The translations under genes and the position numbers were made by a program. Below are positions 1-64,000 of a DNA stretch of 64,000 nucleotides, piece by piece. How positions within the stretch are numbered: position 1 is the stretch's first letter; each line of letters starts with the position of its first letter. Under the pieces are notes generated by a model. That model had not been told where the DNA came from and ran no database searches. It was given only the letters and a program-made list of their open reading frames with translations. The DNA comes from Octopus vulgaris (taxonomy: Eukaryota). The DNA lies in the NCBI GenBank assembly GCA_951406725.2, contig OX597832.1, forward strand, positions 18,290,001-18,354,000. Reading direction: 5' to 3'.

Positions 1-315
1 TATATTGCCATATATATATATATAGATATATATGCGCACGTGTGTGTGTAATGAAATGTATGTGTTATCGTTATTGTGTATGTATGCATACTTGTATGAT
101 ATTGCGTGTGTAAACACATAAAATTATTAGCTGACAGTTGATCATGCGCACTTTATTATTTCACCCCCGACTTACGCACCCGTATATGAATATACTTCAA
201 AGATAGTGATGTACTGCGATAAAATTATCAATATACATAAACGCATACACGCACACATGTATATATATGTATATATCTATATATCTATATTTATCTATAT
301 ATATATTTGTAAATA

Positions 316-362
<47 letters not shown>

Positions 363-969
363 ATTTTTTTATATTCATATACGTATGGAAATATATCTAT
401 ATTCATATATAAGTATATATGTGTATATATACATATATACATGTACGTACCTTTTTCTATATAAGGATGTATATATATATATATGTATGTATTTATCTAT
501 CTATATATATATCTATATCTATATCTACTATATATATATACATACATGTAATATATGTGTGTATGTGTTTGTTTGTATGTCTGTATATGTATACATGTGT
601 GCATGTATATATATATATATATATATATGTATACATGTGTGCATGTATATATATATATATATACCTATTTAAAATCATACGTATATACATACATATATAC
701 TTATGTTCGCACTTACATACGCGCACGGTGCCTTTCTCTCAAACATACACACATACACATACATATACACCTATGCTTGTGCGTGTAAGTGTTTACTACG
801 TATATACACTGATATATATATATAAGCCATAATCTTTTAACATATTGATAAGTTTGTGGAGAGAGATATAAGTTAATATATATGTAGCCTCACGTTGGGA
901 TTTCCAGTAATTTTTTTCAAATCTCAATTATTACCACAGTTGGATAAATAATGTACTGAATACTTAGTG

Positions 970-1620
970 GAATTAAAAGTCAACAAGTTTCCTGGGCCTG
1001 ATCACTGTCCTTCCTTTATTCTCATAATTGATCGGTGCTAAACTTCTTCAAATATTTAAAAACCTACCCGTTTCTCTTTTACCTTGTCTCTCTGTCCCTT
1101 TATATTCCCATAGAGATGTAGTGGAAAATTTCCACTTCCAGGATTAACAAATTTTGTTTCCCTACCAATAATAGCATATTTCTAGCATTGTTAATATGGA
1201 AGAGGTAATGAAGAGGGCCACTACCGTCCTTAGTCTACAAAAGAACAGGGTTATTTTGCTTCTTAATCTCTTACATTATATCTTTGTTAAAGATTATGAT
1301 ACAGTAAAATAACTCCCCACTATACTTCAGTGATACTTTTGCTATCAGAAACGTCGATTAAAGCCGTATTGGATGTTATGGCTCCAACGATTATTTTGTT
1401 CGCGTCTTACATTTGAATCTCCTGTTGATGGAGATATTTTTGACTCTTCCTTGCGCACACAATTGCGTTTATAATCCTACAAACATATGTGCCGATACTT
1501 CCGCCAATGCCTACTCTTATGTAGATGATAGCATACATTTTTCTTCCACAATATATATTTTACAAGCTCCAACTCGAAATACTTCTCACTAAGGCAGCAT
1601 TGAATTACGACGACATTCTT
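970..1620 (+). mobile_element. Highly degenerate non-LTR (CR1/L2-like) RT relic
   Basis: Scattered motif remnants in the expected order: LKVNKFPGPDHCP (KSPGPDG-like, ~974-1012), HYRP (YRPISL-like, ~1219), YIFVKDYDTV (KAFDTV-like, ~1277-1306). Many stops and frameshifts. Confidence 0.35.
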
Positions 1621-2021
1621 TCATTCACTATCCTTTTCAAGGAACGAATAGCTTTTTCTCCCGTTCAGTATGAACACCACACCAAAGGAATGAACATTGT
1701 TGCTATAGACTCAAAACTCATCCACTGTACCACTTACTAATTTACCTGGTAATCTTACCCTGCCTTATGAACACAGAATAACAAGTTTTCCCATCTGTAA
1801 ATAACAGGCGTAACTAAGCTAGACAAATGGTTTTCTAGCTTTGTTAAGGTTATAATGGTTATGTCCACGGTTATTGTGTGTGTTTATATATGCACTTATG
1901 CAGCTTCAAGTGATTTACAACTTATTTCTAACATTATAGGTGCTATTCAGCATCCTCTGTCAAAATTACGAAAATTATATTGTTCCTCTATGGTTTTATA
2001 TTGCGAGTAGAGGCTTATATT

Positions 2022-2114
<93 letters not shown>

Positions 2115-2116
<2 letters not shown>

Positions 2117-2345
2117 GGCGGCGAGCTGGCAGAGACGTTAGCACGCCGGGCGAAGTGCTTCGCGGTATTTCGCCCGTCGCTACGTTCTGAGTTCAAATTC
2201 CGCCGAGGTCGACTTTGCCTTTCATCTTTTCGGGGTCGATAAATTAAGTACCAGTTACCAACTGGGGCCGATGTAATCGACTTAATCTGTTTGTCTGTCC
2301 TTGTTTGTCCCCTCTATGTTTAGCCCCTTGTGGGTAGTAAAGAAA
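2115..2345 (+). mobile_element. tRNA-derived SINE, family A (full length)
   Basis: Head GGCGGCGAGCTGGCAGA (A-box-like) and GAGTTCAAATTCC (B-box-like); central GGTCGACTTTGCCTTTCATCTTTTCGGGGTCGATAAATTAAGTACCAG, resembling the Meta-type SINE domain as I recall it; tail ...TAGCCCCTTGTGGGTAGTAAAGAAA. More than 10 copies in this window. Confidence 0.92.
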
Positions 2346-2539
2346 CAGATATGAATACGCTCGTGTGTTTATGTATTGTTGTTTGAAGGAGTAAAGAAAT
2401 ATATATTACTTTATATATATGTGCGTGTGTATGTTATACATATATATGTGTGTGTGTGCGTATGTCTCTGTCTGTGTATCTCTGTGTGTGTGTGTTTTTG
2501 TGTGTGTGTATGAGTGTGTGCGTGTCTGTGTTTGTGTGT

Positions 2540-2737
2540 CTGTGTTTGTACCCCAACCGTAGCTCGACAACTGATGTTCGTGAGTTTCCGTCACCGTAAA
2601 TTACCGCTTCGGCAAAAGTGTTCCATAAAATAAGTACTAGGCTTACAAAGAATAAATTGTGGTATCAATTTGTTCGATTAAATACGGTGCTACAACATAG
2701 CCGCAGTTAAATGACTGAAACAATTAAAAGAATAAAA
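2540..2737 (+). mobile_element. SINE family B, 3' half (diverged)
   Basis: Matches the 3' half of the 37546-37948 copy (TTCGGCAAAAG, AATAAGTACTAGGCTTACAAAGAATAA, GCCGCAGTTAAATGACTGAAACA). Confidence 0.8.
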
Positions 2738-2759
2738 ACAAAATCTCTTTCTCTATCTG

Positions 2760-2776
2760 TCTTTCTATCTATCTAA

Positions 2777-2856
<80 letters not shown>

Positions 2857-2868
2857 ATATCTATCTAT
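2760..2868. repeat. (CTAT)n microsatellite
   Basis: Direct inspection. Confidence 0.95.
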
Positions 2869-2909
2869 ATGTGTATGTATCTATGTATTTATCTATATAT
2901 CTATCTATG

Positions 2910-2986
2910 TTTTCTCCCCCAAAAAGAAAAGCTGTACCTTGTAATTTGTCCCGTCTGTGTTCAGCCCTGTGTGGCTAATAAAGAAA
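2910..2986 (+). mobile_element. Extreme 3' end of Tx1/L1-clade LINE (5'-truncated)
   Basis: CCCCCAAAAAGAAAAGCTGTACCTTGTAATTTGTCCCGTCTGTGTTCAGCCCTGTGTGGCTAATAAAGAAA closely matches 59717-59786, the 3' end of the Tx1-like element. Confidence 0.85.
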
Positions 2987-3024
2987 CATATCTATGTATC
3001 TGTGTATATATGTATGTATGCTTG

Positions 3025-3087
<63 letters not shown>

Positions 3088-3089
<2 letters not shown>

Positions 3090-3435
3090 TTTACTCTTTT
3101 ACTTGTTTCAGTCATTTGACTGTGGCCATGCTGCCTTTAGTCGAGCAAATCGACCCCAGGACTTAGTCCTTGTAAGCCTAGTACTTATTCTATCGAACTC
3201 TTTTGTCGAAGTGCAAAGTCACGTGGACGTAAACACACCAGCATCGGTTGTCAAGCGATGGAGGGTGGACAAACACAGACACACAAACTTATACACACAC
3301 ACAGACACACACATACATATATATATATATACACATATATACGACGGGCTTCTTTCAGTTTCCGTCTACCACATCCACTCACAAGGCTTTGGTCGGCACG
3401 AGGTTATATTAGAAGACACTTGCCCAAGGTGCCAA
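3088..3435 (-). mobile_element. SINE family B (5'-truncated)
   Basis: Reverse complement of family B: CCTTGGGCAAGTGTCTTCT, CCGACCAAAGCCTTGTGAGTGGA, GAAAGAAGCCCGTCG, internal (TA)(TG) tract, tail GCATGGCCACAGTCAAATGACTGAAACAAGTAAAAGAG. Confidence 0.9.
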
Positions 3436-3451
3436 GCAGGGAAATATTTAG

Positions 3452-3483
<32 letters not shown>

Positions 3484-3799
3484 TGTTCTATTGAGAGAGG
3501 GAGAGAGATACATACATACATTCCACATAGGTATACAGGTAGGTACATTAGACACATACATGCATAATAGGAATAAATTTTGTTTGCAACCGCTCAGTAG
3601 ACGAATGCAGCGTTTGTTGGGCATTAAAAAAAAGCAGAGAAGTGCAGAGAATAACTGAATTTTAAATCAATGCAATTTAATGCCATGATATGGAATGTGG
3701 TTCCGTAAACCTATTTCCCGATTCATTAACATAATACATGGATGTAATGCACATTCATAAGGCATTTACTTACTGACTTACTTACGAGATTGCACACAA

Positions 3800-3800
<1 letters not shown>

Positions 3801-3856
<56 letters not shown>

Positions 3857-3960
3857 GCTACTACTGATAATAAGAATACTTAAGAACAACAGGAAAACCA
3901 ATATAGCTATACTACTACTACTACTACAACTACTACCACTACTACTACTACTACTACTAC

Positions 3961-3999
<39 letters not shown>

Positions 4000-4139
4000 C
4001 AATAATAATAGCGACAATAATAATGATAGTACAAAAGAAGAAGAGAAAAGAAGAATATGTGAAAGAAGAGGAAGAAGAAGAAGTGAAGAAGAAGAAGAAA
4101 AAGAAGAAAAAGAAGAAGAAGAAGATGATGAAGAAGAAG

Positions 4140-4171
<32 letters not shown>

Positions 4172-4200
4172 GAAGTAGAAGAAGAAGAATAGTAACTACA
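3801..4200. repeat. Compound trinucleotide microsatellite (CTA)n/(TAA)n/(GAA)n
   Basis: Direct inspection; explains ORF 3960..4361. Confidence 0.9.
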
Positions 4201-5038
4201 ATACTAGAAGATAACAGCAGCAACATCATTAGAATCTCATCGCATGCATTAACAACATGAACAAGAGGAAGAAGAAGAAGAACAACAACAACAGCAAATA
4301 CAGCAGTAACGGTATTAAGCAGCAACGAATGCAGAAACCAAAACAACAGTATTAATAACACGAACAGAAGAACATACCGGTATCATATAATGAAGGATAT
4401 ATATGTAGATAAATCCCTGAAAATGAAATGCGAACAAAACGGAAATCGCCTTGTTTATCAAACGTCCATCTTGATTCATACGGTAGTCTTGAGTTTAACA
4501 CTCTTCAAGAAACATTTTATGCGATTATTATTCCATATCAGCTCATATCAGGTACCTAATCTTCTGTAGAACTTCCTATAATTAAAAATGCATATGGTTC
4601 CTGGCACTAATCTTCCTTGCATATCTTATAAAACCTTTACCTAAGTAGAAAAGCAGCTAACGGGTTTCTCGTAGATATATGGTCGAAGCTTTCGTATGAG
4701 AAAATGAATTGACACATGCATAGAATAGTATGTAGATATTCAAGAATACATCCATACCTACCAATAGACTGATACATACATCCATAAATATCTAGCCATA
4801 CTTATTAAAAATGTGTATACTGATATGCATAGATATATATACACAAACGCACACTCACATATATATGTATATACACGTGTGTATGAGTGTATGTGTGTAT
4901 GTGCGCGCGTATATCTGAGTTAATGCCTATGTGACTGCAAGTGTGTCTGTCCATAATTATGGACATAGATATGTAAAGTTGTAATTAGAAAGGTGTGCAG
5001 TGAAGGGGAAAATGTAGAAAAGAGAACTAAGACGTATG

Positions 5039-5106
<68 letters not shown>

Positions 5107-5130
5107 CGTGTGTGTTTGTGTATGTATATA

Positions 5131-5271
5131 TATTAATATTTAGAAGAAGCAACTGAGTGACTCAAGGTCCCAGAGTTTCGGACATTGGCACTTATCAAAG
5201 AGTTTGATAAGTGCCAATACATGAAAGTCTCGGAACCTGAATCACTCCCTTCCTTCTGCTAAATATTAATA
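5131..5271. repeat. ~140-bp imperfect fold-back (hairpin/MITE-like)
   Basis: Perfect inner stem ATTGGCACTTATCAAA-GAG-TTTGATAAGTGCCAAT (5184-5218); outer arms TATTAATATTTA / TAAATATTAATA; partial pairing between. Confidence 0.8.
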
Positions 5272-6179
5272 AAAGTTATATATATATATATACACATATT
5301 TTGAGTACTATTTTTCCTGTTGGCACCAACGTACCTATGTATATATATATTTATCAACCAGCCAACTAAGTAATATTTATAAACGCTATTATTCTATAGA
5401 AACAGCAGAATCCTTAGAATGGTAGCTAAAGAATATTACAGTAATTTCCTTTCTTTCCTCTTTTTAGTGATGATGGATTTTTTAAAGGTAGTGATTTGAC
5501 AAGATCATTAGAGAGTTGTACAAAATTCATCACAGTATCTTTTGGCTACAGGTTTTTTAAATTTTTTATTTCATGTTTATGACTCCTAATATTTTGTATT
5601 TCATTCTTCCAGGTTCGATAATACGGCGTACCTTTCAACACTTGAATTGATAAAATCAACTGTTTCTTTGCTCTCAAAATTGCAGATCGTGTTCTTGTGG
5701 AACAAACGTATGGATGTTGAATAGACTGACTCCCTATAGCGTCGGCAAAATTCCTTTCGATTACCCTTTACTGACATTTAACTCTCAGAGTTCAAAATCC
5801 AATGATGCCGATATCCCATTTTATCCGTTGGGATACGATAAAAATGAAGCACCATTTACGTACTTGAATCGATACGAAATTGATTGAATTATTCTCATCA
5901 AATTTTGGACTTTTGTCTAAATTAGAGAGCGATTATTTGATTGGAAAAAAGTCCTGTCAAATCTCAAGTTTAGACAAATTATTACAATTAGTCTTGGGTT
6001 TTAATTGATATATTTAATCATCATAATATTTCAACTCAATATTGATAATATATTCCCATTTATTTGAAAACCTGTTGAGCCCTAGAACATAAAATCTACA
6101 GGTTTTAAAATTTACGACTAGTTAATTGTTAATAAGGGAAAATTTGCCTTAAGTGTAGCATCAAGGCACAACTTAGATT

Positions 6180-6717
6180 GCTTGGCAAGACTGTTACAAT
6201 AAGATTCCGAGTTCGGTTTACTGGTGTGGTACTTTGTGCAGGTGTCTTCTGCTGGAGTCGACAAAAGCCTTGTGAGTGAATTTCGTAGACGGAAACAACA
6301 AGAACTCCGTCATATGTATGTAATGTATGTAATGATGGCGCCAAGGTATTTGAAACTCTCAACTTCTTCAAGAATATCACCATTGAGGGCAATGAGTGTT
6401 TTGTCTGGGTTAGCGAAAGCGTCGTGGTGGACAACGAAAAACCTGGCTGATGACGGTCAAGGCTAATCTGGAACACAACCTAGGCCTCCATATCTACGGC
6501 GTTCGCCGCTGGAATAAGGAGTGGTTGGAGATCACGTGGTCGTTAGTCTCAAATCGCCAGGCCTGATCGGCGTTTGTGAGAGATGCAGCATTGAGGACGA
6601 ATGAAGCCAGCTCAACCTACCCCGGGTGAATGCTGTAAGTAGAAGAAGATATATGTATGGATGTACATACGTACGTAAGTATGCATGTATGTATGGATGT
6701 ATGTGTGTTTATGTATG

Positions 6718-6752
<35 letters not shown>

Positions 6753-6965
6753 GTATGTGTGTGTGTATGCATTTGAGCGTCTGTGTGTATGTTTGCATGT
6801 CAGTGTTTGTCCGCACCACCGCTTAGCAGCCGTGTAACATAACCGTCCAGCAAATTTTCCGATAGAATATGTAACAGGTTTTAAAAAGATTTATATTCAA
6901 CTAAAAAGTCCTCAATGCAGTGCCCCAACATGGCCGCAATCTTATGATAGAGACAAATAAAAGAC
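6180..6965 (+). mobile_element. Diverged SINE family B interrupted by an RTE fragment
   Basis: 5' part (GTGTCTTCTGCT...AAAGCCTTGTGAGTGAATTTCGTAGACGGAAAC) at ~6240-6312 and 3' part (CCGATAGAATA...CATGGCCGCAATC) at ~6805-6965 flank the RTE insert. Confidence 0.7.
6328..6650 (+). mobile_element. RTE-clade LINE 3' end with inverted 5' segment
   Basis: Plus strand ~6408-6629 reads G*RKRRGGQRKTWLMTVKANLEHNLGLHIYGVRRWNKEWLEITWSLVSNRQA*SAFVRDA...PG*, an RTE-type C-terminus. Minus strand ~6328-6406 reads DKTLIALNGDILEEVESFKYLGAIIT (RT FKYLG motif). Confidence 0.8.
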
Positions 6966-7608
6966 AATAGTAATCATCTGTATATGCGAGAAGAATTTCT
7001 TTCCAACTTAACAACACAATATTCTTTAAGAGAAAATTGCGTCACCACCATTGTTCATTTGTAAATAAAATTGCTTACTGTTGCTAGAATACACAGTCGT
7101 GATGTTCGCAGAAAAAAGAAAAAAAAAATTTTCGGAAACAAAAAAATATAAACAAAGAAATGTTAATTAAGTCAAGTGAAAATTAACATCTAATTGAGTA
7201 TGTTAGTGTTTATTTCCATTTTGGTTCAGAGAATATTCTTTGCTACTAAATATAATTTTCTAATGCTAATATAATCGGTTAAATAATTCTTCTCTTGCCG
7301 CATTGCAAGCCACTTTAGTGCATACTAAACAGAATCTGTTGCAGAAAGACGCAGTAAGTGAATGGGTCTGGGTATTTTTCTAAGTATACGAACGACTTGT
7401 ATGTGCATGTGTGTGTGTGAGCGCTTTTGCTTGTGCGTGTGATCGTATTTGTGGGAATGCGAGTGTACAAGTTCTATTTTATTTTTGCATAAACGTCAGT
7501 GCATCTGCGTATGACTTCATTAAATTTATGTACGCATGTTCGCAACTGCATTAGACCATCTCCAAACATAAGTGTGGAAGTGAATGAATGCTTATGTGTG
7601 TGTATGTG

Positions 7609-7660
<52 letters not shown>

Positions 7661-7853
7661 AGCAATGATAAATTTCTGAGCAAGAAGTAAATTGTAGCAT
7701 CGTGAAGTATATTTCCGCTTAAATGTAGATGACCCATCCCATATGGGACGATGCTGTAGTTTATAGCTGGAGGAGAGGTCTTCCTGGGGCTACAAACTAC
7801 AGTAGCATCGGCACATATGGGTGAAACACATTTAAGTGGCAAGTATACTTCAC

Positions 7854-7931
<78 letters not shown>

Positions 7932-8199
7932 TGGATATACAGACAGCCAGACATACAAGCAGACTTACAGATAGCCAGACAGACAGGTAGATAGATAAAT
8001 AGATAGAGAGAGAGAGAGGGAGAGAGAGAGAGAGAAAGATAGGTAGGGATATGTAATTTCTATGTATTTACTTGAATGAGCTTTTATTTACGTGAATGAA
8101 GATGTCTGCAATATTTAGTCGTATGTATTTATCTTGTGAGAGTGTATCCTTTAAAGTAAGTCTGTGAGTATCCGTGAGTATACATCACGACTATTTATG

Positions 8200-8682
8200 A
8201 ACCGACCTTGAAGGACCGTCACTGAACAACTGTGGTGTATCCTGGGGCTCCTGCCAAGTAATTATGAACGAGGAAATGCGAATGAAAAGTGTTGCATCAG
8301 AATATGTGTCTAGCTTTCTAACAGAAGATTAAAAGCAGTCACGTATAACTGCTTGTCGTGAACTGAAAAAACAGAAGGAAGTTGATCCGGACCTTTTCTC
8401 GAAGGTCATTACTGGTGAGGAAAGCTGTTACAACGGAATTTAAAGATGTGGCAGAATTAAAGAAACAAACGCCGGGTGTGTTATAAGAATCACTTTTCAA
8501 GCATTCCAACACAGATTCTAAAAGTGCAAAAAGTGTCTCCGACGATGCATTGCTTCAAATGGAAAATACTTCAAATGCAATTAAAGTGTAAACGTGTAAA
8601 ACTCATGTAAACATGTAAAATTTATTCACATGTAAGTGAATAAATAATATTTTAAAATTCCGTTTTCTTTTGGGTAACCCTA
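8200..8682 (+). mobile_element. Internally deleted mariner transposase relic
   Basis: VSWGSCQVIMNEEMRMKSVASEYVSSFLTED*KQSRITACRELKKQKEVDPDLFSKVITGEESC (WVPRLL-like and ITGDESW-like motifs), then C-terminal FKDVAELKK...RRCIASNGKYF and a TIR-like end AATTCCGTTTTCTTTTGGGTAACCC. Confidence 0.8.
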
Positions 8683-8871
8683 ATATATTTGCCTATTTGT
8701 GTATGTTATGTGTTTCTTTGTATTATTGTAGCTTTCTTTGCATTCATGTGGAAACAACCTTAGGACAAAAAGAGAATAATACAAAAAAAGCAAAACTATA
8801 ATTCTCCATAACAAAGAAAATCATTAATAAATAGGAAATATTATATATACATACACACGCACACACACACA

Positions 8872-8937
<66 letters not shown>

Positions 8938-9255
8938 CATGCAAATGTAAATGGACAGAGAACTAGGGAGAGAGTCAACCACCGTAATGATTATATTTGG
9001 AATTCACGCAGGTCTGTATCTAAGTGTAAAACGAGCATAAATTAGAAAAATAACAATAAAAATAATATTAAAAAAACGACGGCAAAAAGCTTCAACATCA
9101 CCAACACGAGGAATAATTCCAAGCCTAAAACTGAAACCCCAAATTTTTTTAGATAAAGACGGAGTTTAAGATTTGTGTTCGAAAATTTTGCTTAAATATG
9201 ATGTTTTCATATTATCGCTATCATATTGCTCATTGCATTCGGCTTCTTGTGGTTG

Positions 9256-9400
9256 CCTCCTCCTCCTCCTCCTCCTCCTTCTTCTTCTTCTTCTTCTTCT
9301 TCTTCTTCTTCTTCTTCTTCTTCTTCTCCTCCTCCTTCTTCTTCTTCTTCTTCTTCTTCTTCTTCTTCTTCTTCTTCTTCTTCTCCTTCTTCTTCCTCTC
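9256..9400. repeat. (CCT)n/(CTT)n polypyrimidine microsatellite
   Basis: Direct inspection. Confidence 0.95.
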
Positions 9401-9480
9401 TCATCATCTGCATTGTTCCTGCTTGAAGCTTTACTGATTTAAATACACAGACGCTTATACGTGTGTATATTATATATATG

Positions 9481-9524
<44 letters not shown>

Positions 9525-9542
9525 TATATATATATATATATG

Positions 9543-9596
<54 letters not shown>

Positions 9597-10145
9597 CATA
9601 TACATATATGTATACATATACATATACATATACATATAAACATACATATAAACATACGTTTATATATGCATATATTATATGCATACACACACATACGCTC
9701 GCATGCTCACACGAACACACACATATTCCCAACGATTGACTAGTTCTCTCATTCAAGGCCCCTCGAATCACAGCAAGACCATTCGACCACTTGTAAAGCA
9801 ATTCTTTTAGACAAGTGTATCTGAAATGTTATTGAAGCTATTGGATTATAATGGCAATAGCATTTATTCCAGCAATTGGACAGCACGAATAATACAAAGA
9901 AAGAATGATAATAAAATGTACAAAAAGTAGCGAAAATGGAATAGAAAATGTAAACAAAAATTTCATATTTAAAAAATAAGTTTTCGGCCACATCTGTGAA
10001 AATCAAGTTGAGCACAAGTTGTTTATTATGAAATCATAATGCTAATGTATTCCTGTTGTAGCTGTTGCGATAGGCGCATGGGGATAGAGATTATAACAAA
10101 TATGCTCTTACACACACACACACACTGAAACACATACATACATAT

Positions 10146-10537
10146 GTGGAAGCACTCCGTCGGTTACGACGATGAGGGTTCCGGTTGATCCGAATCAACA
10201 GAACAGCCTGCTCGTGAAATTAACGTGTAAGTGGCTGAGCACTCCACAGACACGTGTACCCTTAATGTAGTTCTCAGGGATATTCAGCGTTACACAGACA
10301 GTGACAAGGCCGGCCCCTTAAAATACAGGTACAACAGAAACAAGAAGTAAGGGTGGAGTGAGAGAAAGTTGAGGCGAAAGAGTACAACAGGGGTCACCAC
10401 CACCCCCTGCCGGAGCCTCGTGGAACTTTAGGTGTTTTCGTTCAATAAACACACACAACGCGCGGTCTGGGAATCGAAACCGCGATCCTCCGACCGCGAG
10501 TCCGCTGCCCTAACCACTGGGCCATTGCGCCTCCACA
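10146..10537 (-). mobile_element. tRNA(Arg)-like SINE family C, tail type 1 (OR1/OR2-like)
   Basis: Minus strand TGTGGAGGCGCAATGGCCCAGTGGTTAGGGCAGCGGACTCGCGGTCGGAGGATCGCGGTTTCGATTCCC (A and B boxes); body shared with 44586-44750; distinct 3' tail ending GACGGAGTGCTTCCAC. Confidence 0.9.
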
Positions 10538-11100
10538 CATACATATACATACATTACAAATACACTCACATACAGATACACACGTATACAAATCGACATG
10601 CACGTGCATGTGCTTCATTAAAGTGACCTCAGTGTTCAACCTCTTCGTTTTTAATTTAGAGTTTTCATACTATCTTTTAAGAGTTTTATATCAAATATGG
10701 AAAGAACGAAGTACCTAAATGCATATTCGACAATTCAAGATGTTCTCAGAATTAGAATAAACTTCAACATGTACTCATTTCCGCCGAAGTTTATTTGTCT
10801 CTTAGGCTTCTACGTCAACAGTCATACGCAATTTGGTTAAGCTTTCATTCCAGTAGCGATGAATTTACGAGTGCGTTGTCTCATTCTTTATTTTGGAACT
10901 TTATCATGATGAGTGTTGTCTCCCTAATTAATCTTGTTTTCTTTTGAGGAATATATATGTGTAATGAAGCGAAACTTAGTAATAACATTTGGTTGATAAC
11001 TAATGGGGAATTAGTGACTCTCTGTGTCTGTCATCTGCCAGGTTGTATACTCAGTAATGTTATGACATTTGTCTATTTACTTTTTTATATATTATATGTG

Positions 11101-11982
<882 letters not shown>

Positions 11983-12714
11983 TATATATATATATGCATA
12001 TACGTATGTGTATGTATACGTAAGTTAACATATATAATGATGATTATACTGAGGAAGTCGACGAGAGGAAATAGTAGTGATGATGATGACGATGACGACG
12101 GCGATGACTACTTCACCGAGAGCTAATTTCAATTTGCTGAGAGTGTATTCCAATAACATTTAAGAACAATTCTGAGTTAAACTCAAATTTAGTTCAACAT
12201 TGAAATCCATCCTTCACTGCTGGTGGACATATGACTAATCGCTGTTATATTCAGTAGGTGTCATATGCCTACGACATTCGTCTATAGAAAAAATGACCGC
12301 AACATAATATTTCGGTTTTAAAGAATGAAACACTTTCAGTCGTTTTAGAACTTGGTATTGTGAACTGTAGTCAACACAATCGCTGAAAGATGTGCTGCCC
12401 TCAAGTAATTTGTAGAATCACTGAGTAGGGCTTGGATGTATAAGCATGTTTCTGAGTAAGTGACCCCTAAGTCTTCATCGGAATTTAGAAGAATGAGTTG
12501 CCTTTTGTAATTTTGCACGACTGCTCATACTGTGGGATTCGCAATTAGCAAAGCTTTCGTTTTTGAGACACTCACGCACGCACGTGAGCAAACATGCACA
12601 CAAATCGTCCTAGAGCAGCTCAAGAATAAGAGATTTAACAGTATGATTGGAAGCTCGGAGAGGGGTAATGGCAGGTGCAGTAGCAAAATATCTTCAAGTA
12701 ATACAACATAGACA

Positions 12715-12889
12715 TTTAAATCAGTAGGGGATTTTTTGAGGATACGGGTCGTTATTGTCTGCAAAGTCTTCTGGATTTCTCTGAGACATGGTTCTCCTGG
12801 GATGTTCTCTAGATATTTCTGACATCTGTTCTTGTTATCATACTGAGGTCACCCACAATAACGGGAACAAATCTCGCTTTAAGACTCCA
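12715..12889 (-). mobile_element. R4/Dong-like (RLE) non-LTR element, C-terminal fragment (diverged)
   Basis: Minus strand WSLKARFVPVIVGDLSMITR / KYLENIPGEPCLREIQKTLQTITTRILKK (one frameshift), homologous to the adjacent plus-strand fragment. Confidence 0.75.
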
Positions 12890-12892
12890 CTA

Positions 12893-12918
12893 TCATTATT
12901 ATTATTATTATTATTAAT

Positions 12919-12989
<71 letters not shown>

Positions 12990-12990
12990 T
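12893..12990. repeat. (TTA)n switching to (TAA)n microsatellite
   Basis: Direct inspection; orientation switch near 12915-12922. Confidence 0.9.
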
Positions 12991-12992
12991 AA

Positions 12993-13278
12993 GAGGTAAC
13001 CAGAATGTGGAATCTAAAAACAGAAACAATTCCTATCATAGTAGGTGCATTAGGCATGATAAAAAAATATTCAGACAAATACATAACAAAAACACTAGGA
13101 CTTACAAACACATATAACATACAGAAAATTGCACTACTAGGCACTGCACACATCCTACGCAGAACACTTTCCATACAATAACCATCAGAGCATCACAATA
13201 AATCACAGCACATACCCAAGGCACACAGAGCTGTGCTCGGTAGTGAAGTGAAAGCACGCTATAAAAATAAAACTACTG

Positions 13279-13279
<1 letters not shown>
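12993..13279 (+). mobile_element. R4/Dong-like (RLE) non-LTR element 3' end in (TAA)n
   Basis: Open frame 12993-13181 EVTRMWNLKTETIPIIVGALGMIKKYSDKYITKTLGLTNTYNIQKIALLGTAHILRRTLSIQ* (PIIVGALG and QK.ALLGTAHILR typical of the R4/Dong C-terminus), short 3' UTR, flanked by TAA repeats, the known Dong target. Confidence 0.9.
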
Positions 13280-13309
<30 letters not shown>

Positions 13310-13311
13310 TT

Positions 13312-13515
13312 AAGGTGGTGAGCTGGTAGAATCGCTAATACGCTGGACAAAATGCCAATCGGTATTTCGCCTGTCACAACGTTGTGAGTTAAAATTCCGC
13401 GTTTCATTCTTTCGGAGTCAATACATTAAGTACCAGTTGAACACTAGGGTTAATGTAATCGACTAGTCCCATCCTCCAAAATTTCAAGGCCTTATGCCTT
13501 CAGTAGAAAGGATTA
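13312..13515 (+). mobile_element. SINE family A', alternative tail
   Basis: Family A head and central domain but tail CCAAAATTTCAAGGCCTTATGCCTTCAGTAGAAAGGATTAT followed by (ATT)n. Confidence 0.8.
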
Positions 13516-14581
13516 TCATTATTACTATTATTATAATTATTGTCGATAATAATATTAATGATAATAATTTTATGAATATTTTATTATAACGCTTAATATG
13601 TATTTATTATTATTATCATTATTTTAATCATCACTAGTAACGTTTTTTCACTGAATTTGCACATTCTCCTCTGTTATGTTTTTATGCAAAAATCTTTAAT
13701 TACCATAATTTAGAACACTGTTGTCATTCGATTTCAATTAGTTTGTTCGTTCGGTTTCAGTTCACTCATTCGAGGACCTTGCAGTGTATAGATAGGGTGG
13801 GAATGGATGAAAGAAAGAGAGGTGGAGAGATAAAATAATTAATTCAAAAACAAAAATACAAACACATGATAAAAACGATAACAATACTAAGTTATGCAAA
13901 GCATTAAAAAACAAAAAAACAAAGTGAAAAATAGAAACACACACACTCACACATACATCATGTTACACAAACACAAACACAAACACAAAATGACAATCCC
14001 ATAAACAAATATACACACACATGTATACACACACACTCAATCTTACATTATGAAACAAAAATATATATATGAACAATTAAACAAATGCTGTGATAAAATA
14101 TATTCCATTTTCATCTGTTGAAGAGCTTATCACGCCTTTCGTCGCTCCACAATGAAAATTATTGTATTTTGTTTCATTATATTTTGATAAACCTTTCTTA
14201 GTTTTCAGAGGAGCCTTCATTAATATTCTCCATGTTGAATAACACGTATCACGCATATTTCATTCTGTAATACTCCCCCTTATATCACATTCACAATTTC
14301 TTCCATGTCACACACAGACTCTGTCACTTTATCTTTCTCACAAACACACGCACGCGAATACACAAACATGCATACACAGATATACACACATGTACACACA
14401 CACATTCGCACACACATACACTTCTTTCTCTTTATTTGCGTGTCAATTCGGTTTATCCGTCTACATTTATGTCTGCATGTCCCTCTCTTTCTCTGTCTTC
14501 CTATCTTTTTCATTCTCTCTCTCTCTCTCCCTTTATATATATATATACATATATACATATATATATATACATGTATGTCTG

Positions 14582-14621
<40 letters not shown>

Positions 14622-16444
14622 CATATTTATATATTTATTTATATATGCATATATATATTTCTCTCTGTATCTATCTATCTGTCTGTCTATCCGTCGGTCT
14701 CTCTGCCAATCTATTATATCATAGAAAGGGAGGGTGGTAGATAGAGACACAGACAAAGATATTTTAGCTGTTACCATGTTAGCCGATGTTAAACATCTGC
14801 TAGCCATGTGAAAGGCTCATTTTGGGGATATGATCCAAAACTTACTATCGCTACGCATTGGTCATGAAAAATCAACGATGATTTTCGCAGAACAGCATTC
14901 CGAGAAGCTGTGAGACCTTCGGCTAAGTGCCTCACTTAGATAGAGGGAATTTAGAGTGATGGTACCTTCTTGATATGAGCTGTGCATGGTTTTTGTTCAG
15001 CTGAAAGTGATCCCGTTAGCATTGACAAAATGATGTTCTCTCATTTCCTTTTATGTTGTTGACTCTACGCACAGCTTACGTAGCCATCATTGTTCAGAAG
15101 AAGTGGAGAATGAACAAAGTTGGTGAAGGCCTCTGTGTGCAAACAACCAGAATGTTCTGCAGCTGTTTCGAGGAGGGAAGCACATCAGCTACGTTCATGT
15201 AACGTACGAAAGTAAACTTTGCAGGCTTTACGCTGATGTGTATACGTCAGCTATTACTAAATATTGAGTGAGATTTTCCAGGCGTGTAGGTCATGTTTTT
15301 TGCACGGATAGATACAGCGAAACTACCAGTAAACAACTTGGGAGACCTAAACCATTAACATTTTAGAGGGGGAAGAGTGAAAAGATATGCCTAACCACGC
15401 GTTAAGCTGTTTGCCAAGGGTAAGTAGTGGAGTAAATAGTCTATCAGAAGTAGGAAGCAAATCTGGCTGATCGGCCAGGTTATATGGAGTTCAAAGGGAT
15501 AATACTCTTGTGTGGCATGTTGCTGTGTGTTGAACAATTCTGACAAGGCAATAATCAATTACTCAATAAATGAAATTTTAAATTCATCCCTACACATATG
15601 TGGCGGTGAAATTGCGCATTCAGTAGGAACTCAGAACACAGCCTTACAGGGTTTGTTCCAAGTTCCTTCCTTCTTATATTAAATGCCACAGTAATTAACA
15701 TTCAATTGAGGCAGGTAATTAATTACCATTCCTGGATTATATTATTCTTTCTATTTTTCTCTCTTCTCTCTCTCTCTCTCTATTTGTCTCTCTTTGAAAT
15801 AAATTACGTGTAGTCAGATCTAAGGCGATATCGGTTACTCCAATTGTAAATGACCAAGACACGATGTATATCATGATTCTCCCCCTTCGATGGCTGCAAA
15901 ATTATTATTATAAGACGCATGCACAAAAATATGCATACATATATATCATATGCAACGATACAGACATTTAAACAAATAGATACACATATGTGTATATATG
16001 CACAACTAAACAAGGTGTAAAATCAATTCATGCAGCTTTTCAATATCGCAAAGTTAAAGAGTAGCTTTTATATAACAGCATTTTTTAAAATAGTAAAGTA
16101 TGAAGAAAGGCTTCACGCAAACACTCAATAATGGATGAATTATTTAAACTTTCAAAACCACTGGACGATCGGAGCTTGATAAAAAAAATGTGGTCGATAT
16201 TTTGCTTACCATTAGCTTGAGAACTGAAGCAATATAGAGAGGACGTGTCAATTCGCCTCATTTCAGGATCATTAAATATTATTAGAAATTTAAAGTTTGT
16301 TCTAATTAAATCCAATTAATTAGGGATATATATGTTCAATAAGAGACAAACATATTTTCAACTTTTATGCTGCTGCCAAAATATCTATAGTCAATGTATA
16401 TATGCTGTCAAAATATCTATTATCTGCTAGATAATATATATTAT

Positions 16445-16650
16445 CTAGCAGATTCGCTAGCACAGGGGACAAAATACTTGTAACAGTTTGTCCTGCTTTA
16501 TACTCTAATGTAAAATCCCATCGAAGTTGACCTTGCTTTTCAGCATTCTGAAGTCAATAAAATAAGACCTTAAGTACTGGGTTGCATGAAGTCGACTAAC
16601 TCCTTCTCTCCTCATATGTTTGCCATGTGCCAAAATTTTGAAACTATCTT
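16445..16650 (+). mobile_element. Old diverged SINE A/A' copy
   Basis: CTAGCAGATTCGCTAGCAC head, GAAGTTGACCTTGCTTTTCAGC...GTCAATAAAATAAG central-domain remnant. Confidence 0.6.
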
Positions 16651-17564
16651 CTCTGGATTATAAAACATGATTATATTTTCAAATGTACTTTATATGTAAT
16701 ATTCATCCTTGAAATATGCCGTTCGTTTCTATACTAACATACACTACAAGGATAGAAGTTCCACAACTTCAAAATTGATAATGTATATATAGCATCTATC
16801 ACAGGAACTGATGGTTCAATGAAATTTTCAAAGCGAAAATTATAAGCAAATATATCTGTTTTATGGGATTGAGACACAAGACAGACATAATGTGCAGTCG
16901 ACAACTTCAGTAATACGATTTATGTTAACCTTGCATTTAGAATTAATGGATCAGAAAATAAAATTTCTCAACTAGTTCGAACAGACTTTTAGATTTAAAC
17001 TTCTAATCCTTGACGCATTTGTATGTCATAAAGCGATTTAGTATTTGAATAAAATAACAGCGATTTAGTAACTAAATAAAATATCTGCATTTGAATTGTA
17101 TTCAGCAAATTATAAGATGACGGTGAACATAACCAAGATATTTATAAAATTCAAATTGCGAATTCACATATTATTGACAATTAATGTTCAGTGAGTGAAT
17201 GCAAGAATTAAAGAGAAGAAATAGCACCCATATTTCGGAAATAGGAGCCCACTTTTTGTCAAACCCAAAAAATGGAAAAATTTGCATGGTAATGAATATG
17301 ATAGATAAACGAATCTATATATTAATTGTTGTAATATATACAACAATACTTCAACATAGCATGTTTCTATGCGTGCGGTGAGAAAGAAAGATATTTTTGT
17401 AATCAAGATATGTGAAATGCATACGTGTTAGCGCGCACGTATATATATATATTTATATACACATAAGGGATAGACAGCTAGATACATACATCCACACACA
17501 CACAGACAAACATATATATAAATATATATGTGTGTGTGAGTGGATGTATGTATCTAGCTATGGC

Positions 17565-17740
17565 AGATCGTTAGCCACTACACACATTTTTTCTCCCCTT
17601 GTTTTTTCTATGTCCCTTACTGTAGAAGAGCGCAGGCTCGAAACGTAAAATACTTTTCTAATCCCGAGCGTTATACTAATACATCTGTTTTTTTGTACAC
17701 CACCTGTCTTCGTGTTTTGTTTTTTTCGTAAACTGTCCCT
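17565..17740 (+). mobile_element. ~180-bp non-coding element with HHR-like motif (family H1)
   Basis: CTGTAGA-A-GAGC-GCAG-GCTC-GAAAC-GTA at 17620-17647; homologous (reverse complement) to 19219-19408 and 48376-48522; abuts (TA)n. Confidence 0.8.
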
Positions 17741-18175
17741 ATATATATATATATATAAATAATCACTGTAATCCAACTTTTATTCGCAGGCGCACATACA
17801 CACATAGAGTGAGGAATGGAGTGAGACAAGAAAAGGGACAGACAGACAGAAGGAACGGATGGACATACCACGTTATACTTCTTCGTTCTTTCCGTATACT
17901 TCAGTCTCTTTTGCTCCCTCTCTCCCAATCTCTCTCTTTCTCTCTCACTCGTTCTCTCCCTCGTTCCCCCTCTCTTTGTAAATATGTATAAATAATATAT
18001 ACTGCAAAACATATATACGTATATATGCGTGTCTGTGTATGCATATATATAGCTATGCATCTATCCATACATCCATTTTTCAATATGTATATATATGTAT
18101 GCATATATGCATACATATGTGTATAAATATATAGACATTTATGTATATATGTGTGTATGTATAAATATCTATCTA

Positions 18176-18216
<41 letters not shown>

Positions 18217-18257
18217 ACGTATATACATAAATTCATATATACATATATATACATATG

Positions 18258-18308
<51 letters not shown>

Positions 18309-18905
18309 ACATACATATATATATGTATATACATGTGTGTGTGTATATGTATATATGTATGTATGTATACAAAAAGCTTGTGCGCTTATGTGTTATTCAG
18401 AGTGTGTTTATATTTCCGTTAGCGCTCGGGTATAAGTGTGTTTGTACGCGTAAATACCAGGGAACATATGCGTGTGATTGCAAACCAAATCGATTGTTGT
18501 GCAGTGTACACATCCAGTATGTTGCTATCCACTAAAAAAAAAAAAAATACAATCGGATCCAATGGCGCGCTATAAAGCGCACGTGAGTGTGTGCTGGGGT
18601 CAAAAAATAATACAAGAAAACAAAAAAAATAAAATAAAAGAACTATTTATTATAAATACAAAATGCAAAAGAGCTCTTAGAAGCAAATGCATTAAAGCAG
18701 CCTAATGTGAAACAACGGAAATTGTCTTGAAGTGTTATCGACGTAGATTTTCATGGAGAAGAGCCAGGCAGAAAGTTAATGCATTAACATATTTGTCCTT
18801 AGACACACAGACAGATAACACCAATTATGAACACACAGATCATCTCACACAACTTTAGATAAGTGCGTGGATGATGCATATATACACATATATATATATA
18901 AATAC

Positions 18906-18982
<77 letters not shown>

Positions 18983-18989
18983 GAGACTG

Positions 18990-19195
<206 letters not shown>

Positions 19196-19218
19196 GTGTG
19201 TGTATGTATGTATATATA

Positions 19219-19408
19219 AAGGGAAAGTTTACGAAAATAAACAAAAGACGAAGGGAGGTGGAGTACAAACAAACAAATGTATTAGTATAGCGCTCAGTAT
19301 AGCGTCTTTTACGTTTAGAGCCTACGCTCTTCGACAGAAAGATACACAGAAAAAAAGCAAGGAGAGAAACAAGTAGAGAAGAAAAATGCGTGTAGGAGCA
19401 AACGATCT
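19219..19408 (-). mobile_element. Family H1 element with HHR-like motif
   Basis: Minus strand 19342-19305: TCTTT-CTGTCGA-A-GAGC-GTAG-GCTC-TAAAC-GTA-AAAGA (stem I TCTTT/AAAGA); flanked by TA-rich tracts. Confidence 0.8.
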
Positions 19409-19759
19409 ATATATATATATATATACGAAAAATGCCTGGAAGATATGTGGCCCTCAGTGATACATGTACAGAAAGGTAAATAAAATGGGACGGTAGCTGA
19501 TATATGCAACAGTTAGCAGACACCCGGAGCAATGGTTACTACAAGTTGCGCGTCCCAGACTTTTGTACGGATTCCCAATTACATGGGTAAAATTTTGACT
19601 CCAGTTCGAATCAACAACTTGCGGGATCACCGTAATCCGACGAGGATTTCAGCCATTCTGGAGGAGCATGAAGAGATTGTGGAGGTGAAGTACACCCCAC
19701 AACTCAAGAGGACTGGAATCCTCATAAAATTCCAGACGTTAGCCGATAACGGCTACTGA

Positions 19760-21421
19760 AATACGAGAGAGGATGAGCGACTGGAAAACTCAGAAATCAC
19801 GTGGGTTTGATGGTCTCTGTATGTATACATGCGAGATTTGTTTGGCGATCTCTTGGCAGATGTTGACCGAAACTGGCAACAGAACGGGAGAATTCCTAGT
19901 GTTGTTAGTCGGGGTGTTGTGACATTGCTGAAGAAGGATGACACAATGAAGACATAGTAAGGAGTTTTGGGACCATAACTCTGCTAAATACAGGTTTCAA
20001 GATTTTTAGACAAGATGTTAGCTAAAAGGTTGTCGACGGCCGTTAGTATTTTAGTAGCGGAAGCAATCCTGACCGGGTCTATCCACAACAACCACCACCT
20101 TATGCAATACATTATAGAGAGGGCTTGGACGAAAGCTGGCTTCAATGGAGCCCTGATAAATTTGGATCAATCGAAAGCATTCAATAGAGTCAAACATCGC
20201 TACTTGGAAGCCGTCCTTAAATCAGCTGGTTTCGGACAAGTTTTCAGGGACTGAGTTGCTGCAATACACAGTGGCGACTTCACGGTGGTCAATGTAAATA
20301 GCCATCTATCGGAACCGTTTAGCATCGCAAACTCGGTCCGCTCTCACCTCTTCTGTACGTGATGGTTCTCGAGCTCTGCTGCGTAAGCTGGAACACTTGA
20401 GGGGCATCCCTTTCGAAATTTCGAAATCGGACTCAAAAGTTCAGTGTTTGCATAGACGGACGACGTCACCGTCATAGTCTGGGACGCCTGCAAAAAGAAA
20501 AAAAATATCAGCCGCTCATGTTCTTGCGGAAGGGACTCGTTCTAATGATCACGTGGTCAGTTCACTGCCAGATCCCTCTGATTAACAGTTTAGGCATGCC
20601 GTGGATTTTGATGCTCAGATAAGCGCTAAGGTTGCGCCACTTGTAACGATTACTAGATGGTGAACATGCATGGGCCTCCTCAGTGAGGCACGTATTTCTG
20701 CAATCCTGGGTGAAGGACAAACCAAGACAGGACGTCTGGCACCAAGAATATCGTCTGGCGCACACTGTCCTCTACCAATCAGGAAATAGGATCGATGGAA
20801 TTTCCACTTCAGATCTTTATAGAGGATTAGCGGCGGAAAATGCGACGATATCCTAATAGAGAATCTTGTTGTTGACCAAGATAAACTGTTTAGTTTGTTC
20901 CGGAGGTCATTTGGGTCTGGGATTATTAGGGATAATTTCCAGATACATTTCTTTTGGCAGTGCAACTGGGGGGGGGGGGGTGTAAACTTTCGCGATAAAC
21001 TCTACAGGCACGAATGAGCTGTCAGAGGGGTTTTCCGAGGTGCGCGCAAAGCGACGAACCTGTTCTGCATACACTTGTTCAGTGACCGGGCATTGCTGAC
21101 TTGTGGAATTATGTGGAACAGCATGCTGTCACTTGTGGTAGGGATCTGTCTGTCATCCGAGTCTGTAGTGATGCTTTCCCCACCGCCCTCCTTTAATCGG
21201 GCAGGCAAGGCAGTTTTCCTTAGTCTGGAGGTTGTGGCGAAAGAGGTTGTCTGGTGTACTACGCCGAGAAGAATGAAGACATCTTTGATAAAGCCCTCAT
21301 AGACCTTTTCAAGATTAACTCGAAATGGCAAATGAGTGTGGCGAGGGAGGTGGTCTCTTCGAGTGATTTTATGTCTTCGTATTGTTCCCATCACCTTTCA
21401 CCCTGGTGGCAAATAAAAGGA

Positions 21422-21422
<1 letters not shown>
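19760..21422 (+). mobile_element. Degenerate Tx1/L1-clade LINE ORF2 (RT to 3' end)
   Basis: WQQNGRIPSVVSRGVVTLLKK, ITLLNTGFKIF, LAKRL, GALINLDQSKAFNRVKHRYLEAVLKSAGFG, DDVTV; downstream homologous to the 58348-59786 element (CQIPL..SLGMPW, LRLRHL, FRDKLYRH, PPPSFNR.GKAVF). Many lesions. Confidence 0.88.
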
Positions 21423-21514
<92 letters not shown>

Positions 21515-21520
21515 ATTTCT

Positions 21521-22235
21521 GAGGCGGAGAGCTGGCAGAATAGTTAGCACACAGGGCATTTATTCCGTTTTCACGTGCTGAGTTCAAACTCCACCGAGGC
21601 CGACATTGCCTTTCATCCGTTCGAGGTCAATACATTAACAACCAGTTGCGCATTTGGGTTGATATAATCGACTAGCACCCCCCCCACTCAAATTTCACGC
21701 CTTGTGCCTGTATTAAAAGCAATTATTATTACTGTTGCTGCTGCTGTGGTGCTGACAGCATCATTAGCACACTGCGAAAAATTCCTTAGCGGTATTCAGT
21801 CAGTCTTTACGTTCTGAGTTCAAACTCCACCGGGGTCAACATTGCCTTATCATTCATTCGGGCTTGATAAAATAAGTACCAGTTGGTACTGAAGACGATG
21901 TACTATGACTGACATCCTGTTCACACCCTGGCCTGGTGCTAAACATTGAAATCCTTATCATCATCATCATCATAATCAGCATCATCATCATCATCATTAT
22001 TATTATTGTTATTATTTCTGAGGCAGCGAGCTGGCAGAAACGTTAGCACGCCGAGTGAAATGCTTAGCGATATTACGTCTGTCTTTACGTTCTGAGTTCA
22101 AATTCCACCGTAATCGACTTCGCCTGTCCTCTTTCCGGTGCCGATAAAATAAGTACCTGCTGCGTCCTGGAGTTAATGATGTAGTCGACCCATTCCCTTC
22201 CCCATCTTGTTGGCCTTATGCTAAAATTTGAAATC
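21521..22235 (+). mobile_element. Cluster of three SINE A' copies (~21521-21725, ~21750-21955, ~22020-22235) separated by trinucleotide repeats
   Basis: Each has GAGTTCAAA(C/T)TCCACCG, the central domain with (TAA)GTACC/ACCAG and a GGCCTTGTGC-like tail; same orientation. Confidence 0.8.
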
Positions 22236-22970
<735 letters not shown>

Positions 22971-23927
22971 GGCGCAAAAAAAGTGCAACAGAAAAGAATA
23001 AGAAAATATTTGCTGTACAAAATGATGGAAATAATGAATGATTTCATAAAACAATCAAGAAAAATGATATAACGATTAAACAATACTTAACTAAAGAAAT
23101 AGTAAAAAAGTAAAACAGCTAAAGCAGAAAGCCTCTTTCTCTATGACTGTTTCTTCTCTCCATCTCTCTCTCTCACTCTCATTTCGCTCTGTCTCCCTCT
23201 TGTATATCCTCTCTATTTTTTCCTCTGTATTAGACACTAGTGTTTCTCTTCAATGCTCTCATTCATGTAGACACATGCTAACAGAGTGACCAGGGGAAAA
23301 AAAAGATATTATAAAAGGCAATATAGAAAGACGTAAAAAACAAGAATGTCGCTAAACAGTGATTCACAAAGACGGTGATGAGGGATTATAGTTATAAAGC
23401 GATATAAACAAGAGAAAATTGTGAAGCGGGAAGTGAAGTCTAACATTATGGTTGATGGACGAATAAATAAATAAATAAACAATTAAATAAATATGTAAAA
23501 AAACAAAAACAAAGAGTAAATAAATAAAGGTTATAAATGATAAATAAAATATAAAACTAAGATAAGAAGTAAGAAATAAAAGACGATCAACAAAGTGTAT
23601 TCTTCGTTCCGTTTGAATGGTTAATGACAAAGGAGGGTGTCTTAGTCTGCAAAGACACTCACTGTAAAACTCGAGAGGAAAAACACGTGAAGATGGGACG
23701 GATGTCAATGATGAGGATATGAGAGTTGGAGACAGAGAGAGAGAAACAGAGAAGAAAAGAAACAAAGAGGGAGAAGAAAGGGAGGGAGGGAAGTAAAACA
23801 GAGTCGGTGAGTAAATGAGCCGAATTGTAAGTGAAAGAAGGAAACTCTACATACTAGAGTAATGGCGGCCAAAGACAAAATAAAAGTGAAAAGACGTAGT
23901 GATATATATATATACATATATATATAC

Positions 23928-23977
<50 letters not shown>

Positions 23978-24194
23978 ATATATACTCATATATACCCATA
24001 TATACATACCTAAATATATGTATATATATATATATATATACACACATATATATATATATATATATAAGTACAGGCCCAAACACGCGCACATACACACACA
24101 CGCGCACACACACTTATGGTGTTCCAGCATGGCCACAGTTGAGTGACTGATGCAAGTGCAAGAGTTTATATATTTTTATACACATATATATCTA

Positions 24195-24307
<113 letters not shown>

Positions 24308-25132
24308 TTACAGATAATAGCATGTACAATATTGGGCTGTTTGAACTCTTTGATGGAAATATTGAAAGTTTGCCCATTCTACTCGAACCAATGTTTTTTT
24401 TTTCTTTAATATTGCATACTATCAACCATTTTACTAAAAGTTTCCTTCAAATTTCTTCATCCCTTTCGGAAGCATTTCATCAGACACAACAGTGTTACCT
24501 CATAAGAATGTAGAGACCCATAGGAGCGATGTATATAGCTTTACACTGCAAAAATATGATGGAAGAGATTGGCAGAATATTTTTGCCTCTATGGATATGA
24601 GGAAGTACGACATTCATAAAATAATAATAATTTAACTTTAAACAGAGTCACTCCTGGGCGTATATCTATATAATACTAAAAGTCTGTGATTGCCTGCTTC
24701 TGCGCATCTCTGTAATTTAATACTTCCAAACTGGCCTATAATTAGAAAATACTCTGTAAAAATATCTGGCCCCCCAGATATGGGAATACAAACAGAATAA
24801 AGCATGTTTCGCTTAAATCGGAACACAGATTATTGAAATACATTTTTTCTTGTGGCTTGTTTCTACCAATTTAGGCAGTGAAACCTGGAGTTATTGCCCT
24901 TTATTGTGACCAGCTGGAAAGTTCTGTTTGCGTGCTTCTGTGCGACATGCTTGTATGTAATTTAATTGAGTCAAATCGGCTCACAATGGGAAAATTGTTT
25001 GTAAGTTATGTGCCACTGAAATGTAAATACAAACGGAATGAAACAAGTTTCGCGTAGATTGGACTATTTCAGGTACCTCTATAAATAGCGAAACCGGCCC
25101 ATAATGGGAAAATACTCTTTTGTTTGGATTAA

Positions 25133-25179
<47 letters not shown>

Positions 25180-25180
<1 letters not shown>

Positions 25181-25396
25181 AATTTAATCCAAACAAGAAA
25201 ACACAAAAAAAAACAAAAAACACAACAACGCGAGGACGTGGAACAAATAAAGTATTATTGGACGCTCAGGAAAGAAGGGAAGAATGAGGGTTTAACGTTT
25301 CGAGCGGAGCACTTCGTCGGAAACATAGGAGAAGGAAAGATCCCGAGAAGGGAAGACAGAGGGAAAAAATCGCCAGCGGCACTCACGAGGTCACAT
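25180..25396 (-). mobile_element. ~215-bp non-coding element with HHR-like motif (family H2, related to H1)
   Basis: Minus strand 25324-25290: GTTT-CCGACGA-A-GTGC-TCC-GCTC-GAAAC-GTT-AAAC; shares layout (ACAAAT..GTATTA..CGCTCAGGA..ACGTTTCGAGC on +) with H1; between TA tracts. Confidence 0.75.
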
Positions 25397-27387
25397 ATAT
25401 ATAATATATATAATGAAGAAATCATTTATTAAATTCCATTATCTCTTTATCATTCCAAATGTTTAACTGTATGATTAAATCATATATGTTTTTCTTCCGT
25501 AATTGATCTGAATTATCATTACGCCATGATTGCTTGACCGATACTCATTTCACTACAACAAAATAGCTTATATGTGTATGTGTGCATTTTACACTCTTTC
25601 ACTTTGAGCTTCAAAGGTAATCATTTTCCTTCCCTGTTTTATATTCTCTTTTTAACAGACTGGTATTTGAAGTCTCTCTTAAGAGCAAGCCGTAATCGTT
25701 ACGTTTTCAATGTGTAACGTAGTTTGTATATATATAGTAGTATATGTCACAAATATTATATCGTTTATTATTTTTCCGGTTTAATGTTATATACAGATAC
25801 GTGAATAGCCCACCAGTAAATTTCTCTGATGATTATAGCTATATTGTTAAGTGGAAGTGGAATTTATCAAAGGTGAGGGTTAAAGTACAAAAATACTGAA
25901 GTAATAAATGGAACACAAGCTACAAAAGAAGGTTCAAATTGCTATGACTTTTCTCCTTAAATTAATACCAACTACGAAGTGTCTTCAAATATAGACTGTA
26001 TATGTATAGCATTCAATGAAATGAAAACCACTTATTTCCTAGTTAGGCCTTTGTACAAACGCCATCATTTGCTAAAATTTTTATCTCCGTTACATAAATT
26101 CAAACCCGTCGTTTGACAGAAATTACGGCATATTTTTATGCGCCTTCTCAGCAATTTTTTATCTATCTTAGTGGTTACTCGAGCATTTGTACATCAAGTT
26201 CTTTATCTAGCGTCTTTGAGACGTAATATTTAAATTTGGTCATTAGGTCATATTCTACGCGAAAGTACCATGTTGTAGTAATTCAGAAACAGTAAATGTC
26301 CTACCGGCAACGGTAGTAAATATTTTGCTATTATTTAAAATAAACGCGATCGATAAATTTGTTTCTGTATAGTTTGTATTGAATGAAAAAAAAAACAAGA
26401 ATTTTATATCAATTGTCACGTTTAGCTTTCATTATTTTTCCAACAATCGCTAAATCAAAATATGTCATGAGTAGTTCAACAAGTTCAATCCAAGCACAGT
26501 ACTGGATGCATTGTTCTACAAATTTGGTTCTACATGCTATCATCTTCCAAGTCGTTGTTATTGTAAATATGGAATATTTTGGCAGATTTGATGCCAATAA
26601 TAAACTAAGAAAAATCAGTGCAAGATTCGGAGTGTATCATTTTTTAAAAATAGATGAGGGTGTTTGAAACAAAAAGGAATTAGTTTTATCATTTGTAAAT
26701 CAAGTTAACTTTCCATGATTTCCGATAAACACTACCTGTAAGTGTTTCTGTTTTGAAAATAATGTAATGACATGTGATTCATTTTAAAATAAGCTGAGAG
26801 CCCTGATATTGACCATGAATATGGGAACATAGATTTTATTCGAACGGGATTGAGCTGATGTTATCATTTCTCGTTAGTGAACGACGGAATTCTGATGACA
26901 AGACTGACCGTTTAAAGATTGTTCGTAGTCATTTCCATTTAACAAGAAATATGAAATCAAATTTTGGATAGCCCACTGGATTCTGAATAATTCGGACACA
27001 TGACTATACTAATTATTATATCATTATTACAGACATTATAACTGAAGTGATGAACGGATTTGAGGGACAAAAATTTTGAATGAACATCAAATTGTTAAAT
27101 GATGAAGGCAATTTGTACAACAATTTACTGGTGGTCACTCATATTATGATCTAATTTACTCTACCTCATTCGTGGACTTTGATAAATTGCTTTGCTCTAA
27201 AGCATAAGCGAACTTTCAATATTTTACAATAGGACACACATTTAAATAACACGTTTATGTTACTCATAAAAGCATACCATATAAATACGAACTCAAAATT
27301 AGGCCAGAGTTCCTGGAATTCATCAGAGACTAAAATCATACTCCCTTTAACCTCTACTAAATTCCAGTATTCAATACGCGTAGTATG

Positions 27388-27603
27388 CTGTTATATCGCA
27401 CGTTCGGATGACCTCTACTCAACTCTGCATTTGGATTCGTATTATTCTACACACCTGCAAAAACTTTGTCATATTTGTATCTTCAAAAATTTCCCTTCCT
27501 TAAGGCTCTCTTGAATGTGTCGACGAATCTATCCGCTAACCCATTTGACCTTGGATGGTATGGCGGAGTTAAGTAGAGGTTATCCTAAGGTGCGATATAA
27601 CAG
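27388..27603. mobile_element. MITE-like element with 41-bp imperfect TIRs
   Basis: CTGTTATATCGCACGTTCGGATGACCTCTACTCAACTCTGC (27388-27428) vs reverse complement of 27563-27603, about 5 mismatches. Confidence 0.7.
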
Positions 27604-28001
27604 TGACGTCGAGGATTTCGTAGCACACACAGCCACTGTGCAGTATTGCGATATAACATATGCGGAGCAACACTAAATAAATCGTAACACTAGACTTGAA
27701 AAGAGCTTTCTACTAGCGTATCCTTGTATAGTTTCTGCTCTTATATGCTCATTCTTTCATCTGATGATACGCTGCGGCACAGTCGTGCGACGTCTTTGGG
27801 ATAGTATATAAGGTTATCAGAGAAGGAATGTTGCTAAAGGAGCTACCTTCCAAGTCTTATGGTGTTATTAGTCTCATGAGTACAACCTTGGCCGAGAGAT
27901 GCACTTCGACACCGGGTGGTTAAAAGATGCTGCTGCAATGATATGATACGACACTCAAAGGCATTTTGGATCGATATGCACGTATGTATATATGTATGTA
28001 T

Positions 28002-28064
<63 letters not shown>

Positions 28065-29249
28065 GTATGTATGTATGTATGTATTTATGTATGCATGTGC
28101 ACATAGGTGTGTGTATACAATATACATGTATATTTATATGTTTATATATGTGTATATACATCCACACACACACATAAACGTATATACATGTATATGCATG
28201 AGGTAAAACCATTTATACATGTGTGTGTTTGTCAGTGTGTGTACTCTTTTTATGAATGTGTGCATGTGTGCATGTACGCATGATAATGCATGTAAATTTG
28301 TAGTGGTTTTTGCATTCTGAAGCTACTGAGTGCTTAGTTTATCTTGAAATGAATACACATTAGCTAAAACAATATATACAAAAAAAAAAAGAAACATAAA
28401 TAACAACAATACTAATATCATAGTGTTAAGGCGAAAAATAGACTCTAACAAATACACAAAATACCGAAGGATAAATAAATAAAGAATTAAAGTACCAAAA
28501 TGTCTCCTACTTTGAAAAGTAGGCAATGAAATCCAATAATTAGCAGGTCGTTACAATGCTCCATAAAGCCGTCAATGTGGTCGCTAACTGTGGACAAAGA
28601 CTACAGCAAATAAAGATTCCGCTAGACAATGGTTTGGACATGGCATTCAGGTTTATAGGAAGTGGAAAATGTAACACAGACAGCCAGGCAGCTTAATAGC
28701 TCTTTGGGTAAAATGATGGACAGTGTTATGGAAGAAAGAAGGTAGTACGTTTAGTATAGAGGAGTGTAGCTTTGTATGTATGTATGTATGTGTGTGAGTG
28801 TGCGCGCTTGCACGTGTATGGATTTCCCTGTGTGTTTGTTTATGTATGTTAGAGTGCGAATAAATATGTAAATGAATGAGTGAGAGAATGAAGAGTGAAG
28901 GAGTGAGTGAAGGAGTGAATCAATGAATGAAAGAAGACATGAGGAAAGAAAGAAATCATTGATCGAGTGAATGAATGAGATGGAAGTATAACATGAAAGT
29001 CACATAAGTTAATAGGAATTGAGAGCGGGAACAAGAAATATTAAGTGTGTGTGTGTATGTGTGTATTTGTGTGTTTGTGTGCATTTATATGCGTGTGTAT
29101 ATGTATGCGTGCTTCTATGTGTGAGTTGTGCATTTACCTATATATAAATATTCGTTATATGTGGGCCTGTATATACAATTTGTAATTTAAATTCATTGCT
29201 AAAATTTTCCAAAAGTACAAGGAAATGATTTCAAAATACACAGGATCAA

Positions 29250-29890
29250 GGGGCATTGCAGCCCAGGATTACGCACAGCATCTGACCTATGCATTAACAG
29301 AAGAAATTCTACAAAGATGGCAATGAGATGTAGACAGCCAGTGAAATGGATTCGAAGAAATTTCGAAACAACACGGCAGGAATTTATGATAGACCTCCTA
29401 AGGGCATTTGTCTCTAAGATTCTAGAATGTTGGTTGCAATTGTGGTTACCATATAGTGTAAAATTATTGGTGGATCTTGCAACAGTTCATTGCTGATATA
29501 CAAAATGATTGCTTCAAAGTCACAAATTAGCGGCTGGATAAGGATAAAAAGTTAACATATACTTCCTAGAATGTAGAGTGGAAAGATATACATAAATATA
29601 TGTATTGACAATCTTGGAAACATTTACATACAACTTCCATATTCAAAGTTAAACTACTCTCGAACTGATTTTGGGAGAGAGCCATCCAGATTTACAAATA
29701 GATAGTGCAACCGATTATAAGTGAAAGGTCCACAGCAAAACAAAATTGCATGGTGTCGCCGAAGATATCTTCAAACATCAGCTGGGAATACTGCTGTCTA
29801 GAACAGCAGATAAACATACCTTGGGAGAAACATACATTTAAGGGTGGAAAATTTGAACTCTCGCATCTACAAGAGCTTAAGGATTGAAGC
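29250..29890 (+). mobile_element. Degenerate CR1/L2-type LINE, C-terminal region
   Basis: KWIRRNFETTRQEFMIDLLRAFVSKILECWLQLWLPYSVKLLVDLATVHC*YTK resembles the CR1-type WILRTF..R....L....V...LEYC.QLWSP......LE.VQR..TK; later LECRVERY fits SLE.RRERY. Confidence 0.7.
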
Positions 29891-29917
29891 AAGTAACAGA
29901 TAAGTTAGAGTATGTAT

Positions 29918-29948
<31 letters not shown>

Positions 29949-30783
29949 CACGCAGACTCACACACACACACACACAAACACGCACGCACACCCACGCGCA
30001 CACACATACTGGTAACTATGTAACTATATATATATATATATATGTATCTCTAGCTCATATATATATATATACAGCCATACTTACAATCCAACATACCCCC
30101 CATCATCGGCTGTCCCACGGATATCACTATGTTTTCGACACCTGGGCAGTAACGTTCAATTCAGCGGTATCAACAGCACTAAGATAAGTGTTGATTGGAA
30201 ACAAACAAACCAAGGAAACCACAACTTTCAAATACATTTACCCAATGAAAAACCATATCGATAACTAAATTCCACAAGTGAATTACAACCGTTCCGAAAT
30301 ACGTAACTAAACGGCGACTAATCTATTAAGTCATAAAAAATTATAATCCCTACCGTCTTCCGTAGTATAATATAAGAGAAAATCTTAATTGCCACATTAT
30401 TTCAATCAGTCAATATAGAGGCATGATTAAACATTAACCTTACTAAGACTGCAACAAGAGACATGTAAACAAATGTACATTGTATCGGTATTAATAGTAA
30501 ACTGCAGTAACTAAATTATATGTTAAATTGCGATCCATCTTTAAGTCAATATAAATAATAATCCCACTGGCCTTCCATATATACAATTATGATCGTTCAA
30601 ACCTTATAAATTTTTTTCCTAAATAAAACACGATTAAAATTAATTTAACTAATATTTTTATGAGAAAAATACATTATTTCATCAATCAAAAGTTAATAAT
30701 AAAACGCTACATGCTCATTAATATATCACCACTACAAGTAATATTAAATTACCAATGACTAATATACACTTAAATTTCCTTAA

Positions 30784-31501
30784 ATAGGAACTAATAAAGG
30801 TACTTGTAATTAACTACTATTATAAACCTTGCTATGTTTACAGCTAATAAAACTGTTTAAAAGACAATAAAACCGCAAGTATTAACACTTACATGTTTAA
30901 TCAGATACACGAATCCTTCACCAAGAATTTCAAGAGCAAGTAAATATTGATGACGTAGTACGTAATAACCCATTTTTAATTGCCTCAATACCGGTGACGT
31001 AGTAAGCAAATGACTCGAATCGTAAACCTTCAAATCCTTATTTGCTAAGCTGATATATATAAATTTAGATATATTAGAGTTATTAATAATGCTAATAAAT
31101 TTTTGTAAAGTATAAGCTGTTAAAAAATTTAATAGAACAAGTTTATAAACATAGTGTGGTAGTTAACATTTTTAATCGCTGTTTAGGAGGGAGACTTGAG
31201 ATCTTAAATAAATATGTGGCAATATCTATCTCATCTTCAGCTTAGCAAATAAGGATTTGAAGGTTTACGATTCGAGTCATTTGCTTACTACGTCACCGGT
31301 ATTGAGGCAATTAAAAATGGGTTATTACGTACTACGTCATCAATATTTACTTGCTCTTGAAATTCTTGGTGAAGGATTCGTGTATCTGATTAAACATGGA
31401 AGTGTTAATACTTGCGGTTTTATTGTCTTTTAAACAGTTTTATTAGCTGTAAACATAGCAAGGTTTATAATAGTAGCTAATTAAAAGTACTTTTATTAGT
31501 T

Positions 31502-31506
<5 letters not shown>
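30784..31506. repeat. 270-bp near-perfect inverted repeat with 183-bp spacer
   Basis: 30784-31053 is the reverse complement of 31237-31506 with about 4 mismatches by eye; the right arm abuts (TA)n. Confidence 0.93.
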
Positions 31507-31567
<61 letters not shown>

Positions 31568-31636
31568 ACATTAATACAGTGTAGATTGATAGCTAATTAG
31601 AAAGCTAGGTAGTTAGCAATTAAATGTTATTTTCTA

Positions 31637-31925
31637 CTCGGCAGAATTCGAATTCAGAACGTAACGGCAGACGAAATACATATTTCTTAACTACCCACGA
31701 GTGTCTAAACACGTAGAGGACAAACAAGGAGAGACAAACGGATTAAGTCGATTATATCAGCCTCCAGTGCGTAACTGGTACTTATTTAATCGACATTCCT
31801 CATGTCATATAAGACGAAAGGATGAAAGGCAAAGTCGACCTCGTCGGAATTTGAACTCAGAACGTAGCGGCAGACGAAATACCGCTAAGCCCGGCATGCT
31901 AACGTTTCTGCCAGCTCGCCGCCTT
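31637..31925 (-). mobile_element. SINE family A plus partial second unit
   Basis: Full copy 31681-31925 (-); the tail is joined at 31680 to internal SINE sequence (GTATTTCGTCTGCCGTTACGTTCTG); carries a short insertion at ~31795-31814. Confidence 0.9.
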
Positions 31926-32429
31926 CGTTGGAAATGAAATACTTTCTACACACTCGAAACGTTTTTTTGTAACAGTAATGAAATAAAAGGGGAAATAAAA
32001 AATATTAAGAGTCGAACTGTGTTCTTTTACGTAAAGTTCAGCTTTGACTCAGCTCTTACGAGGTTAACACAAGTACTAAAGCATGCACTGGGTCGATATA
32101 TTTGTTTAAAACACTTGAAGCAGGTAACCCAATCCGGTGAGCGAGATCAATAAATAACGGATACATGTATAGCTAAGGACTTTAACAATGGGGACAAAAG
32201 ACATTTTTTAAAATACCCATGAGCAAATTAGCGCCTTATATGACATGAGGTATGTTTATGCTCTGCAATAGTTAAACTACCGAATGAGTTGATAACAAAA
32301 AAATAGGAACATTGTAAATCGTTCAGTAAATGGCAAATTGCTTTACTTGACAATACTAAGTACGATAACACAGTAGATGTATAGATAAATACATACGAGT
32401 GTGTGTGTTTATTTGCATATGTGTATATG

Positions 32430-32480
<51 letters not shown>

Positions 32481-32748
32481 TGATCTATATCTGTGTATGT
32501 TTTTCTCTCGTTCTCTTTCTCTTTCTCGGTGTACATATATATATGTATATATATAATACACACACACATATATATGTATACTTATATACATACCTACGTA
32601 TATATGTATGTATGTATACTAACACACAATCACACACATAATATTCACATGGGGACTAAATTATTGTTCTCGTACGTTGATTTTGATGATTTTGTAATTT
32701 TAAAAGTATTTTTACATTATTTTATATATATATATATATAAATATATA

Positions 32749-32801
<53 letters not shown>

Positions 32802-33038
32802 CATACACACAAACACACAAACACACAAACACACAAACACACACACACACACATATATATATATAACGGTTGGTTCTCCTCTACTGCCGTTAAGCAATGG
32901 CATTTGTATTTCTTTAATACCTGTACGTTTCCATTTGAAATAATGTCTATGCGATGTAACTGATCTGTTCTAAGCTTCACCAACCTATTTCCAACTTATC
33001 CCCTGAGGTTACGCATGCTGCTGCTGCTGACATTACTT

Positions 33039-33098
<60 letters not shown>

Positions 33099-33137
33099 AC
33101 ATATTTTATCATTATTATTATTATCCTTGATGTTACT

Positions 33138-33350
33138 AAGGCGGTGAACTGGCAGGATCGTTAGCACTCTGAACGAAATACTTAGCAGTATTTCGCCCAT
33201 CGTTACTGTTTGAGTTCAGATACCGCCGAGGTCGACATTGCCTTTCATCCTTCCGGGATCGATAAATTAAGTACCAGTTAGACACTGGAGTCGATGTAAT
33301 CAACTAGTCTCCCCCACCACCGAAATTTTAGCCCTTATGCCTATAGTAGA
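33138..33350 (+). mobile_element. SINE family A'
   Basis: AAGGCGGTGAACTGGCAGG head, GCCTTTCATCCTTCCGGGATCGATAAATTAAGTACCAG, tail GCCCTTATGCCTATAGTAGA. Confidence 0.85.
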
Positions 33351-35203
33351 GTCTTGATTGCGTGGCCGGTTTGATTATGAACTTCCAGGTAGACTGACTT
33401 ATGTGTCGATCGGGGGTCTGTGTTAAACGATGCATCAGTATGGTGCTGGAGAGTGAACTCATCAGGACCAGGTTGTCTAATGAGGCTCGTGTCGGCCCAG
33501 GATGGAAACGCAGCTTGCAAAAATATCCTATATGAAGCAGCAGTGGGATTGCGCCTGTGAATAGTCGTTGACTTTCAGCCTGTTTAATGTACGCATAATT
33601 AATATTCATTTGAATTAGGTAATTAAACTGAAGCACCTTGCCATTTCGGTATCGTCCACACAGCTCCAATTTAGGAGAGTAACAAGTATCTACGTGTGTT
33701 ACGGCCGTAATACTTGATAATATTTCTACGAATTTCAGTAATACCTCATATGACGTCACTATAAATGTTAATGATAGAGTAAGTAATGCTAATTATAATA
33801 TCTCCAGTTGTAATTGTAGAGAAGGATCCCGATGTCAGTTATTCGGTCAGTGTTTAGCTGAAAATGTCATATATAAATGTACAGTAAAGACAGATAGTAA
33901 ACATTTCTGTGAATACGAAAAAAAAAATCGATTGAATAAGCATTTTTTGTCATTGGTACCTCTTTAGCTATGATAATCTTGGGACTCAAGGATAGTAATA
34001 GTGAATATAGCCTAAAATGGGACATCTTGGGTAGAGCTCTGCTATACACAAATAACCGATATGGATGTGAAATATGTTGTATGTAGATATATGAAATATT
34101 CATATATAGAGTATCACGTGTCCATAGGATTACCCGTACCTTCAAATACTTTAGAAACAAGTAATGATAAGTATATCATGCTATGATACGGGGAGTCATA
34201 TTATTCATAGCATATCCTCTATTTTCTCGAAATATATGTAATATTGTTTTCTAATGAACCTTTATTACATTAATCTGCAATCTTTCAATAATTATATTAC
34301 ATATTTAGCCGTTCTGTATTATATTACATATTAAGCCGTTCCATTATAGTTTGTACAATATATAAAATTGCAACGAATTACGAAATCTTCCCCCTCTCCT
34401 ATGTATAAGGTATAGCTCCCAGTAACTGTTATTGCCCTACATAGATCAGTGTCCTTGATATATTTTGGAATTATTTTATAAACCCTTTTCCAAAGGTATC
34501 TTTATCTTAATTTATTATTTTTTTCAATTAGTATTTGATATATATGATCTAATTTTTAATAGGGTATTATATTAATAATATATCTAAGAACACTTTCCAT
34601 ATACAAATATAATTTATAATTTATATCATAATCTATGAAATAATTCTTATTTCATTTTATTTTATCTTGATATATTCTTATGTTTTTTTTTTATTTCTGC
34701 TATACCATTTATATCATTCGGAAACAAATATATAAAATTTTATGTTCTATATATTTTATATTTTATATTATTAAATTTTTATATCTCTACACCTTCCTAT
34801 ACATTTGTGTAGCTTCTATTAATTAAAAAGATTTTTATAATTTCTTTTCATAATACAATATTATAATGTGAACCAAATTATTCTAATTTATAATTACACA
34901 TTATGCCTTATAAATTGTATACATATATGTGATATTTGTATGCATTTATATATCCTTTCATATTTTTTCCAAGTATTTGTAATTTATAAATTATTTTTAC
35001 AAGGTTTTCTTATAAAAGTTATTGGATATGGAAATCCTTGGTTATTCTTGTATATTTTTTAAGCATGCATTATACTTTAAATGTTTACATGTTCAAATCG
35101 GTTTAGCTATTCGCTTCAATAATTTATATTTATGTTCAGTCTTCGGAGTTTTTCAAAGGTAAGTAGTTCTGTGTTGCACACAGTCCACATGTTCCCGGTA
35201 TGA

Positions 35204-35271
<68 letters not shown>

Positions 35272-35280
<9 letters not shown>

Positions 35281-35851
35281 TAAGGGTAGAAATCAATATT
35301 TATCAATTAAAACCAGTGGTCTAGCATATTAAAAAAGAATCCGAAGATTAAAATATTTATATATAACAATTAAGGACTGAACACCAAAAGTGGACAGTCA
35401 ACATGCTAGATATAGACGTCAAATCGCCATTCTCCACAAAAGATTATGTTCTCAAATCAAACTCATCACAAACCCAAGCAATAAACAAGTGAAAATATAC
35501 GAAATAAAATACTTATCCATGTACTGATCAGTTTCGGCTATTATTATCCGCAAGGATACCTGTAGCCTTCATCAGCATGGCCCGATATAAATGCAATTTG
35601 CTGGACTAGATGCAAAAACGATACCGGAGTATCGCGTGCGTGGAGTTCAACCTATTACATTCGAATGTATCTTTCAAATGCCTTTACTTTGGCGCGTTGA
35701 GACCCGAAAAAACCAGCCTGCAGCTAATAATTAGCAGCCGTCAATTTATCGGTTAGAGAACATATTTATTTATATAAAATTAATCAAGGGTAGAAATCAA
35801 TATTTATCAATTAAAACCAGTGGTCTAGCATATTAAAAAAGAATCCGAAGA
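35272..35851 (-). mobile_element. Retrozyme/Penelope-like non-coding element: 504-bp monomer plus ~76-bp terminal redundancy
   Basis: Direct repeats 35272-35347 and 35776-35851 (about 2 differences); internal HHR on the minus strand; left end abuts (TA)n; no ORF. Confidence 0.8.
35517..35580 (-). ncRNA. Type I hammerhead ribozyme (minimal, Penelope/retrozyme type)
   Basis: Minus strand: CCATG-CTGATGA-A-GGCTA-[CAGG-TATCC-TTGC-GGATA-ATAA]-TAGCC-GAAA-C-TGATCA-G-TA-CATGG. Perfect stem I (CCATG/CATGG), intact CUGAUGA and GAAA, stem II GGCTA/TAGCC, short stem III with palindromic CTGATCAG, GUA cleavage triplet. Confidence 0.9.
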
Positions 35852-36038
35852 ATAACCAAGGATTTCCATATCCAATAACTTTTATAAGAACACCTTGTAA
35901 AAATATATACATATGCATATAGGTAGATAGATTGATAGATAAGATGATAGATAGATTCGTAGATAGATATGTAAATAGAAATACAAACAGATGGATAATT
36001 ATACAGATAGACAGACAGATAGATTTAGATATGAAATA

Positions 36039-36250
36039 CAGGGTGCGGCAGAAGTAACGCCCTTTTGTATTTTACTTTCTTAGATATTAGTTGTTTTGTA
36101 TTTCCTAAAGCTTCTGCAATTTTTTCACTAGTTTATTATTCGTTTCTTTAAGTAATGCAATAAATTTGTGTTCAATAATAAATTACTTAAACATCTATAT
36201 GCTATAAAAGTTGTCAAATGCAAATAGGGGATCAATTGTGCCGCACCCTG
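36039..36250. mobile_element. Tc1/mariner-type MITE (212 bp)
   Basis: TIRs CAGGGTGCGGCA / TGCCGCACCCTG flanked by TA on both sides (36037-38, 36251-52). Confidence 0.88.
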
Positions 36251-37545
36251 TATATCTGTAATTTCAAGAAATTAGTCGTGAAATACGATAAGAGATTTGT
36301 AAGTACCTATACTATTCAATTAAGCTAACTACATTGAATCTGTTTATTTTATTCCATTTTTTAAAAGCAAAACAACCATTATTTATGCGAAATATTTCAG
36401 TGAAATTTCATGACGCATTTTGTCGCACCAGAACTTGTAGGAGGAAAGAAAAATCAATTTGTCCTTGGTTTTAGATTACGCTAAAGAATTATAAAAAAAA
36501 ATCATTATGGCAAAGAATATCATAAACGTAAATGAAATTGTAAAACAAATAAATGAAACACATAGAGCAACCACAATGAAAATGGAATTAGAATGAGAAG
36601 AATTGCAATAGCCTTTAATAGGATAAGGTAACTTATTTCTGTACAGCTCTGTATAATTTCGTGTAAGCTTCTATCATAAGAAAAATGCCTTTGGCATTTC
36701 TACTGAAAGACATAATAGAGTTAGTCAGCTATTTCTACATAATATTAAGATACCCTTAAATAGTTTATGCTTCTTGGACATGAAGATCGATTAGGATGTG
36801 CCAAGAAATTTTTCCTCATATCTGCAGTTCTATAAGAATACCTGCAACAGTTGCCAAATTTGATTAGAAACTGAACGACAGTTGGACTGTAGGCTGGGTT
36901 GATTTGAATGGCGAATCGTAGCTGTGTTAACGCGATAAAAACACTCCGAATTGTCATTGAGAATGCATTCAAGTTAATAAGGTTACATTGAGAGAGAATG
37001 CAGTACAACCAACCAACGAATAAACCAGCCAACCTACCAACCAACCAACCAACTAACCAACCAGCCAACCAACCAACCAGCCCGTCAGACCAACTACATT
37101 TCCGCCCAGTCAAATAAAAGCCCAGGATAACTTTACATGGGTTTCTCTGGATCTGTGTATTGAAGATACGTATGAATGTTCTGATCGTGACCGATTCAGC
37201 GTGTGTAATAGATATGACGTCACTCCACTGCAATTCCCTCAGATGAAGTGAATGAAACACAACCGTATTAGTCTTTATCTATTGTGTAATTCAGGTTCAA
37301 GTGATTCTAGCTCTAAGTTTATCTTCATATTTATTGCGGATTTCTCCTTATGATACATTAAGAAGACAGAACACTTTTGCTGGGTTTCTTTTCATTTTTA
37401 TTATGGAATTCTCCCTTCGATAATCTAAATAAAAAAAGAACATTTCTTTAAATATTTACTGGAAACATCTTTTTTTATATTAATAGCTTTATATATTACC
37501 AACATGATTGTCATTTATATTATTTTATTTTATATTTATTATATA

Positions 37546-37686
37546 GGCGCAGGAGTGGCTGTGTGGTAAGTAGCTTGTCTACCAACCACATGGTTCCGGG
37601 TTTGGACAAGTGTCTTCTACTATATCCTCGGGCCGACCAAAGCCTTGTGAGTGGATTTGGTAGACGGAAACGGAAAGAAGCCCGTC

Positions 37687-37766
<80 letters not shown>

Positions 37767-37948
37767 TGCTTGACAACCGGTGCTGGTGTGTTTATGTCCC
37801 CGTTACTTAGTGGTTCGGCAAAAGAGACCGATAGAATAAGTACTGGGCTTACAAAAGAATAAGTCCCGCGGTCGAGTTGCTCGATTAAAGGCGGTGCTCC
37901 CACATGGCCGCAGTCAAATGACTGAAACATGTAAAAGAGTAAAAGAAA
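37546..37948 (+). mobile_element. SINE family B (near full length)
   Basis: tRNA-like head GGCGCAGGAGTGGCTGTGTGGTAAG, CORE-like TTGGACAAGTGTCTT, internal (TA)n, tail CATGGCCGCAGTCAAATGACTGAAACATGTAAAAGAGTAAAAG. Confidence 0.92.
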
Positions 37949-39187
37949 GATAGTATGTATCGTTGTTGGAAGTTATTATAACAAAGAAAGAATGTCTTCA
38001 AGGTTAGATTAATATTATTTGTGATATATAGATATATATTTCGATACTTGTAGGTTCTACTTGCTCAGTTAATTTGTCTGTTATAATTTTGCATGTGTAT
38101 ATATATATATGTATTTGTATATATGGGTGTGTACGTATATATATTGGTAGCTTCTAAAATAACTAGTAATATTTTGATATACATTCTTATAGGTTAAATC
38201 TAGATCTATTGGGTAATTCAGATTCAATTGTAAAAAGTACGTAGTTGAAAAATTAACGTTCACGCTCATAATACATACGCATTTCAATTATTTTGTTTTT
38301 ATAATGTAGCCGTCCCTCCACTCGGAATTCCCTCTATCTTTAAACCTTAGCTCTGATGAGACTTATATAAGTGAATTGATTTGCTCACATGTCAAAAAAT
38401 CTATAGATGTCGTAACAAAACTTTGGCTATTTTGGTTTTTTTAATGATTTTTAATGATTTGAATTACATAATACTCATTCTATATTATGCTATATTATAA
38501 TATAAATAACTTATTGAATAGTCAGTTGTATAATTTACTGTATATATATATGTATATATTTTTCCATATATCTACCTACGTATATATGTGTGAGTGTGTG
38601 TGCCCGAATGGATGGGAATGTGTGTGCTTGTTTGCGTATGTATATGTATGAATGTATGCATATAAAAGGCTAGCATAGGATAGCATATCCTTCCATTTGT
38701 TGATAAATTGCACCAGATTTCGATACAACACGGGAGTCGGAAAAAGGTGACGCTGCAAACAAAGTTGTGGTCTGTCCACTCTTGATGTTACAAGAGCATT
38801 CTTTAGCTTACGTCGCATTCGTTCATTTTATACCCTAACCTACAGTCTCGTGATTGCCTTTCTATGAGTAAGAGAATATGTACCTGTGTTTGTTTGTTTG
38901 CGTGTGTCTGTGCAAATGCGTGTTTCGTGATGTCTGGATATGAGTGCCATTACGTTTTGACGTCAGAGAAACCATTGTGTCAAGTCTCCGCATCCCCTTA
39001 CATTAGTGCTACGACTAATGTAAATTTTCAAATTAAATACCAAAGTAAACTATAAACACTGGGTCACCGTCAAGGACCAAATTCATTGACGTCATGCCCA
39101 AGTGTGGTCGTCGTTCTATGAGCAGAATATTACACGCCGATGCATATAAGCCTCTGTTCTTAGCATATATATAGGTACGTATGTATG

Positions 39188-39282
<95 letters not shown>

Positions 39283-39368
39283 ACGTATATATATAAAGAT
39301 ATATATGTGTATATATGTATATATAAAAACTTATATGGTTATATGTATACAAATATATATACATACAT

Positions 39369-39401
<33 letters not shown>

Positions 39402-40864
39402 CATATATGCATATATGTGTATGCGAGTATGTATGTAAGTATAAATGCGAATATGTATGTATATATATATATATATTTATATACATACGCATACACACAC
39501 ACACATATACCTGTGTGTGTGTATATAGGTGTATGCATATATATATATATACAGACACATATATATATATATATCCATGTACATATACGTATGTGTGTAT
39601 ATATATATTTATGTATATATATGTATATGTGTATATATGTATGTATGTATGTGTGTGTACATGTATGTACATATGTATATACATGTACACATTCATTAGT
39701 CACTGCTATCCCAGAAAAAAATCGATATCTCTATGAAGTAAATATCCTCCATCAAAATAAACTCACTTCTAATTACGTTAGTCGAAATTCGGCCACTTCC
39801 GGTCAGACGGTTTATATGCTAATGAAAATTTCTTCCTCAAAGGATACATTTTACCATTTAGGCAGGATGTACATTCAACCACATCCGCATTTGTTCATTA
39901 CATTCTTCTGACCATTAGTTTCGTCTCTGATCGAACGTAAGGACGGCAGTGTGTAGTGGTGTTGGTTATGTATGTATGTAGTTGTGGACGTGTATACCAT
40001 AGGTGGTGTGGTGTGCAGTAAAATGTAGACGTCGTTGATGGCGGTGAGTGGTTTGGGGGGGCCAATGAGAGACGAGAGTAATGGTTGTTGTTTGTGTTGT
40101 TGATAGCGTTGTTGTTATGTTGTTGTTGTTGTTGTTGTCGTTGTTGCTGTTAGTGTTGTTGGTGTTATTTGGTTTCGGTGGTGGTGGTCGTGGTGGTGGT
40201 GGTGGTGAAGTTGCTAGCGTAGGCTGTGGACATGGTAATCTGGATGGACTTTCACTTAATTTTTCCGGACCAGGAATTATATGTTGTAGTCAATTATATT
40301 TTAAAACATCACTAACAACAACAACAACAACAGCAACAATAATAACAACAGCAACTGCATCGAGTGTAGAAACAGGAGCCACAACAATACAGCAACAACA
40401 ATAACAGGCTTCAACAACTGCAGACAAAAATACCAAGTTTATTGATGGTAGCTAAATGTATGGAACGCAGACCCTGCATCTGGAGACAACGTTGTACTTG
40501 ACTGATACGAACTGGGATTCTGCTTTTGAGGAAGAGATCACGTACGATGGGCTTTTCCTTCTGGTTCCTGAGCTCTGGGTTCAATTTCCGCCGGGATCAA
40601 ATCCGTCTGCTTTTGGTCATTTGTTGATCAATAATTAAAATGTCACATCCCGGCAATGGATTGGCAGAAATTTTGGTACCTGAGATGTGAGGCTTTGTCA
40701 TAGTTTTCGATTCCGTAATTCTGAATATACATTTTGCCCGCTGATTCACAACCTAACCCTGGGGGCCATCGATAAAAACAAATTGCTGTAATCATCTGTC
40801 ATATTAGCCGTACATTGTTTTGGTCAAATTGTTCGTAATATTTGAATCATATGAAGGTCTCGAG

Positions 40865-41368
40865 GTGACAGAAACTTTAGCACGACGGGCGAAATACTTA
40901 GCGGTATTTCGTCTGCCGCAACTTTCTGAATTCAAATTCCGCCGAGGTCGACTTTGCCTTTCGGTATCGATTAAATAAGTACCAGTTACGCACTGGGGTC
41001 GATACAGTCGACTTAATCCGTTTGTATGTCCTTGTTTGTCCTCTCTGTGTTTGGCCCCTTGTGAGTAGTAAAGAAATAGGTATTTCGTCTGCCACAATGT
41101 TCTGAGTTCAAATTACGCCAAGGTCGACAACAGACGAAATACCTATTTCTTTGCTACCCACATGGGGATTAAAAACACAGAGAGGAGAAACAAGGACAGG
41201 CAAACGGATTAAGTCGATTATATCGTAAATGGTACTTAATTTATCGACCCCGAAAGGATGAAAGGCAAAGTGGACCTCGGCGGGATTTGAACTCAGAACG
41301 TAACAGCGGACGAAATACCGCTAAGCATTTCGCCCCGAGTGCTAACGTTTCTGCCAGCTCGACGCCTT
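40865..41368. mobile_element. Tail-to-tail pair of SINE A copies (+ 40865-41078; - 41144-41368) with partial internal units between
   Basis: Both tails (AAAGAAATA) run into GGTATTTCGTCTG; 41079-41128 is a partial internal SINE unit. Confidence 0.9.
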
Positions 41369-41869
41369 TTATCACGACATCTTGTCTGCGGTATAGTTTA
41401 AGAGACTCCCAGAATAAGAATTAGATTTTTACCAAAAATTACTGGGTTCCCTTTTTCCTCTACAACCGTTCATGATTTTGCTCCAGCAAGTCTGCAATTT
41501 AATATCTGAAACAAGAAGAGCATAAAAGATGAAGATGCAATCTGCATCCTACATCACATCTACTCCCCAATATTTAACCCGTTCTACCTTAGACAAGCTG
41601 CCATATTTTCCAGACAGGAGTCGATTCTGTTTTTCGTAGCTCCCCATTTTGTCAAGGCTTCTATATATTCTAAGTCTGATTGCTTGCCATTGTGCCTCAC
41701 ACTCTGTTCCTGTCGTCTACAGACCACCCTTTTAACCAGCACGCTACTAATTTTGTCACTTTGTTACTTTAATACCGATAATGAGAACAACAACAGCAAT
41801 AACAAGAGAAAAAACAACAAGAATAACAGTCATAATATCGATTACTAATATTGGCTCAAAACCACAAAT

Positions 41870-42060
41870 TTGGGGGAAGATATAGTCGATTTGATCGATC
41901 GCAGTCTTTGACTTGTGCGATATTTTATCGATCCCGGAAGGCTGAAAGCCAAAGGTGACCTCTTTGGAATTGGAACAGAGAACGTAAATGGATGTAATAA
42001 AACCAAACGAAGTATTTTGTTCGATATTCTATCGATTCTGGTAATTAATCACCTAAGCAG
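41870..42060 (-). mobile_element. Old diverged SINE A'
   Basis: TTTTATCGATCCCGGAAGGCTGAAAGCCAAAGGTGACCTC resembles the reverse complement of the central domain. Confidence 0.6.
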
Positions 42061-42871
42061 AACTATGAACGTGATAAATATATTAAAACTAAAGGAAAAA
42101 TAGATCAATGATCATTGTAATTTCATGTATTGCTTTGTTGCAATAGAAATAGCATATAAAATCTTCATGGTGTTTCGCAGGTCTTGGGAGACTGACCAGG
42201 AAAGCGAGGTAAAACCCGTAACACATATGTTGCTTCACTACGAGGGAGAGGCTCTGAATACCACGTCACCTTCTGAATGAAAAACCTTATGCAAACGATT
42301 GCAACAGAGTGCAATCCGATAAAGTTATACCAAAACCATGGAGTGTTGTACAAACCGGGTTATGGACTAGGCTTCTAACCAAAGGAAGCCGTTGTCCATT
42401 CAGTGAACTGATGAATGTATCCTTTCGATTTAATTTCACTATCGATGCTCTGGTCAAACTGGGAATAGGTCGTAAGCATGCTTGATGTCATATCACTTAT
42501 GTATCCAGGAAGTGCAAAACACATACATCGCAGCTTCATAAGTTCTAGTAAGATTTCTATAATAACGCCTTCATTTTATAATCTAATCATATACTAATTA
42601 TGTAACAATATAAGTGACTTGCCTAAGGGGTAGTGAAATAGGGTCAAACGGGGAACGACATAGATTGCAAATCCTGACGGTTAAATATACGGCCAAGGAC
42701 CAGATATAGCAGAAAGGTGTAGTGCTCTTCACATACGACCCAACTTCATCTGACCAATCAGCTATGGATAATAGGCTACATTATAACTGTATGCATAATG
42801 TACGTATGTAAATACATAAATATGTACGTACGTATATGTATATAGTTCTATCTATCTATCCATCTATCTAC

Positions 42872-42910
<39 letters not shown>

Positions 42911-42911
42911 T

Positions 42912-42979
<68 letters not shown>

Positions 42980-42985
<6 letters not shown>

Positions 42986-43880
42986 GTGTGTTTGTTTGGG
43001 ATTAAGTCGACAACACTTATAGTAGGGTCATATGCGCACCGTTTGTTGAAAAAACAACACCATGACCCAATTCAATCTGCCAGAAAGGTGGAAACGACAT
43101 GCTGTACTGATTAGCATTCACGGAATCTTCGATACGAACATTTCACAGTGTTTGGGAGTGAAGCTGAGGACAGTGGAGAGGATTCCGAATGTGTTGCATG
43201 AGTCAAATGGTGATTATGAAGGTATGACTTGTAGAATAACTCACTCTCATCCTTCTGATAAAGAAAGAACTCTTTAATTTGTTGGTGAGATCGAGGCCAT
43301 GATTGACAACGATCCCTCAAAGTCAGTCAGGCCCATCACCAGGAATATGGGAGTGTCTGAGTCTCTTATGAGGTAGATAGTGCATGAAGACATTTGGTAT
43401 TCCACATACAAGATGATAAAGGGTTAATCTTTGTACCAAGCCTTCAAGGGCGAGAAAAGACCATGCTACGAAGTGTTTGAGCAAACTCAAGTATCCCCTA
43501 AAACACCCATGCTTTGGTTTTTTTCAGAAGAAAATTTTTCTGCCAGGATCAGATGGTGAACACATAGAATATTCTTTGGCTTGCCGTGTCCCCAAAACAC
43601 ATACCGAGAGTGATAAGAATCAAACATCTAGTCAGCATCATGGTGTTTGGAGCGATCAATAGTGATGGCGGAGTTATGCCCCCTTCCATCTTCTCACATA
43701 GCCTCAGACTCAACACGGAAGCCTAAAATAAGTGCCTGGAGGAGATTGTGGTGGCTGCTGGAAGACCTAAATCTGGTGACAGGACTCTGTACCATGGTAA
43801 AGAAGAAGGAGAAGCCAGTCATGGCTGTCAGACAATTTCTACGACCACTTCACTGACATCTGGCCACCTAACTCCCCAGT
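42980..43880 (+). mobile_element. maT/Tc1-like (DD37D-type) transposase pseudogene
   Basis: MTQFNLPERWKRHAVLISIH...ISQCLGVKLRTVERI (HTH), IDNDPSKSVRPITRNMGVSESLMR, SIMVFGAINSDGGVMPP, QSWLSDNF, IWPPNSP; stops and frameshifts. Confidence 0.85.
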
Positions 43881-44517
43881 AATATATATATTCACACACA
43901 AAGTAAGGCTGGATATCTATTAAGTTAAGTAGGTCTCGGTTTCGTTTTTGATAAGTTTAATCTTCAGCAAGTGTCATTTTTTGCAAGCCTCACATTTATC
44001 CGCGATTTCCGAATGAAATTCAGATCCGGAAACTGGGTAAAATCTTGCCGAATATATTGTGCCACATCGATCCCAAACTGTATGACATTTATATCGGTTT
44101 CAAATGTTGGAGCAAGGCCAGCTATCTTGGAAAGGCGATAATTCGAATACATCGACCCCAGAGTTCAATAATTACTTACTTATCGTCCAGAAAGCATATA
44201 AGGCAAAAACCACCTCGGTTGAATTTGAAATCAAAAGTGAAAAAAAGTGCAGAATGCCACTGTGCATTTTTTCCTGCATGCAAACGATTCTGCCAGCTCG
44301 CCGAGTTGTATCAGATTTATATTTCCGCGGCAAACATGAAGAATACAACTGCATGTGTGAAGCTGAATATTATGCACGAATATGCAATGGCATAAATCTT
44401 TTGTTCATTAAGCAACAGAAATCGCATGAGTTGATTTTTTAACGGAGATTCATTATATTATCGGACGTTACTATCTACATACATATGTGTGTCTATGCGT
44501 ATGTGTGTTGGGGTATT

Positions 44518-44581
<64 letters not shown>

Positions 44582-44585
44582 TATA

Positions 44586-44878
44586 TGTGGAGGCGCAATG
44601 GCCCAGTGGTCGTAGGATCGCGGGTTCGATTCCCAGACCGGGCATTGTAAGTGTTTATTGAGCGAAAACACCTAAAACTCCACGAGGCTCCGGCAGGGGG
44701 TTGGTGGCGATCCCTGCTGTACTCTTTCGCCACAACTTTCTCTCACTCTTTCTTATGTTGGCCTGCTCGCTTAGCCAGCGGGGTGGCGTCATTTGAAAGC
44801 TAAAACAATGCGAAGCGCATTGTGACCAGCGATGTGTAGCAACATCTGATAGCCTTGTCGGTCACGATGATCACGGTG

Positions 44879-44879
<1 letters not shown>
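44586..44879 (+). mobile_element. tRNA(Arg)-like SINE family C, tail type 2
   Basis: TGTGGAGGCGCAATGGCCCAGTGGT...GGGTTCGATTCCCAGACCG; body as in 10146-10537; different tail (GGCCTGCTCGCTTAGCCAGCGGGGTGGCGTC...GGTCACG). Confidence 0.9.
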
Positions 44880-44918
<39 letters not shown>

Positions 44919-45642
44919 GGAGAGAGACAGACGAACAAAGAGACAGATAGATTGATAGATAGATAGATACATACATGCATACATTCATAACACACATACA
45001 TACGTATATAAATAATAGCAGAAAATGTACCGTTGTGTTTGAGAACGTGAAACGTCTATACTCGGGATTCAAACAGCCATATTGGTGAAACGTAAGTCGG
45101 AAGTAAGAAAGAAACATATACGCATCCTTATTTGCTATAAACGTACATACACACACATATACATAGGCGGTCAAACATAAATATATCAATTTGCATGTAT
45201 ATATATATATATTGTCACCCGGTAAAATTTTAAAGTTTAAAGGATTTCGACTGTAAAATTTAACCAAAATTTTGTTTATGTTGTTTATGCGTGGTTTATT
45301 TTAAGTTGTTTATGTAATTATCGAATATCATATATATACTGCCTCTATGTACACATGTAATTTATTTATAAATTTGTGTATGCATGAGCGTATATGTGTG
45401 AATGTGTATATGTATGATTGGAGAAGTGTATATATACGTATATTACTATGTGATGTTTTGTGCAAGTCACTCTCATACAATTACATCTCTTTAATTTTGA
45501 ATGTAATGGATTCTCTTGAAATATATGCATACATATATGTATATATATATATATATATATACATACATACACATATATATATGTATATATATATACATAT
45601 ATATTTATATATATATATACATGAGCACACATAAATACACAG

Positions 45643-45711
<69 letters not shown>

Positions 45712-46220
45712 GAGGAAGGCAAAAAATATACAAAATTAAAATATAATTCAATGCGTTAGATATTTTATATTTTCTTATTACTTACGTTGAATACATATAT
45801 CTTGTGATATCCCGCTAAACAATAATCAAACCGAACATCAAATATTTAAATGTTGTACACATTGAAGCGACCATCATTTTGATAACTGAATTCTCATAGA
45901 AAGACACAGGGAAAAATTGAAGAAGATATATATTTGAAGAAGAAATAGATAGATAGATAGATAAATAAGTAGATAGATAGATACATAGATAGATTAACAA
46001 GATAGAGAGCAAGAGGTATGAGTGGGTTGATTGTAGAATATAAACGGAATCGTAAAGCTTGTGCTGTTTTTGTATTCATACTTACGCTTATGCATTAATT
46101 AATTAAATTTTCATAATTTTCAACAGGATGTTTATTGGATAATCTCATTGAATTATTTTCCCAAAAACATCCCTCATATGAAAATATTAACAGTGTACAC
46201 ATTTGCCGATTATATTACTT

Positions 46221-46282
46221 CAATAATAATAATAGTATTAATAATAACGATGATGATGACGATGATGATGTTGATGATAATG

Positions 46283-46343
<61 letters not shown>

Positions 46344-46347
46344 TAAC

Positions 46348-46385
<38 letters not shown>

Positions 46386-46401
46386 TAATAATAATAATTA
46401 A

Positions 46402-46493
<92 letters not shown>

Positions 46494-46560
46494 TAATAAT
46501 ATTAATGAGGGTAATGATGATGACGATGACGATGATGATGAAGATGATGATAATAATATA
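46221..46560. repeat. (TAA)n/(TGA)n trinucleotide array
   Basis: Direct inspection. Confidence 0.95.
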
Positions 46561-47250
46561 GACGACATCAATACTTCTAAAGATATTTGATATATTTTAT
46601 TAATACCATAGCATTTTTATTTATATTTATATAATTATTTTTGTTCATTTTGCATGTTTTTGTGTCTTTGTTTTTTGGGTTTTTTTAAATTTTTTTTTGG
46701 CTTATCACTTAACCGCTTAAGCAATTCCTGATAAAAGTATTACTTCTTGTTTTGCATTTTTAATTTTTGGTAATTGTATGAGAATGTAGTCTAGTGGAAA
46801 GAATATTATGAATTTGGCTACAATTCTCGTTTCGTTTTAGAGTACAAAACGTCATCAAGAGAGAAATTATTCTTTTTTTATTTTTATTTTTGTTATTAAT
46901 ATTACATTTTATTTTTACGTTTGTTTTATTATGTTTTGTCACATTGTTCTTTTGGTGTCTTCAATGATTTCATTCATATATTAATTTTATTTTATGCCTT
47001 TTATTACGCTGGTCTTGTTTTGTTTATTTTTATTTTTGCGCTCGCATTTTATTGGAGTGCTTCTAAAATAATCATAATATTCGTAGTTATGATAGCTAAT
47101 TGTAAATAACTCCATTTCACTAACACTATGGGATATTTAGCAGAGCTTTTGTAAGGAAAAGCGGAGAATTGAGCAAAAATGCTTCAATACATCGGAAATT
47201 AATTTATACATACGTCTTTAACACCATATAGACGTGTGTGTTAATTGCGT

Positions 47251-47281
<31 letters not shown>

Positions 47282-47576
47282 GCTTCCAAAACCGAACATA
47301 TACGCAGATTTGCACAAACACGCATTAACTTATAGAAAAACGACAATAATTACAACGTCATAAGAGTAACATGTAGGTGTGTGCATATGGGTACACTGTT
47401 GAGTAATAGGGTAAACAAATATATGTAACTAGGTGTATATATATATATTTATATGTTTATGATATGTAAACATATTTATACATGTATAGTGTACATATAT
47501 ATATGTATGTATACATACAGAGACACGCACACGCACACACATATATAGACATACATTTTCTGAATATATACATGTT

Positions 47577-47650
<74 letters not shown>

Positions 47651-48194
47651 CACACATATGTTAGTGTTTATTTAAATATATTATCATACACACGCTGAAC
47701 GACAAGTTTCATGAAAATTAAAATATGTGGGGGAGATCTAACGGCTGTCGCTTGTACACATACCCACAGTCATATGTATGTATGTGTACGTATATATACA
47801 TATATATGGTATGTATGCATATGTTTGTATCCATAGAACTATACAATTAACACGCACAGGCGCACATGTATAGTTACATGCACTTATATACGTATATATA
47901 TATATATATATATATATATTACGCAGTGACTTGTGTTCGAAAGTGTGCTTGCGTGCATATGCGTATGATATCATTGAGTTCAAAGCAGATCATCTAATTA
48001 TTTAATGACTTTCAACTCGAATTTTCAGAACCATTGCTCAATATACTTATAAATATTTTCAGACCCAAAATACGCCGAAGAAGAAGAGTATCTGAAAGGA
48101 AGTCTTGGTAATGAGTGCAAAAACATGCCAAGTTCGCTAATAAAGTATGCGTGTGCGTAGGTTTTTGTGTATGAATATATGAATGTATGTAAGC

Positions 48195-48284
<90 letters not shown>

Positions 48285-48285
48285 A

Positions 48286-48373
<88 letters not shown>

Positions 48374-48375
48374 AC

Positions 48376-48522
48376 CGGAAGGTTTACGAAAATAAGCAAA
48401 AGACGAAGTCAGGTGGAGTACAAACAAACAAATGGATTGGTATGGCGCTCAGGAATAGAAATAGAACAAGTCTTTCACGTTTCAAGCCTACTCCTCTTCG
48501 ACAGAAAGATACACAGAAAAGA
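48376..48522 (-). mobile_element. Family H1 element with HHR-like motif
   Basis: Minus strand 48509-48471: TCTTT-CTGTCGA-A-GAGGAGTAGGCTT-GAAAC-GTG-AAAGA; homologous to 19219-19350. Confidence 0.8.
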
Positions 48523-48800
48523 TATATAACATGCATTCACACATATGCTCGTGTATAAGTGTGGTTCTGTGTCCACATATTGCTATTAATACAAAATGTT
48601 TATTAGACAATATAAAAACTATGTCACAATTTAAACAAAATTGATTGAGTAGTTTTGATACTATTTACGTTAGCACTAGGTTGGTGCATATGTATGTGTG
48701 TGCGTGCGCGTGGGTGTGTGTATATAGGAATATATATGTATACATATATCTATATCTATCTATATATAGCTATGTATATATACGTATATATATATGCACG

Positions 48801-48991
<191 letters not shown>

Positions 48992-49008
48992 GTATGTATG
49001 TATATACA

Positions 49009-49141
49009 CGAGTGGGAGCTGAAAACTTCCTGGCTTCGAGTAAAATGAAATACAGGAGGATCTGTTATGATTTTATTCAACATATTCCCTTCCCATACTC
49101 ACACACGCTTATTGCACCGGTCCTCAGAGTTTCTCTAGTCC
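49009..49141 (-). mobile_element. Mariner 3' terminal fragment
   Basis: TIR-like CGAGTGGGAGCTGAAAACTTCCTGGC next to a TA tract; minus strand ends ...EYVE* (GAATATGTTGAATAA), like the mariner G.YVE C-terminus. Confidence 0.6.
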
Positions 49142-49228
49142 AAGTATATGTACTTGGAAATCTGGCCTTTTGCGATACGCTTATGGCCAGGAACATATCA
49201 GCATCTCCTGAAGCAAATAGAAAACAAG

Positions 49229-49363
<135 letters not shown>

Positions 49364-49371
49364 TATGTAGA

Positions 49372-49597
49372 CAGGGTGTCCCCAAAAGATGTACTCACTC
49401 TTTGACAGACGATTACTAATTCGCAGGAATTAGAACATTAAATATTTGCAAATGACACTCAATAATTCTTTCTTCAGCAATTTATTTTCCTGAATTTGAT
49501 TTAACTTTTTAGGATTGTATGTATATCAATAAACATCTACTTCAAAACAAAATGCATGAGTACTGGGAAGTCAAAGAGTGAGTACATCTTTTCATGG
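49372..49597. mobile_element. Tc1-type MITE
   Basis: Starts CAGGGTGTCCCC; perfect 23-bp inverted repeat AAAAGATGTACTCACTCTTTGAC (49384-49406) / 49570-49592; right terminus eroded. Confidence 0.82.
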
Positions 49598-49789
49598 ATT
49601 TCATTAAGTTTATTTCAAGATTTGTGGCCAATATAGAAAGGACCGGTTTCTAATCTAGATCCAATGTTCCGTCATTGGAATTTCACCTTCAACAACAGGG
49701 TATTTTCGCTTTTATGTATGTATGTACAGATTTGTATGTTGTATGTATGTATTCTTGTGCATATAGTTGCATATCGAGACATGCTAATA

Positions 49790-50142
49790 TATATATTTAA
49801 ATGATAAACATCTGGAAACTTAATAGATTTTTACAGATCCAGTGTTGGATTTGATCTGCAGTCTTCGAATTAGCTTTCTCCTTTCTGGTTTTGAGAAGCC
49901 TAATTTCTCAAGACTGGTGTTTAGCCAGTGTGTTGCATATCCAAGGGCCCCAATAATTACAGGTATAAACCTGAAATTGTAGTGTCGATAGAGTAAACGC
50001 ATCTTTCTCAATAGTGCAGCATAGGTGCTCGCTTTTTCATTGACCTTCACATTTAAGTTAACACCTGCTGGGTAGCTAATCTCCACGACTATGCACAGTT
50101 TCTCTTCTCTATCCCAAATCATTATATCAGAATTATTGTGCA
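49790..50142 (-). mobile_element. R4/Dong-like RLE endonuclease domain fragment
   Basis: HNNSDIMIWDREEKLCIVVEISYPAGVN....VNEK...Y..L...........FIPVIIGALG, a degenerate HNRPDIV...IVEISCP.D.N...EK..KY restriction-like endonuclease signature. Confidence 0.85.
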
Positions 50143-50811
50143 TGTATGTATGTTTGAGTATATCCTTCATATGTATACGAGAGTGTGTGTGTCTAGTGCC
50201 AGTTTTTTTCTATTCTGTACGGTCGGCGATGTACTTTAAGTGATACGTCATATTTGTGTCTCTCGTTGTCCGTCGACAAAGGAGTATGCCCTTGCATAAA
50301 TGTACCTGCTTTATGCTTATATGAGCTTTGTTTTATTCCTCTCTACGTTGCGGTGTTTCTAGCAACGTGAATATTGTGTATGTGTGTGTCATTTAAGATG
50401 TTCCATAAAGGTATATTGCTGCAGAAGCTATATATCTGGGTGTAAGTATATCTGTGCGCATGCACACACCAAACCTACTCTCAGCCTAAGATAAAGTGTC
50501 ACGTACACAAACACATGCTTATGCATATTTATATCTATGAAACTATCTATGGAAGCAAACACACGCTCGCGCGCGCACATACTCTCACTTGTATATACAT
50601 ATATATATACACATAGATATACATACATATATATATAGAGAGAGATGTATATATTTTTATATGTGTATGTATATATAAATACATATATATATAAATATAT
50701 ACATATCTCTCTCTATATATATGTATATCTATGTGTGTATATATATATGTACATATATATATATGTATTCATATGTATATATGTGAGTGTGTGCCTATAT
50801 GTATGTATATG

Positions 50812-50850
<39 letters not shown>

Positions 50851-51950
50851 TTTTTAAGTTTCAGATCAGAGCTACGGCCATATATATGCATGCGTATGTA
50901 TGATGTGTGTCTATGACTGCGTGCGTGAGTAAATGCTCAAGTGTGCGCGGATGAGTGTCTGTCGTCTTAGTATATACGTATATAAGAAACGCTAGCTAGT
51001 CGCTTCAGCGATGTTACCTAAAGTGAATCACTGTATGAATATAGCATGTGCACAGACAGCTGTCTAAGATACTTTACTCTTGGAGTCGGTCGTAAATTAT
51101 CATGCATATATATATATATATAATTCACTCAGCTTTCGTAGCGTATTGCTGATGTAGACTTCGTTCGTCATAAGAGACGGGAAGGGAAGAATTATCTCTA
51201 GTCACAAGTCAGCTTCGGGGACATTCACAATTCCCAGAAATTAACAATCAAAATAACAATCCCTGCAAAAAATGAAAAAAACAACAATGCAAAGATAAGA
51301 AAAAGAATAAAGTCGTATATATACATAAAATATATGTATATATAAATATTTATGTGCATGTGTGTGTTTATATGTATGTATGTCTGTTTGTGTGTGCGTG
51401 CTTGTCTGTATGCGTATAAAATATGTCTTATTATACATATAGAAATTTTAAAAGGTGTAATGGAAAACAGTGGAAAATCGAAGAGTGAATGTCAAATCAC
51501 GTAAACATGAGGAATCAACAGGTGTATCGCGAAGTGGTGTATTTTTAGTTTTGCTTCTTCAGTTCTTTTTTGTTGTTTTGTGTTTACTTATACGGCCCTT
51601 TAAAATATGGTGCTTTTCTGATAAAATTATATATATATATAATGTATGTATGTATATATACATGTATATATTTGTATGCATGTACGTATTTCTATAGAAA
51701 TAAGGAAAGCACCTTTGTTTAAATAACGATCAAATCAAATGGCAGCATGGGAATAATGCAGGTTTCGACTGCTATTTCAAGTATGGTGATATCTCTTACA
51801 TACCCTTATATATAATTCTCATGTATATATATCTATATATATGTATATGTATGTATGTATGTATATGAATATAACTAAAATAATATTACAACAATGCACC
51901 AAGTACTTGAAAAAGCAGTTGATAATATACGACGCTATAGTAAAGCTTTA

Positions 51951-52043
<93 letters not shown>

Positions 52044-52139
52044 ATATATATGTATGTATGCATATATATGTATCCATATATATATATATACTTATTTATA
52101 CTTTAAGCTGACGGTGCTTTGTTTTACAGTATTAATTTT

Positions 52140-52790
52140 TAAGTATAAAATTATAAAATATAATTATAATTAAGGGCTGTGATGTGCTGCTGCCTATACG
52201 CTAATTGTAGATGTCAAATACCTACAATCCACTGTAAATTAGTTTTGTTATGTATAACCAAATGTTTGATGCAAAGTAATTAGCAAGAAGATTTACAAAA
52301 ATTCGGATAATCCTATCTATATCTTAAGATTTTATGCTGTGCAATAGAAATTGCTTTGCCCTCCTTCTTAGAAATACAGAGATAAACTTATAAGCAAGGA
52401 ATACATATACATATACTAATAAATCTAAATGTAGATACCACCATACTCATGCATTTCCCGGTTATACGTTCAATCTACTAGCCCATCTCGCACATGTGGT
52501 TAATGTCAGAAAACATACGGCGTAAATGCAGTCCCGCCGTATAAGGTAATGACTACAGAACGCAAAATTTATTTATACTAATTAATTAAGGATATAATCA
52601 TTAAAATTATTATATCAGTGGCTAGCTTATATAAAGTGATTACATGGGTAAAATTAATTTTTAATTATATAATTACAAAGCATATTTATAATTCAGGGGT
52701 CTGGAATGCCAGCACCTATATGCTAAATGTAGATGTAAAATACCCACAGTACACTTTAATTAAGTTTTCTATTTATAACCTTTAATTTAT
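52140..52790. mobile_element. Diverged relative of the 35272-35851 element (~522-bp period)
   Basis: Imperfect direct repeat ~52160-52260 / ~52685-52781 (CCTATA(C/T)GCTAA(T/A)TGTAGATGT(C/A)AAATACC...TATAACC); internal AATTAATTAAGG...ATCAGTGGCTAGC (~52580-52626) resembles the 35272 repeat; ATGCTAAATGTAGATGTAAAAT resembles ATGCTAGATATAGACGTCAAAT at 35403. Confidence 0.55.
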
Positions 52791-53306
52791 AAGTATATAT
52801 ATTGTACCTATATATATGACTTTATTTGTTTATGTGTGTATCTGCGTGTTTTTGGGCGGGGTATGTATATATGTAAGTATGTATACAATTTACTGTTCCG
52901 TTTAGTTAAGATCAACAAAGAAGTATTCCATACAGTGATTAATGAATATAATTTAATGTACACAGAATAAGGTTGTGTGCTACCAATAATTTCTTGCCTT
53001 GGAGATTCGTATCGAGGCTGAGAAACCTCTTAGAAATGAAGCGTTTTCATAGCTGAATATGCGCACATTCTCTTTAGTTCTATGTATTCAACTATACCAA
53101 ATGATTCTAGGAAATTCGAAATTGTCATTAAATACAAACATATGGGAAAATTCCTTTTGGTGCACTGGATGGCACATATTTCTGAATTTATCTACAACTA
53201 GTTTATTTATGACTTTTGCAATCAAAGAGGACGTAACACTTATTTTCGCTTTTTATATTTTTCTCTTACATCTTTATATATATATATATATACATATATA
53301 CATATA

Positions 53307-53348
<42 letters not shown>

Positions 53349-53551
53349 TACATATATTAATAAATTATAGGGTAGCAAAATATTCTAGAAAACTTCGCCG
53401 CTACCAGCGGTCAAGTGAGAAAGACAAAATAGTCAAAAGACTATGTAATATACATTCAAACATATAAGGCATGATCATAAGATGTGAATCGGATGTCCTA
53501 TTATGGCCATCCCTTATATGTTTGTATACATATATATATATATACACATAT

Positions 53552-53965
53552 AGGTGTAGAAGTGGCTGTGTTGTAAGTAGCTTGCTTACCAATCACATGG
53601 TTCCGTGTTCAGTCCCACTGCGTGGCAACTTGGAAAGTGTCTTCTACTATAGCCTCAGACCTACCAAATTCTTGTGAGTCGATTTGGTAGATGGAACCTG
53701 AGAGAAGCCCGTCGTATATATGTGTATGTATGTGTGTGCGTGTATGTGTGTGTGTGTGTGTGTATACGTTTGTGTGTCTGTCTTTAACTCCCAACATCGC
53801 TTAACAACCGATGGTGTGTTACGACCCCGTAACTTAGCGATTCGGCAAGAGAAACCGCTAGAATAAGTACTAGGTTTACAAAGAATAATCCCTGGGGTCG
53901 ATTTGTTCGAATACAGGCGGTGCTCCAGCATGGCCAAAGTCAAAGGACTAAAAAAAGTAAAAGAG
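53552..53965 (+). mobile_element. SINE family B (full length)
   Basis: Head AGTGGCTGTGTTGTAAGTAGCTTGCTTACC, GTTCAGTCCCACTGCGTGGCAACTTGG, internal (TG)n, tail GGTGCTCCAGCATGGCC. Confidence 0.9.
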
Positions 53966-54678
53966 TATATACACATATATATATATATAAATGCATGTGT
54001 GTATACATTTAAATATATATATATACATGTATACACATATGTACGAATTTGTATATAATACATGTATATATATATATTTATATATGTATTTCATGTATTT
54101 CATGCATACGTATATATGGATGTGTGTGTGCCCGCTTCTAGTAGTCTGTATGCATTTGTGTGGATTGGTGTGTATGGAGTTAAATGTGTGTGTTTCTGTG
54201 TGGGATAATTCGAACGAACATACAATGTGTTTGATTCTGTTGTCAATAAGTCTCTTTATTGTTGGAGGATTCTATTTAAGATTTCAATGCTTAAGATCTT
54301 AGCCTTTTGTTGAGTTACGTTAAAGTCATTCATTGTAGCTTCAGTGTCTCTTCTCGTCTCTCCCACATTCAAAACTACCTGCAATAATGACCAACTGTTT
54401 TTCCCACATTGATAGTCGTAGTGTCTTAACACTACTTTCCATAGCCCACACAGGTTGCCTGACTTTGAAAGATTTTTCAGGTGAGGAGTTAAGGAATGTA
54501 TATTGAAAGTTTAAAGTTGATGAGGTGTAAAGAGGAGCAATTGCCCTGATTTTGAACTGAAATTTATCTTGTGTTATATATTTAATTTCGGAGATAATAG
54601 AATAAACTCATAAAAAAGGAATTATATATATATATATATATACATATATATACATATATATATATATATGTACATGTA

Positions 54679-54720
<42 letters not shown>

Positions 54721-54721
<1 letters not shown>

Positions 54722-54941
54722 CCCACAAAGGGATAAACATAGAGGGGACAAACAAGGACAGACAAACTGATTAAGTCGATTACATCGACCCCAGTGCGAA
54801 GCTGGAACTTTATTTAACGACCCCGAAAGGATGAAAGGCAAAGTCGACCTCGGCGGAATTTGAACTCAGAACGTAACGACTGACAAAATACCCCTAAGCA
54901 TTTCGCCCGGCGCGCTAACGTTTCTGCCAGCTCGCCGCCTT
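54721..54941 (-). mobile_element. SINE family A (near full length)
   Basis: Reverse complement of 2115-2340; inserted in (TA)n. Confidence 0.92.
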
Positions 54942-54987
54942 ATATATATATATATATACATATACATACATAGATATATATATACAT

Positions 54988-55083
<96 letters not shown>

Positions 55084-55752
55084 ATATGTATGCGTGTGTA
55101 TGTATGTAGGTGAGCGAGTGGGCATGTGTGAGTGTATAAGCTTAAGTGTGCTTCGGACAAAAAGTAACCCAGACCGTGTCTAACTGAAAAGCTTCACCTA
55201 ATTTAATGTGTTACGCTCTTACGATGTCAGAGTTTGTACTGTCACGGCCCATTCATATCGGCAGTTGTTGTTCACTAACTTTAACTTTTTCTGCATATCC
55301 CAGATAGCTTGCATGGTACACACTGACACACACAGACACACGCACACACATTCACACAAACACACACATAGAGAAATATCACTTCTATACTGTCCATGAA
55401 TTTTAATTTGTTCCTCTCGTCATTGGTGTATTACGTCATGTACCAGCGTGTTTGCTCGGAAACCTTGGTTTCCCGGAGAAAGAGGAAAGTAAATGACACA
55501 GATCCTCCAAATCCAATCTGTTTTTTGCTCAGACATTCCAACAATTCTCTCGTTGAGATTTTTATGTGAATAGCTGCAAACACTTGGATGCATGAATCAA
55601 CAACACAGTCGAAAAAAACAGAACGAAAATATACTCACTCTATCATATATTTACAAAGCTGGGAACATTCTTACCGAAAGTGTTTTGTCCTTTCGTAAGG
55701 GACTGTCTTGAACTCACTCGAGACGAATTTAAATTAAGCTCAAAGATGAATC

Positions 55753-55863
55753 ATACATACATACATGCATACACATACATACATACATACATACATACAT
55801 ACATACATACATACATGCATACATACATACATACATACATACATACATACATACATACATACA

Positions 55864-55897
<34 letters not shown>

Positions 55898-55908
55898 CAT
55901 ACATGCAT
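55753..55908. repeat. (CATA)n microsatellite
   Basis: Direct inspection. Confidence 0.95.
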
Positions 55909-56239
55909 AAAATCATTCGAAGCGGCATGTCGCGTATTTGAAGTGGGAGACTATTTATTGAAAATACGATGAATATTATCTGCAATTTTGGTGCCACAAC
56001 TATCAGCCTTGTTAAATAACTAGTTAATCTTCAGATGAATTAACTGAGGGAATCTTTTATTCACGATCCTAATGATTTTCCACTGAAACTTGAATTTAGC
56101 ATGCAGAGAGTTACTAGAAACAACATGGCTGGACACTTCAACGACACTATCGAGGAACAGGACGAAAACAATGGCTCAACAGGCAAACAAATTCATTCTA
56201 GCTGTAGCTATTGAAGAAATCGTAACTGCAAAACTCATT

Positions 56240-56998
56240 TCTCTTGTAGTTATGAATTGAATAATGATCTACTCAACTGCTACGAAAAAGTGAAACGAAA
56301 CCCCACTGTTGGTTATGTGAATCGATTGAAATCATACTGGGGCGATCTTCAGCCAGAATTAAATCATTTTACTGCGAAGCATCTACGCCAAAAAGCAAAA
56401 TTTGTAGAACATAGAAGGAAGGTTACTAACGGTAACTTTATTCAGAAATCGAAAATTACCTGCTTCCCAACTCTATAAACAAAAACGAAAATGTGAATGA
56501 TATAAAACCACCACGTCGTTCCGCATCTAGCGACATTCCAACTGATTCTATATTGCCTGCCAACCAAACTACATTGCTGGCTCAAGTAATTGACTACTGT
56601 CCCTAAATTGATCCCTAAATGTAGAACCACCCACCTGGCAAGAAACTTGCCTGCCAGAAGTTAAGATATGAAATATATACAGCATATTTAAACCTCTTCC
56701 TTCAGGACCATTGTGAAACCAATAACATTATCGCAGCAGAACAAGCAGCTGGAAGAAGCGAGTCTGGGGTTATGGCGAGCAATTGTTTGTCAACAAAACT
56801 GTGATGTCAGAGGTATGAGAGCATAGGAGGAATCTAGTTTCAATGTGGCTAGACTACAAGAAAACTTTTGATTCTGTTCCCCACTCATGGATGCTGGAAG
56901 CCCTTAAACTTGCTAAAGTCCCAGTGAGAATAGTCAAAGCCATAGCTGACCTGATTTCATTGTGGGCCACAATCTTGAAATTAAACACAAAGAGTGCT
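56240..56998 (+). mobile_element. R4/Dong-like non-LTR element: N-terminal and RT fragments (internally deleted)
   Basis: DLLNCYEKVKRNPTVGYVNRLKSYWGDLQPELNHFTAKHLRQKA (N-terminal GY..R....W....P motif), then NNIIAAEQ, EQLFVNKTV, RRNLVSMWLDYKKTFDSVPHSWMLEALKL (R4-type RT DYKKAFDSVPH). Confidence 0.85.
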
Positions 56999-57677
56999 TC
57001 AGTACCAGTTGCGTATTGGGGTCAACCTAATCGACTGGCATCCTGCCCAAAAATTCCAGGCCTTGTTCCTAGAGTAGAATAGAATGCTTTAATTACTTTT
57101 CTTTCCAAATTCGAAACCGATATATTTTACAGAATTTTCAGCTCCATCTCCGTTAACCAAATTTATAGCAATACCAGCGATCAGATTTCCTTGTATCTCA
57201 GAATAATGATTTCTATTTTATGTCGACGCATCTGGTTTTTTAATACATAGAAATTTATAGAATTTCGTTTATCACAATAACAAATAAATCTCATTAACAT
57301 TCTCAAGAGTTATTACGTAATAAAACATTTACAGAGTGGAAGAAATTTATTAGCCATCCGAAAACACTCGAAGACAGTTATCTTCATTTAAACATTTACT
57401 ATTTGATTACTAAATTTTTGTCGCATCAACTGCGATTTGGCACTGATGATGCTCATTGAAATATTAAATAGCGTTCTCACTAACCTCTTTGGATCAGGTA
57501 CTAGAAAGATTCAGACGCCAACTAATAAATCTTCAAGGAATGTGATCAGTCTTTACATGCTCTGGGTAACTAAGGTGAATCTGTTACGCTTTAAATGCTT
57601 CAGTTTCCACCCGTATTCTTAGATGAAAACAATTGCTTGTCAGGCACACCTCCAAAATAATATTAACTACGTATCTC

Positions 57678-57946
57678 AAGGCGGGGAGCTGGAAGAAACG
57701 TTTGCACGCTGGGCGAAATGCTTAGCGGTACTTCGTCTGCCGTTACGTTCTGAGTTCAAATTCCACCGAGGTTGACTTTGCTTTTCATCGATAAAATAAG
57801 TACCGGTTACGCACTGGGGTCGATGTAATCGACTTAATCCCATTGTCTGTCCTTGTTTGTCACCTCTATGTTTAGCTCCTTGTGGGCATTAGAGAAATAA
57901 GAAACATTAGCACGCCGAGCGAAATACTTAGCGCTATTTCGTCTAC
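57678..57946 (+). mobile_element. SINE family A plus partial second unit
   Basis: Full copy to ~57899 (AGAAATAA), then restarts at GAAACATTAGCACGCCGAGCGAAATACTTAGCG. Confidence 0.9.
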
Positions 57947-58347
57947 CTACATACCTACCTATATACCTACATACATACATACTTATCTACCTACTTACCT
58001 ATCTATCTACCTATCTACCAACTTACCTACCTACCTACATACATAAATACATACCTATCTACCTTCCTATCTACCTACATACCTGCATACATACATACAT
58101 ACATATACACACACATACATACTTACCTACCTACATGCGTACATACATACCTATATATATATATACATATTTACACATGTAAGTGCATACATACGTACAT
58201 ATATACCTACATGCATACATACATACATACTTACCTACCTACCTACCTACCTACCTACCTACCTACCTACCTATCTGTCTGCCTAACTACCTACCGACAT
58301 GCATATATATATATATATATACGAACAAACATTTATATACATACATA

Positions 58348-59786
58348 TCTGACCCTACCATCACCAAACTAGAACGCATTCTCTTTCGCGTCTTGTGGAA
58401 AGGATGCGTCCCGATGGTCAGGCGATCCATTTGCTGTCAACACCCGTTAAAAAGAGGACTGGGCATTCCGTGGTTGATGATGCGCAGACACGCGCTGAGA
58501 CTGCGACATCTCAGGCTCTTCGTAGACGACGGTGAACAGGTGTGGTCGCCGTTTGTGAGGCATGCTTTTCCGCAGCTCGTCTCCATGACCGAACTGCAAT
58601 CGTGGATCAAAAAGAGGCCGAGGAGGGGCGAATGGCACCGCGAGTGTCGCGTTGCTCTCAAGCAACTCTGCCGTCCTGGGTCAACCTTGAGTGACTCCAT
58701 CACAACCAAAGCATTCTATAAGGGATTAGTGGAGGGGAGGTACGACGACGAGCTCGGGGCGAACCTGGACATCGACGAGGAATACCTGACCCGCCTGTTC
58801 GGGACGACTTTCGGGCCAGGGCCCATGGACAACTTCCAGAGATCCCTGGCCTGGCAGTGCTACCGAGAAGCGCTACCCGTTCGGGATAAGCTCTACAGAC
58901 ACGGCTCGAGAAACACGGGGCCGACCTGCCCGAGATGCGGTCAGAGTGACGAAACCTTTCTGCATGCACTCGTAGTGTCCAACAATTTTCGACCTGTGGG
59001 CTTATGTCGAACAACTGCTGTCACGTGTGGGACGAGTCGGTTTATCAGCTGAGTCTATCGTCAATATTGTCACGCCTCCTTCCTTCAAACGGGAAGGGAG
59101 AGCTATTTTCATCATCCTTGTGGATATGGCGAAAGAATGTATCTGGTGGACGCGTCTGAAAGGATTGGAGACAAACACTTTCCTCTCTGGTCAATCTCTC
59201 ATTAACTTCTTCAAGTACCACTTGAAAAGAAAAGTGTGGGTAGAGAGGCAAGTTTTGTCTAGCGAACGTTTTAAAAAAAGATGGGTGAATGTAGCAAGGA
59301 TGGCACGTATGAATGACGAAGCCACCTTGAGCATAATCCTATGAACCCAGAAATTAAAAACAGAGGGTTACCCATTTGCAAACAAATGTGGTAACATATA
59401 ACAATATTGACCAAGGTTACCGTGGTCTTTTTCGTAGGCTATTCTTCCCACGGATATACCTTACTTGCTTTCCCCTTTACACCATACATCATGATACTGT
59501 GATACACGATCTCTATTGATCGTTTTCTTTTCCTCTTCCCCTCTTTTTCCTCTTTTTTCTTCTTTTTTCATTTTTCTTTTCCTTTGTTCCTTTTCCCTTT
59601 TTTCTTTTTTTCTTTTCCGTTTTTTTTTGTTCTTTTTTCCCTTTTACGATCCCTTTTGATCGAAAACCTACGCCACCCTTTTTTTAATTCTTTTTTTTTG
59701 TTGGTTTTTTTTTCATCCCCCAAAAGAAAAGCTCTACCTTGTAACTTGTCCCATCTGTGTGCAGCCCTGTGTGGCCAATAAAGAAA
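58348..59786 (+). mobile_element. Tx1/L1-clade LINE, 5'-truncated (ORF2 C-terminal half plus 3' UTR)
   Basis: LERILFRVLWKG, HPLKRGLGIP (GGLG-like), LAWQCYREALPVRDKLYRH, zinc knuckle CPRC....ETFLHAL..C with one frameshift near 58975, stop at 59344, T-rich 3' UTR, tail AATAAAGAAA. Confidence 0.92.
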
Positions 59787-60134
59787 CTTATCTTTGGCAA
59801 TAGAAGGTTGTATTTGATTGCTAATACATGTAAGTAGACTTATATACAGGACTTTAAGTGTCTGTATTACAATTCGATGAACGTTGTACAAATCTAGAGT
59901 CCGTGGGACCATCGATTACAAACAACGTCTTTATCCCACGGGCATTAGATCGTTCAAGGGCTACAAAAATTTTAGGCCTGTTTGCAAGGCATTTGCAATA
60001 TCCTTAAAGAGTTGTGGTTAAAAGAATGCAAAGATATAAAGTAATAAGATAAAATAAAAAATATATGTGAAAAACAGAAAACACAAATGCATAATATACA
60101 TACGTATACACACACACACACACATATATATATA

Positions 60135-60353
60135 GCAGAAACGTTAGCACGCCGGGCGAAGTGCGTAGCCATATTTCGTCTGCCGTTACGTTCTGAGTTC
60201 AAATTCAGCCGAGGTCGACTTTGCCTTTCATCCTTTCGGGGTCGATAAATTTAAGTACCAGTTACGCACTGGGGTCGATATAATCGACTTAATCCGTTTG
60301 TCTGTCCTTGTTTGTCCCCTCTACGTTTAGCCCCTTGTGGGCAGTAAAGAAAT
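60135..60353 (+). mobile_element. SINE family A (young, slightly 5'-truncated)
   Basis: Very close to the family consensus seen in this window; in (TA)n. Confidence 0.93.
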
Positions 60354-60382
60354 ATATATTTATATATATATATATGCATGTT

Positions 60383-60420
<38 letters not shown>

Positions 60421-60481
60421 TACATAGAAATATATATGTATATATATATATATATGTGTGTGTGAGCGTGCATGCGTGTAA

Positions 60482-60526
<45 letters not shown>

Positions 60527-60574
60527 AAGCGAGATAGACAGAGAGAGACAGAGGCATCGATAGAGAGTGATAAA

Positions 60575-60623
60575 CAGACATATAGACAGACAGATAGAGA
60601 GATAGAGAGATAGATAGACAGAC

Positions 60624-60718
<95 letters not shown>

Positions 60719-60799
60719 AAAACAGATAGAGAGATAGAGATAGAGAGAGAGAGAAATAGATAGATATATAGATAGATAGATAGAAAAACAGGTAGAGAG

Positions 60800-60840
<41 letters not shown>

Positions 60841-60898
60841 TAGATAGATAGATAGACAGATAGATACATAGATAGATGGATGGATAGATGGATAGATA
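60575..60898. repeat. (GATA)n/(GA)n microsatellite region
   Basis: Direct inspection. Confidence 0.9.
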
Positions 60899-61191
60899 TT
60901 CTACCCCATGCTATTTAATCAAGTATACCTCTCCTGCTAAGAAACTGAAAGCATATTCTGAGTTAAAAACAAAACATTATCGTTGTGGGAATAAAAGCAG
61001 CGATGAGAACATACTTGCAAATATGTTGACATTAATATATGTGTAATATGTTCATTGGAATATGAAAATACGATCATAATAGGAGATATTTATTTAGCAT
61101 AGAAAATATTCCGTAGTTTTATTTATAACATGGCAGTGTTTGGCATCTTATATTCTCATACGCTGGATATCGAATACAAAATCATATGTGA

Positions 61192-61317
<126 letters not shown>

Positions 61318-61376
61318 ATATATATATATATAATGAGATATAAATAAATAGATAGATAGATAGTTATACGTTCATA

Positions 61377-61433
<57 letters not shown>

Positions 61434-61447
61434 TAGAGGGAGAGGTG

Positions 61448-61478
<31 letters not shown>

Positions 61479-61834
61479 GTAATTTATGCGTGTGTGTGTA
61501 TAGTGAAAGTACACAAATACAATATACAGCAACACAAACTACACCCTATTAGAAATGTTTGTATTATTTTGTCGTGTTTTTGCTCAGTTTTTGTGTGAAT
61601 TCAGTAAAATCTATAAGATTCCGAACTCTGTATGCTTGGATAGATACAGTGATAATATAAACAGTGATTCTTATATATATATATATGCCTATTTACATTA
61701 CATGTATACATGCATACACACATGAATATATATATCTATGTATCTACGTATGTTTGTTTGTATGTACACATGTTTACATTTAATGTAAATACGCATACAT
61801 ACGTGCTAGTATATGTGTGCGTAAGTATGTATGA

Positions 61835-61898
<64 letters not shown>

Positions 61899-62711
61899 AG
61901 ATACGTACAACCATCGATGCATATATCTAAATACATGTAAATGTTCCCATTCGTTTCAGTTGGTTGTGAATGTTAGAAAATCGAAGACTGTTGCACATAA
62001 AGAAATTGTATCGTAATATTCGAAGGAAGAACAATGTTGAGAAATTATTTCTAGTTGTTTAGTTTAACATGATACGGTCGGTTAAACTTGTATCTCTCCT
62101 TGGAAATGTACGCTTAGTTAAAGAAACTTCAATTGCTCTGTCATGTATGTAAAAATATTGAACGATTTCTTAGTTACAATGCGAAAGCAAAATGAGGGGA
62201 GGAAATATTCGTATGCATTGGAAACATATTATATATCAAAATTTGTTTTCTGGTAAAACTCAAGATATTTATGCGGTAAGACGAAAACAAGAAGGAAAGA
62301 AACCACAATATGAGAATGTAGAGATTGAATGAACAACGTTATTTTGGTAGAATGAAAACGAGAAATGAAACAGGTACAGCGTTTATTATGAAATAAAATA
62401 TAAATTATATTTATTTCTTACTGTTTATATAAACAAATTAAGTTAAAAACAAAATTTTTGACAAAATACTGAATTCTTTACATTCGCATCATGTTGATGT
62501 TTTTTCAAATATAATGTATAGCGAAGTATTGGATTCTATCGGACATTTAATGTAACTGAGTGTCCCTTTCGCTCAGTGATGGAAAATAGAACTAAATGCC
62601 GTAGGTTTAGATCTCAGGATAACATTGCTTACCTTATAAACTCCGACTTTTAATTTACTCTGTTGGATTATGCGTCGCATTTTAAGCTGATATATGCAAC
62701 AGTGAATGAAA

Positions 62712-62870
62712 GATGGCGAGTTGTTAGCAGGTCGTGAAAAATGCTTGGCAGTATTTGGTTCCTATTTCCGTTTTTAGCTCAAAGAGCGCCGAGGTCAACT
62801 TTGTCTTATACTTGCCGCGTTGATAGAATAAGTACCAGCTAAACACTGGGACCCATGTAATCAACTTAAC
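62712..62870 (+). mobile_element. Old diverged SINE A/A'
   Basis: GGCGAGTTGTTAGC, GCCGAGGTCAACTTTGTCTT, GATAGAATAAGTACCAG. Confidence 0.65.
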
Positions 62871-62877
62871 CTTCTGA

Positions 62878-63575
62878 GTCGTAAGAAGCTTGCTTCCCAA
62901 TCACATTGGGCAAGTGACCTCTACTATAGCCTCAGGCCGACCAAAGCCTTGTGAGTGGATTTCGTAGACGGAAACTGAAAGAAGCCCGTCGTATATATAT
63001 ACATATATATATGTACGCATGTGTGTCTTTGCGTCTGTGTTTGTCGCCCCACAATCGCTTGACAACCGATGTTGGTGTGTTTGTGTCACCCGAAACGTAG
63101 TGGTTCGGCAACGGAGACAGATAGAATAAGTACTAGGCACATGTTCGCACACAACTACCTCCTAAGCAGACCAAGTGCAGATATGAGTAGCATATGGGAA
63201 CCGGTATTAAGGAAGGATAGGAAAATATTAGATATAGAAACCCTAAAATTCACTCCATAATTGCCCACGGGCAATATGGTGTAGTGGTTAAGAGCGCGGG
63301 CTACTAACCCCAAGTTTCCGAATGACCTGAATAATAATAATAATAACATCGTAAAATACCATAGGAAGGAGAACCCAGGTTCAAAATTTCTCAAGACATC
63401 TTATGAAGGCTTGGAGGGTATACAAGCCGAAACGTTGTGTTAACAACAAAGAAGATGACAAATATCCGCCAAGCGTAAATAATGTTACAATGAATAAGTT
63501 CTGAATTCCATTTGTTCGACAAAGGAGCTGCTCCAGCATGGCCGCAGTCAAATGACTGAAACAAGTGGAAGAGTA
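62878..63575 (+). mobile_element. SINE family B interrupted by a ~370-bp insertion
   Basis: Family B sequence to AATAAGTACTAGGC (~63138); resumes at TTGTTCGAC...GCTCCAGCATGGCCGCAGTCAAATGACTGAAAC (~63511-63575). Confidence 0.85.
63269..63487 (+). mobile_element. tRNA-headed SINE with hammerhead-like 3' module
   Basis: Head GGGCAATATGGTGTAGTGGTTAAGAGCGCGGGCTACTAACCCCAAG (A-box, anticodon-arm-like); 3' motif GACAT-CTTATGA-A-GGCTTG-GAGGGTATA-CAAGCC-GAAAC-GTT-GTGTT at ~63395-63441. Confidence 0.7.
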
Positions 63576-63669
63576 AATACATTCAACAGTGTCACAATTA
63601 AGTGTGCTGTCCCTTTCTCGTAATTAGCCACAGCTTAGATGTTGTGCATTTGGTATTACTGATAAGTGA

Positions 63670-63990
63670 TCTTTGAGATGTTTCAGTCACTGGGTTGCGG
63701 AAATACTGGAGCATCACTTTGAAGGTTTTTTTTTCTTTTTGGTAGAGCAATTAAAACCCCAGTAATTATATATATATTTCAGAGGTTGGTACTTATTTTT
63801 ATGTGCATATTTTGACGAAAAGCTAACGAGGCGTCGAACAAATCAGCAAACAGTTATCAAACAGTGGAGGGAGAGAAACACAAAGACAGACAAATGCAGA
63901 CAAGCACACACACACACTCACACACACACACACACACATACATACCCACACAACATGCACACACAAACGCACACATATGTTCTACGGGCT
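63670..63990 (-). mobile_element. Diverged SINE family B
   Basis: TGTTTCAGTCA...CTGGAGCA...GTACTTATT...(CA)n...TACGGGCTT matches the reverse complement of family B. Confidence 0.6.
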
Positions 63991-64000
63991 TTGATACAGT

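Follow-up and report, generated by a model that had tools for sequence, protein, structure and literature searches.

The locus raises the question of what a 504-bp unit with a hammerhead ribozyme and no protein is doing beside a TA microsatellite in the octopus genome: is it the stranded end of a larger Penelope-like element (PLE), or a mobile element in its own right, and how did it move? The movement of animal retrozymes is still argued from co-occurrence and repeat phylogeny, and local satellite growth has been offered as a route to tandem copies (bioRxiv 10.64898/2026.07.22.740005). Here, the insertion scars themselves carry a Penelope signature. We give a probability of about 85% to the reading that the locus belongs to a young and dispersed family of tandem repeats that encode no protein and carry a hammerhead in every unit, likely non-autonomous PLEs (non-LTR retrozymes) that are inserted into TA microsatellites by a borrowed reverse transcriptase-endonuclease.

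All positions below refer to the window, the whole 64,000-nucleotide stretch of DNA that was analysed. The window copy and its surroundings are laid out as follows.

35273 to 35776, minus strand: full 504-bp unit, monomer positions 1 to 504; position 504 lies at 35273 and is the 3' end, the presumed start of reverse transcription.
35777 to 35851, minus strand: 5'-truncated remnant of the preceding tandem unit (monomer 430 to 504), the truncation point of the window copy.
35353 to 35365, minus strand: internal TATATA site (monomer 412 to 424), the first of two fixed 3' ends.
35273 to 35365, minus strand: tail of about 92 nt between the two fixed 3' ends, the commonest part of the window family.
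35206 to 35272, no strand assigned: (AT)33.5 microsatellite, the insertion target at the element's 3' end.
35848 to 35905, minus strand: 58-bp inverted copy of the local flank, joined to the 5' end of the element via a short overlap (35848 to 35855).
34992 to 35049, plus strand: source of the captured 58 bp, within an old repeat.
33683 to 35190, plus strand: decayed Hydra-clade PLE remnant, with a CxCx5C linker and endonuclease piece at about 33790 to 34155 and the old repeat beyond.

The first-pass annotation of this DNA described a segment of about 76 bp repeated 504 bp apart in a unit that has no ORF and adjoins (TA)n. Each of these observations was reproduced. The segments 35272-35347 and 35776-35851 are identical at 75 of 76 positions with a spacing of 504, the (AT)33.5 tract occupies 35206-35272, and no stop-to-stop frame of at least 70 aa occurs within 35273-35810, while one 86-aa frame (35811-36071) overlaps the far end of the copy. 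The repeated segment had been taken for a terminal redundancy, which it is not; in other copies the extra piece runs from less than 80 bp to several units, and here it marks the truncation point. The element had also been extended to 35903, and this boundary had to be moved, as 35848-35905 is an inverted copy of the flank (57 of 58 positions identical to 34992-35049) and not element sequence. The other copies of that old repeat (19 loci) match the captured segment at 46 of 58 positions or fewer, and we infer a template switch onto the target DNA.

The Hydra-clade remnant in the flank was considered as the element's own ORF and rejected: it lies on the opposite strand, is old (other copies are 66-83% alike) and stands beside 1 of the 96 family sites introduced below. 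A Pfam search returned 0 families for it. Near its end, AAG/GTAAGT at 35156-35166 is a perfect match to a 5' splice site; PLE terminal repeats can hold introns.

The ribozyme itself was read directly from the minus strand.

35580 to 35517, minus strand: type I hammerhead, comprising a 5-bp stem I, CUGAUGA, an extra A, a two-tier stem II, GAAA, a 10-nt palindromic helix III and GUA.
35580 to 35576 paired with 35521 to 35517, minus strand: stem I.
35575 to 35569, minus strand: CUGAUGA.
35568, minus strand: extra A after CUGAUGA, absent from the first-pass annotation.
35567 to 35563 paired with 35540 to 35536, minus strand: outer stem II.
35558 to 35545, minus strand: inner stem II hairpin.
35535 to 35532, minus strand: GAAA.
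35531 to 35524, minus strand: CTGATCAG helix III segment.

The claim of a complete type I hammerhead at this place is well supported, as all boxes were read in position and a generic type I descriptor found one site in the 64-kb window, at 35580-35517, and none in 300 locally Markov-randomised windows. Helix III is palindromic as first described; on rereading, its palindrome proved longer than CTGATCAG, at 10 nt (ACTGATCAGT). The GUA triplet predicts cleavage between 35522 and 35521 on the minus strand. A comparison with Rfam had been recommended, and it returned no match to the window hammerhead at the gathering threshold and eight weak matches, none of them a hammerhead. Canonical type I ribozymes have loop 1-loop 2 contacts, a 6-bp helix I and a 4-bp helix II, in contrast to the 5-bp helix I and two-tier helix II seen here. 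The window ribozyme instead matches the PLE variety (PMC4209133), with the core boxes, an NUH triplet, an extra base after A9 (9/10.1), a long helix II, a short helix I and a palindromic helix III. The G10.1-C11.1 pair is kept in the window copy, and 11 of 27 aligned rows are without a standard pair there, partly through alignment register.

A genome-wide search for the 504-bp unit, as the first-pass annotation had proposed, revealed a family with copies in TA microsatellites at hundreds of places, with 117 matches in the 2.8-Gb genome from only 38 of 1831 candidates scored. Two exact hammerhead patterns gave 84 and 109 hits and the controls 0; a subfamily with a 1-nt insertion escapes both patterns. 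Exact tail 24-mers number 680. Two samples were studied: 96 sites taken by similarity or hammerhead pattern, with 147 segments spanning the ribozyme, and 89 tail loci from the first 100 tail matches in genome order, 49 of which belong to the window family (median 278 bp) and 40 to a sister family, B. Units are 504-507 bp long with a GC content of 33%, subfamilies are 78-100% identical to the window copy, and arrays reach 5.5 units. Up to five consecutive hammerheads on one strand occur in arrays L138 and L221, and the window copy has one. No tRNA gene was found in the unit, and no promoter was identified there. Of the words sampled from the unit, a fraction of 0.43-0.86 is present in sequence runs under four organism labels, and the family is therefore common to close relatives. 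One identical two-armed insertion occurs twice 18 kb apart (L178 and L218, C18:16652373 and 16634202); the pair was counted as two sites and is probably a segmental duplication or an assembly duplicate.

Family B (L098:360-1116; L147-L176) has a tandem unit of about 545 bp that was ORF-less in the 30 loci examined and whose similarity to the window family is about 60% for the unit as a whole and 73-75% for its last 145 bp. It has a hammerhead motif of its own, with a palindromic helix III and a GUU site, and is older, with 86-92% identity between copies and 3872 candidates. Its end positions could be called only unreliably and do not enter the end counts given below. A tail variant that resembled a partner element was traced to this family and set aside, family B being ORF-less as well.

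Conservation of the hammerhead stems across copies, on which the retrozyme proposal had been staked, is borne out by covariation. Among 30 distinct hammerheads chosen from 66, which are related sequences with three divergent rows out of register, 94.9% of cells are paired and 26 cells are changed on both sides, in 5 of 21 pairs, a result seen in 0 of 500 shuffles; in slid controls the paired cells drop to 27-40%. The compensatory changes fall in stems II and III and stem I is invariant, the clearest case being a G-C to A-U double change that preserves the helix III palindrome. Two other covariation measures were non-significant (176 and 153 of 500). Since most sites were picked by hammerhead pattern, conservation of the core is inflated.

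Could the unit nevertheless be the pseudo-LTR of an autonomous PLE, its copies being truncated insertions with the ORF elsewhere? The PLE type of its hammerhead (PMC4209133) is in keeping with this, most copies are shorter than 300 bp and so too short to reveal an ORF, the family was scored in part, and the assembly may lack a master copy. However, beyond the unit end the long copies at the 96 sites run into a further unit and never into an ORF, arrays of at least two units (up to 5.5) cannot be ORF-flanking pLTRs, and the subfamilies, from 78 to 100% alike, are all ORF-less. A PLE ORF was joined to the element at 0 of the 96 sites and 0 of the 89 tail loci, a sample rather than a census in which short copies cannot show an ORF, and the plain solo pLTR that the first-pass annotation had weighed against its own proposal was thus not encountered. 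When two Hydra proteins were compared by tblastn with the loci of the 96 sites, only the window's own opposite-strand remnant (L001) and one unrelated piece in L132 matched; upstream of the 89 tail loci there was no match. We regard the pseudo-LTR reading as largely refuted and improbable.

The family codes for no protein, has no LTR structure and a GC content below 50%, and carries tandem type I hammerheads in at least two consecutive units. By the sequence-level definition, it is a new family of non-LTR retrozymes, and likely one of non-autonomous PLEs. Targeted literature searches on cephalopod retrozymes, hammerheads and non-autonomous Penelope elements listed no description of it, and an earlier listing may exist in Repbase, Dfam or the supplement of PMC7229834.

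The insertion scars carry most of the information on how copies arise. A permutation of start points had been anticipated and does not hold: the 3' ends lie at two fixed places, monomer ~412-424 and 504, both running into (TA)n and coinciding with the only two TATATA runs in the unit, about 92 nt apart, and only the 5' ends vary freely among copies. Most insertions consist of two head-to-head inverted arms. Both outer ends lie at a fixed site in 53 of the 96 sites, and in 50 of these 53 there is one of each (p 2.8e-12); the remaining three have 504 twice, and none has 424 twice. The position-ordered tail sample gave one of each in 30 of 31 (p 6e-5 against 2/3; one locus is shared with the 96-site set). 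TA-rich DNA adjoins 69 of 76 ends at 504 and 48 of 70 at 424, the latter count being lowered by alignment overrun. A target-site duplication is indiscernible inside (TA)n.

The paired arms overlap in sequence and have correlated breakpoints, a median of 14 nt apart (p 0.0016), which cluster at monomer 300-340, the edge of a predicted long helix. No 5' breakpoint fell at the cleavage site in 36 binned arms, arms ending at the junction lying outside this histogram, and these arms therefore show no genomic trace of a cut linear template. As expected of a non-autonomous PLE, the family combines 5' truncation and a microsatellite target with three features by which PLE insertion is recognised in the literature (PMC8557442), namely partial tandems, a neighbouring inverted copy and a tail confined to one end. 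In vitro, the PLE tail is explained by a pair of internal start sites (PMC11167929). The suggestion of Penelope-like reverse transcription is supported: fixed internal 3' ends in (TA)n, 5' truncation and inverted arms are typical of it.

Two rivals to a PLE enzyme bear on these scars. The mobiliser could be an enzyme from outside the PLEs, for instance of the LINE type, with TA repeats as its target, and LINEs too produce 5' inversions; the unit, moreover, matches no PLE end examined. Against such an enzyme, the published PLE pattern (PMC8557442; PMC11167929) likewise has two internal start sites, a different one for each strand, together with inverted arms that overlap and units in tandem, the genome's own PLEs show the same pattern, and the 3' ends displayed neither poly(A) nor a tail in common with LINEs. 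It therefore seems very unlikely as the mobiliser. The second rival dispenses with retrotransposition, a stranded PLE end being amplified locally as a minisatellite by unequal crossing-over, a route set out in Li et al. 2026. Units are indeed more alike within arrays than between them (in the youngest arrays, 0-2 substitutions within an array and 2-6 between loci). However, the sites are spread over about 30 contigs, each occupies a new (TA)n tract, where its arms are inverted and the same pair of priming ends delimits it, and near-identical arrays, 2-6 substitutions apart, occur on different chromosomes. Local amplification is an equally slim prospect.

If the family is indeed moved by a borrowed PLE enzyme, the genome offers two candidates, both of which lie in (TA)n with long open frames and copies about 99% identical. 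Young Hydra-clade PLEs (L119-L128) have frames of 903-1091 aa with long Asn-rich inserts, and their hammerheads have an inserted stem II of 57-60 nt, an 8-nt palindromic helix III and GUA. A young Neptune-clade PLE (L342-L351, for example G000:C16:20836700-20840200) keeps its 781-aa frame open in at least 20 of the 150 hits listed, with a median ORF identity of 99.1%, and a U3-A8 variant hammerhead. Two-armed insertions of these PLEs have mixed ends in 4 of 5 cases (Hydra) and 2 of 2 (Neptune). A Hydra-clade partner seems about twice as likely as a Neptune-clade one because of ribozyme shape and tail length (about 116-127 nt in Hydra, 92 nt in the unit and 38 nt in Neptune). Mollusca are among the hosts of the Hydra clade, and octopus Hydra elements were not met in the accessible part of Craig et al. 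2021 (PMC8557442).

No 3' end common to the unit and an autonomous PLE was found over 110 PLE loci by Hydra endonuclease and GIY-YIG searches, BLAST and a profile, these loci being a small share of the 13431 Hydra and 6136 GIY-YIG candidates. A profile of the window family and family B matched only inserted copies at these loci, the weakest hit (E 0.0016) being unexplained. Pfam returned 0 families for the two Hydra proteins.

Assembled contigs and predicted folds bear on the RNA form of the unit. The runs listed for it included none recorded as RNA. Contigs in 4 of 4 presumed RNA runs (run type guessed) cover all 30 monomer bins and cross the cleavage site; their depth is left aside, as it cannot rank the parts of the unit. 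These are compatible with circles, uncut tandem RNA or DNA alike, and the junction of a circle and that of a tandem have identical sequence. One contig (run X5, record 16, on L018:1806-1830) has 10 of 13 A read as G over the hammerhead core and cleavage site, with no other change across the hammerhead; it is a single contig of depth 3.5 from another individual, compared by eye. This hyper-changed form is absent from the assembly and suggests transcription on the hammerhead strand together with editing, perhaps of fold-back loci. Edited RNA was rejected as an insertion template, as private A>G changes number 24 per 137 A columns against 33 T>C per 188 T columns. A spliced form was also rejected: there was no joint with splice ends, and the one 62-nt skip has AT..TC ends.

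The predicted circular folds of cleavage-to-cleavage monomers lie well below shuffled sequences (z -4.7 to -7.9; three tested, 25 shuffles each), with a predicted self-pairing of 63-66%. Antisense folds are also far below shuffles (z -3.4 to -6.0), and the fold score therefore neither picks a strand nor proves a circle. In 4 of 4 subfamilies, a latched monomer, closed by pairing between the palindrome and the CUGAU core, is predicted to be 2.0-5.9 kcal/mol below the active fold. The predicted helix III self-duplex (-8.6 to -13.6) would allow two copies to form a 10-bp helix III. The youngest subfamily (L137, L138, L180-L188) has one extra G at the centre of the helix III palindrome, and its predicted gap between latched and active monomer is narrowed to 2 kcal/mol.

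Based on these observations, we propose the following course of events. Arrays would be transcribed on the hammerhead strand, and the hammerhead of a monomer would be latched shut by the predicted pairing of its palindrome with the CUGAU core. Pairing of two copies via the 10-nt palindrome could open the hammerhead, so that tandem RNA would be cut to monomers of about 505 nt, which may be ligated into circles. A PLE protein, probably a dimer, would then open a (TA)n tract by a nick in each strand, and each of the resulting 3' ends would prime at a different one of the two UAUAUA sites inside the unit. Synthesis would usually stall at monomer ~300-340, at the predicted long-helix edge, and the cDNAs would join head to head; longer runs would pass the unit junction and yield tandem units, the template being either a circle or tandem RNA that was never cut. 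The window copy would be a single arm of 1.15 units whose end switched to flanking DNA and captured 58 bp.

Whether the template is a circle or an uncut linear tandem RNA stands at about even odds. A full account without circles keeps the same element and PLE enzyme, copies uncut linear tandem RNA, lets arrays grow by insertion at the TATATA of earlier copies, and takes the hammerhead to be inherited from the parent PLE and to cut rarely or with the help of protein; we place it slightly short of an even chance. One observation in its favour comes from array L221 (G000:C10:65693452-65696547), a mosaic of 5.3 units whose alleles at a single polymorphic site common to them read G A A A A G. The first-made unit of each arm shares one allele and the four inner units another, and the mosaic is therefore unexplained by repeated passes round one circle. 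The lack of breakpoints at the cleavage site and the predicted latched fold of the monomer also fit, uncut RNA accounts as well as circles for contigs that cross the cleavage site, and the Anolis PLE inserts without needing cleavage and nicks its own pLTR (PMC11167929). Set against this are the compensatory changes between subfamilies, which show that the fold of the ribozyme is under selection in a lineage without an ORF, and several arrays that are uniform but for private changes (L024, L137, L180 and the plus arm of L138). Related mussel and axolotl repeats, in addition, do give circles (PMC7229834).

A further account, which we consider less likely than not, is that of a still-active cephalopod retrozyme. 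A PLE dimer would copy circular RNA and prime both (TA)n strands at the two UAUAUA sites by base pairing, one each, the palindrome latch would stop the circle from cutting itself, and host A-to-I hyper-editing of fold-back transcripts would destroy the ribozyme core. If true, it would provide direct genomic evidence for target-primed rolling synthesis on circular RNA.

The window family is not a new kind of element, and its value is as a test system. The youngest subfamily is less than 1% divergent and two candidate enzymes are present in the same genome, so that the copier, the RNA form and the start sites can be tested in vitro. The rule of one site per strand, seen in about 80 insertions, sharpens the PLE 'tail at one end only' into a constraint on enzyme geometry.

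Animal retrozymes are already a published class (PMC7229834), their origin from PLEs has been published as well (bioRxiv 10.64898/2026.07.22.740005), and the giant squid was reported to hold 235 Rfam hammerheads, with no family described in the accessible part of that report (PMC6962438). The window family resembles metazoan non-LTR retrozymes (PMC7229834; Li, Clavereau & Pollet 2026, bioRxiv 10.64898/2026.07.22.740005) in tandem units that code for no protein and each bear a type I hammerhead, a GC content below 50%, the absence of LTR features, a self-paired predicted monomer and coexisting PLEs. Its unit length of 504-507 bp is above the 150-450 bp of the former study and inside the 51-972 bp of the latter. 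It differs in its PLE-type hammerhead, theirs being canonical, and in strict (TA)n targeting with two fixed priming sites, which the accessible parts of these two sources do not describe. Under the rule of Li and colleagues, the window copy alone, with one hammerhead, is a 'monomer' and not 'active'; in the same work, eight of nine Xenopus retrozyme dimers were without cleavage in vitro.

Among PLEs, the Hydra clade (PMC8557442) resembles the window family in targeting (TA)n, in a hammerhead placed close to the 3' end and in a tail confined to one end. The Hydra families of this genome share the long inserted stem II, palindromic helix III and GUA, and family B copy L098 has their ACAATTGT palindrome. 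In contrast to Hydra-clade PLEs, the unit is without an ORF and its tail is about 92 nt long, and it has no sequence similarity to 40 Hydra and 20 old-repeat loci. The Neptune-clade 781-aa family is likewise very young, with (TA)n targets and two 3' ends used one each, whereas its hammerhead is the compact U3-A8 form, its tail is shorter, and it has no sequence similarity to the unit. Non-autonomous Chlamys PLEs such as MRC1 (PMC8557442) are also non-coding, multicopy in head-to-tail arrangement and inserted into microsatellites, whereas they come from green algae, share 3' sequence with a partner and mostly lack hammerheads. A parallel in start-site usage is the Poseidon element of Anolis, PAc (Frangieh et al. 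2024, PMC11167929), in which two internal start sites also define the tail and both target strands are cut and extended. The start sites of PAc are non-homologous to the target and showed no strand difference in vitro, whereas here both are UAUAUA and could base-pair with the target, and 50 of 53 insertions have a different site on each strand.
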